Part shown: positions 1 through 64,000 of the stretch, piece after piece
Position numbering within the stretch: the stretch's first letter is position 1
How the letters are laid out: each line of letters starts with the position of its first letter
IMG/VR virus record: IMGVR_UViG_3300005581_000001
Location: 1 to 64,000 of that record
DNA from: a virus
DNA length: 64,000 nucleotides
Direction: 5' to 3' (one strand)
Notes under the pieces: generated by a model
Databases searched by the model: none
The model's input: the letters and a program-made list of their open reading frames with translations, nothing else
What the model was told of the DNA's origin: nothing
Translations under genes and position numbers: made by a program

Positions 1-59
1 TAGCTAAAACAATACTATCAACAGATACTGTTGTGTTGAACGAACGCCAATGGACTTAA
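1..59 (+). CDS. 3' end of a gene upstream of the terminase (partial)
   Basis: Frame 3 reads AKTILSTDTVVLNERQWT-stop (TAA 57-59) and overlaps the TerL ATG at 50; truncated by the window edge. Confidence 0.5.
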   Translation, partial: AKTILSTDTVVLNERQWT

Positions 60-2311
60 ATAGACTTAATGATTATCAAACACCTATATCGTATTATAGG
101 AAGATGCTTGATAATAAAGAAATTCCAAAAGAAGTATATGACCAGCTGTTAGAATACATATCAAGCGTCAAGTTTATACAAAATCTTATAACTTCTGAAG
201 AAGAAAGAGGGTTCTGTAAAGATAAGCCAAGAGAAGATGAATTCTATAAAGATGGCAGAGTTAGTGTTGATTTAACTAATCCTCACATATTAGAGGATAT
301 GGATTACTTCAGACAACCAGCTATATTTTTTGAGAAAAATGGAAGGTATACTAATATACCAAGAAATTCAAATCCAAAATCAGAGTATGCTCAGTTTTGG
401 AAAGATGAATTATATAAATGGAAACACGGTGTTGTCAGGGAATCCGACGGAGAATGGATTCCTGGAACATTGTATTTCTACTGGAACTATAGCCCAATAT
501 GGTTAGTAGAAACAGTTGGTTTAAAATCAGAAAACAAGAAGACTAAAGGTGAGCGTGTAAAGAAATTTGCAAAAGCTTGGCTCGGAGACTATCTATATTT
601 TCACTACACACAACAAGCAAAAGATAATGGTCAACACGGTAAAGTCCTCAAAACTAGGGGAATTGGTTTTAGTTTTAAAAATGCTTCTGAGTCTCCTCGT
701 AATATGTATGTATATCCAGGTTCAGGTAATCCTAACTTTCATCTGGCATCAGATAAAACGTTTCTTTCAGGTGATAAAGGAATCTGGGGTAAGATTCTCG
801 ATACGTTAGACTGGATTGGAGAACATACTCCTTTAGCAAAGAATAGAATTGTCGATGGTAAAAAGGCTATGGAATTACAGCTTGGCTATCTAGACGAATA
901 TGGTTCTCGTAAGGGTAATTTATCATCTATATTTGGTATATCATTAAAAGATAATCCAGACAAGGCTAGGGGTATTAGGGGCCCTTTAATTCATTACGAA
1001 GAAGACGGTCTATTTAATAATCTTGAAAAAGCTTGGAACGTAAATAGAAAAGCGGTTGAGGATGGTGATGTTGCATTTGGATTTATGCTTGCTGGTGGTA
1101 CTGGCGGTACAATGGGAGCATCATTTGCTGGTTCTGAAAAGTTGTTCTATAAGCCAGGTGCTTATAACATATATGCATTAAAGAATGTCTTTGATAAAAA
1201 TACTAATGGAGAAAGTTTATGTTCTTTCTTTTGGGGAGCTTATTTAAATCGTAATGGATGTTATGATAGTGTAAATGGAGAGCCTGATGTAATAAAAGCA
1301 TTGGTAGAGATACTAATAGATAGATTTGATGTAAAATATAGTTCATCGGAATCTAGCGCTATTACACAGAAGAAAGCTGAAGAGCCTATCACTCCACAAG
1401 AAGCTGTAATGAGAACTGAAGGAACTATGTTTCCTGTAGCTGACTTAAAAGAGTACCTTGAAAGTATAGCTCCAAAACAAGAGTCATTTTTAGCTGAACA
1501 TTATGTTGGAGAATTGTTATTAAACAACATAGGTGAAGTTGAGTGGAAACCTAATTCAGATTTAAGTCCATTAAGAGCATATGACTCTTCTGATAATAAT
1601 AGAACTGGTTGTCTTGAAATATTTGAAATGCCTAGAAAAAATGCTCAAGGAGATATTCAAAGAGGTAGATATATAGCAGGGATTGACCCTATTGATTCTG
1701 ATACAGGGGGTTCGTTATTTAGTATTCATATAATGGATTTATTTACAGATAGGATAGTGGCTGAATATTCTGGTAGACCTAGATTAGCTAATGAAGCCTA
1801 TGAAATAGCATTAAGATGTTTAAAGTTTTATAACGCAGAAGCAAACTATGAATCAAATTTAAAAGGATTGTTTAGTTATTTTGACAGTAAGAACTGTTTA
1901 CATTACTTAGCAGATGTTCCTCAAATATTAAAAGATATGGATATGGTTAAAGCGACTAATCTATATGGAAATAAAGCTAAAGGAACTCACGCTAATGCTA
2001 AAATTAATAGCTGGGGAAGAATGCTACAAGCTGAATGGATGAAAAGCAAAGCTCACGGAGATGATGAAGATGAAAGGTTAAATATGCATAGGCTTAGAAG
2101 TATTCCTTATGTAGAAGAATGTATAGCCTGGAATAGTGATGGTAACTTTGATAGAGTGTCTGCTGCTGGAATGTTATTTATCTTAAGAGAAGATAGGGTT
2201 AAAAGAACTGCTGTTGCTAAAGGCAATCAAGATAAGAAAATAACTAATGCGTCTGCAGATAACTTTTTCAACAAGAATTACAAGCCTATACAAAACAACA
2301 ATTGGCAATAA
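50..2311 (+). CDS. terL: Terminase large subunit
   Basis: ATPase motifs KTRGIGFS and LIHYEEDG; RNase H-like nuclease motifs IAGIDPID and NFDRVSA; directly upstream of the portal as in crAss-like phages. Confidence 0.93.
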   Translation: MDLNRLNDYQTPISYYRKMLDNKEIPKEVYDQLLEYISSVKFIQNLITSEEERGFCKDKPREDEFYKDGRVSVDLTNPHILEDMDYFRQPAIFFEKNGRYTNIPRNSNPKSEYAQFWKDELYKWKHGVVRESDGEWIPGTLYFYWNYSPIWLVETVGLKSENKKTKGERVKKFAKAWLGDYLYFHYTQQAKDNGQHGKVLKTRGIGFSFKNASESPRNMYVYPGSGNPNFHLASDKTFLSGDKGIWGKILDTLDWIGEHTPLAKNRIVDGKKAMELQLGYLDEYGSRKGNLSSIFGISLKDNPDKARGIRGPLIHYEEDGLFNNLEKAWNVNRKAVEDGDVAFGFMLAGGTGGTMGASFAGSEKLFYKPGAYNIYALKNVFDKNTNGESLCSFFWGAYLNRNGCYDSVNGEPDVIKALVEILIDRFDVKYSSSESSAITQKKAEEPITPQEAVMRTEGTMFPVADLKEYLESIAPKQESFLAEHYVGELLLNNIGEVEWKPNSDLSPLRAYDSSDNNRTGCLEIFEMPRKNAQGDIQRGRYIAGIDPIDSDTGGSLFSIHIMDLFTDRIVAEYSGRPRLANEAYEIALRCLKFYNAEANYESNLKGLFSYFDSKNCLHYLADVPQILKDMDMVKATNLYGNKAKGTHANAKINSWGRMLQAEWMKSKAHGDDEDERLNMHRLRSIPYVEECIAWNSDGNFDRVSAAGMLFILREDRVKRTAVAKGNQDKKITNASADNFFNKNYKPIQNNNWQ

Positions 2312-2330
2312 AATGCTATTACTTAATATA
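2305..2330 (+). repeat. 26-nt upstream element, copy 1
   Basis: GCAATAAAATGCTATTACTTAATATA; 25/26 identical to 4836-4861. Confidence 0.8.
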
Positions 2331-2381
2331 GAAAAAAGTAAAATAATATGATATTTATATCGATAACTATTTTATAATTCG

Positions 2382-2389
2382 TATATTTG
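2382..2389 (+). promoter_or_regulatory. Bacteroidota-type -7 promoter element (TAnnTTTG) for the portal gene
   Basis: TATATTTG in the intergenic region, ending 37 nt before the portal ATG. Confidence 0.65.
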
Positions 2390-2426
2390 CTAGTTAGCAA
2401 TATAAATATAATTTAATATACAAAAT

Positions 2427-4832
2427 ATGGAAGGTCCAAGAATTAATAATCTAGTACTGCCAAGACAAAGATTACCTTATAATAAAAAGGATAAACAATG
2501 GAGAGAGGATAATGTAAACTACGGAGACAGACATTCTTTTTATAATAATGAAAGAGTTAGAAAGAGCTTACAGAATAAGATTATAAACTTAAACCTATAT
2601 AACGGAGTTGTAGATATTAGAGATTTAACTAACGTAGTTAATCCTAATCAAATAGACGCTAGTTTTGTTCCAGACAATTTACCTCATCACCCAATAATGG
2701 TTCCTAAAATAGATCTATTAGTTGGTGAAGAAATTAAACGTAGATTCGACTGGTCTTGTATTGTTACAAATCCTGATGCAATAACTATGAAGGAAGAAGA
2801 TAAGAAGAAATTCTTATTTCAAAAACTTAGTGAAATGTATAGCGGAAATTATACTGATAAAGAATTAGAGCAAAAGCTTAAAGATCTTGAAAAGTATATG
2901 AAATACAATTGGCAAGATCTTCGTGAGAAGATGGCTAATCAAATATTAAAACACTACACCCAAGAACAAAGATTTGATAAAACATTCTCCGAAGGATTTA
3001 AAGATGCTTTAATATTTGGAGAAGAAATATATCAGTGTGATATAGTTAATGATGAACCAGTGATGTTTAAATTAAACTCATTGAAAGTTCACTCCGTTAA
3101 ATCTGGTAATTCAGATAGAATAGAGGATTCATCTATTATAATTATACAAGACCACTGGTCTCCTAATAAAATTATAGATGTATATCACGACGAATTAAAG
3201 CCTGAAGACATAGACTATATTATGGAATATAGTACAACATCTTCTAAAGGTTCTTATTCAGATGATCAGAATAATCACGTATTACTTAGAGATGCATTGA
3301 ATACAGGTGTTGAGGGGATGTATGATACTATCTTCAACTTAGCGGAGTTAAATGGTCACTTCTTTGGTTCTAATTATACAGATGATACTGGTAATATCAG
3401 AGTATTTAAATTGTTTTGGAAATCTATTAAACTTATAAAACAAGTTAAGTATTATGATGAAATGGGTGAAGAGCAATATAAAATTGCTTCTGAAGAATAC
3501 ATAGCTGATAAAGACAGAGGGGAAGAAATTAAAAGTATGTGGGTTAATGAGTTTTGGGAAGGTGTAAAAATAGGTAAAGATATTTATTTAAACATCAGAC
3601 CTCGTAAAATTCAATATAACAAAATATACAATCCTTCTTATTGTCACGCAGGTATTATTGGTCAGATATATAATACTAATCAATCTAAAGCAGTGTCATT
3701 AGTTGATAGATGTAAAAACTATCAATATATGTATGATGTTATTTGGGATAGATTAAATAAAGCTATTGCAACTAATTACGGTAAAATATTTGAATTAGAT
3801 ATAGCTAAGATACCTGAAAACTGGGAAGTTGAAAAATGGATGCACTTTGCTGTCGTTAATAAGATAGCAGTAATAGATTCATTTAAAGAGGGTAATCAAG
3901 GGGCTTCGACTGGTAAATTAGCTGGGTCAATGAATACTCAAGGCGGACGTGTTATGGATATGGAGACTGGTTCTTATATTCAACAACACATACAGTTACT
4001 TGAATTCATTAAGATGGAAATGGGTGAGATTGCAGGAGTATCTGCTCAACGTCAAGGTCAAATAGAAAATAGAGAGACCGTTGGTGGTGTAGAAAGATCT
4101 GTAAATCAATCATCACATATTACTGAATACTGGTTTATGCAGCACGAGCAATGTAAGATAAGAGTACTAGAGTGCTTCTTAGAAACGGCTAAAGTTGCTT
4201 TAAAAGGTAAAAATCTTAAAGTTCAGAACATACTTGATGATCAATCAATTGAGATATTAAATATAGATGGAGAAACTTTTTCTGACAATGATTATGGATT
4301 AGTTATAACTTCTAGTTCTAAAACAGCTGAGTTAGAGCAAATGATAAAATCAAATGCTCAAGCATTTATTCAAAATGGTGGATCATTATCTACTATAATG
4401 GATATATACTTTAGCCCTTCATTATCAGATATGAGAAGAAGATTAGAGGATGGTGAAGAACAAATGCATCAAAGACAATCAGAAGCTTCTCAACAAGCTA
4501 ATGAAACTCAACAAGCAGCAAATCAAGCGGCTCAACAATTAGAGATGCAAAAACTTCAATTAGAAGATACTATATCTCAAAGAGAAGATGCAACTAAGCG
4601 ATATGTAGCTGAACTTACTAAAGCTGTAGGGGATACAGATACTGTTGATTCTGAAGATGGAATTGAAAGTCCACTAGAAAGAGATAAGTTTAATTTAGAT
4701 ATAGAGAAAGCAAAAGCTGATCAAATTGCTAAAATGAAGTCATTAGATCAGGATATGGTTAAGCATAATGATCAAATGAAAGCTAAAACAGTTGATCAAT
4801 CTATAGCTAGGATTAAAAAGAAATCAGTATAA
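2427..4832 (+). CDS. Portal protein
   Basis: 801 aa; crAss-type portal features (PRQRLP, PKIDLLVGEE, AGVSAQRQGQIENRETVGGVER, C-terminal coiled coil); lies between TerL and the capsid genes. Confidence 0.88.
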   Translation: MEGPRINNLVLPRQRLPYNKKDKQWREDNVNYGDRHSFYNNERVRKSLQNKIINLNLYNGVVDIRDLTNVVNPNQIDASFVPDNLPHHPIMVPKIDLLVGEEIKRRFDWSCIVTNPDAITMKEEDKKKFLFQKLSEMYSGNYTDKELEQKLKDLEKYMKYNWQDLREKMANQILKHYTQEQRFDKTFSEGFKDALIFGEEIYQCDIVNDEPVMFKLNSLKVHSVKSGNSDRIEDSSIIIIQDHWSPNKIIDVYHDELKPEDIDYIMEYSTTSSKGSYSDDQNNHVLLRDALNTGVEGMYDTIFNLAELNGHFFGSNYTDDTGNIRVFKLFWKSIKLIKQVKYYDEMGEEQYKIASEEYIADKDRGEEIKSMWVNEFWEGVKIGKDIYLNIRPRKIQYNKIYNPSYCHAGIIGQIYNTNQSKAVSLVDRCKNYQYMYDVIWDRLNKAIATNYGKIFELDIAKIPENWEVEKWMHFAVVNKIAVIDSFKEGNQGASTGKLAGSMNTQGGRVMDMETGSYIQQHIQLLEFIKMEMGEIAGVSAQRQGQIENRETVGGVERSVNQSSHITEYWFMQHEQCKIRVLECFLETAKVALKGKNLKVQNILDDQSIEILNIDGETFSDNDYGLVITSSSKTAELEQMIKSNAQAFIQNGGSLSTIMDIYFSPSLSDMRRRLEDGEEQMHQRQSEASQQANETQQAANQAAQQLEMQKLQLEDTISQREDATKRYVAELTKAVGDTDTVDSEDGIESPLERDKFNLDIEKAKADQIAKMKSLDQDMVKHNDQMKAKTVDQSIARIKKKSV

Positions 4833-4835
4833 AAA

Positions 4836-4861
4836 GCAATAAAATGCTATTACGTAATATA
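4836..4861 (+). repeat. 26-nt upstream element, copy 2
   Basis: GCAATAAAATGCTATTACGTAATATA, containing the perfect palindrome TATTACGTAATA. Confidence 0.8.
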
Positions 4862-4912
4862 AAATAATTAAAAATAAATTAACTTTTTATTGTATTTAAT
4901 ATATAAAAAGAT

Positions 4913-4920
4913 TATATTTG
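4913..4920 (+). promoter_or_regulatory. -7 promoter element for the capsid operon
   Basis: TATATTTG with TTG (4890-4892) 20 nt upstream, matching Bacteroidota -33/-7 spacing. Confidence 0.7.
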
Positions 4921-4947
4921 TACTTTATAAATTAAAAGGGGAGAATA

Positions 4948-6024
4948 ATGAAAGTAAACGATGAATCAATGGATATCTTCGGTTCTGGAATGGAATTGAA
5001 TTTAGACTATAATAATTATGAAGAAAATTTCGACGACGAGCCAGCAGATAGTAGTATCGAAGGTGAAGAAGGCGAAATAAATAATAACCCTATCGAGGAA
5101 GAAAATCCAGAGAGCGTAGGTGGGGAAGAAGACGAAAATAACGAAGAGGATGAATCCGATGTAGATTCTTCTCCCAACCTGTATTCTTCCATCTCAAACG
5201 TTCTATTTGAACAAGGAATCATTCCTTCGTTAGAGTCTTCTGAAAATATTAAGACTTCTGAAGATTTTGTAGGAGCTCTTAAAAAAGAAATTGATCTGCA
5301 GGCAGAGCAAAGACTTGAAGAGTATTTACAGAACTTAGACCTTAATAAGATTGCTGTATCTAGAAGAACTCAATTAGAGTTGTCTAATATAGATGAGGAT
5401 TATCTAAAAGATAATCTTGATGTAGCTAAGGATATTATTTTTAGAGATTATATCAATCAAGGTCTTTCAGAAGAAAGAGCTACAAAATTACTAAGGAAGA
5501 CAATTGATTTAGGCGAGGACATGGTTATTGAAGATGCTCTTGAATCAGCTCAAAGTTTAAAGGAATTTGAAGCTAGATCAGAACAACAAGAAAGAGTCAG
5601 ATATACACAACAATTAGCCGATCAAGCTGCAGAACAAGAAAGTATTAATAACGCAATTAAAAATACTATATATAGTTCTAAAGAAGTCATCACTGGTCTA
5701 CCAAATACTAAAGCTCTACAGGATAGAGTTTTTAAAAGTATGACAGAAGTTGTTTCTAAAAATCCAACTACTGGCGAAATGCAAAATAAGTTTATGCAAA
5801 ACAGAGCAGTCAATCCTATTGAGTTCGATACAAAGATGTATTACCTTTATGAATTAACAAATGGTTTTTCAGATTTATCAAGCATATCAAAAACAGTAAC
5901 TTCTAAAGCTGTAAAAAATTTAGAAAAAGTGCTTAGAAAAACTAGATTCGAAGATAACGGGACTCCTGACTATCTTCAAGATCCACCAAGTTACGGCGGT
6001 ATTGGTTCAGAACTTGTCTTCTAA
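4948..6024 (+). CDS. Conserved acidic protein upstream of MCP (putative scaffold or head assembly protein)
   Basis: Very acidic disordered N-terminus and helical body; position before MCP is conserved in crAss-like phages. Confidence 0.6.
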   Translation: MKVNDESMDIFGSGMELNLDYNNYEENFDDEPADSSIEGEEGEINNNPIEEENPESVGGEEDENNEEDESDVDSSPNLYSSISNVLFEQGIIPSLESSENIKTSEDFVGALKKEIDLQAEQRLEEYLQNLDLNKIAVSRRTQLELSNIDEDYLKDNLDVAKDIIFRDYINQGLSEERATKLLRKTIDLGEDMVIEDALESAQSLKEFEARSEQQERVRYTQQLADQAAEQESINNAIKNTIYSSKEVITGLPNTKALQDRVFKSMTEVVSKNPTTGEMQNKFMQNRAVNPIEFDTKMYYLYELTNGFSDLSSISKTVTSKAVKNLEKVLRKTRFEDNGTPDYLQDPPSYGGIGSELVF

Positions 6025-6059
6025 ACAAAAACAATATTAATAATTAAAACAAAAAAACT

Positions 6060-7565
6060 ATGTCTTTAGGGAAGTTTGTAATGACCAAAGGTAAAGCTTG
6101 GTCTGGCTTGACGCTAAAAAATCACATCGGTGCTATCTTCGGATCTCAACCACAATTAGTATCACCGTTAACTACTGTGTTACTTCAAAGTTCAGGAATG
6201 AAAAACTTAGATACAACTTTGTCTTTATTCCCTGAGAAAGTATTAAATACTGCAGATGACTTCGTATGGAAAGTAGTTGGTTCTGACGAGAGAAATATTC
6301 CTCTTGTTGAAGCACGTGCTTTTGGTGCAGTTGTTGATACTAATACAGTAGGTGTTGGTATTGCTCGTAGTAAATTCGAATTGGTATTTGCTGAAAAATG
6401 GTTTACTGCAATGCACGTTATTGCTGGACCACGTCCAGATGTATATCAAATTAGAATTACTGATGAGCCATTTGAAGAAGGTTCAAATTATGTTTATCCT
6501 TGCGAAGCTTGGGGTGGTCAAGAATCACTAGCTGGTATTCCTGGAGACGAACTTTTACCTGGAAACAGATTCAGTATTGAGTCTGCTTACACAGAAGACG
6601 AGCTTTCCACAAGAGGTGCTGGTATTCAATTTACTTCTCCTTATTTAATGAGAAATTCAATCTCTACACTTCGTATGGAACATAAAGTTTCTGGAGCCAT
6701 GATTGATGTTAAAGTAGAGCCAGTATATTTTGCAGGTATCGAAACTCGTGACCCAAATACTGGAAAAGTACACAAATCAACAACTTGGATGCAAGAGGTT
6801 TACTGGCAGTTTGAAAAAGCATTGTCACGTATTAAATCTCGTACCATTATGTTTGGAAAAACTAACCGTGATGAAAATGGTCGTTTCTTGAACAAAGGAG
6901 CTTCTAATATTGAAATCAAAGCTGGTTCTGGTATCCGTGAGCAAATGGAAGTATCTAATACTATTTCTTACAATAGATTCTCAATGCGTCTTTTAGAAGA
7001 TGTTCTTTCTGAATTATCAGAAGGTAAATTGGATTTTGACGAAAGAAAATTCATGTTGCGTACAGGTGAAAGAGGAGCTGCTCAATTCAATAGAGCTGCA
7101 ACAGCTGCTGCTTCTGGATGGAAATCAATGTTTGATAACACCAACCAAAACGCAATTAAAGGAGTTGCTTCTAAATTCCATGATAATTCATTCCAAGGAG
7201 GATTTCAATTCACAGAATGGAGAGCTCCTAATAACATTCATATTATGTTGGAAGTTGATCCAATGTACGATGATAAAGTTCGTAACAAAATTCTTCATCC
7301 AGATGGTGGGGTTGCTGAATCTTACAGATATGATATCTTGTATATCGGATCTATGGAAGAGCCAAATATCCAAAAAATCAAAGTACGTGGTGATGATGAG
7401 TTAAGAGGTTATATGGCAGGTATTCGTGATCCATTCTCTGGACGTAGAGGTGGTATCATGCAGTTGATGGAAGATTCAGCTACAATGACTGCTATGTGCG
7501 GAACAGGAGCGATGGTAAAAGATCCTTCTCGTACAGCTTCATTGATTCCTGCATTGTTAGGATAA
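6060..7565 (+). CDS. Major capsid protein
   Basis: 501 aa; crAss-type N-terminus WSGLTLKNHIGAIF, GSGIREQ and TGERG motifs; followed by a strong terminator. Confidence 0.9.
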   Translation: MSLGKFVMTKGKAWSGLTLKNHIGAIFGSQPQLVSPLTTVLLQSSGMKNLDTTLSLFPEKVLNTADDFVWKVVGSDERNIPLVEARAFGAVVDTNTVGVGIARSKFELVFAEKWFTAMHVIAGPRPDVYQIRITDEPFEEGSNYVYPCEAWGGQESLAGIPGDELLPGNRFSIESAYTEDELSTRGAGIQFTSPYLMRNSISTLRMEHKVSGAMIDVKVEPVYFAGIETRDPNTGKVHKSTTWMQEVYWQFEKALSRIKSRTIMFGKTNRDENGRFLNKGASNIEIKAGSGIREQMEVSNTISYNRFSMRLLEDVLSELSEGKLDFDERKFMLRTGERGAAQFNRAATAAASGWKSMFDNTNQNAIKGVASKFHDNSFQGGFQFTEWRAPNNIHIMLEVDPMYDDKVRNKILHPDGGVAESYRYDILYIGSMEEPNIQKIKVRGDDELRGYMAGIRDPFSGRRGGIMQLMEDSATMTAMCGTGAMVKDPSRTASLIPALLG

Positions 7566-7584
7566 TATTAAATAATAGCTTATT

Positions 7585-7617
7585 GGGAGTGTGCTACAAA
7601 TACACTCCCTTTTTTTT
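7585..7617 (+). terminator. Intrinsic terminator after MCP
   Basis: GGGAGTGT / ACACTCCC stem followed by T8. Confidence 0.85.
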
Positions 7618-7637
7618 AAACTAAAGGGAGAATTATA

Positions 7638-8489
7638 ATGGAAGTAAAAGAAAGTAAATTTACATTACCTGATACAACTATCACGGTAAAGTATATTAAA
7701 AGAAAAAAAGGTATGGCATCTAACGTTGGTGAAGATCACGTTATATCTGGAGGGATGCTTAATGGTTCAGTGAAGAAATTTCAAGCTCCATTACTAAAAA
7801 ACAATTCTATAGCCAATGTATTGACTAAGGATGAAAAAGAATATTTAGAAGCTTTGACTGGATTAGATTTGTCGGTGTATGGAGATTTTTGGTATGATCA
7901 CCAAGTATCATTATATAAAGACGATAATCTACTTAATTTAAATAATCCAATTGATTATATATCATACAAGATTCTTACATATTTAAAAAATGATATAGCT
8001 CCAACGTGGGCAGAAAGAAATTTAAAACAAACATATCAGTTTGTTATTACTTCTGCAGATGAAGAGTTAACAGAAAAGAAAATTGGATTCGATAATAAAA
8101 AAGAAGCTTTTAAACTTTATGGAAAAATCGAAGACGATAAAGATAAATTAATAAAAATTCTAGCAATACTAACTAACAAACCAATTTCAAAAGAAACTAC
8201 ATTGAAATGGGTTCAAGCTAAGGTAGAACAATTTATTGATGAAAAACCAGAATCATTTGTTTTGTTAATGAAAGATAAATCTTTAGAGACTAAATTCTTA
8301 ATTAATGACGCAATTGAAAAAGGAATTATAATTAAGACAGGTAATAAGTATTCTACAAATGACGGTTTAGATCTATGTGAAAACAGTCAAATACCAACAT
8401 TTGAAAACACTATTGCTTATATAGATAATCCAAAACACCAAGATGTTAGATCTTTTATAGAGGCTAAGCTGCTTGGTAATAAAAAATAA
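7638..8489 (+). CDS. Conserved crAss-like capsid-module protein
   Basis: 283 aa, immediately after MCP; synteny only. Confidence 0.55.
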   Translation: MEVKESKFTLPDTTITVKYIKRKKGMASNVGEDHVISGGMLNGSVKKFQAPLLKNNSIANVLTKDEKEYLEALTGLDLSVYGDFWYDHQVSLYKDDNLLNLNNPIDYISYKILTYLKNDIAPTWAERNLKQTYQFVITSADEELTEKKIGFDNKKEAFKLYGKIEDDKDKLIKILAILTNKPISKETTLKWVQAKVEQFIDEKPESFVLLMKDKSLETKFLINDAIEKGIIIKTGNKYSTNDGLDLCENSQIPTFENTIAYIDNPKHQDVRSFIEAKLLGNKK

Positions 8490-8491
8490 TT

Positions 8492-9229
8492 ATGACTACA
8501 ACTGAGATAAAAAACGAATTTCAAATTCATTATAATGCAATTGCGACTATGTCTGCTCCAAACATTGATGATTATGAATTATCTGTTTATCTTACAAAAG
8601 CACAATTAGAATTAGTTAAAAATAATTATAATCCAGACGGAAATAAGTATAGAGAAGGGTTTGAGAATTCAGAAAAAAGAAGAGTTGATTTAAAAGAGCT
8701 TGTCAAAGATTACAAGTCTACACAAATTGTAACTTCAACATCAAAGATACATTCTGATTCAAAATTTTTCAAAATACCTAATGATGTCTTTCTTATTGTT
8801 TATGAAGACGCTAAAATATCAACAACAGATTGTTACAATAATAACATACTAAATGTTGTTGTAAAAACGCACGATGAGTTTACAATACAAATAAGTAATC
8901 CTTTTAAGAAACCAGATAGTTCAACTGTATGGAGAATGGATATAGCTAAGATAGGAGCTGATAGAGTTGTAGAGCTAATAAGTCCTTATACGATATCTGA
9001 ATACCATTTAAGATATATAATGTATCCACCGCCAATAGTCCTGTCTAATCTAGCAACAACTTTTCCTGGTGAAGGATTAAGTATTGATGGAGTTACAGTT
9101 ATGCAAACTTGCATATTGTCTGAAGAATTTCAAAGAGAAATTATAGACAGAGCGGTAGAATTAGCGTTAAGAGATTACAAACCTTCTGGACTAGAAACTA
9201 AAGTCCAGTTAGATCAAAGAAACGAATAA
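8492..9229 (+). CDS. Ring / head-tail connector protein
   Basis: YLTKAQ...GFENSEKRRVDL and C-terminal EIIDRAVELA pattern typical of crAss ring proteins; synteny. Confidence 0.6.
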   Translation: MTTTEIKNEFQIHYNAIATMSAPNIDDYELSVYLTKAQLELVKNNYNPDGNKYREGFENSEKRRVDLKELVKDYKSTQIVTSTSKIHSDSKFFKIPNDVFLIVYEDAKISTTDCYNNNILNVVVKTHDEFTIQISNPFKKPDSSTVWRMDIAKIGADRVVELISPYTISEYHLRYIMYPPPIVLSNLATTFPGEGLSIDGVTVMQTCILSEEFQREIIDRAVELALRDYKPSGLETKVQLDQRNE

Positions 9230-9249
9230 TAATAAATAAAACATAAAAT

Positions 9250-10257
9250 ATGTACGGACCAAATCAAGTTGGTGAATTAATTATAGGTAATGCTGTAGCC
9301 ACTGAAACTACTACAAAGACATTTATCGCCACTGCTTCTGACAAAGAAATTAAAGCTGTAAATAGTCAAGGAACAGCTATTGCTGACGGACTACCATTTA
9401 GTTATCTTCAAAAAACAAGTGGAGATTCTTCTAAAGGATTAGATTATGAATTTTCAGATGTAATTGATCCAGCCTTAGTTGAAAAAGTTACTCTTAAAGA
9501 GTATGCTGCTGAAGTTCAAAAACTAGTTACTGTTACAGTTGGTACAGCTACTGCTGCTACTACTTATGAAATTGAAGTTAGGTTGTATAATGACGGTGGT
9601 TCTTTATCTCCTGAAAACTTTGCAATCATTCAAGGATTTTACGTTACTGGTGTGTCTGCTGAAACTACAACAGCTATTAAAGACGGCTTATTGCTTTCTC
9701 TTCAAAAAAATCTTATTAAAAGAGGTAATTTTGAATTAACAGTTGTATCTACAGGAGCAGCTACATTTACTATCACTAGTAAAGTTCAAAAATTTGTTGC
9801 TGGTAAACTTATCGGAAAACAAATCGAATTTGATGTTCTTGGTAAATCTTTCTTAAATGCTTATGATACTACTCAGCCTGCTACAAATAGCGGACTAGTT
9901 GTACCAGTAGTTACTACTCAAGCTAGTCCTGGTTCAGGAACTGGTAAATTTGCTGTGAATTTTGAATGGTTTGTTAAAGGTATGAAATATGAAGTTTATC
10001 GTCAAACAGGATATCCTGCTGACTTTGGAACTCCGTATTATGCATCTCCAACAGGATTCTATAATACAATCCAAATTAAATATTACACAACAAGAAAAGA
10101 AACATCTGTTGAGCGTCAGTATAAAGTACTTACAATACTTGTAGATAAAGTAACTAACGTAGTTGCTAACAATGCTGCTACAAACACAGTTCTTGCAAAT
10201 CTACGTACTTCTATAGGTACTAGAGCTGCTGTTCCAGCTGACTTAGCTGTAGTATAA
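9250..10257 (+). CDS. Auxiliary capsid (decoration) protein
   Basis: 335 aa, Thr/Ala-rich beta protein starting MYGPNQV with a GSGTGK motif; own terminator; synteny. Confidence 0.6.
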   Translation: MYGPNQVGELIIGNAVATETTTKTFIATASDKEIKAVNSQGTAIADGLPFSYLQKTSGDSSKGLDYEFSDVIDPALVEKVTLKEYAAEVQKLVTVTVGTATAATTYEIEVRLYNDGGSLSPENFAIIQGFYVTGVSAETTTAIKDGLLLSLQKNLIKRGNFELTVVSTGAATFTITSKVQKFVAGKLIGKQIEFDVLGKSFLNAYDTTQPATNSGLVVPVVTTQASPGSGTGKFAVNFEWFVKGMKYEVYRQTGYPADFGTPYYASPTGFYNTIQIKYYTTRKETSVERQYKVLTILVDKVTNVVANNAATNTVLANLRTSIGTRAAVPADLAVV

Positions 10258-10276
10258 TAATAATTAAATAATACCT

Positions 10277-10315
10277 AAAAGGGAAGAAGAAAAAAATCTT
10301 CTTTCCTTTTTTTTT
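10277..10315 (+). terminator. Intrinsic terminator
   Basis: AAAAGGGAAGAAGA / TCTTCTTTCCTTTT hairpin with T run. Confidence 0.75.
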
Positions 10316-10358
10316 GCACAAATATGAAATACTCAAATAATAATTTAAATATAACGAT

Positions 10359-10937
10359 ATGGCGATAGTTATCGACAATTTTGAAATTATAGCAAATGGA
10401 AAACAACTAGCTATCGAAGTTCATACAGAACTTACATATAAAATTTCATCTATTTTAGTATGGACAACGATAGATTATAAAGATTACTCTTTAGCTATTG
10501 ATTTATCATCTAAACTTTTAAAGGTAAATGAAAAAGAAACATTAATTATAAATGCTTCAGATGTGGGATTAACAATTTTTAAAGACATAGTATATATGGA
10601 AGTGGAAAGCACTTACGTAGATGTACCTGGATGTCAAGATTGTCAATCACCAGTTACGGGAGTTACTTATAATTTGACACCATATTATTACTGTCTGCTT
10701 AGTTTTCTTCTAGAATTAGAAATAACTAATTGTGTAGATTGTGATAAAAATAAATCTAACCAAATGGTAATAACTATCAATATGCTAATTGATAATATTA
10801 TTAAAGCACTGCAAATAGGGTACTACACTCAAGCATCTCAAATGGTAACTAAGTTACAAAAACTTTGCACACTTACCCCTTGCACAGATTGCATACCAAT
10901 AGATTGTACTACATGTAGCGGATATATACAAGCTTAA
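10359..10937 (+). CDS. Putative tail hub / fibre-attachment protein, Cys-rich
   Basis: Several CxxC motifs (CQDC, CVDC, CTDC, CTTC); start of the fibre region. Confidence 0.45.
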   Translation: MAIVIDNFEIIANGKQLAIEVHTELTYKISSILVWTTIDYKDYSLAIDLSSKLLKVNEKETLIINASDVGLTIFKDIVYMEVESTYVDVPGCQDCQSPVTGVTYNLTPYYYCLLSFLLELEITNCVDCDKNKSNQMVITINMLIDNIIKALQIGYYTQASQMVTKLQKLCTLTPCTDCIPIDCTTCSGYIQA

Positions 10938-10942
10938 TAAAG

Positions 10943-11644
10943 ATGGCAGAAATAAATGAAAAAGGACACGTTTCAGTAATAATAGGTTCAGTTGAAAAAA
11001 CATATAGAAAAGCCCGTTTAACAGGCAAACTAAATTCAAATGACCCTTATATACTAGAAGCTATATATAAGCTATTAGGAGCTTGCTATACATCTTTATC
11101 GCAACCTAATAGAAGAACATTAACTACTTTATATAATAGGATACTTACTACTTCTAAAAATACTTGTATGCCAATGGTTTTAGCTCAAGATATAAAAAGT
11201 CCAAAACCAGTATTTATACAAGCTGAGTTCTTAGATTGTAATACTTATCCAGTAAATCAAAAAGTATTTTATTGGCAAGAAGCTGATTATTATACTACAA
11301 ATGCACAAGTTGTATTAAAAGTTGACGATAGCGGATTCTTAAAATCAAAACCTAGTGACACTCTTGTTAGTTTTAATGCAGGAAAAACCATACCGTATGC
11401 ATTAATAGGAAGAATATGTTTTGCTATAACAGATACTAAATTAGAAACAACATTTGATATATTTAATTCATTAAATATAAATATTACAGATGGATTTACT
11501 GAAACATTTATAGACAGTATAAATACAACTTTATTTGTATCAAATAATATATATTCATATGGAGATATGTTTATAAAAATAAAAACACCATCAGTAAGTG
11601 GAGAAGGAATATATAATCAAATATTTAACGAAACATTTCAATAA
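10943..11644 (+). CDS. Putative tail hub / structural protein
   Basis: Operon position; no recognisable catalytic motif. Confidence 0.4.
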   Translation: MAEINEKGHVSVIIGSVEKTYRKARLTGKLNSNDPYILEAIYKLLGACYTSLSQPNRRTLTTLYNRILTTSKNTCMPMVLAQDIKSPKPVFIQAEFLDCNTYPVNQKVFYWQEADYYTTNAQVVLKVDDSGFLKSKPSDTLVSFNAGKTIPYALIGRICFAITDTKLETTFDIFNSLNINITDGFTETFIDSINTTLFVSNNIYSYGDMFIKIKTPSVSGEGIYNQIFNETFQ

Positions 11645-12201
11645 TGACAAATACAGCATTAAAAACACAAATAGATACTGATATAACAAATAAATCAGCA
11701 ACAAAAAGTATAACTCCATTAAATGTAGGATCAAACACTAAGGCAATAGTTGATTATGTTGATCAAGAATCTAATTTAAAAGAAAATTTATCTAACAAAT
11801 CAACAAACGTAACTACTGATGCAACAAGTAATACTAAATATCCAAGTGTTAAAGCAATAAAAGATTACGTAGATGCTAAATTGCCTTATAAAGTTTATAC
11901 GGCTTTAATATCACAATCAGGAACAAGCGCACCAACACTTGTTGTTTTGCAGAACACATTGGGCGATACTATTACATCACTTTATAATGGTGTAGGAAAT
12001 TATACTTTACAATTAGCCACTCTTAATTTATTTATCTATACAAAAACATTTATATTATTAAATAGTAGTTATAATTCTAATGCTTATTTAGGTATTGTTA
12101 GAGGTGATGATAACGAATTATTAGTAACCTCTGTTTATAGTGGAAGTAATAGTAATAACGTAATATCAGACGCTTCAATAGAAATCAGAGTATATAATTA
12201 A
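11644..12201 (+). CDS. Short fibre-like structural protein
   Basis: KENLSNKST...KYPSVKAIKDYVD fibre motif and a beta-rich C-terminal domain (YKVYTALISQSGTSAP). Confidence 0.5.
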   Translation: MTNTALKTQIDTDITNKSATKSITPLNVGSNTKAIVDYVDQESNLKENLSNKSTNVTTDATSNTKYPSVKAIKDYVDAKLPYKVYTALISQSGTSAPTLVVLQNTLGDTITSLYNGVGNYTLQLATLNLFIYTKTFILLNSSYNSNAYLGIVRGDDNELLVTSVYSGSNSNNVISDASIEIRVYN

Positions 12202-12216
12202 TAAGATAAAAAATAT

Positions 12217-14097
12217 ATGTCAGACTATTCAAATATACCTTTAGGGTTAAAAACAACAACACAAATACCTTTAGATGTAAAAACATACATTCAAAATGAA
12301 GCTGCATTAAAAGACTTAGGTTTAAATAATAATTTAGCATTTACATATGTAAAGGGAAGTATTTTTTATTGTATAGAAGAAGGGACTAGATATGAATGGA
12401 GAGAAGTTATTGGTGGAGAAGTTGGATTAAGAACTACTAATTATACATACCCAAATAACATATCTTCATTTGGAATAACATATTCTAATAAAATATATAA
12501 TTTTTTTAGATATTACGATACCAGCACATATTCAATGACTGATGTTGGTACTGGAGCTGGAGTATATAAAGATTCTACACTGTCTGGTTATAACACACAA
12601 TTTAATTTAAAAAGTATTAAAGTTGAAAATGTAGGTACTGGTTTATCAATAGTTAAAGATGTTGTTGAAAATACAAATGATATTACAACAAGGGTTAGGA
12701 AAATAAAATCATCCACACTAAATGTAAATATAGTTGGAGATGATATTGTAATCGAAAATCCAGTTCAGACAGATACAAGTATTCCAAGGTTTATAGTTAA
12801 CAAAGACTACATTGGAACAGAAGAATTAGGAACTATAGCAAAACCATTTAAAACAATAGAAGCTGGGTTACTGGCTTTTAAAGGAACTGGAACAAATGTA
12901 GCCCCACAATATACTGGATCAACAGTTTTTATACAAAGAGCATCAAGCGCCTATACATTTACAGGAAACATAAATTATAACAGAATTGTTTTTGAATTAG
13001 AAGCTGGAGCTATAATTAGTTCAGACCCATCAGTAGGTGATTACTTAATTGACTATGATGCAATGAGTGTATTAAACACAATAGATTCAACTATAATTTT
13101 AAATGAAGGCTCTAGAATAACCTTACTTAAAAAAGGATTTAGAAATAGAGGAACTAGTGGAATCTACAGTGCTTACAGTAAAATATTAAGAATAAAAGGA
13201 CAAGGAACGATACTTAACTTTTCAGATACAATAGCATCTGCCTCGCTTAAATGTACTTTTGAATCTAACTATCCATCTGATATTGGATATGTTAATCCAA
13301 ATGCAGCAAATTTTTATATAGAGAACATATCATTAATTTCATATAATTCTCCATTTGTGATGCAAGGCGGCTCGTCTGCGAATATATTTAAGAATGTAAA
13401 TTTTGAATACTGTAGTCCTATATCATTATTTATGAATAGTGCAACTCCATTATTTGATTTAAAAGGAGGTAGTTTTGAATTGTATGATTCTGAATTATTA
13501 GTACAAGCAGATTCAGTTGCTGAAGTAGTTGAAAATATAATTTCGACAGAGGAAATAAATAGTTTTAATATTGCAATAACATTAAATAATACTAAGCTTT
13601 CAGGGGTTTGTGATAATTTTTTATACAATAAATCTGAAACACAATTAAACGATATATCTCTTGTAAAAGTTTCAGCTAATAATTTACAATTAAACCTGTT
13701 GTTTATAAAGACAGATACAACACTACCACAAACAGTGGATATGAGTTTTTGTTCTATAGGCGGAAATGTAAGCACATTGTTAAATGCTGAAGCTTTATTG
13801 GTAGGTAATTCAATAAATGAAATTGCCTCACAGGTTATTGCAACGCTTCCTACGTATTCTTCAAAAAATGCAGCGGTTTCTGATGGATTATCAAAGGGTA
13901 GTTTATTTATAAATCAAACAAATTTAACTGCAGGAACATTCGTGACTGGAGTAGAATATAAAATATTAACAATAGGAGATACAAACTTTACGTTAATAGG
14001 AGCTTCCGCAAATACAGTAGGATTGTATTTTACAGCAAGTGGCCCAGGCGTAGGAACTGGAACGGCTTCATTAATAAAAATAGACATAGTAATTTAA
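12217..14097 (+). CDS. Tail fibre/spike with probable beta-helix
   Basis: GTIAKPFKTI beta-helix cap motif, Asn/Ile-rich body, C-terminal AGTFVTGVEYKI...GTGTA module. Confidence 0.55.
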   Translation: MSDYSNIPLGLKTTTQIPLDVKTYIQNEAALKDLGLNNNLAFTYVKGSIFYCIEEGTRYEWREVIGGEVGLRTTNYTYPNNISSFGITYSNKIYNFFRYYDTSTYSMTDVGTGAGVYKDSTLSGYNTQFNLKSIKVENVGTGLSIVKDVVENTNDITTRVRKIKSSTLNVNIVGDDIVIENPVQTDTSIPRFIVNKDYIGTEELGTIAKPFKTIEAGLLAFKGTGTNVAPQYTGSTVFIQRASSAYTFTGNINYNRIVFELEAGAIISSDPSVGDYLIDYDAMSVLNTIDSTIILNEGSRITLLKKGFRNRGTSGIYSAYSKILRIKGQGTILNFSDTIASASLKCTFESNYPSDIGYVNPNAANFYIENISLISYNSPFVMQGGSSANIFKNVNFEYCSPISLFMNSATPLFDLKGGSFELYDSELLVQADSVAEVVENIISTEEINSFNIAITLNNTKLSGVCDNFLYNKSETQLNDISLVKVSANNLQLNLLFIKTDTTLPQTVDMSFCSIGGNVSTLLNAEALLVGNSINEIASQVIATLPTYSSKNAAVSDGLSKGSLFINQTNLTAGTFVTGVEYKILTIGDTNFTLIGASANTVGLYFTASGPGVGTGTASLIKIDIVI

Positions 14098-14108
14098 AAT
14101 AAACACAA

Positions 14109-14501
14109 ATGGCAGTAATAGAATGTAACGAAATAAATCAAAATATAAATGAACTTCTTATTGCTTTTCAAGATTGTAAAAAAATATTGAATTCAGATTT
14201 AAGAAAACTTGTAGATTTAGTTTCAGCTGTAAATACTTGTGCAAATGGAGGTCCTAATTATAATACATTAGTTACAAATATATACGAACCAATAGTAGAT
14301 CAAGTTGTAAATTATCCTATAAATACATTTCATTCAATAACAATTATAGTTGTGTCTGGAACTATTGTTTATAATACATTTACATTTCCATCTGGAATGA
14401 CGCAAAATATAGAGGTTACAACTTTAAATCAAACAGCATTATCGTTTACAGCAAAAGCTGGAAGCAAAGTGCTTGTAGAATATTTAATAGAAACAGTATA
14501 A
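14109..14501 (+). CDS. Small structural / fibre-associated protein
   Basis: 130 aa, translationally coupled to the next fibre gene. Confidence 0.45.
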   Translation: MAVIECNEINQNINELLIAFQDCKKILNSDLRKLVDLVSAVNTCANGGPNYNTLVTNIYEPIVDQVVNYPINTFHSITIIVVSGTIVYNTFTFPSGMTQNIEVTTLNQTALSFTAKAGSKVLVEYLIETV

Positions 14502-17419
14502 TGGCAAAAATAACAACTACATTATCACAATCTCCAGAAGGTGCAATTACACCAAACCTACAAGAAGTAACAACTGTTGGAGCAACAACAAATATACCTA
14601 TTGAAGTAGATGTACTTCTAACGGGTACTGCGATAACAGGATTGTCTGAGGGCGGGATAGGTGGCTACTTTATGTCAAGTACAGGAACGGCTCTTTCAGC
14701 ATATGCAAACAATGGATTACCTTTTGAAGCAAGAGCTGGAGTTGATGTTACAGGTAATATTGCAGAGTTTAAACTTACAGGAGGCGGTGGTGGAACTACT
14801 ACCGTTGCAAGTATAGATACAAGTGGAATAATAACTGGCAGTTCTTTTATTAAAACTGGGGGCTTATCAACCCAATTCCTTATGGCTGATGGTAGTGTTA
14901 CTACAGGGGGCGGAGGAGGAGCAATAACGGCTTCTAATGGTTTAACCAAAATAGGAGATGATATTCGGTTAGGAGGAACGCTAACTGAAAATACTACAAT
15001 TAACAGTAGTACATTTACTGAAACGCGTAATGGTGCCACTACACCAAGCTTGAGTACGTTTGTTGTTAATAATACTTCAACAACAGGTGCTGGTAATGGT
15101 ATTGTAGGAACTACTCGTTCAACAATGGGTTCTGGCGTTTACGGCTTCGCGATGATTGGTTCGCCATCAACAACTATAGGTGTAACAGGGGATGCTCAAT
15201 ATACAAGTGGAGTTGGGGTTAGAGGTATTGGTGGAGGTATAGGCGTTAAAGGTGAGTCAAGTAGTGTTGCAGCGGAATTTGAAAATAACGGTCCAATGAA
15301 TGCTCTTGTATATCCAATAATACAGTTGAAAAAAAGCGCTGCCTCTGGCACTCCTGGAATTGGCTCTGGGACGGCAATAAATTTTCTTACTTCAACTGTA
15401 AATACAGGAACTCCAAAAAGAACTAATTTAATATCATCATATTGGAGCACAGTAACTGATGTGTCAAGAGTATCTGAACTTAGCATAAGTGGATTAGATA
15501 ATGCAATAGAAAGTACTTTATTTACACTTAAAGGAACAGGTCAACTAAGACTAAATAAATATGGATCTGGAACATTCACTGGAACACCTGTTTATAGTTT
15601 ACAATTAGATTCTTCTGGAAATATTATTGAAGGAACTGTAACATCAGCTAATAATTATTGGACAAAAACAGGAGATGATATTAAAAATAATAATATTGGT
15701 AATACTCAAATTCAAATACAACCTACAAAACAAGCTCAATTTTTAAATTCAGCAGGAACGCAAGTAGGTTTTATAGATGAAAATGGAACTTATAGAGCAG
15801 GTACAGCAACGCAATATGTAACAGTTGGATTATTAGGTGGCAATACTTGGATGTCTATGGTTAGATTACAAGCTAGTATGGGAGTTGTTTTAGGTAATCC
15901 TCAAGTAAGCCAAGCTTTCACAACAACATCTACTAATTACTTTGGATCATCATATATTGCAGGAAGCGGAGAGGTAGCTGCTGTAGCAAATGCAGAGCAT
16001 TCATTTAATATTGGAAATGCACCTGGAGACGGTATTACTTCTGGCATCTTTAGAATTGGCAGAACAAGATTACAATCTACCGTTCCTGTTAAATACGCTA
16101 CTAATTTAGTAGGTAGTTACGACAATAGAACGTTAGTAGATAAAGAGTATGTTGATGGATTATCTTTTTCAACATCGGACAAACAATTATTATATAATGA
16201 TTCTTCTACTGGTATAATTGCTTTTGATGGATTATCTATAAATGTAGATACGACTAAGTTTAATGTAGGTGCGATAAAAGCGTGGTTTATAAATAACTAC
16301 ACAGACCCATTAAATCCTACAAAACAATACAAATCATTTCCAGCTACAACCGCTAATGTAGTTCCTAATATAGCTATCCAAAACGTATCTTATTTAGCAA
16401 TAGATGTTAATGGAGTTTTACAATTTTCAGCAAGTCCTTTTGACAATTCATTACAAAGAGATTATTGTATGTTAGGAGTAATAGTCCACTCTAATAGAGT
16501 TATTGTAAATGCTGTAAATAACCAGCCTGTAGTAGCTATTGATAATGGAGCACAACTTTCAGATTTAATGGAGGCTATTGGGTTTTTTAATATTAGTGGA
16601 AATGTATTTTCTCCAAATGGAGCAAATTTAAATATTAATAAAAGTTTTGGACATGTATTTAAGCAAGGTACTAATTTTATAAATACAAACAAAGACCCAC
16701 ATACGTTACAATTACCTGCATTAGTAGCTCCAACAAATATAAGGTATAGGCTTCAAAACGGAACAGAATATACAAATACAGCAGTAATAGATCCAGAATT
16801 TTATGACAACGGAGGGGTAAGAACTTTGGTTCCTGGAAGTAAATACTCTATTCAAAGAATTTATGTATTTCAAAGTAACTTAATAAGAATTCAATATGGT
16901 CAAGCTGTGTATTCAAATATAGCTGAAGCTATACAGGCTATAGCTACTGAATCTTTTGTTGTAGAGCAAAATATATTAGAAAACGGATTATTTAGAGGTC
17001 TATTAATTTTAAAACATAATACAACAAATTTAACAGACACTTCTAGAGCGTTATTTATAGAGGCAAGTAAATTTGGCAGCGTAGTTGGTCTTGGCAGTTT
17101 ATCGACAACTTCTTTGCAGCAGGCGTATAATAATTCAACAATTCCTTTAATAGTTACTAATGTAACGTTAGACGGATTTAGTGTTAAAAATGGAACTGGA
17201 AATGCTGATAATATTACTCCTATATATAAAGGTCAAAATACAGCAGGAACTAATACATTTCAAGTAAATGCAGATGGTGCGGTAACTGCTTTATCATTCA
17301 TAAAATCAGGAGGTACATCAAGTCAGTTTCTTATGGCTGATGGTAGCACGTCAACAGGAGGAGGTGGAGATTTAGATTATATTTTAATGCAAACATTAAG
17401 AAATACTTATAACTATTAA
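14501..17419 (+). CDS. Long tail fibre protein
   Basis: 972 aa, Gly/Thr-rich; LQEVT and LQQAY motifs; two copies of SFIKxGGxSxQFLMADGS. Confidence 0.7.
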   Translation: MAKITTTLSQSPEGAITPNLQEVTTVGATTNIPIEVDVLLTGTAITGLSEGGIGGYFMSSTGTALSAYANNGLPFEARAGVDVTGNIAEFKLTGGGGGTTTVASIDTSGIITGSSFIKTGGLSTQFLMADGSVTTGGGGGAITASNGLTKIGDDIRLGGTLTENTTINSSTFTETRNGATTPSLSTFVVNNTSTTGAGNGIVGTTRSTMGSGVYGFAMIGSPSTTIGVTGDAQYTSGVGVRGIGGGIGVKGESSSVAAEFENNGPMNALVYPIIQLKKSAASGTPGIGSGTAINFLTSTVNTGTPKRTNLISSYWSTVTDVSRVSELSISGLDNAIESTLFTLKGTGQLRLNKYGSGTFTGTPVYSLQLDSSGNIIEGTVTSANNYWTKTGDDIKNNNIGNTQIQIQPTKQAQFLNSAGTQVGFIDENGTYRAGTATQYVTVGLLGGNTWMSMVRLQASMGVVLGNPQVSQAFTTTSTNYFGSSYIAGSGEVAAVANAEHSFNIGNAPGDGITSGIFRIGRTRLQSTVPVKYATNLVGSYDNRTLVDKEYVDGLSFSTSDKQLLYNDSSTGIIAFDGLSINVDTTKFNVGAIKAWFINNYTDPLNPTKQYKSFPATTANVVPNIAIQNVSYLAIDVNGVLQFSASPFDNSLQRDYCMLGVIVHSNRVIVNAVNNQPVVAIDNGAQLSDLMEAIGFFNISGNVFSPNGANLNINKSFGHVFKQGTNFINTNKDPHTLQLPALVAPTNIRYRLQNGTEYTNTAVIDPEFYDNGGVRTLVPGSKYSIQRIYVFQSNLIRIQYGQAVYSNIAEAIQAIATESFVVEQNILENGLFRGLLILKHNTTNLTDTSRALFIEASKFGSVVGLGSLSTTSLQQAYNNSTIPLIVTNVTLDGFSVKNGTGNADNITPIYKGQNTAGTNTFQVNADGAVTALSFIKSGGTSSQFLMADGSTSTGGGGDLDYILMQTLRNTYNY

Positions 17420-17430
17420 AAATAAAAATT

Positions 17431-17880
17431 ATGGCTTTAGTAAACGGTCAAATACCAATTTTAGCTAATGTAATTAATTCAGGAGTTGCTGTTTTAACAG
17501 GAACTACAATAGGAACATTAGGAAGTAACACTAACGGAGTTACAATATATACTGCAGGAGCGTATGGTGGAAGGATATATTCTTTAATCGCAAGCGCAGC
17601 TAATGCTGCAATAACAAATGTATTCATATACATTTTAAGAGGAGCAACAGTAGTTCCAATAGGATTAGTAGCGGTAGCTATTAATGCTGGTAATATAACA
17701 GGAACAAGAAATAATGATATGTTAGACGGGCTTAATCTTGTGGGAATGCCTTTAGATAATACTGGCAAAAGATATATTCCATTAATGCCAAATGATGTAT
17801 TAAGATGCTCTACATTAGTAAGTTTAGCTGCTAATAGTTGTTATGTAACAGCGCACGGAGCTGATTATCAAGCAGTATAG
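17431..17880 (+). CDS. Fibre-associated beta protein
   Basis: 149 aa, beta-rich, follows the fibre gene; ends with TAG. Confidence 0.45.
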   Translation: MALVNGQIPILANVINSGVAVLTGTTIGTLGSNTNGVTIYTAGAYGGRIYSLIASAANAAITNVFIYILRGATVVPIGLVAVAINAGNITGTRNNDMLDGLNLVGMPLDNTGKRYIPLMPNDVLRCSTLVSLAANSCYVTAHGADYQAV

Positions 17881-17881
17881 T

Positions 17882-19027
17882 ATGAGTGGAATACAATCAA
17901 ATATTGTAGATGGAACAGTTAATGGTCTTATAAATAATAATTATTTGGGAGAAACATTTGGATTAATGGCTAATGACGTGCCAAAAGATGACACTAATGC
18001 TTTTATATGTATAATTGACACGACAATGTCTGGAACAGGAGTAGCTTTAAGACAAATTCAACTTGCCATTACTTCTACTGGAAGTTATACTATTGATTGG
18101 GGGGATGGCTCGAAAGAGATAAACAGAAATATTCATACCTATGCAAGTAAGGGAGTTTACACTATTAAAATAAAAGCATTAGCTTTATGGATTAATTTCA
18201 ATAGTACAAACTCTTTAAAGTATTTAGAAATAATTCAATTTGGATGTCTAACTCTTAAAACAGGAGCGGTTACAACTTTTATTATCTGTAATAACTTAAA
18301 ATTTAATAATGTTAGAGATAGTTTTGCATTATTAGGTAGTTCAGGAATAAATTCATCTACATTCGGTTTGTTTGAAAGTTGTTTATCTTTTACCAGTATA
18401 TTAGGACTAGAACAATTATCTTTAAGTGGAGCATCTACATTGGCTCAATGGTTTTCAAATAATCCTAGTTTTAATCAAAATATAGGAAACTGGAATGTGC
18501 TTGGAATTACAAATATGAGCTTTCTGTTTAATAATGCAACTGCTTTTAATCAAGATATAGGAAATTGGAGAGTAGGTAATGTTACTAATTTTAACAGTTT
18601 TATGAATGGAAAAACACCAACTACATTTTCAAAAGAAAATTTAGATTCTATTTATAATGGCTGGACTGAATATCAACTACAACTTAGCAACGTTATTTCT
18701 TTTGGTACTGCTAATTATACTGCTAGTGGTGCAGAAGGTAGAGCTTTGTTAACTAGAGATAATGCCTCAGTTGTAATATTAGGAGCAATTAACAATGGTA
18801 GCGGGTTAATAAGAATAATAATCGGAGGCCACGGTAGAGCAACTGGTGAAAAAATATTTATATCAGGAGTATTAGGAACAGTTGAAGCAAATGGAGCTTG
18901 GATAGTTACTGTCGTTAGTCTAACTGAATTAGATTTGCAAGGAAGTGTATTTACTAATACCTATACAGGTGGTGGTATTTTACGAACAGGTTATGGGTGG
19001 ACGGTAGTAGATGGTGGAGTAATTTAA
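17882..19027 (+). CDS. DUF285/BspA-like repeat protein with a PKD-like N-terminal segment (putative adhesin)
   Basis: YTIDWGDGS...HTYASKGVYTIKI (PKD-like); repeats FNQNIGNWNVLGITNMSFLF and FNQDIGNWRVGNVTNFNSFM; ends GWTVVDGG. Confidence 0.75.
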   Translation: MSGIQSNIVDGTVNGLINNNYLGETFGLMANDVPKDDTNAFICIIDTTMSGTGVALRQIQLAITSTGSYTIDWGDGSKEINRNIHTYASKGVYTIKIKALALWINFNSTNSLKYLEIIQFGCLTLKTGAVTTFIICNNLKFNNVRDSFALLGSSGINSSTFGLFESCLSFTSILGLEQLSLSGASTLAQWFSNNPSFNQNIGNWNVLGITNMSFLFNNATAFNQDIGNWRVGNVTNFNSFMNGKTPTTFSKENLDSIYNGWTEYQLQLSNVISFGTANYTASGAEGRALLTRDNASVVILGAINNGSGLIRIIIGGHGRATGEKIFISGVLGTVEANGAWIVTVVSLTELDLQGSVFTNTYTGGGILRTGYGWTVVDGGVI

Positions 19028-19038
19028 AAATATAAATT

Positions 19039-19233
19039 ATGTATTATTTAGCAACAGATAGATTAAAAGTTTTTCATTACGGAGAAATAATAGGAGAGCA
19101 AATTATAACAAGTGGACAACCATATTTAGAATGGTTTGAAACGGAAGAAGAACTTATAAGTAGACTTTTAGAGTTTAATAGTATTTATTTAAATTATAAT
19201 AAATTTAAAAAAGAATCTAATAGCGGAAATTAA
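19039..19233 (+). CDS. Hypothetical protein
   Basis: 64-aa ORF in operon context. Confidence 0.5.
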   Translation: MYYLATDRLKVFHYGEIIGEQIITSGQPYLEWFETEEELISRLLEFNSIYLNYNKFKKESNSGN

Positions 19234-19251
19234 AATAAACAATTAATTAAT

Positions 19252-19710
19252 ATGAAATTACCATTAATTCCACTAGACAAAGCAAATCATTTTATATATG
19301 GATTTGTAATATATGTTTTAGCAAATTTATTTTTAAATCAATATTATTCTTTAGGTATTACAATAGCTTTTGGCGTTAGCAGAGATGTTATGCAAAAAAT
19401 AACTAAAAAAGGTAATTCAGAAATAATGGATGCTGTTTGGACTATTATTCCTGCTATTATATTGATTTTAGCTATGTTATTATCACAACAATCAAAGGCA
19501 CAAGAATCAATAGTTGTTGGAGGAAATTCAATAGAAACATTTGGAGAAGTTTTTCCAATAATGCAAACTATTGCAGAAGAAGAAGAAGTTACTTTAAGTA
19601 TTCCAAGATTTGAAATGCCAATTGAAAAGCCCAAGCAAGATGTAAAAAATAAAAGTATATTTGAAAAGATATTAGACTTTATTAGAAAATTAATTAATAA
19701 AAATAAATAA
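19252..19710 (+). CDS. Membrane protein (lysis region)
   Basis: DKANHF motif plus 2-3 hydrophobic segments and a soluble C-terminus. Confidence 0.5.
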   Translation: MKLPLIPLDKANHFIYGFVIYVLANLFLNQYYSLGITIAFGVSRDVMQKITKKGNSEIMDAVWTIIPAIILILAMLLSQQSKAQESIVVGGNSIETFGEVFPIMQTIAEEEEVTLSIPRFEMPIEKPKQDVKNKSIFEKILDFIRKLINKNK

Positions 19711-19712
19711 TT

Positions 19713-19907
19713 ATGAAAAACTGGAAGACAACTTTAGCTGGATTAGTTCCAGGTATTTTAATAGGAGTTAATGCTCTATTAGACGCTTATGTTGCTGGCT
19801 ATTTTGATAAAATGTCAGGCACTCAATTATTAGTTGCCATATCGTTAATTTTATTAGGAGCTTACGCTAAAGATAAAGACGTTACTGGCGGGACTGTAAA
19901 ACAATAA
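19713..19907 (+). CDS. Putative holin
   Basis: MKNWKTTLAG start, two TM segments, GAYAKDKDVTG end; upstream of the endolysin. Confidence 0.55.
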   Translation: MKNWKTTLAGLVPGILIGVNALLDAYVAGYFDKMSGTQLLVAISLILLGAYAKDKDVTGGTVKQ

Positions 19908-19917
19908 ATATAAAAAG

Positions 19918-20109
19918 ATGAGTAGACAAGAATTTATAGATAAATATTTAAATAAAACAGTAAGCAAAACACTTATGATTACATTAATAGCAACTGTTGC
20001 TTTATTTACTTCAAAGTTAAATGGATGGGAATGGACTATCATTGCCACTGCTTATATAGGGAGTGAAAAATTTAGTAAAACAATATTAATGCTTAGAGAT
20101 AAAATATAA
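19918..20109 (+). CDS. Small membrane protein (holin/antiholin candidate)
   Basis: 63 aa, two short hydrophobic segments. Confidence 0.45.
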   Translation: MSRQEFIDKYLNKTVSKTLMITLIATVALFTSKLNGWEWTIIATAYIGSEKFSKTILMLRDKI

Positions 20110-20135
20110 TAAAAAAAATCAAATAAAGTAAATAA

Positions 20136-20432
20136 ATGCCAGAAATAGAAGAAAGATTTGATAAAATAGATCAACATTTAAAATTTGTTAAATTAGATTT
20201 AAGAGACGTTTTAACAGCGCTAACAGGAACTGATGCAAACGGTAAAAAAGGAATTGTCTACGATATAAATGAAATAAACTCAGAAATAGAAGTTATACAG
20301 AAATCAATAGAATTGATTAAATTAGAAAACGCAAAAAGAGAAATATTGCTAGACCAAATAAAATTTGGAGTAGGAGCTGCGTTTGTTATTATACTTGGAA
20401 TTGTAATAAATTTAGTTGCAAAAACTGATTAA
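20136..20432 (+). CDS. Coiled-coil protein with C-terminal TM helix (lysis-associated)
   Basis: C-terminal FGVGAAFVIILGIVINLVA; directly before the endolysin. Confidence 0.45.
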   Translation: MPEIEERFDKIDQHLKFVKLDLRDVLTALTGTDANGKKGIVYDINEINSEIEVIQKSIELIKLENAKREILLDQIKFGVGAAFVIILGIVINLVAKTD

Positions 20433-20444
20433 TAATTTTACATT

Positions 20445-21020
20445 ATGATAAATAGATTAAATTTTTATAACAATTATAGGTTAAATTTTGGTAAATTATC
20501 TTCTACACAAGTTAGCGGGTATGAAGCAATATTTAACGAATGGGATAATAGAAAGTTTAATGATATTAGGTGGCTAGCTTATATGTTAGCCACCACCTAC
20601 CACGAAACTGCAAAAACTATTGCCCCTATAGAAGAATATGGAAAAGGTAAAACTAGGCCATATGGAAAAAAAATAAAGCATTCTGGAGTTGCTTATATTA
20701 CTCCAAACAAATTATATTACGGAAGAGGATTTGTTCAACTTACGTGGTATGAAAATTATGAATTATTAGGTAGATTATTAAAACTTGATTTGCTTAATAA
20801 ACCAGAATTATGTTTAACATTAGATGTTGCGACTAAAGTAATGTTTGAAGGAATGTTAAAAGGAAGTTCTAATGTCGGAGATTTTACTGGAAAATGTTTA
20901 GAAATGTATTTTAACTCAAAAGTAGAAGACCCTATAGGCGCTAGAAGAATTATAAATGGTACTGACAAGGCTAATTTAATAGCTAGTTATTATCAATTAT
21001 TTAAAAAATGTTTAATATGA
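20445..21020 (+). CDS. Endolysin, glycoside hydrolase family 19
   Basis: AYMLATTYHET, PIEEYG, YYGRGFVQLTWYENY and ARRIING motifs. Confidence 0.88.
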   Translation: MINRLNFYNNYRLNFGKLSSTQVSGYEAIFNEWDNRKFNDIRWLAYMLATTYHETAKTIAPIEEYGKGKTRPYGKKIKHSGVAYITPNKLYYGRGFVQLTWYENYELLGRLLKLDLLNKPELCLTLDVATKVMFEGMLKGSSNVGDFTGKCLEMYFNSKVEDPIGARRIINGTDKANLIASYYQLFKKCLI

Positions 21021-21649
21021 TAGATATTAAAAAATTCATATATCCAATAATAATAGTAATATTATTATTTATTATATTTATTCAAAGAAGTTGTAGTAAT
21101 AAAGATTTACCTTCTGTACAAAATACGGAAGTTATAGTCCCAGCTCAACACGGCTCGTTTAACGCAGTAAAACCTGTAAAGGTACACGATACTATAATTA
21201 AAGATAGTATTGTCTTTAAAGACAAGAAAATAACTATTGTAAACCCTTTAGATAAACAACTTGTTATAGATTATTTAAAAGCTAAAGATAGTATTCAAAA
21301 ATTACATTTATTTATGAATGCTGTTAAAATTAATAAATACAAACAAAACTTTGATAATAAGGATATAAACTTAACGATAGAAGCTGAAACAACAGGGACT
21401 TTAAATTATATTAAACCAACATACACAATTAAAGAAAGAATTGTAGATGTTCCAGTTAAGGTTAAACAAACTGTATTTGCTTTATATACTGGAGTTGAAG
21501 TTTATAACAATACAACTTTAACAAATTCTGGAATAAAAATTGATTTAGGTATTCAAAACAAAAGAGGTGATATTTATACAGCTGGATACGATACTAACAA
21601 CAATGTTTTTATAGGCTATAAATTAAGATTAATTAATATAAAAAAATAA
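21017..21649 (+). CDS. Putative spanin-like protein
   Basis: ATG 21017 overlaps the endolysin TGA (ATGA); N-terminal TM followed by RSCS (possible lipobox); C-terminal amphipathic beta strands. Confidence 0.5.
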   Translation: MIDIKKFIYPIIIVILLFIIFIQRSCSNKDLPSVQNTEVIVPAQHGSFNAVKPVKVHDTIIKDSIVFKDKKITIVNPLDKQLVIDYLKAKDSIQKLHLFMNAVKINKYKQNFDNKDINLTIEAETTGTLNYIKPTYTIKERIVDVPVKVKQTVFALYTGVEVYNNTTLTNSGIKIDLGIQNKRGDIYTAGYDTNNNVFIGYKLRLINIKK

Positions 21650-21652
21650 AAT

Positions 21653-23851
21653 ATGAAAATATCGGTAAATACACTGTATAAGTATACAGATAATGAGCAA
21701 CCTAAAATATATGATTTAGGCACTATTACAACCACATTACAGGACTTGTTAGATAATTCATATATATTAATAGACTCTAAAAGAATTGTAATTTTAAAGG
21801 TTACTAGTATTGATTCGTCAGTACAACAATATTTATTAAATCTTCAAGAATACGAAGGAGATGTTGTAGATGGTCTTGGGCACAATATAGTCGAAGGTGA
21901 TTTAATTAAAATAAACGACACGTCTATTACTGGTGGATCTACAATAAATACTGCATTTATAAATAAAACTTATTTAGCTACAATGAGTGTAGCTTACGAT
22001 AGCGCAAATCCAAATTTTGAAATAGATGTAACTGGAAATCTTGATTTAACTGTTACTGGTACAACTAATGGTGATTTAGGATTAGTAAATCTATATTTCT
22101 CAGGCACACAAGTAGCTACTTTGCAAGGCTTTGCTGACTTAGTAATTACAGGGGCTACTGATATGATTCCAGTTTATTTTATTCACGACACAGATGGAAT
22201 AAAGTGGTATGACGGAAGAGAAAATCAAACTACTTCAGAAATAGTAGATGGCATAAATACGCAATTAGGAGGTACTACTTGGCAAAGTGGCGGTGGAGGT
22301 TCAGCAGTAAATTCAGATATTTACTCAAAAGAGTTGTTGCAAATTTCTAATTTAAATACAAATTCAGGATTTGTAAATGTAGATGATGGAATTAGAGCTA
22401 GCGGAAACACAAGCACATTAGGTATAAATTTTACAGCAATAGATGAAACAAAACCATTTAGAGTTGATATTATCTTTACGGTTAAAAAAGCATCAACCGC
22501 AAACTTTAAAATAAAAGTATTAAAAAGTGGAATTGGATGGCAAGGAGAAAACATTGTTGAGGTAGGAAGTTCTGTTTTGACAATGACTAAAGGACATTTA
22601 ACAAATCAAGCTTTATCTGCAATTACAGACAACTCGACTTGGCAATTTTCAATTATAGGAAATGGAACTAGAATTGTAAAATCTGTAATGCCTATTACTA
22701 CAAAATGGAGCGGAATAAGAGCAACTACATTTCAACCAGCTTTTACAGGTCAAAGTATTGTAGAAGGATTTGATTTTAATTACAATCCATCTGGGGCAGC
22801 CTTAATGTTTGATGCCATTAATAGCATTAGCGTAGAAGGAACTGGAACAAAAGAAATGATATTAAACTCTGTAAACATTCAGTACTATGACGATTTAACT
22901 ATACACGATCCTAAATCATGGGTAGGAACTGTTACTGAAGTCAAAGTACTTAATGACAATTTAGACAATACATATCCAGCATACATATACGCTCCTATTG
23001 GAACAAAAACATTAATACAATATCATCACCCTAACGGTATTGACGGTAATTTAGACTCGCAAGCGACATTTTGGAGCGATTTGTATAACGCTGGATATGC
23101 TATTTGTTACGGTACATTTAATTCATACAATAATCCAGTAGGAACGGCACTTTGGGGTGCTGGTTCAACATCTTCAAGTTGGGGTTCGCCTGCGGGTATG
23201 GTATACAGAAAAGCGTTAATGGATTATTGTGACAAATTAATAAAACCTGATAATCATATTCATATCGGAACGTCTATGGGTGGTTACAATGCTATGCTGT
23301 ATACTGCTCAATATCCAAATAAAGTTAAAGGAGTTATTAGTATATGTGGCGCATTAGATTTAACAACAAATTATGCTAATGGTTCTTTTACTTCATTAAT
23401 AAATAAAGCTTATGGAGCTATGTATAGAAACATATTATCAAGCACTGGTGTCGCTACAAGTAATGTTACTAATTGGGTTAAAATTGCTGATGAAGTAAAT
23501 AAACCATCATTAGCTGAATATGCTTATAATTTCAGAGACGCATATAGCGCTGGTTATACTTATGTTCCAGGAGACGTTACTTTTCAACCATACACAGGAG
23601 CAATAGCTGGGCTAGATTCTTACAATATATATTTAGTTGTCGGATCTTTATCTAAGATACCATTACGATTAATTCACGGAGACTCAGACGCAACAATCAA
23701 CGCCACTCAAAGCACTGCTTTTCAAACTATTATTCAAAATAAAGGAGGTCGTGTTGATTATACATCTGTAGTAGGAGGCACTCACTTAAACTCTACATTA
23801 TTTAATTATAGTACGTATTTAAGAGATTGGCTTAATAGTTTAAACCTTTAA
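21653..23851 (+). CDS. Virion-associated protein with C-terminal alpha/beta hydrolase (esterase) domain
   Basis: Nucleophile elbow HIGTSMGG, LIHGDSDATI (Asp) and GGTH (His); fibre-like N-terminal half. Confidence 0.7.
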   Translation: MKISVNTLYKYTDNEQPKIYDLGTITTTLQDLLDNSYILIDSKRIVILKVTSIDSSVQQYLLNLQEYEGDVVDGLGHNIVEGDLIKINDTSITGGSTINTAFINKTYLATMSVAYDSANPNFEIDVTGNLDLTVTGTTNGDLGLVNLYFSGTQVATLQGFADLVITGATDMIPVYFIHDTDGIKWYDGRENQTTSEIVDGINTQLGGTTWQSGGGGSAVNSDIYSKELLQISNLNTNSGFVNVDDGIRASGNTSTLGINFTAIDETKPFRVDIIFTVKKASTANFKIKVLKSGIGWQGENIVEVGSSVLTMTKGHLTNQALSAITDNSTWQFSIIGNGTRIVKSVMPITTKWSGIRATTFQPAFTGQSIVEGFDFNYNPSGAALMFDAINSISVEGTGTKEMILNSVNIQYYDDLTIHDPKSWVGTVTEVKVLNDNLDNTYPAYIYAPIGTKTLIQYHHPNGIDGNLDSQATFWSDLYNAGYAICYGTFNSYNNPVGTALWGAGSTSSSWGSPAGMVYRKALMDYCDKLIKPDNHIHIGTSMGGYNAMLYTAQYPNKVKGVISICGALDLTTNYANGSFTSLINKAYGAMYRNILSSTGVATSNVTNWVKIADEVNKPSLAEYAYNFRDAYSAGYTYVPGDVTFQPYTGAIAGLDSYNIYLVVGSLSKIPLRLIHGDSDATINATQSTAFQTIIQNKGGRVDYTSVVGGTHLNSTLFNYSTYLRDWLNSLNL

Positions 23852-23857
23852 AATAGA

Positions 23858-25963
23858 ATGAGAAACATAATATCGCAACAACAAAAAAGAAGACCTAGTA
23901 TTATAATTGTGCCTTTAAATTTTAATCAACCTGAAGAAATTAGTTATTTTGATGCTTATTTACTTCCTTATACGGAAAGAGCTAATCTTCAAACTGCTTT
24001 AAATACTTATGGGGCAGTCAAATTAGAAGCTGGTAATTATAGGGTTGGAGGAATTGCTAGTGTAAATTTAACCAGCAATATGAAATTGTACGGACATTCT
24101 TCTTACAATGAAATGCCTCCAATAAATATAACCGCTGGATCAACCAACGTTTTAGTTACAAGTGTAAAAGCGTGGTACGGGCTTAATTTTTTAAGTGGTT
24201 CTGCTATTACAAATTGTAAAATATCCAAAACAAACGGAGGGTATATTTTAGGCACAAATAGCTCTGTAGAAAACTGTGAATTTGTAGACATAATAGGAAG
24301 TAAAATTACTTTTAATAACACTTCTAGTGGGTATTTCAGAAATAATAAATTTATAAAACATTGGATAACTTCAGAATATCCTCAATTAGATTTAAAAGGA
24401 AACAACACAACTCCTAGTTATGGTAACACTTGGGCTTGGCTAAACTTGTTAACTGCACACGGTGATGCTACAGATATTGACAACTTTGGTAATCTAAACA
24501 TTATTGGTTTAGATGCAGAGGCTTGGAATTTCAACAATTTAGGCACTGGAAAAGCATTATTATATATGCGAAATATGAGCGATGTTAAATTAGGTAGTAT
24601 GGCTGGATTAGGCTACGCCACTAACTCAACTCCTGTTTTTGATATTCAAGCCAATAATTTAATGTTATTAGACAAAGAAATTTCCACTAACGGTGGAGCA
24701 AGTACTACAACAGCTAAGACGTTAACAATAGATTCTAATTCGTCACCTTACGCGGTTACTGGCGGAAACTATGATACTAGAGCGTTTTTTAATGATACTA
24801 ATTTGATTTATCAAGGATCGAACCAAACAGCATTAATAACAGGAACGCCTGCTACAAACATAGCGTCTTCTATTTTAGGTGCAGAAAGAACAAAATGGAA
24901 TAGGCATACATTCTTACCAATAGCAAATCCTACAGGTACAAATTGGAGTACTAATAGAATAGGACAATCAAGTACTAGGGCTTATATTCAAAACTTAATT
25001 GACACGCAAGGAATTGCTAATTTACCTGAAGGTATTTTCTATATTGATGCGCCTTTATTAATTAATAAAGAAGATGGTATTACAGGCGCAGGTACAGGAA
25101 AAACTGTAATTGTAGGATTGACAGATGATTTTAATTTAATAAATGTTAGAGGTGCTGGTTTAGGTTCGTTTACAATAAATTATATAACATTACAAGGAGG
25201 TAATAAAGGTGTTCATATAACTTCAGACGGTTTAGACACGTGGTTCCAGCCTAATGGAATTAATTTTAAATATGTAGTATTTAGAAATCAGGCTACTTAC
25301 GGAATAGAAGTTGCTCAAATGTATGGTATGGACAATAATATGTTTGAACAAATACATTTCTTTAACATACCAACGGCCTTTAAACAAACTCCCGACCCTG
25401 CTTGGGGGGGATTTGAAACAAATCATATGACTTACATTGACAAAACTGTATTTTACAGATGTCAAGTGATGAATTGTGGAATAGGATTTTCTTTGATAAC
25501 AGGAAGAGCAGATAATCTAAACGCTTGGATTGAGTGTAATTTTAATGGCAATACAGGAACTTCTATTATAGCAGTTAATCATAATGCACCAGTGGTCATA
25601 AATTGCGATTTTAAAAACAATTCAGGAACACGTATTATTGAAGCCACACCTACATTAGGAATGTATTCTTGTAATTTCTCAAACAACACTTCATCTAATA
25701 TAATTAAAGGAGAAGAGGTAACTATAGAAGGATGTAACTTCCTTGACGCTATTCCTTTATTTGAAACAAGCCTTACGGCACACATAGTTAATTCAACTGT
25801 AGTGGGAAGTGTAAGTAATGTGGCTAATGGTATGTTTGTAAATAGTAATATACAGTCTAATGCAGGTGTAAATTATCTATTAGTAAAAAGAGTTAGCAGC
25901 GTTAATACTATTTTACTTAACGCAACACCAACGCCTTACCCTCAACTTTTAGTAAGCCAATAA
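23858..25963 (+). CDS. Pectate lyase-like beta-helix protein (tailspike / polysaccharide depolymerase)
   Basis: Two beta-helix cap motifs (LQTALNTYGAVKLEAGNY; IQNLIDTQGIANLPEGIFYI...GAGTGKT) and Asn/Cys ladders. Confidence 0.7.
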   Translation: MRNIISQQQKRRPSIIIVPLNFNQPEEISYFDAYLLPYTERANLQTALNTYGAVKLEAGNYRVGGIASVNLTSNMKLYGHSSYNEMPPINITAGSTNVLVTSVKAWYGLNFLSGSAITNCKISKTNGGYILGTNSSVENCEFVDIIGSKITFNNTSSGYFRNNKFIKHWITSEYPQLDLKGNNTTPSYGNTWAWLNLLTAHGDATDIDNFGNLNIIGLDAEAWNFNNLGTGKALLYMRNMSDVKLGSMAGLGYATNSTPVFDIQANNLMLLDKEISTNGGASTTTAKTLTIDSNSSPYAVTGGNYDTRAFFNDTNLIYQGSNQTALITGTPATNIASSILGAERTKWNRHTFLPIANPTGTNWSTNRIGQSSTRAYIQNLIDTQGIANLPEGIFYIDAPLLINKEDGITGAGTGKTVIVGLTDDFNLINVRGAGLGSFTINYITLQGGNKGVHITSDGLDTWFQPNGINFKYVVFRNQATYGIEVAQMYGMDNNMFEQIHFFNIPTAFKQTPDPAWGGFETNHMTYIDKTVFYRCQVMNCGIGFSLITGRADNLNAWIECNFNGNTGTSIIAVNHNAPVVINCDFKNNSGTRIIEATPTLGMYSCNFSNNTSSNIIKGEEVTIEGCNFLDAIPLFETSLTAHIVNSTVVGSVSNVANGMFVNSNIQSNAGVNYLLVKRVSSVNTILLNATPTPYPQLLVSQ

Positions 25964-26016
25964 AAATAAATTATAAAATAATTGCAAAAAAATTAGGAAT
26001 TGTCAATTATTTGTTC

Positions 26017-26024
26017 TAACTTTG
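26017..26024 (+). promoter_or_regulatory. -7 promoter element for the exonuclease gene
   Basis: TAACTTTG, with TTAGGAATT upstream as also seen at 44171. Confidence 0.6.
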
Positions 26025-26049
26025 TATAAGTTTAAAAAAAAAACAATAT

Positions 26050-26985
26050 ATGGAGTTAATTGAAATTAAAGAATTTTTAAGAAGTAAAACTGGTTATTTA
26101 AAAGAAGGTTCTAAAAGATTAAGAAATCATCTTAGATTAAAAGGGTTTGAAACAACTATAGGTAATTGCAAAATAGCTTTAAGAGAAGTAAATCAAGAAA
26201 ATAGAGAGTCTATTAGTAAATTATCCTCTGTAAAAGCTAGAATATTAATATACGATATAGAAACATCACCAAATATTGGTTGGTTTTGGAGAGCTGGATT
26301 TAAGCAAAATATTTCTCCAGAGCAAATTATAAAAGAAAGAGCGATTATATGTGTATCATATAAGTGGCTTGGAGAAGATGAGGTTTATAATCTTAACTGG
26401 GACAAAGATCAATCAGATTACTTTTTAGTAGAGCAATTTATAGAAACTCTTAATGAAGCTGATTTAATAGTTGCGCACAATGGTGACAACTTTGATTTAA
26501 AATGGTTAAGAACTAGAGCTTTGTATCATAGATTAAAAATGCTTCCAAGTTATAAACAGTTTGACACATTAAAAATTGCAAGATCTAAACTATATTTAAA
26601 TTCAAATAAGTTAGACTATATATCTAAATTCTTAGGATTTGAAGGAAAGATCAAAACAGAGATTGGATTATGGATGGATATTGTCTTCAAGAACGATAGA
26701 GATGCTTTACAAAAAATGCTTGACTATTGTGACGAAGATGTAAGACAATTAGAAAACGTTTATAACGAAATTAAATTTCTTGAAAATCCATATATTCACG
26801 CAGGTGTGGCTAATGGTAAGGTTAAACAAACGTCTCCAATTAATGGTTCATTTGATATTAAACACGTCAAAGAGGTTTGTTCTAATAGAGGAACAATTAA
26901 ACATATTATGAAAGACAATGAATCTGGAAGGTTCTTTGAAATGAGTAATACAAATTATTTAAAATTTAAAGAACTTAAACAATAA
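26050..26985 (+). CDS. DEDD-family (DnaQ/RNase H-like) 3'-5' exonuclease
   Basis: ExoI YDIETSP, ExoII AHNGDNFD, ExoIII YCDED. Confidence 0.85.
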   Translation: MELIEIKEFLRSKTGYLKEGSKRLRNHLRLKGFETTIGNCKIALREVNQENRESISKLSSVKARILIYDIETSPNIGWFWRAGFKQNISPEQIIKERAIICVSYKWLGEDEVYNLNWDKDQSDYFLVEQFIETLNEADLIVAHNGDNFDLKWLRTRALYHRLKMLPSYKQFDTLKIARSKLYLNSNKLDYISKFLGFEGKIKTEIGLWMDIVFKNDRDALQKMLDYCDEDVRQLENVYNEIKFLENPYIHAGVANGKVKQTSPINGSFDIKHVKEVCSNRGTIKHIMKDNESGRFFEMSNTNYLKFKELKQ

Positions 26986-26990
26986 CACAG

Positions 26991-27035
26991 AACGCCCTCA
27001 ATCTCAATAAGTAGTTTGAGGGCGTTTTTATTTTA
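26991..27035 (+). terminator. Intrinsic terminator after the exonuclease
   Basis: AACGCCCTCAA / TTGAGGGCGTT stem with T-rich tail. Confidence 0.8.
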
Positions 27036-27041
27036 AAGCAT

Positions 27042-27749
27042 ATGAAACTCGCAAAAATGATATACGACGTTAGAGAGTCGTTAAAACTCTATACAGATGA
27101 TACTGAAATTTCAAATAGATATATAACTTATTTATTTGGAATTAAAAGATCTAAATATTTAAGACAAGATCTTAATAATTTTCAACATACTACAGATATT
27201 TCGATAACTCAAACGTTATGTTTAGGTCTTGAAGTTGTTTCTGCTAATCAATGCGGTTTAACTCTTGAATGCGACACAATATTAAGAACTAAACGTCCTA
27301 TTCCACAACCAATAGAATTACACGTTAAAACAGCAATTACAAATGTAAGGCCTACAAAGAGAATAGCAATTCCATTTAATTTTACTACAAAAGAAAAAGC
27401 TATTTATAGTAAATATTCTCCGTTTAATAATGCAATATTTGCGTTTTTAGATAACGATAAGCATATTTACTTATTAAGTAATATGGATACTTTAAATTTA
27501 TTAGAATGTTTGACCATAACAGGAGTATTTGAAGACCCTTTAGATTTGATTAATTATACAAATTGTTGTGATTGTGAAGAATCTCCTTCTTGTTTTGACG
27601 AAGATACTACAGAGTATCCATTACAGCCACATTATGTTGATTTAATTAAAGACGAAATAGTAGCTCAATTAGCTGCTAAAATGAGTATTAAAGAAGATAA
27701 AGAAAATGATTCAAACGGTAATGGTCAAGAACAAACGAACGGAAGGTAA
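27042..27749 (+). CDS. Tail ring protein
   Basis: TQTLCLGLEVV, ITGVFEDP and EYPL motifs; precedes the IHF-like gene as in crAss-like tail modules. Confidence 0.6.
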   Translation: MKLAKMIYDVRESLKLYTDDTEISNRYITYLFGIKRSKYLRQDLNNFQHTTDISITQTLCLGLEVVSANQCGLTLECDTILRTKRPIPQPIELHVKTAITNVRPTKRIAIPFNFTTKEKAIYSKYSPFNNAIFAFLDNDKHIYLLSNMDTLNLLECLTITGVFEDPLDLINYTNCCDCEESPSCFDEDTTEYPLQPHYVDLIKDEIVAQLAAKMSIKEDKENDSNGNGQEQTNGR

Positions 27750-28272
27750 GATTACTACTGATTACGGAATCAACAACTATTATAAATATTTTATTAAAAA
27801 TAATCAAGATGTTAATATAAGTGGAAGCAAATATAAAGACATAATTACTGAATTTAATAATGGAATAATAAACTTAATAATAGAGGAAGGGCTCGAATAC
27901 ACTATTCCGTACATAGGATCTACTTTATGTATAAGAAAAGATAAAAGAGTTCCAAGAATAGTAAACGGAAAATTATACAATCCATCACCTGTTGACTGGG
28001 TGGCAACAAATAAATTATGGTCTGAAGATGAAGAATCTAAAAATAAAAAATTATTAGTAAGATACTTAAATAATCACACTTCTAAATATGTTTTTAGAGT
28101 ATATTTTAAAAAGTATAATCTTTATTTTGAAAATAAAAAATTATATTCATTTAAAGTTAATAGAATATTTAGCAGATTGCTAGGTAAAAGAATAAAAGAT
28201 GAAGATAAAGAAAAATTCGATTCTTATTTATTATACAATAAAACAACAATAAACAATGATAGGAATATATAG
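27721..28272 (+). CDS. IHF/HU-like DNA-binding protein
   Basis: Basic; IPYIGSTLCIRK and VDWVAT motifs; synteny; start taken at ATG 27721 (alternative 27706). Confidence 0.55.
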   Translation: MVKNKRTEGKITTDYGINNYYKYFIKNNQDVNISGSKYKDIITEFNNGIINLIIEEGLEYTIPYIGSTLCIRKDKRVPRIVNGKLYNPSPVDWVATNKLWSEDEESKNKKLLVRYLNNHTSKYVFRVYFKKYNLYFENKKLYSFKVNRIFSRLLGKRIKDEDKEKFDSYLLYNKTTINNDRNI

Positions 28273-28924
28273 AATAATATCTCCTTCTGAAAAAATATAT
28301 ATAGGTCAAACTATAAATAGCACAAATCGTTTTAAAAAATATCATTCATTAAACTGTAAAAATCAACCAAGACTATATAATTCTTTTTTAAAATATGGAT
28401 ATTTAAATCATATTATTGAAATTATTGAAGAATGTAAAGCTGAAGAATTAAATATTAAAGAAAGATATTGGCAGGATTATTACGATGTAATAGGTGAAAA
28501 TGGTTTGAATTGCTTATTAACAAGAACAGATGTTTTACCGCAAAAAATTTCAAAAAACACTATATTAAAAATAAAGAATTCTTGTAAGAATAAAATTATT
28601 TCAGAAGAGTCGAAACTTAAAATGTCAATTACAAGAAAAGGTAAAAAACATTCTGAACAACATAGATTAGCATTAAAGGTTAAAGGAAGAAATAAAGGTA
28701 AAAAACATTCTGAAAAAACTAAATTATTAATGAGTTTATCTAAAAAAGGAAGTAAACACAGTCTTGCTAAAAAAGTAATATGTACAGAAACTAATAAAAT
28801 TTGGAATACAATTAGCGAATGTGCAAATGACAATAATTTAAAAATAACAACTCTTTATGCTAGATTATCTGGTCAAAATAAAAATAAAACAACTTTAAAA
28901 TTTTATATAAATGAAAATTATTAA
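28256..28924 (+). mobile_element. Freestanding GIY-YIG homing endonuclease with NUMOD3-type repeats
   Basis: MIGIYRI...KIYIGQT, conserved R and E, HSEKTKLLMS-type repeats, C-terminal HTH-like segment; overlaps both neighbours. Confidence 0.9.
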
Positions 28925-29669
28925 TTATGTTTCTCTTGGAAGAATTTTATGGAGAGTACTTAAAAATCCTTTAGCTTCTGAATTAAGTTACGAAGAAGCT
29001 GCTGAATACGCCTTAGAGTTTATAAGATTGCTTGGAGCTCCAGTAGTATATATAGATAAAGTGTCTCAAAATATAGTTCTTCAAAATCATAAAGCTGAAT
29101 TGCCTTGTGATATTTTAACATTAAGCGGAGTCAGATATATGGATTCAGATGAGGACGGAGTTCTTAATCACCCAATAGCAATGAGAGAATCTACTAATGT
29201 ATATCACTTTGATCCAAATGAATTTGAAAATCAAGGTAACACTGATTTTGAGTTGAGAGGAAATCATAGACGTAACGAATACACCTATTCTGTACAGAAG
29301 GGAATTCTTTTTTCTTCAATAAGAGACGGAGAAGTTCAAGTTGCGTATAGAGGTATAGCTACGGACGAAGAAGGATACCCTTTAATCCCAGATAATGAAA
29401 AAGTGTTACTTGGTATGGAGTATTATATTTTAAGCCGTTATTTAGAGCCTATGTACTTAATGGGTAAGATAACAGATAAAGCTTTTGAATATATACAACA
29501 AAAAAGATATTTTTATATGCCAAGCGCATTTACAGCGTTACAAATGCCAAGCGTAGATGGCATGGAATCTGTTATGAATTCTATAAACAGATTGATACTA
29601 TCAAATACAAGCCACGAAAGTTTCTTTAAGAAATCTAGTGAAAAAGAAAGATTAAGAAAATTCCGTTAA
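28911..29669 (+). CDS. Tail tubular / ring protein
   Basis: VAYRGIATDEEGYPLIPD motif; directly before the muzzle gene. Confidence 0.7.
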   Translation: MKIINYVSLGRILWRVLKNPLASELSYEEAAEYALEFIRLLGAPVVYIDKVSQNIVLQNHKAELPCDILTLSGVRYMDSDEDGVLNHPIAMRESTNVYHFDPNEFENQGNTDFELRGNHRRNEYTYSVQKGILFSSIRDGEVQVAYRGIATDEEGYPLIPDNEKVLLGMEYYILSRYLEPMYLMGKITDKAFEYIQQKRYFYMPSAFTALQMPSVDGMESVMNSINRLILSNTSHESFFKKSSEKERLRKFR

Positions 29670-29692
29670 TAATTTAAAAAGACATTTTGAAG

Positions 29693-32600
29693 ATGGCAAA
29701 TAAACAAACAATATATAGCTACGAAGGTATGCTACAAGACGTTTCTAAAAGTAAATTTCCAAATCAATTTTACTTTGAAGGTAGAAATGTTAGAGTAGTT
29801 TCCACTGACTCGCAGTCTACAGGCGCGCTCACAAATGAAAAAGGAAATTCATTAATATTTAAAATTCCTACACCCGTAATTAATTATTCAACAAAAGTAA
29901 TTACATATAATTCAATCTACTTTGGAACAAAAACATTATCTTATTTAAATAGTGAAATAAATTATAGTCCAGCACAAAGTGGCGATCAAGTAATAATTGG
30001 ACATACGCATAGTAGGGAATTTTTATTATTATTTACTACTGACGATAATGGATTTGACTGTGTGTGGAAGATGAGGTATGACAATTATGATTTAACATTG
30101 TTGTATCTAAGAGATATGAATTTTTCTAAAAACACACCGATACAGGCTATTAATAATTTTGAAAATGAAATTATTGATAAAATATATTGGGTAGACGGAA
30201 ATAATCAACTTAAATTTCTAAACATAGAGCATTCAATAATAAATGGAGATTTAGAAAATCTTATTGATATTCCTATGAATGTTGTTGATATGGTTGGAAA
30301 GTACAATTTAACTCAACCAATAATTAACTCTATATCTACAGGCGGTGTTCATACTTCTGGAATGATTCAATATGCTTATAATTTATATAGATTAAATTCT
30401 TCTCAAACAAAAGTATCACCGTTAAGTGAATTGATACCTTTAGATAAAGGTAATCTTGGTGGCGGAGCTGTAAATGAGTTAGTTGGGTCTATACCAAGTG
30501 TATCTATATCTAATATAGATGAAGCTTATACCAATATAAAAACATACGCTATAAAATACACTTCTTATAATGAAGTGCCTACTATATCAATTATAGATGA
30601 CAGAGAAATTCCTTCAAGTAAATCAATAAATATATTTGATGACGGTAATATAATAAGTACAGTATCTATAGAAGAATTTCTTTTCTTAGGTTCAGATATA
30701 ATAATACCAAAACATATAATAAGCAAATTTAATAGATTATTTTTATCTAATTATAAGGAGATAAATTTTATAGTTGATTTGGATTTTAGAGCGTATTCAT
30801 TTAATAGTTCTAAATTAGCAAAAGTTTATGATAATTTAAGATTAATAGCTGGTGTTCCATCTGGAGATTCGTTTGAGTTAAGTGCCGTTTCAGGCACTCC
30901 AGATTATTTAAATCCTACGTTAACAAAAAACGATTCTGTAAACCTTAATTACAATGATTATAAATTCCAATCTAATGGGACTACTAAAGGCGGTGAAGGT
31001 AAATATCTAAAATATGAACTAACAACAACAACTGCTTTTGATCCTGACAATAAATATTTTAAAGATGATGAAGTTTATAGAATAGGTATTGAGTTTTTTA
31101 ATAAATATGGACAATTTTCTTTACCAAATTGGATAGCTGATTTTAGGTCTCTTTCAGGCAATTTACAAGGTAACTATAATACTTTTAAGTTTACACTTAA
31201 ATCTGATTTCTTTACATGGTTAAATACATCTAATCTAAACGATTACGAAAAACCTGTAGGATATAAAATAGTAATGGCTGAAAGGACATTAAATGATAGA
31301 ACCATTATAGCTAATGGATTGATAAATAGCATGATGATTAATGAAAAATCAACACGCGGTGTTATGCCGTACGATGAAATAAAAGTTAAATCAGACTCTT
31401 TAATAAAACTACCAAATATACTTCAAAGAAATTGTAATCAAACAGAAATATATGGCAATGTAAAACCGCTAAGAAGAGCTTCTCACCTAGACTATTTAAA
31501 CAGAATGTCAAGAAATCCAAATACAGAGGTTATGGGAAGATATATATATGGAACTAGCGGAACTGAACATCACACTGAAGAAGCAACAGGTACTTTATAT
31601 CAATATAATTCAATGTTGCAATTGTATTCTCCTGAAGTATTATTTGGAGGCTCTACATCGCTAACTAATGGTCTTAGATTAAGAATAAAGGGAGCTTTAA
31701 AAAATTCAGTAAACAATTCTTGGACAAGAGTACTTGATACTAGTATAGCAACATATACCATTCTTCATGAAGGAAAAGCAATTAATGGAATATCACCACA
31801 TTATTCTCAATCAGCCGAATCAATATCTGGCAATGTGTATAGTACTTTAGGTTGGGGATTAATTTCTGCTCCTGCAGACAGAAAAGCTGCAAGAGCTGCT
31901 CACTCTATGTTTTATAGAGGTTATGGAGATATTCCAAATACATCTATTGCTGGTGGAGATACATTAGCTCTAACTAACCCTTTATCTATGTCTTCTGGAG
32001 TCGATACAAATTCATTAATGGGCCTTAGTTCTGGTGGCAGGGAAATAATAACTACTTTAGACGCAACACATCTAACAACTACAGTTTCATATGAAATAGT
32101 TCCTAGTGTTGGATACACTACTATACCATATACCGTTGGTATTTATTCAGATATTGAAGGAAATAATTTAATAGCTGGCACTCAATTATCTGCAGTTATA
32201 GGAACACAGACAACTTCTAAGACAGAGACTGTACTCAGTCCTAATAGTTACTTCTTAAAAATAACAGCAGTTGTAGAGCTTGCAGGGGTTATAAATGTAA
32301 CTGTTTCAGAGGCAGTAATAGCTACTCCTGAGTATTTAAAGGCAGAAAGCCTGTTAAATTATTTTACAGTGGGTACGGTGGTAGCTCCTGTAACTAATTT
32401 CTTTACGCCAAGCCCAATATCTACATATGTGGATATATATGGAGTTCCTGAGTTTACTGAAAAAGGTCAAGGCGGAACAACGTATAACAATGATTATAAG
32501 TATAGGTATACAAACTCATTAAAAAGTTTTTTATCAGACGGATATAAATATTACGATGAGGACGGTTCATTTGCTCGTAAAACTATATCTATAAATAGTT

Positions 32601-34237
32601 ATGGAAACAGGTGTATAACTTTAGTTTGCGGTGATGATTTGACGTCTACTAACAGTTGGGATAGGCCAAAATTAGAAACTATTTTTGCAAATACTGGAAT
32701 AGGAGGGGAAAATAATGCATTAATAGGCGAGTTAGTTAAATCAGATGTTGATATATATTTAGGTAATATATACGGAGGAAATAGTTATGAAGACAAGAAA
32801 AGAAGTAACTATATCGAAGTTGGTAATTATAATAAAATAAATCAATCATTACCTACTGTAATAATAAATTCTCCTGGCGATACATTTGTAAGTGCGTTTA
32901 GATTTGCTAGAATAGTAAAAACAGATACAGATATAGTTTCGGAAGGAACTTATCAATTAGAGGAAATAGTTGAATTCATAACGGAAACTTCTATTGATTT
33001 AAAAAACAGAAATGACTTAAGTTTAGGGGCTTGGGATAATAGATTTTCTCCTAGCGATAGCGAATTTCATAAATACAATAAAGTATATTCTCAATTACCT
33101 ACATTGGTTAAAAGAAGAAATTTAAACTACACATCTAAAAGACTTACAAGTTATGATACTAATATAGTAGCAACTAGATTAAAGTCAGCTGGAGAAACAA
33201 TAGATAGTTGGACTGACGTTCAATTAAATGAAGTTATGACTCTAGATGGCAAACATGGAAGTGTAAATTCTTTAGTAAGCTTTAGTGATGAGGTTTATGC
33301 TTTTCAAGATAAAGCCGTTGCGTATATATCTATAAATCCAAGAGTTCAAACCCAGGGTAGCGATGGATTATCCATACAGTTGGGAACTGGTAATGTTTTA
33401 GATAGATATAAGTATATTACAACTATATCTGGGAGTGTTAATAAATGGAGTATAGTTTCATCTTCAAGAGGAATATATTACTTTGATTTAATAAACAAAG
33501 CATATATGTCATTTAGATTGAATTCTCAAAACTCGTCTAGTGCTAATAATATTCAATTAGAAGGACTATCTAATAATTATGGTATGCACGCTTATTTTAT
33601 AAATAATATTAACGCAGACAGCCTTAGAATAGATAATCCGTTAATAGGTACTGGAATATCATCTGGATTTGATTATATTAATAATGATATTTTTATGACT
33701 TTTAATCAAACTGGAAAAGAGTCATTTACATTATCGTATAATGAAGTAAAAAATAAATTTATATCATTTTATGACTATAAGCCAAGTATGTATATGAGTA
33801 GAGGAGAGCACTTAATAACAACTTCTCCAGACACTAAAAGCATATATAGACAATATGCTGGAAATTATAATACTTTTTATGGATTTTATTACCCATCGTC
33901 AATAACATTTAATGTTAATCCAGAAGCAACTCAAGATTGTGTGTTTGATAATATTAACTTTAAGTCTGAGGTTTATTTAAACGATGTTGATATAGTTGAT
34001 AAAACTATAACACATATTAAAGCTTATAATGATTATCAAGATTCAACACTAGTTCCATTAGTATTAGGTAGAAACAATAACCTTAGACGTAAGTTTAGGG
34101 ACTGGAATGCGTTAATACCAAGAGCTGGTAGGAATAGAATAAGAGCTCCGTTTATAAAATTGAAGTTAGAATTTAATCAACCTTCTAATAATTATAAACT
34201 AATTATGCATGATGTTGGAATTTATTACACAGTATAA
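29693..34237 (+). CDS. Tail stabilisation / muzzle protein
   Basis: About 1514 aa; LTNEKGN, IYWVDG, PGDTFV and RRKFRDW motifs; beta-propeller-like; start taken at ATG 29693. Confidence 0.8.
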   Translation: MANKQTIYSYEGMLQDVSKSKFPNQFYFEGRNVRVVSTDSQSTGALTNEKGNSLIFKIPTPVINYSTKVITYNSIYFGTKTLSYLNSEINYSPAQSGDQVIIGHTHSREFLLLFTTDDNGFDCVWKMRYDNYDLTLLYLRDMNFSKNTPIQAINNFENEIIDKIYWVDGNNQLKFLNIEHSIINGDLENLIDIPMNVVDMVGKYNLTQPIINSISTGGVHTSGMIQYAYNLYRLNSSQTKVSPLSELIPLDKGNLGGGAVNELVGSIPSVSISNIDEAYTNIKTYAIKYTSYNEVPTISIIDDREIPSSKSINIFDDGNIISTVSIEEFLFLGSDIIIPKHIISKFNRLFLSNYKEINFIVDLDFRAYSFNSSKLAKVYDNLRLIAGVPSGDSFELSAVSGTPDYLNPTLTKNDSVNLNYNDYKFQSNGTTKGGEGKYLKYELTTTTAFDPDNKYFKDDEVYRIGIEFFNKYGQFSLPNWIADFRSLSGNLQGNYNTFKFTLKSDFFTWLNTSNLNDYEKPVGYKIVMAERTLNDRTIIANGLINSMMINEKSTRGVMPYDEIKVKSDSLIKLPNILQRNCNQTEIYGNVKPLRRASHLDYLNRMSRNPNTEVMGRYIYGTSGTEHHTEEATGTLYQYNSMLQLYSPEVLFGGSTSLTNGLRLRIKGALKNSVNNSWTRVLDTSIATYTILHEGKAINGISPHYSQSAESISGNVYSTLGWGLISAPADRKAARAAHSMFYRGYGDIPNTSIAGGDTLALTNPLSMSSGVDTNSLMGLSSGGREIITTLDATHLTTTVSYEIVPSVGYTTIPYTVGIYSDIEGNNLIAGTQLSAVIGTQTTSKTETVLSPNSYFLKITAVVELAGVINVTVSEAVIATPEYLKAESLLNYFTVGTVVAPVTNFFTPSPISTYVDIYGVPEFTEKGQGGTTYNNDYKYRYTNSLKSFLSDGYKYYDEDGSFARKTISINSYGNRCITLVCGDDLTSTNSWDRPKLETIFANTGIGGENNALIGELVKSDVDIYLGNIYGGNSYEDKKRSNYIEVGNYNKINQSLPTVIINSPGDTFVSAFRFARIVKTDTDIVSEGTYQLEEIVEFITETSIDLKNRNDLSLGAWDNRFSPSDSEFHKYNKVYSQLPTLVKRRNLNYTSKRLTSYDTNIVATRLKSAGETIDSWTDVQLNEVMTLDGKHGSVNSLVSFSDEVYAFQDKAVAYISINPRVQTQGSDGLSIQLGTGNVLDRYKYITTISGSVNKWSIVSSSRGIYYFDLINKAYMSFRLNSQNSSSANNIQLEGLSNNYGMHAYFINNINADSLRIDNPLIGTGISSGFDYINNDIFMTFNQTGKESFTLSYNEVKNKFISFYDYKPSMYMSRGEHLITTSPDTKSIYRQYAGNYNTFYGFYYPSSITFNVNPEATQDCVFDNINFKSEVYLNDVDIVDKTITHIKAYNDYQDSTLVPLVLGRNNNLRRKFRDWNALIPRAGRNRIRAPFIKLKLEFNQPSNNYKLIMHDVGIYYTV

Positions 34238-34292
34238 TTTAAAATATTATAAAATATATAGTTTAAAACTTGATTATATATAATATAAATAC

Positions 34293-34300
34293 TATATTTG
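34293..34300 (+). promoter_or_regulatory. -7 promoter element upstream of the cargo genes
   Basis: TATATTTG with TTG (34270-34272) 20 nt upstream. Confidence 0.65.
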
Positions 34301-34327
34301 TAGAATTACAAATATCCAATAACTAAC

Positions 34328-34363
34328 AAGGGGATGAACGTAAAAAATTCATCCCCTTTTTTT
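34328..34363 (+). terminator. Intrinsic terminator between the promoter and the first cargo gene
   Basis: AAGGGGATGAA / TTCATCCCCTT stem followed by a T run. Confidence 0.8.
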
Positions 34364-34375
34364 ATATAAAATAAT

Positions 34376-37045
34376 ATGGAAAAAAACAACTATTTTAACA
34401 ACAATATCAATCCAAAATATAATAATTACTTAAATATGAGACAATATGCTCAAGGTGGAAACCTTACTCGCTTTGATGAAGGCGGAACTCACGAATCATC
34501 TCCATTAGGCGGAATACCTCAAGGACAAGCTCCTGATGGGAAACAAAATACAGTTGAACAAGGAGAATCTAAAAAAGGAAATTTTATTTATTCTAATAGA
34601 ATAGCTTTAGATAAAGAATTAGTTAAGCAATTTAATCTTCCTGGTTATGTAGCTGGTAAGTCTGTCTCTGATGCTTCTAAAGCTATAGACGATAAGTTTA
34701 AAGATAGAGCTGATAAATATGCTCAAGAAACAAAATCTACACTTCTTGATAGATTATCTCAAGCTCAAGAATATCTTAAACAACAAGAACAATCTACAGA
34801 AGAGCAAGCTAATCAATCAATGCAAGCTAATTCTCAGCAAATTCCAGACCAAATGAACGGTCAAATTCCTGAAGGAATGGAAGAGTATGCTCAAGAAGAG
34901 CCTCAGCAAGGTGAAGAAGTTCAAAACATTCAAACGCCCTCACCTATAGCTGCTTTTGGCGGCTATCAACAAAAAAGATATGATTTTGGAGGTGTTGCGC
35001 CAATAGATGCTAGTGCTGGCGTTGGATATAATTTTAAACCGCAAGCAATGACTTCTAATTCTCCATTGACTAGTCCTTCCGTTTTAGCTAATGGACAAGG
35101 AACAACTGGAACTGGAACATCCACTTCTGCAACTCCGTCTGCTGGTCCAGGAGCTGGAGCTATAGTAGGAGCTGCGGGTACAGCTATGGAACTAGGTCAA
35201 CTAGCTTTTGGAAAAGCTGCTCAAGATACAACTGGATTAGCGGCTTCTGGACGTGTAGGTGGTGCTGGAATGGTAGGTGGAGCTGCTTTAAAAGGAGCTG
35301 CTGCTGGAACTGCTATTATGCCAGGAATAGGTACTGCTATTGGAGCTGGAGTAGGTCTTTTAGCTGGAGTTGCTGGTTTAGGAAAGGCTAGAAAAGCAGA
35401 AGAGAAAAACACTAACAATTTCGCATTAAATACAAATTCTCAATTTCAAGATCAACATGCTTTTGGTGGAGATTTAAATGGCCCTGGTAAAAAAATAAAA
35501 AATCCTGATGGTTCTTATAGTATTGTTAATACATCTACAAGACAAGTAACTCCTGGTTCTGTAGGAACTACAATTCCTGGAACACCTGGAAGTCCAGCGG
35601 TTTTACCTTCTGCAGGTGGAGTAAATGCTACTGACCCTGGAAGAAATAAAGCTTTTGCTCAAGCTAGAGCATCTGGATTACCAACATTCAATTATAATGG
35701 TAAAGTATATAATACTGACATTAAATTAGCAACACCTGGAAGGCCAGCTGTAAATCCTACACCAAGTATCGTAACTCCTTCAATACCTCCAACATATGAA
35801 ACTCAAACATCTGTAGAGCCAATACCAAATCAAGTTTACAATGTTCAAGCTCAAAGAGGAACAGCTGGAACTGGAGTTTTAAGACCTGGAATAGGCGGTG
35901 GTATAACTACAAATAATCAATATACAGCTAATCAAGACGTGGCAAATAGAGCTATTAATGCTCAGCAAGTTTATAATGTGGATGTTAATAGAAGATATGC
36001 TCCAGTAGTAGATGATGGAAGGAGTAATAACTCAGCTCAAATAGCTAATAGGAATGCTAAAGCTGAATTAAGAAGACAACAACTTCAAGGAACCGCAACT
36101 GCTACTGAAATACCTACACAATTAGGTTTGGAGAGAAAGAAAGTTGAAGCTTTAAGAGGGGCAGATTCTTTTGCTTATGGAGGTAAGATGAATCAGTATC
36201 TAAAAGGAGGTCCTTTCGACGTTACTGAAGATTTGACTCCAGAAGTGACGAAATTTTTAATGCAAAAAAATCCTAATCCAGAAATAGGAAATACAACTGC
36301 TTTGTCTGCATATAATAATGAAGCTATAAATCCTGGCTTATATTCAACAACTAAAGAATTAGATGGTGATAGATATAGTCTTAAAAATAGACTTGGAAGA
36401 GCTGGAGAGACTTTAAAAGAAAATGCAGGTGATTTAATGAGATTAGCTCCAGTAGCTATGAATGCTTATCAATTAAGTAAACTTAAAAAACCACAAGGTT
36501 TCCAATACAACACATTAAACAATAGATATGTTCCTCAATATGTTGATGAAGCCCAAATGCAAAGAACAATTGACCAAGAAGGTAATAATCAAATGGCGGC
36601 TATAACTCAAATGGGAGGTTCTGAAGGTGCTACTCGTAATGCAATACTTGGAATAGGTGCTAATAAAATGAGAGGACTAAGCGATGCTTATGCAAATGCA
36701 GCAGCTCAAAATAGAGCTCAAGATTCAGCGGCTCAACAATTTAATTTAGGAGTTGATTCTCAGAACGTAGCTATTAGAAATAAAGCTATTGATGAAAGAA
36801 GAGCTGATGAAGGAGCTTATGATGCTGCTAAATCTAAATTTAGATCTGTAATCGGAACGGATGTTGGAGAAATTGGTAAAGAAAAGAATGCTTCTGATGC
36901 GGCTATCGCTATGTTTGGATATACTAGAAAAGGAAAATTTGTAGTAGATAAGGATGGTAATAAAGTTAGCCCAGAAACATTAGCTAGAAGGCAAGCTGAT
37001 TTTGCAAAATATATATCAGAACAAAATAAAAAAGCAAATACATAA
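34376..37045 (+). CDS. Cargo / ejection protein 1
   Basis: GGTHESSPLGG motif, Gly/Ala-rich membrane hairpin (GTAIMPGIGTAIGAGVGLLAG), low complexity, no Cys. Confidence 0.65.
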   Translation: MEKNNYFNNNINPKYNNYLNMRQYAQGGNLTRFDEGGTHESSPLGGIPQGQAPDGKQNTVEQGESKKGNFIYSNRIALDKELVKQFNLPGYVAGKSVSDASKAIDDKFKDRADKYAQETKSTLLDRLSQAQEYLKQQEQSTEEQANQSMQANSQQIPDQMNGQIPEGMEEYAQEEPQQGEEVQNIQTPSPIAAFGGYQQKRYDFGGVAPIDASAGVGYNFKPQAMTSNSPLTSPSVLANGQGTTGTGTSTSATPSAGPGAGAIVGAAGTAMELGQLAFGKAAQDTTGLAASGRVGGAGMVGGAALKGAAAGTAIMPGIGTAIGAGVGLLAGVAGLGKARKAEEKNTNNFALNTNSQFQDQHAFGGDLNGPGKKIKNPDGSYSIVNTSTRQVTPGSVGTTIPGTPGSPAVLPSAGGVNATDPGRNKAFAQARASGLPTFNYNGKVYNTDIKLATPGRPAVNPTPSIVTPSIPPTYETQTSVEPIPNQVYNVQAQRGTAGTGVLRPGIGGGITTNNQYTANQDVANRAINAQQVYNVDVNRRYAPVVDDGRSNNSAQIANRNAKAELRRQQLQGTATATEIPTQLGLERKKVEALRGADSFAYGGKMNQYLKGGPFDVTEDLTPEVTKFLMQKNPNPEIGNTTALSAYNNEAINPGLYSTTKELDGDRYSLKNRLGRAGETLKENAGDLMRLAPVAMNAYQLSKLKKPQGFQYNTLNNRYVPQYVDEAQMQRTIDQEGNNQMAAITQMGGSEGATRNAILGIGANKMRGLSDAYANAAAQNRAQDSAAQQFNLGVDSQNVAIRNKAIDERRADEGAYDAAKSKFRSVIGTDVGEIGKEKNASDAAIAMFGYTRKGKFVVDKDGNKVSPETLARRQADFAKYISEQNKKANT

Positions 37046-38880
37046 TGAATAGATATTCAAACTACGAAACATCAGCATATAAGCCAATGACCACTCAAGA
37101 GATTTGGGCTCCTGCTGCAGCTATGAGACAACAACATAACGCAGCTGATGAAAAACTACAGACACAGATAGCTGAATTAGATAAAGTTAATCCTTTAGAT
37201 GTTCATTACGATAAAGCTCAAAAAATTAAATCTGACCTCCTAAAACAAATAGAGGGTCAAGCTGAAGTTTTATCTAAAGAAGGTTTTAACGGAAATACAA
37301 CATCTGGTGTATATAGAACAAATAGACAACTTCACGAACAGTTTTCACCAACAGGAGAGCTTGGTCAAATCAATGCGGCTAAAACCGCATACGATACTGA
37401 AAAAGCAACTTATTTAGATGATGCTACTAAAACTTCTAAGATAGGTCGCGAACAGGCTTTAAAGAACTGGAATAGATACGCAAAAGAAAAATATACTGGA
37501 TATAGCGAAGATGGTAAAAAAATAACAAATATAGGAGCTTTAGGCTCTCCTGCTTATCAAGATTATGAAACCGACAGAAATCAGTATCACGCATTGCTAG
37601 GTAAAATTACTAGTTCCGCAAAAGCTAGTGGACATGCTATAGTTCCTGATGCTACAACTGGATTATTAATGATGGTTAATAGAGGTGGAAACGTGGTGCA
37701 TTCAGATAATATTGATGCTTTAAATAACGCAATGAAAGGTATGAAGGATAAATGGGTTAGTGAAACTGGAGAAGGTCGTAAATGGGCTGATGCAGCTGGA
37801 TGGGACCCTAATCATACTAACTATAGAATCAATCAAGACTTTAACGCGATGAAAGAAATTTCTAACGTTGATAATAGAACTGAAAATTATGATGTACTAT
37901 CAGGACAAACGCCTGGCGGTAATCGACCACAGCCAATAGTTCCAACAACTATACATGACCCAAGTACGCAGAAAACGGTTGGAGAATCTATTAAAAAAAT
38001 AGATTTTAGTTCTATAGGTGCTAATAGACCTGGTTCAAAATATTCAGATAGACAAACATTTCAAGGATATAATGACGCCCCTAGAAGAGATTATGTTCCT
38101 GCAGGAAAAAATACCTATAAGGACATTATTAAAGATCCCGTACAACAACAAATATATAAAAAATCTTATGAAAAACTTGTAGCTAATGGCAAGATACCGC
38201 AAGGTCAAGATATAAACGATATAAATACAGCTAAAGTTGTTGGTTTTTATATGAATAAATATGCTAAAATACCAACTATAGCCAACGATGTTATTCTTCC
38301 AGATAGTGCTACAAATTCTCAACAATTTATGGGTCAATTTGATAAAAAACCTGGAGCTCAAAGAGATGCAGAAGCTCAAAGAGATTTAAATAATGGATAT
38401 AGAAGTATTATAGAGCCTGGAACTAATCGCGAATTAACTCCTGATGAATTTAGAGCAAAGGGGTATAAAGTTAAATACATAGGTTACGATAGTCATTTAA
38501 GTTATAATGGTTATAATTTTAAAGGAAATAATAAGAATAAACAAACTGTGTTAACGCACAAAGTTGAAGTTATTGGACCTGATGGAATTTCTTTAGGACA
38601 AGCTCCTATGACTAGAAGTAGACAAGAAATGGATACTCCTGAATTTAAAAAATCATACCAAATAAGTCAAATATATAGAAACGCTGTTGAACGTTTTGAT
38701 GACTGGGTTGTTCCAAAAGCATCTGATAATACAAAAATTAAATTTAAAGAAAACGGTATGTTTGATATTATTTATAATGGAAATTTATATGAAAATGCTA
38801 CTGGGCCTGAATATGAATATATTATGGATAAAGCAATGACTGAAAAACAAATAAAAGATGAGTCTAAGAAGAAAGAATAA
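37045..38880 (+). CDS. Cargo / ejection protein 2
   Basis: 611 aa, helical N-terminus (MNRYS...YKP), coupled to its neighbours, no Cys. Confidence 0.55.
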   Translation: MNRYSNYETSAYKPMTTQEIWAPAAAMRQQHNAADEKLQTQIAELDKVNPLDVHYDKAQKIKSDLLKQIEGQAEVLSKEGFNGNTTSGVYRTNRQLHEQFSPTGELGQINAAKTAYDTEKATYLDDATKTSKIGREQALKNWNRYAKEKYTGYSEDGKKITNIGALGSPAYQDYETDRNQYHALLGKITSSAKASGHAIVPDATTGLLMMVNRGGNVVHSDNIDALNNAMKGMKDKWVSETGEGRKWADAAGWDPNHTNYRINQDFNAMKEISNVDNRTENYDVLSGQTPGGNRPQPIVPTTIHDPSTQKTVGESIKKIDFSSIGANRPGSKYSDRQTFQGYNDAPRRDYVPAGKNTYKDIIKDPVQQQIYKKSYEKLVANGKIPQGQDINDINTAKVVGFYMNKYAKIPTIANDVILPDSATNSQQFMGQFDKKPGAQRDAEAQRDLNNGYRSIIEPGTNRELTPDEFRAKGYKVKYIGYDSHLSYNGYNFKGNNKNKQTVLTHKVEVIGPDGISLGQAPMTRSRQEMDTPEFKKSYQISQIYRNAVERFDDWVVPKASDNTKIKFKENGMFDIIYNGNLYENATGPEYEYIMDKAMTEKQIKDESKKKE

Positions 38881-41800
38881 TCCTTACGAAAGTCAGTTTA
38901 AAAACTCTGATATAATAAATAGATTTTTATCTGAAAATAAGTTTGTAAATAATGCTCCAAGTAATATGGAGACTGTTTATAATGCAGAATCTAAAACTCC
39001 ATTATTAGGAACTAATACTGGATTAGGAGAGTCTTCTTATGACGAAGATTTAAATTGGTATTCACATATAGATGAAAATGATCCACAAGATTCAATAAAT
39101 GAATATAGAGCTCAAAAACAATCTGCCTGGGATCAACTAGGTGCTGGACTCGGAAGAACAGCTGTAAAAGCTGCTGTTGAAACTTCTAAACTTCCTGGGA
39201 TCATAGGTGGTTTAGTTGGTGGCATTGCGGGTCAGATAAATGATGCTAGTACTGGAGAAGATAATACGAACTTTATAGATACCGTTTTTAATAATGGATG
39301 GATAAAAGGTTTGGATTCAATTAATGAAGAAATAAAAAGTGAATACCTTCCAGTATATGTAAAAAAAGCTGTACGAGATGGTGACTTAGGAGACAAAATT
39401 ATGTCTTCAGCATTCTGGGCTACCGATGGTGCTGACGGAGCTGGATTTGCATTAGGAATGATACTTCCTGGAGCAATGCTTGGTAAATTAGGTCTTGGCG
39501 CTAAAATGATTGGAGCGGCTAACAGGATGGACAAGGCTAGAGAATTATTTGCAGGGGCTGAACGAGCTGAAGAATTTGTAAAAGCTGCTAATAAAATTGG
39601 AGCAACTGCAAGAAACATAGACAGCGGTATATCTATAGGGTATAATACAGCTGCTGAAGCAGGTGCTGAAGCTACTCAAGCTGGAACAGAAACTAGAGCT
39701 AATGAAGGAAAAATAGTTAATGGGTGGAAGGCTTCTGGATATCTAAATACTCCAGAATATCAAATAGAAGCTAAGAAATATATCCAAAGTTTAGATGTTA
39801 AAAGAAGAAATGGACATCTAACAATGGATCAACAAAATGAATTAACTTCTGATCCGTTAAAAGTTCAAGAAGCTGTACTTCATCAAAGATTTGAAAATGA
39901 AGTTACCTCTATGCAATCAAGTATTTTTGGTAGAAACGTAGCAATACTTTTAGGCCCAAATACATTAATGCATATGCAGTTATTTGGTAGAATTGGAAGG
40001 AGTGCTGAAAAAATAGCTGAAAAAGGAGCTGTAGAAACAGTTGAAAATGTTGGCAGAATGTCTAAAATACTTAATAGCTCAATAGGAAAAGGAGTTACTA
40101 AATTTGGAGAGAGAGTTGCTAAAAATACACTATCTGAAGGATTTTTTGAAGAAGGTTTGCAAACATCCACAGCTAATCAATTTAAAAAATATGTTGCTGA
40201 AAACAGAGCTGAAGAGGTTGGTTTTGGAGACACCATACCAGACACATTTACTGAATATGCTAAAATGCTGGGAACTACAGAAGGTCAAGTTTCTGTAATG
40301 CTTGGAGGCGTTTTAGGAACTGGAATGACAAGTATAGCAGCTCACGGTCAAGCTAAACGCGAAGCTAAAATTAAGAATGAAATAACAAATAGATTGTCAA
40401 TTCCAATGAATAATCTTAATAATATATTCAATATCAATGATATATATAAAAAAGATGAAAATGGAGCTATAGTTTATAAAAAAGACGCTCAAGGAAATCC
40501 TACCACAGAACCAGATATAGATTTAGTTAAGTCTCAAGAAGTATTAAGAAGTTTGATACTTACTGACGATAAATTAAATAGATATAAAGAGGCTGTTGAT
40601 AATGGAGATAATAGCTACTTGGATGAACAACAAAGTAACGCTATGTTTCAACTAGCAAAAACAGCTGCTTATAATGGAGAAAAAGGATTGTCTTTACTTA
40701 AAGAGCAATTAGACGCTAATAGTCAATTAACTGATATTCAAGAAAGAGACAAAAATAACGATGGTAGTAAAAAAACTTATAAACAAATAGTTGATGAAAC
40801 TATGGAAACTGCTAAGTTTTTACAAAAACAAAATGATAAGTTTCAAGATTTTAGTAGTACTATAATTAAATTAAATGACGAAAGACTTGATGACCCATCT
40901 AAAGCTAAAATATATAGAACCGCGTTCTTAAATGAGCTTAATAGTAGATATTTAAATGTTCAAAATAAACTTAGATTTAATAAAGCTAAATTAGAACAAT
41001 TAAATAAAAAAAGAAATGATATTTTTGAAGAGCTTGGAATAGACCCTTTATATATGTCTGAAGCTGAATCTCCTTTAATAAAAATGAAAAGCGGAATCGT
41101 ATCTAATGAAGATATAAATACAAGAGCTAAAAAGACTAAAGAAGCTATTGATAGCAACGAATTAGTAAAACAAGTAGAGGAGGAATATAATAAAGTTTCT
41201 AAAGATATAGAAAAAAATAATAAAGATATTTCTGAAGTTTGGAAAGGAAATATTGTTGATAAATCATTTAAAGATTTTGTAGGTGACTATTTAGAAGTTG
41301 AAGAAGAAGCAAATGAAGATAGTTTACAAAATCATCAAGACGTTGTGGATACTATAAATTCTTTTGAAGATAAAGCTTCTTTAGTAGAATATCTTAAAGG
41401 TTTAGACCAAAAATTTAGAGATAATGATTTTATTCAAAATGAATTTAAAGACAGATATGCCTACATAGGTGAGCAAGATAAAATAAAAGAAGAATTAAAA
41501 AGAGTAGAAGAATTAGAAGCTGAGAGTCAAAAATTTGAAGAAGACGAATTGGTTGGTACTGATACAACTCCAGAAACTACAGAGACTGTCATAGATAATG
41601 ATAACAATAATGGATTAGAAACTTCTCAAACTTCTGATAATAAAGAAGTAGATGAAAATGGAGAAGTATTTGATAAAGATCCTTCTAAAGAAAATAATTT
41701 AGATGATTCTACTAATCCACTAAAAGTTGCTAAAAATCAAGGAGCAGCTAGAATTATTAGTACTAATCAACAAACAGGAGAGGCTTTATATCCAAATCTA

Positions 41801-44170
41801 AAAGCTTTTGTAGAATTTGAAAAAATTCCAAGAGATAAAACTAATGATAAAGTTACATTTGAAGTCGGAGCTATAAATCCTAAAGACCAAACCTTTACAG
41901 CAAATGCAATATTGGATAGAGTTAAAAAAGGAGAGGCAATAACTGAAGATGAAATAACTTATTTAGCTAAATATTTACCAATAAAAGTTACTATTACTAA
42001 TGGTAAAGATTCTGCAAGTTCTTTCATAGATTCAATGACCTCTAAATCTAATAAAATAGTAGAAGTTGAAACATTACCTTTAAGAAAATCAATAGTTGAG
42101 GCTTTAATTGCTAATAAAGGGAATTTTAAATCTATAGAAGGTAAAGTTGCAAAACAATTTACAGGTACTTTAAAGCTAGGAGAGCAAAATTCAAATGTAT
42201 TAGAATTAGATGTTTTTAAAGGAATGACTCCTGAAGAAAAGATTCAATATTTTAAAAAGAATACTGTTTACGTTAGTAATAAAGGAGATGTTAAATATTG
42301 TTCAAGTGACTTAATTGACGAAACCACATCTTTATCAGCTAGTAATAGAGGAGAAGTATTTTTAAAGATACCAATGATTAATGGTAAAATGTTCTATTTA
42401 AAGTTAAATACAGCTCGTTTAAGCGAAGAAAAAGCTCAAGATGTATTAAGTCTTATAACTTTGAAATCTAACCTTATAAAAGACAAAAAAGAATTTACAT
42501 TTGAAGATTTGCAAGCTTATATAGATAATGATTTGCCATTTGTTAAAAATGAATTTGAATTTATAAAAAGAAATAATGATTCTATAGATGTGAATCTAGA
42601 CAGACTTATTAATTTTATAATTTTCTCTCAAAATACAAACGCAAAAACTAAGTTAATGCTTAATAAAGATGGTTCTTTTACTGTTGGAGAGTTAATACAT
42701 AAAGTTAATAATATTTTAGGACTTGAAGGCAGTAAGGGCTATACTTATACTACTGATAAATTAAATAATTTATCTGATGGAGAAAGAGCTGCTTTGGTTA
42801 AATATTTTGAATACAAAAGACATAACGTTCTTATAACTAAAGACGATACTGCAACTTTTAATAATGATGACTATGTTAATTACTTATTAGGAATAAATAG
42901 TGATTATGCTATATTGACCACTAATGCAGTTGTAAATGAACCAACATTTCAAGGTTATTCAAATATTTACTTAAACCAAGCTGTTGTTGATAAAAATGCT
43001 AAAAAAGTTATTCCCGCTGAAGAAACTGAAGAGATTGATTTAGATAATCCTGAAGATTTATTAGCTTCATTAACTGGAAATTATGGAGGCATTGAAACTG
43101 AAACAATCAAAGTAGAAACGCAACAGCAAGTTGAAGTTGAGAAAGTAGCCGAGCCAGTTTCAGGGGAAATCACGCAAAACCAAGAAGTATCTCCTGAAGT
43201 TGCTGATATTGAGAAAAGAAGACAAGAGGAGTTGGAAAATAAAGAAGCTCATTATTTAATTCCGATAGGAGTAGATCTTAATTTAAGAGAAAATAAAAAA
43301 TTATTAGAAAGAAAAAGAATCAAGGACGAAATCAACGCCAAATACGACGCAGAATTAAAAGCTTTAAAGCCTAAAGTATCTCCTGTAAAAGATGTAGTAA
43401 AGAACAATAAATTAGATCAAATAAATTTATTAGAATCTAAGTTAAAAGGAATTATAAATACTTCTGGAGATTTTACAACATATCCTAAAGAGTTTTTTGA
43501 ATATTTAAATTTAATATTTAAACCAGGATTTACTGGTGATAAATCAGCACAATTTGATTTAAGAACTATTAATGATATTTATCCTGGATATTTAATGGAT
43601 TCTAATTTTTCAAAAGTAATAGAATCCGTAAAAAAAACAAATTCTTATCAAGGGATGCTTTTATCTATTAATAAGAATAATGAAAACTTTTCTAAAACTA
43701 ATGTAGTAGAAGATGTAGTTGCTACGAGTGTTGATAAACAAATAGCTGATTTAGAAACTGAAAGGCAAAAAGAACTTAAAACAGCTAAAATAAAACTTCC
43801 TGTTTTAGATTTATCTGCGTCTGAAAATCCAGAACAATATCCTAAAGAAGCTGCTGAAAATGATAGAAAAATAGAAGAATGGAAAAAATTACCTTCTATA
43901 ATTAATTCTAGGTATGATGAGCAAATAAATGCTTTAAAAGGCATCACAACTACAGAAGTTAAAACTATAAAATCCAACAATCTTCAAGAAGTATTTAAAG
44001 CTGCAGACGCTAAAACTAAAGCTAAAATAGTAACAGTTATGGCTAAGCAATTAGGATTAATGGATAAAGTAAATCCTAAAGATATGAACTCTAGTTTTAA
44101 TGAATTATATAGTAATCTTAAAGATAACGAGTCTTTAGAAAAAGAAATTGAAAAAATATGTGGAATTTAA
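38858..44170 (+). CDS. Large cargo / ejection protein 3
   Basis: 1770 aa; RAQKQSAW, Gly-rich membrane segments, SEGFFEEGLQ, coiled coils; precedes the vRNAP. Confidence 0.65.
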   Translation: MSLRRKNNPYESQFKNSDIINRFLSENKFVNNAPSNMETVYNAESKTPLLGTNTGLGESSYDEDLNWYSHIDENDPQDSINEYRAQKQSAWDQLGAGLGRTAVKAAVETSKLPGIIGGLVGGIAGQINDASTGEDNTNFIDTVFNNGWIKGLDSINEEIKSEYLPVYVKKAVRDGDLGDKIMSSAFWATDGADGAGFALGMILPGAMLGKLGLGAKMIGAANRMDKARELFAGAERAEEFVKAANKIGATARNIDSGISIGYNTAAEAGAEATQAGTETRANEGKIVNGWKASGYLNTPEYQIEAKKYIQSLDVKRRNGHLTMDQQNELTSDPLKVQEAVLHQRFENEVTSMQSSIFGRNVAILLGPNTLMHMQLFGRIGRSAEKIAEKGAVETVENVGRMSKILNSSIGKGVTKFGERVAKNTLSEGFFEEGLQTSTANQFKKYVAENRAEEVGFGDTIPDTFTEYAKMLGTTEGQVSVMLGGVLGTGMTSIAAHGQAKREAKIKNEITNRLSIPMNNLNNIFNINDIYKKDENGAIVYKKDAQGNPTTEPDIDLVKSQEVLRSLILTDDKLNRYKEAVDNGDNSYLDEQQSNAMFQLAKTAAYNGEKGLSLLKEQLDANSQLTDIQERDKNNDGSKKTYKQIVDETMETAKFLQKQNDKFQDFSSTIIKLNDERLDDPSKAKIYRTAFLNELNSRYLNVQNKLRFNKAKLEQLNKKRNDIFEELGIDPLYMSEAESPLIKMKSGIVSNEDINTRAKKTKEAIDSNELVKQVEEEYNKVSKDIEKNNKDISEVWKGNIVDKSFKDFVGDYLEVEEEANEDSLQNHQDVVDTINSFEDKASLVEYLKGLDQKFRDNDFIQNEFKDRYAYIGEQDKIKEELKRVEELEAESQKFEEDELVGTDTTPETTETVIDNDNNNGLETSQTSDNKEVDENGEVFDKDPSKENNLDDSTNPLKVAKNQGAARIISTNQQTGEALYPNLKAFVEFEKIPRDKTNDKVTFEVGAINPKDQTFTANAILDRVKKGEAITEDEITYLAKYLPIKVTITNGKDSASSFIDSMTSKSNKIVEVETLPLRKSIVEALIANKGNFKSIEGKVAKQFTGTLKLGEQNSNVLELDVFKGMTPEEKIQYFKKNTVYVSNKGDVKYCSSDLIDETTSLSASNRGEVFLKIPMINGKMFYLKLNTARLSEEKAQDVLSLITLKSNLIKDKKEFTFEDLQAYIDNDLPFVKNEFEFIKRNNDSIDVNLDRLINFIIFSQNTNAKTKLMLNKDGSFTVGELIHKVNNILGLEGSKGYTYTTDKLNNLSDGERAALVKYFEYKRHNVLITKDDTATFNNDDYVNYLLGINSDYAILTTNAVVNEPTFQGYSNIYLNQAVVDKNAKKVIPAEETEEIDLDNPEDLLASLTGNYGGIETETIKVETQQQVEVEKVAEPVSGEITQNQEVSPEVADIEKRRQEELENKEAHYLIPIGVDLNLRENKKLLERKRIKDEINAKYDAELKALKPKVSPVKDVVKNNKLDQINLLESKLKGIINTSGDFTTYPKEFFEYLNLIFKPGFTGDKSAQFDLRTINDIYPGYLMDSNFSKVIESVKKTNSYQGMLLSINKNNENFSKTNVVEDVVATSVDKQIADLETERQKELKTAKIKLPVLDLSASENPEQYPKEAAENDRKIEEWKKLPSIINSRYDEQINALKGITTTEVKTIKSNNLQEVFKAADAKTKAKIVTVMAKQLGLMDKVNPKDMNSSFNELYSNLKDNESLEKEIEKICGI

Positions 44171-44194
44171 TTAGGAATTATGAAATTAGTTTCG

Positions 44195-44202
44195 TATATT
44201 TG
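44195..44202 (+). promoter_or_regulatory. -7 promoter element for the vRNAP gene
   Basis: TTAGGAATT...CGTATATTTG in a 47-nt intergenic gap. Confidence 0.65.
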
Positions 44203-44217
44203 TATAAATTATAAAAT

Positions 44218-47200
44218 ATGGCGTGTACAAGAATAGCAATAACAGGTAAATCTGAATCATTATTATTTAATGATATTTATAGTAAAATAGCAGAATCTAA
44301 TGAAGAACTAGCTGATAAAATGTTTAGTCATTTTCAAACAGAGTTATTTAAAAAAGATTTTGGAAATTTTGTAGAAGATTATAATAACAATGTTATTTCA
44401 GATAGAACAGATGAAAATGGTGAGCCTAAGTTGTTTTATAACGAAACCGCTAAGAAACATTATTATTTAAATAAAGATAAAGAACAAGTGTATTTCCCTC
44501 TAGTTGATAGAGGGTTACGCGCTATATGGTCGTATGACCAAATCAATAAAATTAAATCTAGATTAGCGTTAGCTTATTTTACTAAATCAAGTGCTAAATT
44601 AGATTTTAATAATATTGATTTTAGTGAAATGGAAGCCCTTCCAAGAATTAGTCAATTTATAACTAAAGAAATTAAAGAAAAAGTTGCTAGTTTAGAAGAA
44701 GAAGGTGAATATTTCTCAGCATTAAGCTTATCTGAATCTTTAAATCACATAGATGAACTTTCTGAAAATGTTACTAATTTCTTTAAAGAAATGAATATTG
44801 AGTTAGTTGAAGATGATGCTAATGGAGTTGTGTTAGAAAATGAAGAGGAAGGTAAAGATCCTGTTTTTAATCAAGATTCCGCAGAAAGAAGTACTAAAAA
44901 AAGCGTGAGTACTAATGTTAAATTAAGACTTAGTTTACTTAAAGATAATGAAAATTTAGACCCAATATGGAATGAGCCTACATTTTTAAGTAGAGATATG
45001 GTTTATTCTGCATTACAAGGTGTTTTAAGCGATGAAATTGCATTGCCTGGTGAAGATATATTCAATTTACATAAAGATGCTTTAAATCGCATATTAGCAA
45101 AGAAACCTTTTTTAACAGAACTACACGGTTATTTAAATAACCCTGATATAACAGAGAATCAAAAAAGCGAATTCAGTCAAGCATTTAATTTGATTAAAAA
45201 TAATCATATAGTGACTCAATTTACTATAAATAAAGACAAGACTGTTTCTCATAGCGTTGTTCAAATATCTGATACTGGTTCAAAAACTACTCAAATAAAA
45301 GAACAATGGGATGAAAATTTTCAGAAAAACTTTTTAGGAGTCACTAATAAATTAAAAGATGGATCTAATGAAAGACTATCTAAAGGATTAGTGGTTGTAA
45401 AAGAATTGTCTAAAAAAATAGAGTCTTTTAAGAAGACTTTAAAAGACAGTTCTGATGAAAATTTAAAAAAGAATGAAGTTGAATTTGCTGGATTTGTAAA
45501 TGATATTACAAAAATATTAAAAGTTATAGGCGTAGAAACATCAGAAGATGGTTTTCAAATATACTTAGATAATTTTGGAAAAGACATTTCCTTACCTTCT
45601 ATGGTAAATAACCTACAAACACTTGTAGAACAAACAGAATATGTTTTAAAAGGCATAAAAGACAAATACGCTTCTGTATCAACTAATTATAGCACATTTA
45701 TTGGATTATCTCAAACATTAAGTAAATTAGCCTCGGCTGAAGCATTTATGATGTCTGAAGGCTCTGATGCTACTATTTTTACAGGTGGTAATCAAAAATG
45801 GATTTATTCATATCCATCGTACTTATCAAGTACTATAAAACAATGGAAAAAGAAACCTGAAATGTTAATTAGATTATATAAGTCTGGTCAATATCAATTA
45901 GGTTCTTACTATATGGGAGTATTGTCTGGAACTATTAATAGCAACGGAGATAAGCTTCAATATAATAACAAAGAAGAACAAATAGAAGTTTCTAGAAAAC
46001 TTTTAGATAAAGTTGATTTAGGAGTAATGAATCAAATGAGTACTGAATCTGATTATAAAAAAACAACAGATTTAGCTTATAAAGACTATTTAACTGATTA
46101 TATAAATAAGGTAATTTCTGGTGATTTTACTAGAACAACAACTCAAGCTGATAAAACAACTGAATTACAAATTAAATATAATTTACCTGTATCTTCTTAT
46201 AATGGTATAAAAAACGGAAATTTAACTTTAACTAGAAAGACTAAGAAAATATTTTTTGAATATTTTGCTTCTGAGTATCATAGAATGCTTGAAGCTAATA
46301 AGGAAGTTGAAGACGCAATGTTAGATGGAAGTTTAAAATTAACTCCTCATTATCATTATGTATATAATCCAGAAGCTATTGAAAACGATCCTTCATATGT
46401 GTATAGTAAAAATGGTAACGCTTTTAAATCTCAATATTTTGAAAAATTATCAAAAGATTCTAAAGGTCAAACTCAATTAGAAAAATCTATAACAGATTTA
46501 TTATATACTGACGGAAATTTAAATTTTCAAAAAATAGAACGAGGAGCTAATATAGATTTAGATAATTTATTTGACGAATATTTAGAAGAAAATTTAGATA
46601 AAAGATTTGGTCAAACTATAGCTTATTTACAAAGTTCTGATATATTAGTCAGAAATGAGGCTGGTAATTTAGTACCTAATAAAATAGACTCTAAAATATT
46701 AAATTCTCAATATAAAAATATAAGTGAGTTGCAAAAAGCTTATGCTGTAGCGTCCGACTTTATGGTTAATGGATTAATTCAGAACATAGAGTATTCTAAA
46801 ATGTTTACTGGCGATGTTGCTTTTTATAAGAATATGATTGATTATAAAAAACGTGTGCCAGCAACATATACTGATGGATTACAATTAAGAGTTAACGAGT
46901 GGAATGAAACATTTAAAATAGCTACTATTCAAAGTGTAATGCGAACATCTCCTTTTTACGATAAATTAGTAGAAGATCTTGGAGAGGTTGGCGCAAAACC
47001 TTATGAAAAAATTAATAGTGCAGATGCGCAAGCTTGGATAACTCCAAAAAGATGGAAGTTTTTAATTAAATCTTTAGGTAAATGGACTACTGGAAAAGAT
47101 AGTCACGAGTCAGTTTATCGTAAAATGATGGACGATTCTGAAGAAGGTGTTATATATAGTCAAAAAGAATTAAAACTGGCAGCACAACCTTTGAAAGGCG

Positions 47201-50200
47201 TTTATTTTTATAGAGACAAACAAGGTAAGCCAGTTTATTTAAAATATTCTCAAGCCATAATGTCTCACGCATTAGTAAAGGGTTCTGATTTAGAAAGATT
47301 ATTCAATAAAATGTCTTCTGAGCAAATAGATGAGGTTATTACTTTTGATGGCGTTAAAGTAGGATCTATTGAGCCAACTAAAATTCACGATGAAGGTGGA
47401 AACATAAAAGAAGATTTCCAACTTAATTCTCAAACTTTATATAATAGAGGTTGGAAGCTTCAACAAGACTTACCAACTAAAACATTTAAAGATACTGCCG
47501 TAGGTTCTCAAATACAAAAAAATATATTTGCTGGATTGTTACATAATCAAGAACTTGGAAATTTTGAATTAGACGGACAATTATACACTGGTAGAAATAT
47601 AATTGATAAAATTGTAGAAACAGTTACTGGATTAACAAATAATGGTCTTCAATCATTAAAAGAAGAATTCAAAATAAGTGATGATTTTAAAATAGGTGAT
47701 ATTTCTGGATTTTATAATACATTAATAGATGAATTGAAAAAAAGAGGTGGTTCTGATAATGTCATTAAAGCTTTAAAAGCCCAAACTACAATTATAGGAA
47801 TACCACAATCTTCCAGCAAATTATTTAACATATTTGCTGCTGTAATGAATAGTCGATTAGTTAAAATAAAAACTAATGGAGGTTCATTTATTCAGATGTC
47901 TAATTTTGGAATGAATAAAACAGAGGTTGAAGGTAAAGGAGTTAGATGGTCTCCATTAGCAGACGAAACTACTAATGAACCATACATTTATATTCATCCA
48001 GAAATTTTAAGACCAACAGTTAAACCTGGCGGAGTTTTAATATCTGGAGCGTTTTTATCTAAATACATTCCTGGTTGGAATAAAGAGGATAAGGATGGTC
48101 ATAAATTCACAAATGAAGAATTATTTGTTAGTTATAATGGCGGAGAACCAATTATTAGTAAAAAAATACAAGAAAATATTATTGGATATCGTATTCCAAA
48201 TCAGGGATTAGCTTCTAATGATGCTTTAAGAATTGTTGGAATATTACCAGAATCTTCTGGAGATACTATTGTAGCATATACTGGTATTACAACTAAAACT
48301 GGTTCGGATTTTGATGTTGATAAAATGTATATAATGTTTCCTGCTGTAATAAGAAAAGAAAACAGTAAACTTTTAGAATACGTTGATTATGATGAAAATA
48401 ATATAACTAAAAAAGGTCTTCAAAACAGACTTATAGAATTATACAAATCTGTACTAACTAATACTGATGTTCATAAAGAGGTAATGAAGCCTATTGATAT
48501 AGATTTTATAGAAAAAGAGCTTAACGCTTTATATCCTGAAAAATCAACAATATTTATGAATGCTTTTGATCCTGAAGTTGATACTAAACTAAGATATTCA
48601 TTTTTAGGTGGTAAAGCTGGAGTCGGTCAAGAAGCTAATGCTTTAGTTGATATTAGTAGAGAAGGTAGTTTATCCTTGTATGATGTTAAAAGTATATTAT
48701 GGGGCAATCACAATGAATTAGGAGAGTCTAAATTTGATGATGAATTTTCAGAAGAATTATCTGAAAAAGATTTAGATTATTACGTTAACGATATGGTTAA
48801 AAATGACACTTCTAATGAAAAGAAAGAAGCTCTCAAAAATGCTTTACGTAAAGTTAAAGTTGGAGATTCATTAACAGCTATTCTTAATGCATTTGTTGAT
48901 ATAGCAAAAGATCCATATATATCTAAAGGTAATTGGACGCTATCTACTACAAATGTAGGTAATATGCTTTTAAGACTAGGAGCTCATCCGTTATATGTTA
49001 TTAATTTCTTAGCAAACCCTATAATTAAGCAACACGTAGATTTTCAAAAATCTAAAGAAAGTTTAACTGAAGGAACAGATACTGGAGATAGTATTGAAAA
49101 ATTTAAAAAACAAATAGTTATTGACGCTTTAAGTAAAGTAAAAGATTATAATTTAGATTTAGGTCAACTATATAAAGATTATTTTAATAAGCTTAATATA
49201 GACTATAAGAAAACTAGATTACAACAACTATATGATCACAATGAAATATCTATAGATGAATTTACAACAAGAACATCTGAAGTAGATACTTTATTTGATA
49301 CAACTTTTAAATCGTTAGTTAAAAAATTAAAAGTATCTGATGATGTTTTGAATAGTATTGTAGATAATATGAAGAAACAGCATGAAATAGCTTTTGCGCC
49401 TAATAAATTAAATATATTTGACAACAAAAGTCTACAGTGGAATGAGTATTTGTTAAATTTAGAGTACTTTAGAAATCAAATTAAAACCAAAACACCAAAT
49501 ATTAATTTTCAAATAAATCTACTTAATACTTTTAAAGAAATGCAAGAGTATAGTAAGAATGTTAGAGAGAATGTAATGGTGTCTAAATTAGATACTGATG
49601 GAATGGGGAAAAGCCATAACGACTTATTCTCACTACTTAATTTAAAAGAACAAGTTTTAGGTAAGGTTGAAAATGGTATAAAGGGCTCTATTAAAGGGTT
49701 TGAAACTAAATTTCAAGGTACAACATTAGAAGCTTATTTAAATAGCTTAGAATGGGTTAAAAACGTAGTTCAAAGCAATCCTTTGCTATTTCCTACAGGA
49801 ACAGACCAAGTTCAGGGAATTTTTAACGAAGTTTCAAATGACTTGTATGGTGGAAAATTGACAAATGAAGATTTAATAACTAAATTATCAAAAGAGTACA
49901 ATACTTATGCGTTAAGTAAATTCTTTGATTTATCTAAAGAAGATACTGCTGATTTGTTAAATGATTTTCCATTAAGGTTAAAACAGTTTTCTGATGCTAA
50001 TAAAAGTAAATATTTTTTATTAGATGAACTAAATGTTAAAATTAGTAAATCAAAAGTTTATGGTTCTAGTGTATTTTTAAATAATAGAAAAAAATCATCT
50101 TCTTACGAAACTTTATTTACAAATTCTTGGAGAGATTTAATCATCGACAATCCAAAATTATCTGAAGACTTAATTAAATATTCTTTTGCTACTTCAGGTT

Positions 50201-51705
50201 TTCAAATGAATGTTAATCAATTTTTTACATACATACCAGCTGAATATTTTATACAGAAAGACATTAACAATTCTGTTAGTAAATTTATAGAAGGTAATCA
50301 GCAAGATTTCTTAGATAAATTCTACCTAAATAATCTAAATGATAAAAAATTAGTTAGGAAAGTCTTTAAAAATAATGTAGAAAGCTTAACTGGAAAAATA
50401 GATGAAGGATTTATTATATTAGAACCAGGAAAGGCTAGGTATTATGTAGAACTTGAAACGCAACAATCTCAAGAGCAACTTGAAAATAATGTAACTCCAT
50501 TACCTAAATATTATAAGTTAATTGGCTATGATTCTGAAGAAAGAGGTGTTTATAAAAGAATAGCTGAAACTTCGTATAAATTAAACAAAAAGAATCTTAA
50601 TAATTACACAGATACTAGCGAGCTAGTTACTGATGAATCTCTTAGGTTGCAAAGTTTAGTTGTTAGTGATAGACAAAAAGCTACTGTTGTTCCGTCAAAT
50701 TATACTCTTATTCCAAGTATTGTCTTTGAAGAAAAAAATAACAATAAGAAATCAATAAATATTTACGCAGGAACTAATGAAAACGCAAGTTTAAGTAATT
50801 TTGCGATTAGACCTTTTAAAATAGATTATGGAGGAACTTTATCTGAATTTGATTCTGTAGAACAAGCTTTTCAAGCTACTAAATTAGAATACTCTCAACC
50901 AAGTGATTTTAATTATGATTTAGAAGGAAAAATATTAAATTCTAAATCTCAAAGTGAAATAAAAAAACTTGGAAGATTATTTAAAGGATTAGATGTTGAA
51001 AAATGGAACGAAGATTCTTCTAAAATTATGAAAAGATTTATATTAGAATCATTTAAACAAAATCCTTTAGCATTAAAAGAACTTTTAAATACTGGAGATT
51101 CTAATTTAACTCATACGCAAGATAAAGGTAGTTGGGGAAAAGAATTTCCTAGATTGCTAATGGAGGTTAGAAAAGAATTAACTCCTGAAAATTTTTCTTA
51201 TAATGAGAATCAAGTAGAAATCAGGTTTGATAATGAAAATACAAATAAGGTTGAGTATTTTAAAGGGTTCTGGAATAGAGTAGATATTGAAAAACAAACC
51301 GATAAAGTATTTTTATTTGGAGATAATACTGATGATAGATTAGTAACTAAATATGTTCCTGCTTCTACGCAAGCTGTTATTAGAGGATTGCCTAATGCTA
51401 TAGGCATAGATACTAAAAAAAATAGAGGAACTTCTATTAAAAGTTATTTTACTGATTCTGATTTTAACATATTCAAACAACAAGTTGACGAAGCAATTCA
51501 GAAAGCTAAAGATAGTGGTAAGATAATAGTAATTCCTGAAGACGGAATAGGAACAGGTAAAGCAATGTTAAAAGAAAAAGCTCCTAAATTATTTAGTTAT
51601 CTTGAAGAACAATTAAATTTACTAAAAAATTCCGAAATTGAAATAGATGAAGATTTTAATTTAGACTCAATAGATTATGGAAATCCTGATATGGATTGTA
51701 TTTAA
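44218..51705 (+). CDS. Virion-packaged single-chain double-psi-barrel RNA polymerase with C-terminal NADAR and macrodomain-like domains
   Basis: GYRIPNQ and GSDFDVDK (DFDVD at 48307-48321), ADAQAW, QPLKG and VDIAKDP motifs as in crAss-like vRNAPs such as phi14:2 gp66. Confidence 0.88.
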   Translation: MACTRIAITGKSESLLFNDIYSKIAESNEELADKMFSHFQTELFKKDFGNFVEDYNNNVISDRTDENGEPKLFYNETAKKHYYLNKDKEQVYFPLVDRGLRAIWSYDQINKIKSRLALAYFTKSSAKLDFNNIDFSEMEALPRISQFITKEIKEKVASLEEEGEYFSALSLSESLNHIDELSENVTNFFKEMNIELVEDDANGVVLENEEEGKDPVFNQDSAERSTKKSVSTNVKLRLSLLKDNENLDPIWNEPTFLSRDMVYSALQGVLSDEIALPGEDIFNLHKDALNRILAKKPFLTELHGYLNNPDITENQKSEFSQAFNLIKNNHIVTQFTINKDKTVSHSVVQISDTGSKTTQIKEQWDENFQKNFLGVTNKLKDGSNERLSKGLVVVKELSKKIESFKKTLKDSSDENLKKNEVEFAGFVNDITKILKVIGVETSEDGFQIYLDNFGKDISLPSMVNNLQTLVEQTEYVLKGIKDKYASVSTNYSTFIGLSQTLSKLASAEAFMMSEGSDATIFTGGNQKWIYSYPSYLSSTIKQWKKKPEMLIRLYKSGQYQLGSYYMGVLSGTINSNGDKLQYNNKEEQIEVSRKLLDKVDLGVMNQMSTESDYKKTTDLAYKDYLTDYINKVISGDFTRTTTQADKTTELQIKYNLPVSSYNGIKNGNLTLTRKTKKIFFEYFASEYHRMLEANKEVEDAMLDGSLKLTPHYHYVYNPEAIENDPSYVYSKNGNAFKSQYFEKLSKDSKGQTQLEKSITDLLYTDGNLNFQKIERGANIDLDNLFDEYLEENLDKRFGQTIAYLQSSDILVRNEAGNLVPNKIDSKILNSQYKNISELQKAYAVASDFMVNGLIQNIEYSKMFTGDVAFYKNMIDYKKRVPATYTDGLQLRVNEWNETFKIATIQSVMRTSPFYDKLVEDLGEVGAKPYEKINSADAQAWITPKRWKFLIKSLGKWTTGKDSHESVYRKMMDDSEEGVIYSQKELKLAAQPLKGVYFYRDKQGKPVYLKYSQAIMSHALVKGSDLERLFNKMSSEQIDEVITFDGVKVGSIEPTKIHDEGGNIKEDFQLNSQTLYNRGWKLQQDLPTKTFKDTAVGSQIQKNIFAGLLHNQELGNFELDGQLYTGRNIIDKIVETVTGLTNNGLQSLKEEFKISDDFKIGDISGFYNTLIDELKKRGGSDNVIKALKAQTTIIGIPQSSSKLFNIFAAVMNSRLVKIKTNGGSFIQMSNFGMNKTEVEGKGVRWSPLADETTNEPYIYIHPEILRPTVKPGGVLISGAFLSKYIPGWNKEDKDGHKFTNEELFVSYNGGEPIISKKIQENIIGYRIPNQGLASNDALRIVGILPESSGDTIVAYTGITTKTGSDFDVDKMYIMFPAVIRKENSKLLEYVDYDENNITKKGLQNRLIELYKSVLTNTDVHKEVMKPIDIDFIEKELNALYPEKSTIFMNAFDPEVDTKLRYSFLGGKAGVGQEANALVDISREGSLSLYDVKSILWGNHNELGESKFDDEFSEELSEKDLDYYVNDMVKNDTSNEKKEALKNALRKVKVGDSLTAILNAFVDIAKDPYISKGNWTLSTTNVGNMLLRLGAHPLYVINFLANPIIKQHVDFQKSKESLTEGTDTGDSIEKFKKQIVIDALSKVKDYNLDLGQLYKDYFNKLNIDYKKTRLQQLYDHNEISIDEFTTRTSEVDTLFDTTFKSLVKKLKVSDDVLNSIVDNMKKQHEIAFAPNKLNIFDNKSLQWNEYLLNLEYFRNQIKTKTPNINFQINLLNTFKEMQEYSKNVRENVMVSKLDTDGMGKSHNDLFSLLNLKEQVLGKVENGIKGSIKGFETKFQGTTLEAYLNSLEWVKNVVQSNPLLFPTGTDQVQGIFNEVSNDLYGGKLTNEDLITKLSKEYNTYALSKFFDLSKEDTADLLNDFPLRLKQFSDANKSKYFLLDELNVKISKSKVYGSSVFLNNRKKSSSYETLFTNSWRDLIIDNPKLSEDLIKYSFATSGFQMNVNQFFTYIPAEYFIQKDINNSVSKFIEGNQQDFLDKFYLNNLNDKKLVRKVFKNNVESLTGKIDEGFIILEPGKARYYVELETQQSQEQLENNVTPLPKYYKLIGYDSEERGVYKRIAETSYKLNKKNLNNYTDTSELVTDESLRLQSLVVSDRQKATVVPSNYTLIPSIVFEEKNNNKKSINIYAGTNENASLSNFAIRPFKIDYGGTLSEFDSVEQAFQATKLEYSQPSDFNYDLEGKILNSKSQSEIKKLGRLFKGLDVEKWNEDSSKIMKRFILESFKQNPLALKELLNTGDSNLTHTQDKGSWGKEFPRLLMEVRKELTPENFSYNENQVEIRFDNENTNKVEYFKGFWNRVDIEKQTDKVFLFGDNTDDRLVTKYVPASTQAVIRGLPNAIGIDTKKNRGTSIKSYFTDSDFNIFKQQVDEAIQKAKDSGKIIVIPEDGIGTGKAMLKEKAPKLFSYLEEQLNLLKNSEIEIDEDFNLDSIDYGNPDMDCI

Positions 51706-51722
51706 TAAATAAAATAAAGAAT

Positions 51723-52205
51723 ATGAAATTTATAACACAAGAAGTAATTGATTTACTTAATTACAGAATTCAACAAGAACAGTACAGTTCTAAAGTTTAC
51801 GAGCAAATGGCTCAATGGTTACAAAATGCATCTTTTCTTAACTGCGCAAAAGTTTGGGATAAATTTTCTAAAGAAGAATTAGAACATTCTGAAATAGCCA
51901 AAGATTACCTTCTATCATTTAATATAATGCCTGAGTTAATGGTAATTGAGGAGCCTGTAAATGACTTTACTTGTCTATGCGATGTAATAGAGAAAACATT
52001 TGACCACGAAGTTCTAATCACTCAACAATGCTTAGATTTAACTAAAAAAGCATTTGAATTACAAGATTGGACGTTATTTGCTTTAGGTCAAAAATATAAT
52101 GAAATTCAAAGAGTTGAAATGGATGAAGTTTATTCATTAGTTGATATTTCTAAATTAACAACAGATATGCTTATATTAGATAAATATATAGGTGATAATT
52201 TCTAA
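51723..52205 (+). CDS. Ferritin-like protein
   Basis: LNYRIQQEQYSSKVY, EELEH, HEVLIT and IQRVE ferroxidase-type pattern; start taken at ATG 51723. Confidence 0.8.
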   Translation: MKFITQEVIDLLNYRIQQEQYSSKVYEQMAQWLQNASFLNCAKVWDKFSKEELEHSEIAKDYLLSFNIMPELMVIEEPVNDFTCLCDVIEKTFDHEVLITQQCLDLTKKAFELQDWTLFALGQKYNEIQRVEMDEVYSLVDISKLTTDMLILDKYIGDNF

Positions 52206-52213
52206 AAATAATC

Positions 52214-52238
52214 AAGGGCTTATTAATTTAAGCCCTTT
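52214..52238 (+). terminator. Hairpin / weak terminator after the ferritin gene
   Basis: AAGGGCTTA / TAAGCCCTT stem with a short T tail. Confidence 0.55.
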
Positions 52239-52255
52239 AATTTAAAATATAAACA

Positions 52256-55200
52256 ATGAGTTGTACGTTCAGTTATGTTGAAAAAGCTTTAAGAGAGACG
52301 AATCCTATAGAAGCTGATAGATTAAACGAGAAAGGAATAGAAACTTGGAAGGCAATTAAAAACTCTAAGTTATTTACTTTAAACAAGAATAAACAATATA
52401 TATTTAGTAAAGAAGGAACTAAACAAAGAATCAGGCAAGATAAATTCATTAATGATATAAATGAAAATGAATTTATATCAAATAAAAATAATGAAATTAA
52501 TGTTAATTTATTAAAATTATCAACACCGTTAGTTGTTGTTAAAAAAGATTTATCTGAATTTGTTGATGAATCAAAACCATTAGCTATTCAAGAATCTGTA
52601 AATGTTCCTTCTGTAAATAGAACATTTGAAACTAATAAAAAACTATTATTTGGTAATGACGATATAAATAAATCTCATTTAGCTAAAGATGTTTTACAAA
52701 ATATTATAGACTCTAATTTAGACTTTTCTAGAGCTGGAATTGATTTAATATTTAAAGCTATTAATTTAGTAGGTAAAGCTAATTCTAGAGTAAAAATTAT
52801 TAGTCAAGAACGTTTTGATGAATTATCTAAAAATACTCCAGGAGAAGGCTCTGCAGTAATGGCTTATGATTCAAACTTTAATACAATATATACTACATCT
52901 GAAAATTTATCTAAATTTAGAACTGAAGATATATTAGAAGCTTTTCTTCACGAAGTAGCTCATAATTTAAGTATAAAAGCTATTGTTAATCCTGAAACTT
53001 GGGCTGAAAAAGATTTTAATGCATTTATTAAGAAAGCATTTGAACAATATAAATATTTAGCTGAAAAGGCAGGTTCTAAAAGTTATGGTTTTACAAATGA
53101 AAAAGAATTTGTTGCTGAAATATATGCCAATGCCAAATTTCAACAAGAACTTATTGATTTAGATAATAGTCTTTGGAAAAAATTTAAAGACTATCTTAGA
53201 AGATTATTAGATTTACCAAAATCTTTAGCTAATGAAGAGTTAATAAATAGTATTTTATTAATTGAAAAAGTTGAAGGATTTATAGAAAATAGCGAAGTTT
53301 CTTCTAAAATAACTAACTTTAACGAAGTTATGTTTAAAAAAGTAGAAGAAGTTAAAAACATTGAATTAGAAACTTTGTCAAAACAAGTTCAACATACTAT
53401 AGACAAGTCTATAGATAGAATTACTCAGCTTATAAAAAGAACTAAATCTTCTAAAAATGCTAAAAATAAAGAAGAAAGAGCTAAATTTATAAAAGGATTT
53501 GAAGAGTTATTAGAAGAGATTAAAAGCCTTGAAAAAAATAATCAATGGAAAGCTATCACTTCATATACAAAGTCCTTTAGTTCTGCTGTAAATAGCCTTA
53601 ATAATAACTTAAAAAAAGTATTTAGAACTAGTTCAGTAACTCATAATAAGATTACATATTCTTTTTCTGAAAATGAAATGTTTAAACCTACTAGTGATGG
53701 TCAAAAATATGTTATAGCTGAAGATCTTTATGAAAAATACAAAGATGTTGAAAGTGTAAAACAATTAATGGCAAAAAACCTTCTAGATATTAATGATGAT
53801 TTGTATGATATTTTAGATAATAAATCTAATAAAGATATAGGAACTCAAGAAATGCTAGAGACTGTTAATAGTTATGATGAATATCTTTCAGCTTATGATT
53901 TATTAGACGAAATAAATTCTTTAATAAAGAGAAGTCAAAATGATTCTAATTTAGATAGAAAAGCTAAAATTCAAATAGCTGAAATAAAAAATACATTGAG
54001 TGGATTGGAGCAAAATCATAAAGCACTTGTAGCTGGATTTTTAAATGTAAAAAAATCTTATGCTATAAACTTATTTGCAAGACCAGAAAATAACACTAAA
54101 ATAGTTAATATTTGGAAAAATAAAATATATGCAGAATATGTAAAGTCTGGCATTAAATCAGAAACTAAAGAAGAATATTTTGGAAGAATGATTTCTACTA
54201 AATATAAAGAAGCGTATAAAGATGCGTTATTAGAAGATGCTGGAAAAATAGTTTACGATCCATATTTTGATATATCTTCCGCAGTTTCAAAAGTTTCCGA
54301 TTTATTAAATATAAATTCCCCTTTAATAAATTTAATGTCAAATGTAATAAGTAAAGTAAGGGATTCTATAATTGCAAAATACCACGACAAACAATTTGAA
54401 ATGTCTAAAGTTTTTGAAAAATATTCTAAAAAATATGGTCAAAATAGTCAATCTAAAATGTTTGGGAATATAGTTCAGTTAAGCAAAAACGGAACTTATT
54501 ATTTAAAAAGCGAATATAGTACTGATTTTTTAGATTCTGTAGAAAATGAATTATATCCTATATTAAACGAAATTAAAGAAGCTATTGCATCCCATGAAGG
54601 GTTTTTTGGAAATCAAAAAGAGCTTAGAAAACAACTTAGAGCCGACGAAGAATATCAAGCATTAAGAAAGAAAAGAGCAGCTTGGTTTAAAGAACATACT
54701 GTTGTTGTAAATAATTCTACTCAGCCAAGAATGAAGTATCGAAACAAAGAACTATCTAAAGAAGAATTGGAGTTAGTTACTTATTTTAGGTCTGAAACTG
54801 AAAAAAACAATAAAGATTCTTATGATGGTAAAATGAGTTTAATAAGAAAAACTTATGGAGCAGTCTATTATAAATTACCTTCTATAACAAAAAGTGATTT
54901 AGAAAGAACATTAGAAGGAGATATTAAAGGTCAATTTAAAGACAAATGGACTGACTTAACTAAAACTAAAGCTGATGATATAAACTATGGAAAAGCTATA
55001 GGTAAAGATAATAGAGAAAAGAACGTTATAAAGATAGGTTACAGATCTAAGGTTGATTCAAAAGAACAATCATTAGACTTATTTACTGTTTACAGAAAAG
55101 AAGCTTTAAACGCGATAAATTATCAAGAAAAAAAGTCTAAAGAAAATGAACTTAAATTATTTGTAGATATTGCAAAAGATAAAGATTATAAACAAAAATC

Positions 55201-56719
55201 TAAATCTACTGGGAAATGGCTTCAAAATAAATATGCTGAAAATTCTCCTGGAGAAACATTTAGCGGAGAACATAGTAATGAACTTAAAAAAATAGAAGAC
55301 TTACTTGAAACTCATTTATATGATATATTATCTTATAGTGGTGAAAAAATATTTGGAACAAATATAGAGGCCGCTAAAGCTTCCTCAATGGTAAATGGAT
55401 TTGCTGCAAGTATAGCAATGACTGCGAATTTAGGTTCAGGAGTAGTGAATGTGGCGAATGGTGCAACACAGATGTTTATGGAAGCTGTTGGTGGCGAGTA
55501 TTTTAATAGAGAGAATTTAAGGAAAGCTGAGTATAATTACGGTAAAAACTTAATGAATATTTTAGAAGATTTAAATAAACCTGTTAAAAAATCATTCCAT
55601 AATCAAATGTTAGATATGTTTGATATTTTTGGAGGATTTGATACCGCTACTCAAGAATTTATCAGAAACAGCTATGCTAAAAAAATAATATCAACACACT
55701 CAATGAATGGCTTGAATGAAATGGGTGAACATATGATGAATTCAATTCTTACGGAAGCTATTCTTAGGGATATTAAAGTAATGAATAAGTCTAGACAATT
55801 TATTGATAAAAATGGTAATGTTGTTGATGAAAAAAAATCAGCTTCATTATTTGATATGCTTTCATTAGATGCAGACGGTAAATTAGTAATGAGTGATAAA
55901 GTTGTCTATACAAAAAAGAATTTAGACGCAGAATATCATAAAGGAGGAAAAAGTCATATTAATTATTTAATTAAGAAAAAAGGTCACGATATTTTTGGTG
56001 TTTACGATCCGTTAATGAAAGCTTCTATTGCTAAAACGTGGTGGGGTAAAACATTGATGATGTTTAAAAATTTCTTTTTATCTGGACTAGAATATAGATA
56101 TAAAGGAGTGGCATCTTCATTAAAATCTAAAGACGAATTAACTGATGATGATATTTCTTTTAATAATGCTCAACAAGAATTTACTGAAGGAATATACACT
56201 TCTTTTGTTAGATTTATGGCAAATGGAGTTATTCCTGCATTAAAAAATCTTAGTTTATCATATATGAAAGATAATTACAATTCTTTATCTGACTATGAAA
56301 AATCTAATTTGAATAAAACAACTTTAGAAATTGGTTTAACTATGGTAATATTACCATTAATTGGATACATATTAGCATTAGCTAAAACGGGTGATGATGA
56401 CGATAAATTGTTTTTTGCATTGTATGTATTTAGAAGGTTAGAATCAGAACTTTCTCAATTTAGAGACCCAAGAGAGCTTAATAGGATGATACAAAATCCA
56501 GTAGCCGCGAATAGGTTTATACAAAATGCCTTGACAACAGTTAGTGATATTATATCTCCATTAAACTTTGCTCCTAAAAATAATGAAGTATTTTTTGATT
56601 ACTTAAGCGAAGATGCTAAGCATAAAAACATATTAGTAAAGCATGTTAAAAAAGTATTTCCTTTTACAGCACAAATAGATAAAGAATACCAAAAACTCTA
56701 TAGCCTTATAGATAAATAA
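52256..56719 (+). CDS. Large cargo protein with N-terminal zincin-like metalloprotease domain
   Basis: FLHEVAH (HEVAH at 52949-52963) and downstream EFVAE; hydrophobic helix near the C-terminus. Confidence 0.75.
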   Translation: MSCTFSYVEKALRETNPIEADRLNEKGIETWKAIKNSKLFTLNKNKQYIFSKEGTKQRIRQDKFINDINENEFISNKNNEINVNLLKLSTPLVVVKKDLSEFVDESKPLAIQESVNVPSVNRTFETNKKLLFGNDDINKSHLAKDVLQNIIDSNLDFSRAGIDLIFKAINLVGKANSRVKIISQERFDELSKNTPGEGSAVMAYDSNFNTIYTTSENLSKFRTEDILEAFLHEVAHNLSIKAIVNPETWAEKDFNAFIKKAFEQYKYLAEKAGSKSYGFTNEKEFVAEIYANAKFQQELIDLDNSLWKKFKDYLRRLLDLPKSLANEELINSILLIEKVEGFIENSEVSSKITNFNEVMFKKVEEVKNIELETLSKQVQHTIDKSIDRITQLIKRTKSSKNAKNKEERAKFIKGFEELLEEIKSLEKNNQWKAITSYTKSFSSAVNSLNNNLKKVFRTSSVTHNKITYSFSENEMFKPTSDGQKYVIAEDLYEKYKDVESVKQLMAKNLLDINDDLYDILDNKSNKDIGTQEMLETVNSYDEYLSAYDLLDEINSLIKRSQNDSNLDRKAKIQIAEIKNTLSGLEQNHKALVAGFLNVKKSYAINLFARPENNTKIVNIWKNKIYAEYVKSGIKSETKEEYFGRMISTKYKEAYKDALLEDAGKIVYDPYFDISSAVSKVSDLLNINSPLINLMSNVISKVRDSIIAKYHDKQFEMSKVFEKYSKKYGQNSQSKMFGNIVQLSKNGTYYLKSEYSTDFLDSVENELYPILNEIKEAIASHEGFFGNQKELRKQLRADEEYQALRKKRAAWFKEHTVVVNNSTQPRMKYRNKELSKEELELVTYFRSETEKNNKDSYDGKMSLIRKTYGAVYYKLPSITKSDLERTLEGDIKGQFKDKWTDLTKTKADDINYGKAIGKDNREKNVIKIGYRSKVDSKEQSLDLFTVYRKEALNAINYQEKKSKENELKLFVDIAKDKDYKQKSKSTGKWLQNKYAENSPGETFSGEHSNELKKIEDLLETHLYDILSYSGEKIFGTNIEAAKASSMVNGFAASIAMTANLGSGVVNVANGATQMFMEAVGGEYFNRENLRKAEYNYGKNLMNILEDLNKPVKKSFHNQMLDMFDIFGGFDTATQEFIRNSYAKKIISTHSMNGLNEMGEHMMNSILTEAILRDIKVMNKSRQFIDKNGNVVDEKKSASLFDMLSLDADGKLVMSDKVVYTKKNLDAEYHKGGKSHINYLIKKKGHDIFGVYDPLMKASIAKTWWGKTLMMFKNFFLSGLEYRYKGVASSLKSKDELTDDDISFNNAQQEFTEGIYTSFVRFMANGVIPALKNLSLSYMKDNYNSLSDYEKSNLNKTTLEIGLTMVILPLIGYILALAKTGDDDDKLFFALYVFRRLESELSQFRDPRELNRMIQNPVAANRFIQNALTTVSDIISPLNFAPKNNEVFFDYLSEDAKHKNILVKHVKKVFPFTAQIDKEYQKLYSLIDK

Positions 56720-56724
56720 AAAGT

Positions 56725-56767
56725 CAAAAAAAAAGCCGTATATACTTAATTGTATATACGGCTTTTT
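56725..56767. terminator. Bidirectional intrinsic terminator at the convergence of the two gene blocks
   Basis: A8-GCCGTATATAC / GTATATACGGC-T5 inverted repeat. Confidence 0.9.
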
Positions 56768-56775
56768 GCGTTTTA

Positions 56776-56937
56776 TTATTTTTTTATTTCTTTTGGTACT
56801 TTAACTAAAATATTTCCGTTTGGCTTTTTAAATATAGCCATAGGCACACCAGTAGTTTTTACTTGATCAGCTAATCCTTTAGCAACTTCGCGAAAATCTA
56901 CTTCGTCTTCATACTCCATTATGATTTTTCTATTCAT
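56776..56937 (-). CDS. Small hypothetical protein (53 aa, not in ORF track)
   Basis: Manual translation MNRKIIMEYEDEVDFREVAKGLADQVKTTGVPMAIFKKPNGNILVKVPKEIKK; tightly packed with its neighbour. Confidence 0.6.
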   Translation of the reverse strand: MNRKIIMEYEDEVDFREVAKGLADQVKTTGVPMAIFKKPNGNILVKVPKEIKK

Positions 56938-56939
56938 TA

Positions 56940-57086
56940 TTATTTCTTTAAATTAGTGATTCTAACCACAACAGAATCCTCGCCTTCACTTTCAATAAAT
57001 CCAGCTTCTGCAGGAATATTTACAATTTCAGTCATAAATTCTTTGTAATCCTCTTCTTTTTCAAAAGTCCAAATTATTTTTTTCAT
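56940..57086 (-). CDS. Small hypothetical protein (48 aa, not in ORF track)
   Basis: Manual translation MKKIIWTFEKEEDYKEFMTEIVNIPAEAGFIESEGEDSVVVRITNLKK. Confidence 0.6.
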   Translation of the reverse strand: MKKIIWTFEKEEDYKEFMTEIVNIPAEAGFIESEGEDSVVVRITNLKK

Positions 57087-57089
57087 TTA

Positions 57090-57287
57090 TTATTTATTTA
57101 AATTTCCTCTATTAAACAAAACTTCATTATCCATTTTTTTATAAAAATTAACAACTATATTATTAACTTTTTTTTGACATTTATCACAATACAATTGTTC
57201 TACTTTTTCACCAGTAGCTATTATTGTTCTACATTCATTACATAATGTAGCCCCGTTACCATTATTAAATTTATAAACTACATTCAT
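57090..57287 (-). CDS. Small zinc-finger-like protein
   Basis: CNEC...CDKC; start taken at ATG 57287, which overlaps the upstream TGA (ATGA). Confidence 0.6.
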   Translation of the reverse strand: MNVVYKFNNGNGATLCNECRTIIATGEKVEQLYCDKCQKKVNNIVVNFYKKMDNEVLFNRGNLNK

Positions 57288-57490
57288 AATTTTTCTATTT
57301 CTTGTTTTACTTCTTGCCAATATTCATAAAATTTTAAGCTTTGAACTAAATGTTTTCTTCTTGAATTTAAAATCTCATCAACTGCTATTAATGCACATTG
57401 TTTTGCTTGTTTTACAGTAAACATTGGTATTATATTATCTACTAACCAATATTTATCTAAAATTTCGTTTGCTTTTTCTTTTGGTGTCAT
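57284..57490 (-). CDS. Hypothetical phage protein
   Basis: MTPKEKA...AKQCALIAVDEI...YWQEVKQEIEKL, a pattern familiar from Bacteroidota phages. Confidence 0.65.
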   Translation of the reverse strand: MTPKEKANEILDKYWLVDNIIPMFTVKQAKQCALIAVDEILNSRRKHLVQSLKFYEYWQEVKQEIEKL

Positions 57491-57523
57491 AATTCAAATA
57501 TATTTCCATTACTTGTTAATTTT

Positions 57524-58015
57524 TTATTCATTGTGTTCTTTTATATACTTTATTACATTATTTAATATAAATATATTTTCAAAACTCATACCAAGTACAG
57601 AGTTACATTGACCACATATTAATTTTCTTACTGAATTAGTTTTATGATTATGATCCACAACTAATCCATTAAAACAATCATCACTATGTTTTTCACATAT
57701 ATAACACTTATTATCTTGTTTTAATAACATGTTATTGTAATCTTCTATAGAAATATTATAAGATCTTTTTAAATTATAATTTGTATATCTTTTTTTGTTT
57801 TTTAAATATTCTCTTTTTTTTATTTCTTGTATTTTTTCTTTATTATTTTTCTTATATTCGTTGTTTATTTTCATAAAACAAGTTTTACATCTTGATTGAT
57901 AATAATTTTTTAATACATTTCTTTTATAAAAATTATCTATACTTAATTCTAATCCACATTTATTACACTTTTTTACTAAATTTTCTTTTGTATTATTACA
58001 CATATATTTTATCAT
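57524..58015 (-). mobile_element. Endonuclease VII-type (His-Me) putative homing endonuclease
   Basis: CNKC/CKTC N-terminal zinc finger; QDNKCYIC...VDHNHKTNSVRKLICGQCN. Confidence 0.85.
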
Positions 58016-58026
58016 TTTAATATATG

Positions 58027-58034
58027 CAAATATA
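58027..58034 (-). promoter_or_regulatory. -7 promoter element for the endonuclease
   Basis: TATATTTG on the - strand in the 46-nt gap, TTAGG upstream. Confidence 0.6.
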
Positions 58035-58061
58035 CAAAAAATAAATGGTAAAACCTAATTT

Positions 58062-58763
58062 TTATTGATATATTTTTACGTTTTTATCATTTATTTCAAA
58101 AATATTTCCATTTGAATATAGTTTTCCAAACCTCCCGTCTTTAACTACACTTCCATTTGAAAAATAAATATCATTTTGATATAAAATTCCATTATTTTGA
58201 ATATCTTCATTTGAATGGATGTGACCAAAGCAAACTAATTGTGGTTTAACTCTATTTAACATATGATTTCTAAGGCTTTTACAGCCACAAAATTCTAATT
58301 TTCCATCTCTATCATAAGATAAGTCTAATATTCCTTTAGGAGGGCCGTGAGACACTACTATGTCTATCCAATCAGGAATAGATGAATATAGTTTATCCAT
58401 CTTACTTCTATCTTTCATAAACCACCAATTTCCAAAATTTGGACTGATTGGACTTCCCCATATTGATACACCATCAACAAGTGTCCAATCGTCTTCTAAG
58501 TATATAATATTTAAATCTTTACAAATTTTATTAACTTCTTTTTTATTGTGATACACAAAAGAGCTGTGATTTCCAGCTACAAAAACTTTATTTTTAATTG
58601 GCAGACAAGCAAACCAGTTTATAAAATCTCTAAACTCAGGTTCATTATTATATTGATCCTTAGAATTAGATTCGTCACCACTATGAATGACGATATCTAT
58701 TTCTTCAGGAATATTTAATAATCCGTGATAACTATGGGTGTCCGAAAGGTGCCATATCTTCAT
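58062..58763 (-). CDS. Calcineurin-like metallophosphoesterase
   Basis: SDTH, HSGD, AGNH, SHGPP and FGHIH motifs. Confidence 0.9.
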   Translation of the reverse strand: MKIWHLSDTHSYHGLLNIPEEIDIVIHSGDESNSKDQYNNEPEFRDFINWFACLPIKNKVFVAGNHSSFVYHNKKEVNKICKDLNIIYLEDDWTLVDGVSIWGSPISPNFGNWWFMKDRSKMDKLYSSIPDWIDIVVSHGPPKGILDLSYDRDGKLEFCGCKSLRNHMLNRVKPQLVCFGHIHSNEDIQNNGILYQNDIYFSNGSVVKDGRFGKLYSNGNIFEINDKNVKIYQ

Positions 58764-59103
58764 TGTCGAAATTATTTTCTTTAATTTGTATTCTATCTAT
58801 AAGACTCGCTTTTTCTAACATAAGGTAAATGATTAAATCATTATATTTTTCTTCAATCATTGCCTTAGACGGTAATTTACCTTCTGCTCTTAAATCAGTT
58901 TTTATATCTTGTATAGATATATAATGTTTCATTGCAAATCCCCACAATACATCTTCTCTAAGTTGCCCTGTGACTTTAGAACCCTCTTCAAAATTATGAA
59001 AAGGATTGCTAAATCTTCTATATTCCTTGCCTTTTATTACAAGAATATTTCTAATGTTGTCAAGGGTTTTTTCTACAACCCAATCAAAATTTTTTTCTGT
59101 CAT
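58732..59103 (-). CDS. All-alpha MazG-like / nucleotide-modification-associated domain protein
   Basis: KGKEY...NF...KH...EKYNDLIIY pattern. Confidence 0.45.
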   Translation of the reverse strand: MTEKNFDWVVEKTLDNIRNILVIKGKEYRRFSNPFHNFEEGSKVTGQLREDVLWGFAMKHYISIQDIKTDLRAEGKLPSKAMIEEKYNDLIIYLMLEKASLIDRIQIKENNFDNEDMAPFGHP

Positions 59104-59769
59104 TTAATTACATTTTAAAATCCATAATTTAATATCATTGTCTGTATTTGGATTAATTCCAAACAAATCAATTTCAGAATTTGTGTTTAAAGATTCTATA
59201 ATATTTACATTGTAAGATTCATTATTTGCGACATTTGTTGACAATAGTAAAAATAAACATTCATTTTGATAGTTTTCTATTAAATCAGTAATTAATAATT
59301 CTGCTATTTCTTTGTAAAAAGAATCAAAATCAAAATCTTCATCAATTTTGAAGTTTTTAATATTTTCATCTAAATAATTATCAAAATATTCCTTAAAATC
59401 ATTCATAAATTTCATTAATACGTCAAGACCTTCAACTGTTTTAATTCCGCAACTAATACAAGATTCTGAAATATCTAATATTTTCTCTCCATCAAAAATA
59501 TAATCTTCTTGACCGTCAATTTTAATTGTGATAATAAATCCAGGAATACCAGCTTCGTTTACAATAGAAGTTTCAGCCTCCAATCCATCGATAATTGGTA
59601 TTTGAGGAATAACTTCTACAGCTTCTATAAATAAATTTTTAGCATAATTTGCTTGAATTCCTTTATCGTTTATAATAGCGTATCTGGTTTCAGTCTCGTT
59701 AATAACTTCATATTCTTTACCAGTTGTAATTGATTTATTATTACTTTTATTTTTACAATTTAATTTCAT
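59104..59769 (-). CDS. Hypothetical protein with small SH3-like N-terminal domain
   Basis: ITTGKEYEV...YAIINDKG...NLF. Confidence 0.45.
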   Translation of the reverse strand: MKLNCKNKSNNKSITTGKEYEVINETETRYAIINDKGIQANYAKNLFIEAVEVIPQIPIIDGLEAETSIVNEAGIPGFIITIKIDGQEDYIFDGEKILDISESCISCGIKTVEGLDVLMKFMNDFKEYFDNYLDENIKNFKIDEDFDFDSFYKEIAELLITDLIENYQNECLFLLLSTNVANNESYNVNIIESLNTNSEIDLFGINPNTDNDIKLWILKCN

Positions 59770-59780
59770 TTTTTTCTTTT

Positions 59781-61049
59781 TTATTTGTTTATTTTATTAT
59801 ATTCAGCAATACATTCTTCAACATTTCCTTTATAAATATTGTAGTCTACTGCATTTTCCATCATTTTGTTTAGCCATACAGTTTCTTGAGTTTCTAACGT
59901 ATGTAATATAAATATATTACCATCTTTATCGCCATCTTGCCTTAATCTACCTATTTTTTGAATAAAACCTACCTCTGAACTGTAATAAGACATTATAATA
60001 CAAGCGCCTGCTTTTTCTAGATTAGCTCCTTGAACTAACTTTTTAAAAGAGGCTATCGTTTTAATCATACCTTTATCAAACATAGATCTTATATCCTCAT
60101 TATTTTTGTCACTATTTTTAGAGGAAACTACATATGGTGTAATCAACTCTAATTGTTTAATTGAATTTCCAAATATAACTGTTTTTTCTTTAATTTCTTT
60201 TAACAGTCTTTTAACTATAGCTACTTTTTCTGGCAAATTATATAATAAAGTAGCTCTTCTCGACGCTAATCTAGCTAATTCAATTTCTCTTTTTTCACTC
60301 CATCTATAAAAATCAATACTACTTTCTGTATGCTCGGAATCTCTTTCTTTTTTAAATAATAAATCTATATAATTATACGAAGAGGCTTCTGTTTGATAGA
60401 ATTTATGTTTAGCATTTCCTGCTTCAATATTTTTATCAGTTTTATTTAAATAACTTTCTACTATAAAAATATTTAATTTTCTGGAGGTGCCTTCATTTTG
60501 CCCTTGATTAATATTGTATTTGTAACATATTGGAGCAAATCTATTTAACATTTGTTCTTTAGAAACAACCAAACCTTTAAACACCCCTGACAATGCACTA
60601 TCTTCATTCACTGAATAAAATATACTGCCATTAAACATTGCTGTTAATCCTAAAATAGCTTCAGCTTCATTATTTACATAAAACTTATAATTCATAGGTG
60701 ATATAGAGTCTGGGATTTCATCAGCTATTACTAATCCAAACTTTCGTCCAGACCAATTTCTAACAGTTTGATAACATTGAAACTCTATATCGTAATCTTG
60801 TAAAACATTGCAATTGTAAATGTTATTGAATTTAGTAACATCCTTAATAAAGTCTCTTAACCTATCTTTTTGTTCAGCTAAAAATAAATGTTTTACAGTC
60901 CTATCTAAAGGCATTGTGTATAAAGCTTTTAGAGAAAGAAATGTTTTACCTAATCCTGTTATAATTTCAGTAGTGCCACGTTTTCCAGACTTAATCCAAG
61001 CGTTTAATGCTTCATCTTGAATTTTACTTTTTTGTTCATTTAATTCCAT
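59781..61049 (-). CDS. Superfamily 2 helicase
   Basis: Walker A ITGLGKT, Walker B IADEIP, motif III LGLTA, motif VI QKIGRLR. Confidence 0.85.
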   Translation of the reverse strand: MELNEQKSKIQDEALNAWIKSGKRGTTEIITGLGKTFLSLKALYTMPLDRTVKHLFLAEQKDRLRDFIKDVTKFNNIYNCNVLQDYDIEFQCYQTVRNWSGRKFGLVIADEIPDSISPMNYKFYVNNEAEAILGLTAMFNGSIFYSVNEDSALSGVFKGLVVSKEQMLNRFAPICYKYNINQGQNEGTSRKLNIFIVESYLNKTDKNIEAGNAKHKFYQTEASSYNYIDLLFKKERDSEHTESSIDFYRWSEKREIELARLASRRATLLYNLPEKVAIVKRLLKEIKEKTVIFGNSIKQLELITPYVVSSKNSDKNNEDIRSMFDKGMIKTIASFKKLVQGANLEKAGACIIMSYYSSEVGFIQKIGRLRQDGDKDGNIFILHTLETQETVWLNKMMENAVDYNIYKGNVEECIAEYNKINK

Positions 61050-61698
61050 TTTGTTTAATTAGTTTTAAATAAGATTCTTTTGAACAATTATCTAATTTAT
61101 AATTATTTTTTACTATGTTTCTGGTAAAATTATTATTTATTCCATCACCTTTATCTAATTCACACATTATTTGTTCCGTAGTAAGTGATTTACATCCACA
61201 AGGTAACATTAAGATATGATTTGAATTATATCCATAACTTGAACGTAATGGTAGTTCGTTATATTCTACACAGAATATATTACAAGCTAATGTAAATAAC
61301 AATCCTTTATCTATATCTTCAAAATATCTACATAAATTAATAAAGTGTTTTCCAATTACATGAAAAAGATCTTGAGACCCTAATTTCTCATATAAACACC
61401 TAACAACCATTCCAGTATATTGTAAATATGATTTATTTTGACCATTATAATTTAACTTTAGGTACAAATCTTTATTAATGTATACTTCGGTAAAATCAAT
61501 TATTCCTATTTTTTTTATTGATGATAAAAATAAATTTAAATCATCTTCACTATATTCACTATATTTGTAATTTTCCAGTATTATATAGTAATCTCTTTTT
61601 AATCCGTTTTTATTATCAATAATTATTGAATTATTAAAATAACTGAAACAACCTGTTTCTCTATGCATTTCTTTACCTATCATAAAACTATCAGCCAT
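61036..61698 (-). CDS. Hypothetical protein
   Basis: 220-aa ORF overlapping the helicase start. Confidence 0.55.
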   Translation of the reverse strand: MADSFMIGKEMHRETGCFSYFNNSIIIDNKNGLKRDYYIILENYKYSEYSEDDLNLFLSSIKKIGIIDFTEVYINKDLYLKLNYNGQNKSYLQYTGMVVRCLYEKLGSQDLFHVIGKHFINLCRYFEDIDKGLLFTLACNIFCVEYNELPLRSSYGYNSNHILMLPCGCKSLTTEQIMCELDKGDGINNNFTRNIVKNNYKLDNCSKESYLKLIKQNGIK

Positions 61699-61740
61699 AT
61701 TTTCTCATATTTAATTATTTATCTGTTTACTTTAAAAAAA

Positions 61741-61809
61741 ACAAGTAGCCAGGAATCGAACCTGGCTTTACTGTTAGACTTGGCGTATTACCATTCATAC
61801 TATACTTGT
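61741..61809 (-). ncRNA. tRNA-like element (pseudo-tRNA with unpaired anticodon arm)
   Basis: Acceptor ACAAGTA/TACTTGT; U8-A9; D arm GTAT-GAATGGTA-ATAC; T arm CCAGG-TTCGATT-CCTGG; no anticodon stem and no encoded CCA. Confidence 0.6.
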
Positions 61810-61819
61810 TAATTATTTA

Positions 61820-63568
61820 TTATATTCCGCAAGAACCCCCATGACCACTAATTTCACAAATATCGTGGAATTCTTCCTTATATTCGTTTCCTTCGTGTTC
61901 TTTTGCATCTTTATAGGATACTGGAGTTAGCGGTTGTCCACCCCTACTACCGTCTGGGTAACAAGTGAATCCGCGTAATCTTGAGGCGTATTTAGCAAGA
62001 ACTAATGCAAAATCATTAACTCTTGTATCGTTGTTTAATTCTGTTCCCCATTTTGGGATATTTATTGTAGAACTTATTGACATATCAACGTAGTCTTGAA
62101 TATCAGCTTGAAACTTAATCCTTCTTTCAAAGTCTTTAGCCAAATCAATTGCTGTTTCAATTTTGTTGGGGTCTAATCCATATTTATTAATAAGTATTTT
62201 AGCTGTCCCATCTATAACATATTGATAATGCCATTCTTTTTGCCCTTTTAAATATCTTCTTTTATATGCTACTGCAAATAATGGTTCTATTCCAGTTGTT
62301 GTTCCTGCTAATATTCCAATAGTTCCTGTTGGTGCAATAGCTCTGTAAGCTACTGGCTTATTGATTTTTAATTTATTAGCAAGTTCATTAGCACCAGTTT
62401 CTGACCTATGTTGATAAACACTCATCCACTGATGTAATTCTGGAACTACTTCGTATCTATAATTCTTTTTTAATAGCCATTCGTGAACACCCATTAATCC
62501 AAGTCCTAATCTTCTGTTTTTTTCTCTAACATCATACACTTTCTTGTACGGTAAATCAGCTACCATTGTACCACAAAGCAAGAATTTAGAAACTAATTCG
62601 CATACTTCTTCAAATCTTTCGATTGTATCAATATTTGCCATATTTACAGAAGCTAGATTACATACATCACTATCATCTTCAGATGTGACCTCTGTACAAG
62701 CATTTCTAAGTGTTTCTAAGACTTTCTCAAAGAAGTTGAAACTGAAACCTGGTTCGCCAGTTTTCAAAGCTTGGCGACAGTTTTCCAAGAACGTTATAGG
62801 CACCTTAACTATAGGCAAGTTCGCAATTGCAGGCTTACCACCGCGCTTATAAATTTCTTCTAATTTTTTAAAAGGTATTCCGTAGATTTCCTCTAAAAAA
62901 TCATTATCATAATTTAATGAAATATTTGTCATATCTAATGGAGCGGGATAGTTAAAGTCCTTCTCTTTTAGTTGCCCTATAGATAATTGATTACCATTAT
63001 CATCATATGCTCCTGCAACCGGCATTGAATTCCAATCTTTACAATGTAAAAATTCTCCTGCGTCCCCGTGTTTCCAGTTTAATGATGCATAAATAGCACT
63101 TCTTCGAGATCCGCCTTGCATGACTTCTCTTCCTATTTCATTAAGCATTTTCATTTTTGATAGAGGCCCAGAGGCAGTACCTCCAGTTCTTTTAATAATT
63201 GCCCCTCTTTTTCTATAAATAGAATAGTCATTTCCTATTCCGCCTCCAGTCATTAAACAACTTTCAGCTTTCCACGATAAATTAGCCCAATCTTCACGAC
63301 TATCCTCTTCGCTTCTTAACAAATAGCAATTGTTAAAAGCTTTAAATGGTCTTCCGCAATAATATAGATATCTACCGCCAGCGATAAATTCCATATTTGT
63401 ATGCATTTCTTTAAGCTTGGCTTTATCATCCTTGCTTAAATAATCCCTACAAACATCTTCTATTAATGTGTCTGAAAGTTCTTTCCAGTCATTAGCTTTC
63501 TCGTGTTTATATTTATAGTTAAATATATTTTCACTAAATTCAGTTCTAAAATACTTATTCAAATTCAT
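61820..63568 (-). CDS. nrdJ: Ribonucleotide reductase, probably class II (adenosylcobalamin-dependent)
   Basis: FNNC, GGSRRSA, RNACTE, CNLAS, IAPTGT and C-terminal Cys pair; short, no ATP cone; no nrdB-like gene in the window. Confidence 0.75.
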   Translation of the reverse strand: MNLNKYFRTEFSENIFNYKYKHEKANDWKELSDTLIEDVCRDYLSKDDKAKLKEMHTNMEFIAGGRYLYYCGRPFKAFNNCYLLRSEEDSREDWANLSWKAESCLMTGGGIGNDYSIYRKRGAIIKRTGGTASGPLSKMKMLNEIGREVMQGGSRRSAIYASLNWKHGDAGEFLHCKDWNSMPVAGAYDDNGNQLSIGQLKEKDFNYPAPLDMTNISLNYDNDFLEEIYGIPFKKLEEIYKRGGKPAIANLPIVKVPITFLENCRQALKTGEPGFSFNFFEKVLETLRNACTEVTSEDDSDVCNLASVNMANIDTIERFEEVCELVSKFLLCGTMVADLPYKKVYDVREKNRRLGLGLMGVHEWLLKKNYRYEVVPELHQWMSVYQHRSETGANELANKLKINKPVAYRAIAPTGTIGILAGTTTGIEPLFAVAYKRRYLKGQKEWHYQYVIDGTAKILINKYGLDPNKIETAIDLAKDFERRIKFQADIQDYVDMSISSTINIPKWGTELNNDTRVNDFALVLAKYASRLRGFTCYPDGSRGGQPLTPVSYKDAKEHEGNEYKEEFHDICEISGHGGSCGI

Positions 63569-63577
63569 TCGTTATTT

Positions 63578-64000
63578 TTATAATTTCATTGCTATTACAT
63601 CAGCAATTCTAAATGTTTCATCGTGTTTTGACACGTATTGTCCCAATTCAGCATCATCATCTATCTTAACGTTTGCTCTTTTTTCTAATTTTTCTTTAAG
63701 TATTTTATCTTTGTATAACTTTTGTTTAATCGTCAAGATAACATTGATACCTCCATAAACTTTTCCGTACATTACTGTCCAGAATTTCAATATTAATTTT
63801 TTTGCATCATCTCCAAATTTAGAATATTTACTTTCTTGTAAAAAATAATATTCTTTTAAATAATCTTCTGGAAATTTAAAAACATAAACTACTCTATCGC
63901 TATCTTTTATATCTATTATTTTTACGAACAATTCACTATCTATAAGTTGATGTTCATATCTTGTAAACTCAGGATTTTTAAAACTGAATTCAAATAATAG
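63578..64000 (-). CDS. Hypothetical protein (5'-truncated by window)
   Basis: The frame stays open from 64000 (LLFEFSFKNPEFTRYEHQLIDSE) into the 63578-63931 ORF, so the TTG start in the track is probably an edge artefact. Confidence 0.6.
   Translation of the reverse strand, partial: LLFEFSFKNPEFTRYEHQLIDSELFVKIIDIKDSDRVVYVFKFPEDYLKEYYFLQESKYSKFGDDAKKLILKFWTVMYGKVYGGINVILTIKQKLYKDKILKEKLEKRANVKIDDDAELGQYVSKHDETFRIADVIAMKL

Follow-up and report, generated by a model that had tools for sequence, protein, structure and literature searches.

A NADAR and DUF7831 cassette on a crAss-type virion RNA polymerase: candidate pre-made counter-defence enzymes of a marine phage

An uncultured, AT-rich, marine crAss-like phage, most closely related, among cultured phages, to Cellulophaga phage phi14:2, encodes a giant virion RNA polymerase with two further domains, NADAR and DUF7831, appended behind the polymerase body. 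We consider it probable that a crAss virion polymerase acquired this pair as a cassette, and that the two domains are delivered with the DNA as pre-made counter-defence enzymes. The window, that is, the whole stretch of DNA analysed, is 64,000 nucleotides long; both domains lie in frame inside one ORF of 2495 aa, at the positions given for them in the initial annotation. The features of this ORF (P0001) are the following:

44218..51705, + strand: ORF P0001, virion RNA polymerase with C-terminal accessory cassette, 2495 aa (ORF list and translation, phmmer)
44218..50559, + strand: RNA polymerase body, aa 1-2114 (BLASTP alignment with gp66)
48307..48321, + strand: DFDVD catalytic motif, aa 1364-1368, aligned with DFDID 1361-1365 of gp66
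50560..50730, + strand: linker from polymerase body to NADAR, aa 2115-2171 (the gp66 match ends at aa 2114)
50731..51192, + strand: NADAR domain, aa 2172-2325, Pfam PF08719 (envelope by subfamily HMM)
50860-50862, 50881-50883 and 51112-51114, + strand: predicted NADAR catalytic residues E2215, K2222 and H2299, respectively; also W2306-G2307
51193..51243, + strand: flexible inter-domain linker, aa 2326-2342 (pLDDT < 50 at aa 2328-2339, which are model residues 160-171)
51244..51642, + strand: DUF7831 domain, aa 2343-2475, Pfam PF25176 (Pfam, AF2 model)
51643..51702, + strand: conserved acidic C-terminal tail with penultimate Cys2494, homologous in the relatives P0345 and P0346

By homology, the carrier is a crAss-type virion RNA polymerase, as had been proposed from the letters of the DNA. 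The ORF matches gp66 of phi14:2 (PDB 6VR4) with an E-value of 6.5e-206 in phmmer and 31% identity over 1460 aligned columns, and BLASTP aligns its segments 1-1375, 1401-1615 and 1766-2114 with gp66 residues 1-2081 of 2180. The homology over aa 1-2114 includes the DFDxD-type motif that is named for gp66 in a preprint (10.1101/2020.03.07.982082); the D-x-D-x-D columns show no variation in 15 giants. P0001 and gp66 also share a gene neighbourhood in which large cargo-type genes flank the polymerase (the genes upstream of the ORF include crAss muzzle and cargo-1), a Cys at residue 3 and a Cys near the C-terminus. What gp66 (2180 aa; Drobysheva et al.) does not have is NADAR or DUF7831, and P0001 is 315 aa longer because the cassette is present. 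A search of the phi14:2 record for DUF7831 gave no match, and the control queries of the same search also matched nothing. GC content stays at 0.22-0.31 throughout with no anomaly over the cassette, and so there is no compositional sign of recent foreign origin. According to its MS/MS annotation gp66 is a virion protein, and it is reportedly translocated and transcribes the early genes (preprint 10.1101/2020.03.07.982082). By analogy, the giant polymerase encoded here is most likely packed into the particle.

The first appended domain is, by profile and model, a genuine NADAR with an intact catalytic set of the phage type. Every motif that the initial annotation listed for 50752-51180 is present, and PF08719, with a cut-off of 35.1 bits, scores 57.1 bits on a 367-aa piece, 59.5 on the domain alone and 52.8 on the whole protein, the match spanning aa 2187-2308. 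An AF2 model of the tandem has a pLDDT of about 90-98 over the NADAR part, and the fold check that had been suggested for the domain came out positively: the model matches YbiA 2B3W (E 1.8e-6, TM 0.70), 8BAU (E 4.8e-6) and, as the weakest of these three NADAR structures, 8BAT (E 0.03). E2215 and K2222 align with E43 and K50 of PnNADAR, the catalytic Glu/Lys pair whose equivalents are E88/K95 in E. coli C7 and E36/K43 in T4 (PMC11543638). The KKLGR motif aligns with PnNADAR K75 and R79, and the tryptophans align too. H2299, in the LTHT stretch, pairs with PnNADAR E125 in the 8BAU alignment; the YbiA alignment is shifted by one residue, and the register of H2299 is therefore uncertain by one position. 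The third catalytic position, in the last strand, is Glu in YbiA, Asp in BC4488 and His in phage NADARs, and a histidine at this site is thus a known phage-NADAR state (PMC11543638, PMC11125620). Within the subfamily (n=138) conservation reaches 99% for E2215, 100% for K2222 and 99% for H2299, with Q2301 at 94% and both D2302 and W2306 at 93%. The earlier caution that LTHTQDKGSWG might signal altered activity can thus be set aside: the motif is a conserved signature of a large NADAR subfamily.

The domain differs from DarG1 in several respects. His stands in place of the D171-type Asp, the first folded element of the model is a strand at INIY (model residues 11-13) rather than a basic N-terminal extension, and the NADAR sits inside a polymerase gene instead of adjoining a DarT1 toxin; Pfam scans of the ORFs of the 64-kb window found no DarT family. 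Pfam Phage_30_3 (PF08010) scores 14.3-17.4 bits, below its cut-off of 36. The NADAR falls under the cut-off of the riboflavin-type model in NCBIfam, and in PADLOC only a candidate-system NADAR model, PDC-M42C, matched.

From its residues and model we predict that the NADAR module is an ADP-ribosyl-nucleobase glycohydrolase. Phage NADARs strip ADP-ribose from guanine and defeat DarTG1 (PMC11257639; PMC11125620), and NADARs act also on guanosine in RNA and on cytidine adducts (PMC11833690, PMC12945103); for phage NADARs, soluble ADP-ribose derivatives have been put forward as further substrates (PMC9503650). With AdfN (T4 gp30.3) and other phage NADARs the domain in the window shares the fold, the Glu-Lys spacing of seven and His at the third position; like AdfN, it is phage-encoded and has no N-terminal DNA-binding extension. 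AdfN, however, is synthesised after infection as a small, unfused early protein (PMC11257639), whereas the NADAR described here is fused to a virion polymerase and is thus presumably pre-made. It also lies outside the AdfN family, in a large subfamily of its own, marked by the signature INIYAGTxEN...LTHTQDK, and its AdfN-like working is a prediction.

The second domain, with its VFLFGDN motif and glycine loop, is present as initially described, and it is DUF7831 (PF25176; 96.6-102.7 bits against a cut-off of 27), matching over aa 2348-2465 and profile positions 3-118 of 118. In a 49-sequence alignment the columns F2367-G-D-N2370, Q2385, R2389, N2393, K2400, P2440 and G2443-I-G-T-G2447 are invariant, and VFLFGDN, QAVIRGLPNAIGIDTK and IPEDGIGTGKA are invariant or near-invariant motifs of the family. 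In its AF2 model (pLDDT 92.6), DUF7831, which is uncharacterised, forms a small alpha/beta domain that bears a glycine-rich loop and has four strands of at least three residues. The tandem model has a pTM of 0.57 although each domain folds confidently; with the disordered linker between them, this gives no ground to claim a contact between NADAR and DUF7831.

At 50% identity DUF7831 counts more than 2000 representatives, spread over phages, giant viruses and bacteria. Elsewhere it is fused to NADAR (10 proteins), cpYpsA (4), YpsA (1) and DUF4326 (2), partners that match architectures in the viral ADP-ribose network of PMC9503650. Judged by these fusions, the domain belongs to a viral ADP-ribose-processing fusion network with NADAR, SLOG and DUF4326, and this consistent company makes it a concrete candidate for an ADP-ribose-related activity. 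NCBIfam and PADLOC left it unmatched, and our literature search found no mention of it. Around 80 bacterial DUF7831 loci we saw no toxin-antitoxin or defence-island pattern; the neighbours include SSB, an ABC ATPase, signal peptidase II and others, in housekeeping-looking contexts. In a protein atlas, whose similarities serve as leads only, the nearest named cluster is 'A1S_2505 family phage non-structural protein' (0.89); another, in which Macro makes up 11%, lies at 0.81. The sole match of the DUF7831 profile among PDB sequences, triosephosphate isomerase (E 0.02-0.3), is a local one, P-x-x-x-IGTGK-x-A in TIM loop 6, and we take it as a motif-level resemblance, not homology. A SLOG identity, considered since some gut crAss polymerases are annotated as 'DprA-like', is unsupported: the hhalign comparison with a LOG-family alignment reached P 0.023 over 17 columns, and the top structural rows contain no SLOG or DprA chain.

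Together, NADAR and DUF7831 are a two-module cassette on flexible linkers between the polymerase body and the conserved tail. Comparison of related polymerases, which the initial annotation had recommended as a check for domain swapping, finds the two modules gained, lost and replaced. Identity between P0345 and P0001 is 96% over aa 1-2168 and 93% over aa 2329-2495; the stretch between them, aa 2169-2328, is the NADAR and is precisely what P0345 is missing, with the junction at aa 2168/2169 (the indel was delimited at the protein level). In P0346, which is 78% identical, the body is joined straight to the tail and neither domain is present. DUF7831 occurs in 12 and NADAR in 4 of 101 close full-length homologues; other close homologues bear SF1 helicase, AlkB, cpYpsA or ART-PolyVal. 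All 100 of 100 full-length homologues have a Cys within the last 8 residues. The association also recurs across polymerases of this type: of the 98 proteins with NADAR or DUF7831 that reach at least 900 aa, 56 include the polymerase core, that is, at least 56 metagenomic giants combine the core with NADAR and/or DUF7831, placed before, inside or after it and in either order. A megablast of the polymerase gene against a phage collection gave no match, and a scan of IMG/VR with the C-terminal 567 aa gave no relative. Being present or absent among relatives that are 78-96% identical, the cassette is unneeded for polymerase function or packaging. Its modules appear, from these comparisons, to be dispensable and swappable as counter-defence genes are, and an add-on gained and lost in close relatives is probably a ready-made counter-defence tool.

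Such an architecture has precedents. Like the polyvalent proteins of Iyer et al. 2017 (PMC5512222), P0001 combines several unrelated effector domains in one large virion-associated polypeptide, with architectures shuffled among relatives and a predicted delivery with the DNA; here a single ORF, next to the muzzle and cargo genes, encodes polymerase, NADAR and DUF7831, and the relatives vary. With the network of Iyer et al. 2022 (PMC9503650) it shares the co-occurrence of NADAR, SLOG and DUF4326. The carrier, a crAss-type two-barrel RNA polymerase, is unlike that in either paper: the text of PMC9503650 does not contain 'crAss', that of PMC5512222 contains neither NADAR nor YbiA, and neither puts NADAR or DUF7831 on a crAss polymerase. 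Our literature search found no paper that links NADAR or DUF1768 to crAss polymerases, and none that describes the architecture of NADAR and DUF7831 on such a polymerase. Head packaging and delivery are shown for the homologue gp66; for the appended domains of P0001 they are predicted. The cassette is probably a variant of a strategy already described for polyvalent proteins, AdfN and AdfM.

We propose that the polymerase would be packed in the capsid and then translocated with the DNA, as is the case for gp66. Both enzymes would thus be present in the cell from the outset, tethered to the reader of the incoming DNA, where they could strip adducts of ADP-ribose off template DNA and/or nascent early RNA or, alternatively, destroy ADP-ribose-derived defence molecules; either action would precede the expression of any phage gene. 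Packaging of the C-terminus, the substrates and any activity of DUF7831 are parts of this scheme that we infer. Several observations speak against this scheme. Bacterial DUF7831 genes are found in the housekeeping-looking contexts noted above and not in toxin-antitoxin pairs; the DarT loci with an identifiable antitoxin in the sampled Bacteroidota are all macro-type, and thymidine ADP-ribose is not reversed by the NADARs tested (PMC11125620). In addition, the C-terminal 330 aa might be lost in maturation, since the authors of the gp66 work allow for proteolytic activation and report a Zincin-like protease domain in gp65 (adjacent g065) and its orthologues (10.1101/2020.03.07.982082).

The initial annotation had gone further and read the cassette as a dual kit injected against DarTG, in which NADAR would erase the guanine mark of DarT1 and DUF7831, as a DarG/TARG1-like macrodomain, the thymine mark of DarT2. 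We judge this unlikely, and the specific guanine plus thymine eraser reading remains unproven. Its NADAR half builds on an activity on guanine adducts that is established for the family, phage NADARs such as AdfN being established anti-DarT1 factors (PMC11257639). On the host side, DarT is encoded in 34 of 401 Bacteroidota genomes sampled (8.5%), which speaks for our main reading. Among the 30 DarT loci fetched from these 401 genomes macro-type DarG (DarTG2) adjoins DarT in 29, all of the loci with an identifiable antitoxin. No DarT1-NADAR locus was found among the 30, and the canonical NADAR target is thus unseen in this sample of the likely host phylum. The thymine half is favoured by the DarTG2-type loci in 8.5% of sampled Bacteroidota, and by the phage macrodomain AdfM, which counters DarTG2 (PMC13309987).

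The resemblance of DUF7831 to macrodomains is weak and not significant. Pfam Macro (PF01661) matches 0 of 49 DUF7831 members even at an E-value of 5, and PADLOC DarG gives no match at E-values up to 0.1. In hhalign comparisons run without secondary-structure scoring on shallow alignments, DUF7831 pairs with 27 Bacteroidota Macro proteins at 21% probability (P 1e-3, 105 columns) and with 29 DarG macrodomains at 14% (P 2e-3). These P values are better than those of the control families (0.023 for LOG, 0.17 for NADAR), but Macro against DarG, as a control, reaches 97.8%. An alternative register, which matches the motifs, does pair the invariant T-K2400 with the P-T-K of DarG and P-x-D-G-I-G-T-G with the glycine loop P-P-L-G-x-G-x-G-G, at P 0.025 and 2% probability. 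DarG2/TARG1-type macrodomains and phage AdfM (PhiKZ gp104; PMC13309987) show no significant sequence or profile similarity to DUF7831, and the DUF7831 model has four strands of at least three residues against six in the macro core (PMC9503650). DUF7831 might represent either a four-stranded, pared-down derivative of the macro fold or a fold of its own, in which Asn, Lys and the glycine loop would form the active site. That it is a hitherto overlooked family of ADP-ribose-processing enzymes acting on a nucleic-acid adduct beyond the reach of NADAR, for example the DarT2 thymine mark, the dominant one in Bacteroidota, is possible and tentative; paired with NADAR on the injected polymerase, it would then shield the template DNA of crAss-like phages from time zero. 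The earlier naming of DUF7831 as the thymine-mark eraser was a guess.

Somewhat less credible still is that the cassette would degrade or sequester NAD-derived signals or toxic metabolites at the start of infection, such as cyclic ADP-ribose isomers, ADPr-1''-phosphate and similar molecules from TIR, SLOG, sirtuin or RES-type systems. Iyer et al. 2022 (PMC9503650) assign phage NADAR, Macro, SLOG and DUF4326 mostly to soluble ADP-ribose derivatives and see such domains deployed early or from the head, and the YpsA, cpYpsA SLOG and DUF4326 domains to which DUF7831 is fused are given a soluble-derivative role in the same work. The NADAR, moreover, is without the basic N-terminal DNA-binding extension of DarT1-associated NADARs (PMC11543638), and its match to 8BAT is weaker than that to the YbiA core. 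All phage NADARs tested to date nevertheless act on guanine adducts of DNA or RNA and counter DarTG1, a tether to a DNA-tracking polymerase fits a nucleic-acid substrate more naturally, and the literature we examined reports no NADAR activity on cyclic ADP-ribose signals. It is very improbable that the cassette serves the phage itself, by reversing phage-made ADP-ribosylation, clearing RNA-repair by-products or playing a structural or packaging role only: ART-PolyVal does occur on the same polymerase (P0441) or beside NADAR (P0309) in some relatives, and NADAR and Macro have been linked to RNA-repair by-products (PMC9503650), but a Pfam scan of the ORFs in the 64-kb window finds no ART, Tpt1/KptA, RNA ligase or Macro family, the near-total conservation of the catalytic residues speaks against a purely structural role, and close relatives do without the cassette.

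If, as we favour, the cassette enters with the DNA as a pre-made counter-defence device, crAss-like phages would arrive with an enzymatic counter-defence already mounted on the first enzyme to contact their genome, and its timing and targeting would differ from those of the free early proteins AdfN and AdfM. The relatives provide natural controls, a 96%-identical polymerase that is without NADAR only and a 78%-identical one without both modules. DUF7831, widespread and uncharacterised, is a candidate for a new ADP-ribose-related activity.

The NADAR (aa 2172-2325) and DUF7831 (aa 2343-2475) domains lie near the C-terminus of a giant polymerase:

44218-51705, + strand: virion RNA polymerase ORF, 2495 aa, enclosing 50752-51615
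aa 1364-1368 of this polymerase, + strand: catalytic DFDVD motif

The phage is uncultured, and a megablast search of the phage collection with the polymerase gene gave zero matches. Its nearest relative at the protein level is Cellulophaga phage phi14:2 (core identity 42%), the first ~2114 residues of the polymerase being homologous to phi14:2 gp66 (PDB 6VR4, E 6.5e-206, phmmer), a solved crAss-type virion RNA polymerase (10.1101/2020.03.07.982082). In BLASTP, aa 1-1375, 1401-1615 and 1766-2114 align with gp66 residues 1-2081. Located 5' of the gene are those for the crAss muzzle and cargo-1 proteins, and the window also encodes crAss major capsid, auxiliary capsid and tail-ring proteins. A ferritin-like ORF (169 aa, 51696-52205, + strand; E 1.7e-14 against Pfam Ferritin) has a 10-nt overlap with the polymerase stop and separates the polymerase from the giant protein that follows; no gene intervenes between the two giants in phi14:2. 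Cysteine occurs just twice in the polymerase, as Cys3 (44224-44226) and the penultimate Cys2494 (51697-51699). Close homologues (P0345-P0462) that reach 2000 aa have a cysteine in the last eight residues in 100 of 100 cases and in the first five in 97 of 101, with an overall cysteine frequency of just 0.08%; the C-terminal column is invariant across 15 very divergent giants too. This pattern points to a conserved terminal function, which may be, for example, a disulfide, a metal site, or lipid or other attachment.

The NADAR domain proposed in the initial annotation is borne out by its PF08719 score (57-59 bits against a cut-off of 35.1), fold matches and catalytic residues. Both domains are confident in an AlphaFold2 model of aa 2169-2495 (mean pLDDT 88), and the structures matched by the NADAR half are E. 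coli YbiA (2B3W, E 1.8e-6, TM 0.70), the ADP-ribose-bound Phytophthora NADAR 8BAU (E 4.8e-6) and the Geobacter DarG1 NADAR 8BAT. We transferred the residues of Schuller et al. (PMC11543638) via a phmmer alignment: E2215 corresponds to E43, K2222 to K50, W2263 to W89 and W2306 to W133, KKLGR supplies K75 and R79, and H2299 takes the position of E125. At the latter site the YbiA family has Glu, DarT1-associated NADARs have Asp and phage NADARs have His (PMC11543638, PMC11125620). The spacing of seven between E2215 and K2222 is that of E36/K43 in T4 AdfN, or gp30.3, the phage NADAR countering DarTG1 (PMC11257639). The window NADAR itself falls outside the T4 gp30.3 Pfam family (17 bits, cut-off 36) and, unlike DarG1, has neither the Asp nor the N-terminal extension. 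Across 138 domains of the same subfamily E2215, K2222 and H2299 are 99-100% conserved, and the full LTHxQD...W motif more than 93%. The earlier caution that LTHTQDKGSWG marks an altered enzyme is settled by this conservation: judged from the alignment, a large phage-type NADAR subfamily carries this motif as its usual signature, under strong selection.

The swapping of domains at related polymerase C-termini, suggested as a check, was found. Identity to the closest database relative (P0345) is 96% for aa 1-2168 and 93% for aa 2329-2495, but that protein lacks exactly aa 2169-2328, the NADAR, with nine residues instead; in a 78% identical homologue (P0346) the body joins straight to the C-terminal tail, without either module. 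Instead of being a plain C-terminal addition, the modules therefore sit as an insertion, with the body on one side and a conserved acidic tail, ending in DYGNPDxxCI, on the other. In the tandem model the linker (aa 2328-2339) is disordered and pTM is just 0.57, and so the two domains are probably beads on a string. Of 101 full-length homologues (~47-98% core identity), DUF7831 is present in 12, NADAR in four and both in none. Precomputed Pfam matches place other C-terminal cassettes in the same set, namely an SF1 (RecD/PIF1-like) helicase in about 20, an AlkB-type dioxygenase, cpYpsA SLOG, ART-PolyVal and a GNAT acetyltransferase; most have none. This variety suggests a general 'first-minute toolkit' slot. 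Homologue comparison places insertions at two points, around aa 1270 and around aa 2170-2200. The second hot spot, internal to the polymerase body at ~aa 1255-1265 (about 47980-48010) and ~100 residues before DFDxD, is occupied by DUF7831 or NADAR in some relatives (P0144, P0395, P0403). In a more distant set, 56 of 98 NADAR- and/or DUF7831-bearing proteins of at least 900 aa have a polymerase core, with the modules before, within or after it and in either order. The tandem occurs in giant proteins of the RefSeq gut crAss genomes cr130_1 (5801 aa), cr131_1 (1401 aa) and cr272_1 (6386 aa), and in cr126_1 a NADAR begins a 2402-aa protein.

The second domain had been read as macrodomain-like. The motifs behind that reading (FGDN, QAxxRGxPN, TK, PxDGIGTG) stand as invariant motifs of DUF7831, PF25176, which the domain matches over the whole profile length (97-103 bits); recognition as a macrodomain does not follow. 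A model from 49 sequences (pLDDT 92.6) folds as a small, four-stranded alpha/beta domain, for which a Foldseek search of the PDB gave no significant match; in a second structural look TARG1 scores 4.4 and the phosphatases favoured by Foldseek fall to about 3. We compared a 200-sequence DUF7831 alignment with three sets: Macro proteins (27) and LOG proteins (28), both taken from Bacteroidota genomes, and DarG macrodomains encoded beside DarT genes (29).

Profile comparisons (hhalign): probability, P value, aligned columns
DUF7831 vs Macro: 21%, 1e-3, 105
DUF7831 vs DarG: 14%, 2e-3, 82
DUF7831 vs LOG (control): 2.1%, 0.023, 17
DUF7831 vs NADAR (control): 0.3%, 0.17, 16
Macro vs DarG (positive control): 97.8%, 8.7e-13, 121

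An alternative register, at just P 0.025, sets TK2400 opposite PTK, with the DarG catalytic lysine, and the glycine loop opposite PPLGxGxGG. In our reading a macro-like fold is the best available guess, with roughly even chances, and leaves macrodomain family membership unestablished. The only PDB sequence matches to DUF7831, all weak, arise from its loop PEDGIGTGKAM (51535-51567, aa 2440-2450). This loop recalls loop 6 of triosephosphate isomerase (PVWAIGTGKTA), which grips phosphate, and is probably a convergent phosphate-binding motif.

What ties DUF7831 to ADP-ribose is, on domain architecture, its fusion partners: among the matches listed, NADAR in 10 proteins, cpYpsA/YpsA SLOG in five and DUF4326 in two. 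Such architectures are the viral ADP-ribose-processing systems of Iyer et al. 2022, predicted to act early or from the phage head (PMC9503650). Free ~130-aa DUF7831 proteins occur in many phages (Caulobacter, Rhizobium, Streptomyces) and giant viruses, and the domain is also found in Acidobacteria, Hymenobacter and Methylobacterium genomes, in uninformative gene contexts. In Acidobacteria/Pyrinomonadaceae (loci including L009, L012, L014, L016, L020, L022, L024, L037, L038 and L045) the free gene, in several copies per genome, repeatedly has an SSB gene upstream (a 13-locus cluster), and on its downstream side a gene of 543-581 aa that lacks annotation (15 loci).

gp66 is a virion protein that, translocated together with the DNA, carries out early-gene transcription; it favours single-stranded templates in vitro, and its proteolysis is a possibility kept by the authors (10.1101/2020.03.07.982082). 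On double-stranded DNA DarT1 activity was undetected, and the same is reported for DarT2 (PMC11543638). Phage NADARs strip ADP-ribose from guanine and defeat DarTG1 (PMC11125620, PMC11257639), and adducts on RNA guanosine and on cytidine are further NADAR substrates (PMC11833690, PMC12945103). The E. coli C7 NADAR is more active than T4 NADAR and YbiA, which is attributed to its nucleic-acid binding. Fusion of a bare NADAR core to a DNA-tracking polymerase would have the enzyme present before any expression and close to its substrate, with DUF7831 predicted to add a second, complementary ADP-ribose-related activity. That the cassette instead destroys soluble ADP-ribose-derived signals, a target argued for by Iyer et al. 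2022 (PMC9503650), we consider less likely.

On the host side, DarT (PF14487) was present in 34 of 401 sampled Bacteroidota genomes. At 29 of 30 fetched loci its neighbour is a 340-370-aa macro-type DarG, i.e. DarTG2, and a subfamily HMM found no NADAR-paired DarT among these 30. Tested NADARs did not reverse thymidine adducts (PMC11125620), and with DarTG2 predominating it is tempting to give DUF7831 a thymine-directed role; by the same token, the canonical NADAR target was not found in this Bacteroidota sample. Polyvalent virion proteins, AdfN, the DarTG2-countering macrodomain AdfM (PMC13309987) and crAss virion polymerases are each already known singly. In the literature searched, NADAR or DUF7831 cassettes on crAss-type polymerases are not described and DUF7831 is unmentioned; the real interest lies in what DUF7831 does.

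Follow-up and report, generated by a model that had tools for sequence, protein, structure and literature searches.

A putative free-standing homing endonuclease cassette of the gene-end replacement type in the metallophosphoesterase gene of Flavobacteriia phages

In fungal mitochondria, gene hybrids termed 'mORF' have been described for atp6 of Allomyces macrogynus, for atp6, atp9, cox2 and nad3 of Glomus, for atp9 of Rhizopus and for cox2 of Mortierella (PMC3630166). Insertions in phage T4 lie between genes or split a gene into two polypeptides, as in nrdA, gene 60 and gene 43, according to a T4 review (PMC2988022). Cyanophage S-PM2 encodes F-CphI, a representative of the 'DHHRN' homing endonuclease family that carries the catalytic motif of Endo VII (PMC6083498). 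A full-text literature search, with most subscription journals outside its scope, returned no published description of gene-end replacement by an endonuclease in phages, nor did term searches within the T4 review and within a paper on nuclease genes at the boundaries of genetic exchange (PMC10448857). Here we describe a phage locus at which, as judged from comparative sequence analysis, a cassette with a free-standing homing endonuclease gene has very probably replaced the end of its target gene.

The window analysed, 64,000 nucleotides of IMG/VR record IMGVR_UViG_3300005581_000001, contains on its minus strand a calcineurin-like metallophosphoesterase (MPE) gene of 233 codons at 58763-58062 (Pfam Metallophos, E = 4e-14). 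Its product ends in GRFG, the motif KLYSNGNIFEI (58124-58092, hereafter the working copy) and a nine-residue tail, NDKNVKIYQ, which together with the stop codon occupies 58062-58091 and is absent from canonical MPE genes. A spacer of 46 bp (58016-58061, minus strand) separates the tail from a free-standing nuclease gene of 163 codons (57524-58015, minus strand; PF02945, E = 2.9e-19, residues 81-159). Directly 3' of the nuclease stop, the same strand reads KLTSNGNIFEL (57522-57490) followed by its own TGA (57489-57487); we refer to this segment, 57487-57522, as the stranded copy or remnant. Its TGA overlaps the ATG (57490-57488) of the downstream 68-aa ORF that begins MTPKEKA (57284-57490, minus strand). 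Re-reading the sequence reproduced the coordinates and translations of both copies and the ATGA overlap exactly as a preliminary description of the locus had given them.

The two copies are identical at 9/11 residues and 24/33 bases, and the serine codon is wholly different (TCA in the working copy vs AGT in the stranded one); because it differs at all three positions, the likeness lies at the protein level and does not reflect a fresh duplication of DNA. We built a scoring matrix from 83 canonical MPE C-termini and, across all six reading frames of the window, applied it to each of the 56,606 12-mers free of stop codons. The highest scores were those of the working copy (32.7 bits) and the stranded copy (27.7 bits), with the next-best 12-mer at -2.6 bits. 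The match between the two copies is not due to chance. Only the stranded copy is followed immediately by a stop codon, as in canonical genes.

Two further observations concern this end of the locus. A mini-ORF of 14 codons (MNKKLTSNGNIFEL and stop; 57531-57487, minus strand) starts at an ATG at 57531, which precedes the nuclease stop by 5 nt, and extends to the ATGA. It covers the remnant and, as a speculation, could hand ribosomes to the downstream gene; equally speculative is the idea that the intact frame and stop of the remnant may serve translational coupling to that gene. Further along, the overlap of the 68-aa ORF with the following ORF (MNVVYKFNNGNG...; 57283-57326, about 44 nt) was found on many different contigs in 4/4 metagenomes, with unlike sequence continuing on either side and with a depth that exceeded the surroundings by a factor of up to six. 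This has the appearance of a module boundary that is conserved in many phages.

The nuclease carries an Endonuclease VII-type domain (HNH superfamily) at its C-terminus behind a Cys-rich N-terminus, and the residues CYIC...DHNH...R...CGQCN are intact when the ORF is read against the description of the F-CphI family (PMC6083498). In a search of 5.8 billion proteins, it had almost no close relatives, its best matches being 39% and 34% identical. The spacer upstream of the gene contains TATATTTG (58034-58027), which matches TAnnTTTG, the Bacteroidota -7 box; it is the sole TAnnTTTG within 60 nt upstream of minus-strand ORFs of at least 80 aa in the window. A sigma-70 promoter scan gave fewer sites than shuffled sequence does, and the pattern TTG-N19-TAnnTTTG had no match at the nuclease gene. 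Since both scans were negative, it is the -7-like box that carries the proposal of a promoter belonging to the nuclease gene itself, and that earlier proposal goes as far as this consensus match and no further.

The stranded copy had been proposed to be the original end of the MPE gene, and the homologues agree with this assignment. MPE stops exactly at ...SNGN(I/V)(F/L)E(I/L) in 83 of the best 120 homologues; the stranded piece stops at this canonical place, while the working gene runs nine codons further. Synteny on both sides of the gene is shared with the IMG/VR contig L006, which lacks the nuclease. Its MPE ends ...GILTSNGNIFEI and stop (LTSNGNIFEI), ATGA-coupled to the MTPKEKA... ORF, which is the arrangement predicted earlier for a nuclease-free relative; two copies of the motif in such a relative had been named as evidence to the contrary, and L006 has a single end. 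By blastn, window 59800-58092 corresponds to L006 2959-4678 and window 57520-57075 to L006 4648-5095. As these L006 ranges overlap, one and the same 31-bp stretch matches both window copies. The stranded copy differs from the L006 end at 4/36 bases and the working copy at 10/33. Both its canonical-end score and its alignment to the single L006 end thus mark 57487-57522 as the old gene end.

The locus is polymorphic for the presence of the cassette. In a sediment metagenome (X3), a contig of 1,255 nt, about 96% identical in the aligned pieces through which it is known, joins 58215 to 57522 and therefore lacks the cassette, providing a same-species control. In contigs from two other metagenomes (X2 and X4), the sequence continues through both the nuclease and the remnant with no difference from the window. 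Empty alleles are thus found in L006, the X3 contig and the cultured Flavobacterium phage elemoA_15-9B, and occupied ones in X2, X4 and its sister isolate elemoA_7-9A. Two relatives deviate in the MPE reading frame itself. In the empty relative L005 (3909-4657), the MPE frame is interrupted between about 4001 and 4322 in the ORF listing. In L007 (691-1278 and 3047-3676), it breaks off after ...LDLSYDRS, at about residue 180 of a 195-aa ORF; the genes that follow are encoded on the other strand, with a GIY-YIG-type ORF in the vicinity. The break in L007 may stem from a rearrangement or from another mobile-element event in the MPE gene.

The two elemoA isolates allow the occupied and the empty state to be compared in nearly identical genomes. 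In elemoA_7-9A, the MPE ends ...KLTSNGNIFEINSERTINIQHIKDN and stop, followed by a nuclease gene with NUMOD4 and HNH_3 domains and then by KLSSNGNIFEI and stop, which is ATGA-coupled to the next gene. In elemoA_15-9B, the MPE ends GRFGKLSSNGNIFEI and stop and is coupled to that same next gene. Bases 1-450 of the two MPE genes are 100% identical, and from base 451 to the end identity falls to about 55%. There are 5 differences in the 2,476 bp upstream, identity in the flanks is 99.6-99.8%, and the first 220 bases from the remnant onward are the same in both phages. The stranded piece in elemoA_7-9A equals the end of the empty allele. The cassette was present in one elemo isolate only (2 records at 99% identity or above, both of 7-9A), as compared with 72 Flavobacterium phage records that contain the MPE, and among phage records the HNH gene was likewise confined to 7-9A. 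As a separate observation on this pair (L001 4457-4514 vs L035), a group of nine mismatches is found where the next gene ends, 221-278 nt downstream of the remnant; they may represent a second, separate conversion patch or strain variation.

In the window, the working end of the MPE gene is of foreign origin. At the DNA level, 58330-58241 is 88% identical to L006 and 57% to L039, a phage contig with a LAGLIDADG nuclease at the same place; across 58240-58088, identity to L006 is 59%, whereas that to L039, L014 and L041, which represent the LAGLIDADG cassettes, is 89.5%. The breakpoint lies near 58240, at about KPQL/VCFGHIH. The protein comparison gave the same picture. The N-terminal part is 86-89% identical to the homologues P0002-P0006; P0002 matches the window MPE at 89% in its N-terminal part and at only 62% in its C-terminal part, while L039 matches at only 47% and at 84%, respectively. 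Because the N- and C-terminal identities switch partners, the gene is a hybrid. Its resident 5' part (codons 1 to about 174; 58241-58763, minus strand) is defined by the Pfam match and by identity to L006 and P0002-P0006, and its putatively co-converted 3' coding part, from about VCFGHIH to ...KLYSNGNIFEI (58092-58240, minus strand), by identity to the MPE ends of the LAGLIDADG cassettes.

The foreign sequence extends beyond the motif. Homologues of the tail NDKNVKIYQ are IDDNQNVKIY, present in L014, L016 and L039, and the tails of P0012 and P0013; tail and spacer are about 72% identical to L039, the spacer also to L014 and L016. Homology to L039 ends where the nuclease ORF begins, and the nuclease has no DNA homology to the LAGLIDADG genes in the same slot. 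The alignments therefore support an imported piece that comprises about 150 bp of coding 3' end (about 50 codons), the tail and the spacer, all from another MPE lineage. A recoded 3' end had indeed been postulated for the mobile unit; a foreign end is present, but it is larger than the 11 recoded codons. A hybrid MPE of this kind is, on the evidence of these identities, the signature expected of co-conversion when a break is repaired from a donor. A third mosaic is P0001, 92% identical to P0005 in its N-terminal part and 96% to P0022 in its C-terminal part.

This mosaic pattern bears on the origin of the repeated motif. Formally, the layout is a 33-bp imperfect direct repeat around an insert, as would arise if the gene's own end had been duplicated in tandem and had diverged, with a nuclease gene inserting later and independently. 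Against this, the working copy together with the 150 bp upstream is 89% identical to another MPE lineage and 59% to the nearest relative, and it is the stranded copy that resembles the relatives. In elemoA, too, the stranded copy is the sister isolate's end and the working end is about 55% identical to it. Local duplication is contradicted by the mosaic pattern as read from these alignments, and we consider it extremely improbable.

The same frame, consisting of a foreign tailed end, a nuclease slot and 11 stranded codons, recurs in three phage contigs from metagenomes, where its occupant is a LAGLIDADG nuclease. In L014, L016 (the same contig as L037) and L039, the MPE ends ...KLYSNGNIFEIDDNQNVKIY and stop, then comes the LAGLIDADG gene (Pfam LAGLIDADG_3, E about 3e-9; families LAGLIDADG_3/_1) and then K(T/N)(L/I)TSNGNILEI and stop. 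The occupants of the slot thus belong to three families classically tied to homing endonucleases, namely Endonuclease_7, NUMOD4 with HNH_3, and LAGLIDADG. Of the patterns used to find such alleles, the DNA pattern for NGNIFEI[ND] mostly matched an unrelated protein family and was useful only for L014 and L016, and a scan of genome contigs with the tailed-type pattern gave chance matches only.

Some of these alleles deviate from the complete arrangement. In L016 (7100-7190, minus strand), the ATG with which the LAGLIDADG gene starts in L039 and L014 is replaced by ATA, and a one-base deletion follows a few codons later; the nuclease gene of L016/L037 is probably decaying, to judge from these lesions. 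L041 (6461-6680) has a tailed MPE end (IDENQNVKIYGNIKLV and stop) but neither nuclease nor remnant, and most of the next gene is missing as well; the tailed end runs into the last codons of a gene that is 372 aa long in L016. L041 has apparently arisen from an occupied allele by deletion. The damaged nuclease start in L016/L037 and the loss of nuclease and remnant in L041 represent stages of decay.

Nucleases of these families are often intron-encoded, and the downstream copy keeps both frame and stop codon, as would be expected of a real last exon behind a self-splicing intron or intein-like element that made up the segment between the copies. The composition of the insert speaks against this: outside the nuclease ORF it has only 46 non-coding bases, and a scan of 56900-58900 against Rfam, with E values up to 10, gave no match to any family, intron RNAs and ribozyme cores included. 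In L039, the remnant even forms the in-frame end of the LAGLIDADG ORF and provides its stop codon. Moreover, splicing would duplicate nothing useful, since the upstream frame already has the complete motif, the tail and a stop. An intron or intein is thus most improbable, and the nuclease was not classed as a group I intron-encoded endonuclease, given the absence of a ribozyme core by Rfam and the 46 non-coding bases.

The boundaries of the insert point to a putative target. The serine codon of SNGN is TCA or TCT (TCN) in the working end of every occupied allele, and it is AGT in 11/11 empty alleles and in 5/5 stranded copies; as the working ends share ancestry, this association does not stem from independent events and is suggestive only. 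Whichever of the three nuclease types is present, the insert ends on its right side immediately ahead of the K-L codons, the same within a few bases. From these boundaries we infer a target spanning TTTGG/AAATTA...AGT, which would be recoded in the working copy and would lack its left half in the stranded copy.

Ordinary homologous recombination between co-infecting phages at conserved MPE blocks, with the nucleases as passengers or late arrivals in a non-essential gap, might also join a foreign gene end to a resident gene. The breakpoints do coincide with conserved motifs (HGPP, and immediately ahead of GHIH), at which recombination of any kind would be resolved, and L041 kept a tailed end without a nuclease; phage nuclease genes are known at the boundaries of genetic exchange (PMC10448857). 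Against this, the nuclease lies exactly between tail and remnant in 6/7 readable tailed records (the seven records being five distinct occupied alleles and L041, with L016 and L037 the same contig), and the right boundary holds within a few bases for three unrelated nucleases. The single elemo isolate with a cassette, set against 72 MPE records and with flanks otherwise identical, fits a recent nuclease-linked event. Because of the position of the nuclease in 6/7 records and the shared boundaries, passive recombination is disfavoured, and we regard it as unlikely. Replacement of the gene end by a homing cassette, as advanced in the preliminary description, is supported by the empty alleles, the mosaic MPE, the elemoA pair and the lack of an intron family match.

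We propose the following route for such a replacement. The donor phage would carry, in this order, the 3' part of an MPE of another lineage with its short extra tail and TCN serine codon, the spacer, the nuclease gene and the 11-codon canonical remnant. In a mixed infection, the nuclease would cut the nuclease-free allele near the FG/KL codons, a stretch that is highly conserved at the DNA level in AT-rich phages of Flavobacteriia. The break would be repaired from the donor, the resected left end copying the donor's gene end, tail and nuclease gene over a presumed co-conversion tract of about 150 bp in the window and about 290 bp in elemoA_7-9A. The right end would anneal through the 33-bp remnant, which would account for the remnant in elemoA_7-9A being the recipient's own sequence. 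The predicted outcome is an intact hybrid enzyme gene that requires no splicing, with the nuclease gene behind it; the recipient's last 11 codons and stop would be left untranslated, the stop still being coupled to the start of the next gene, and neither copy would keep the whole target. Both the target site and the repair route are deduced from the boundaries and should be regarded as a working model.

As both homology arms lie inside the MPE gene, differences in the neighbouring genes need not prevent transfer of the cassette from one phage to another, and the genes downstream of MPE do vary between L002, L003, L006, the elemo phages and L016. The phages that share the frame include an Elemovirus podophage of about 60 kb and a phage known from contigs of 95-98 kb. 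Since the left arm and the remnant are common to unrelated nuclease genes, it would be the nuclease gene that is exchanged within the frame. We tentatively consider a further possibility, for which the case is at present the weaker one: the tailed foreign end and the 33-bp remnant might constitute a long-lived, portable 'landing pad' in which unrelated nucleases (Endonuclease VII-type, HNH_3 and LAGLIDADG) interchange. Having both arms within the target gene would let it jump between unrelated phage genomes, and the remnant would be kept in frame with its stop because this preserves the translational coupling downstream.

A selfish nuclease that enters the coding end of a phage gene needs neither splicing nor the splitting of a protein, a solution documented before in fungal mitochondria. 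Such events would account for phage genes with mosaic 3' ends and for orphan gene tails in 'intergenic' DNA, features that automated annotation would overlook. The use of one slot by three nuclease families bears on the mutual replacement of homing endonucleases. In addition, elemoA_7-9A and elemoA_15-9B (on Flavobacterium sp. strain BAL314) form a cultured near-isogenic pair in which homing, the cut site and competitive advantage can be addressed.

Among described systems, T4-like phages provide the free-standing Seg and Mob homing endonucleases (PMC2988022, PMC2790892). Their genes lie between or beside other genes, their presence varies among relatives and flanking sequence is co-converted, all of which is also seen or suggested here; gene-end replacement with a stranded duplicate, however, is not described in the T4 review (PMC2988022). 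At the sequence level, the present locus combines the hallmarks of intronless homing, that is, a homing-endonuclease family, polymorphism at the locus and co-conversion of flanks. F-CphI, compared by description, resembles the window nuclease in its C-terminal Endo VII-type domain, its CX2C...DH(D/N)H...R...CX2C-N residues and its free-standing location in a phage, but it targets the psbA intron-insertion site, while the target of the window nuclease is deduced from the boundaries (PMC6083498). The closest likeness is to the fungal mitochondrial mORF hybrids, whose citation as a precedent was well founded: they consist of a foreign in-frame C-terminal piece, an endonuclease ORF and then a duplicate of the native C-terminus (PMC3630166), and of the two copies it is the native duplicate that resembles the relatives more, as in the window and in elemoA. 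They differ in that the host here is a tailed phage of Flavobacteriia and not an organelle, that the stranded piece measures only 11 codons with its stop still overlapping the start of the next gene, and that three nuclease families occur in one slot. What is added here to these systems is the three-nuclease slot, the quantified co-conversion tracts and the cultured near-isogenic pair.
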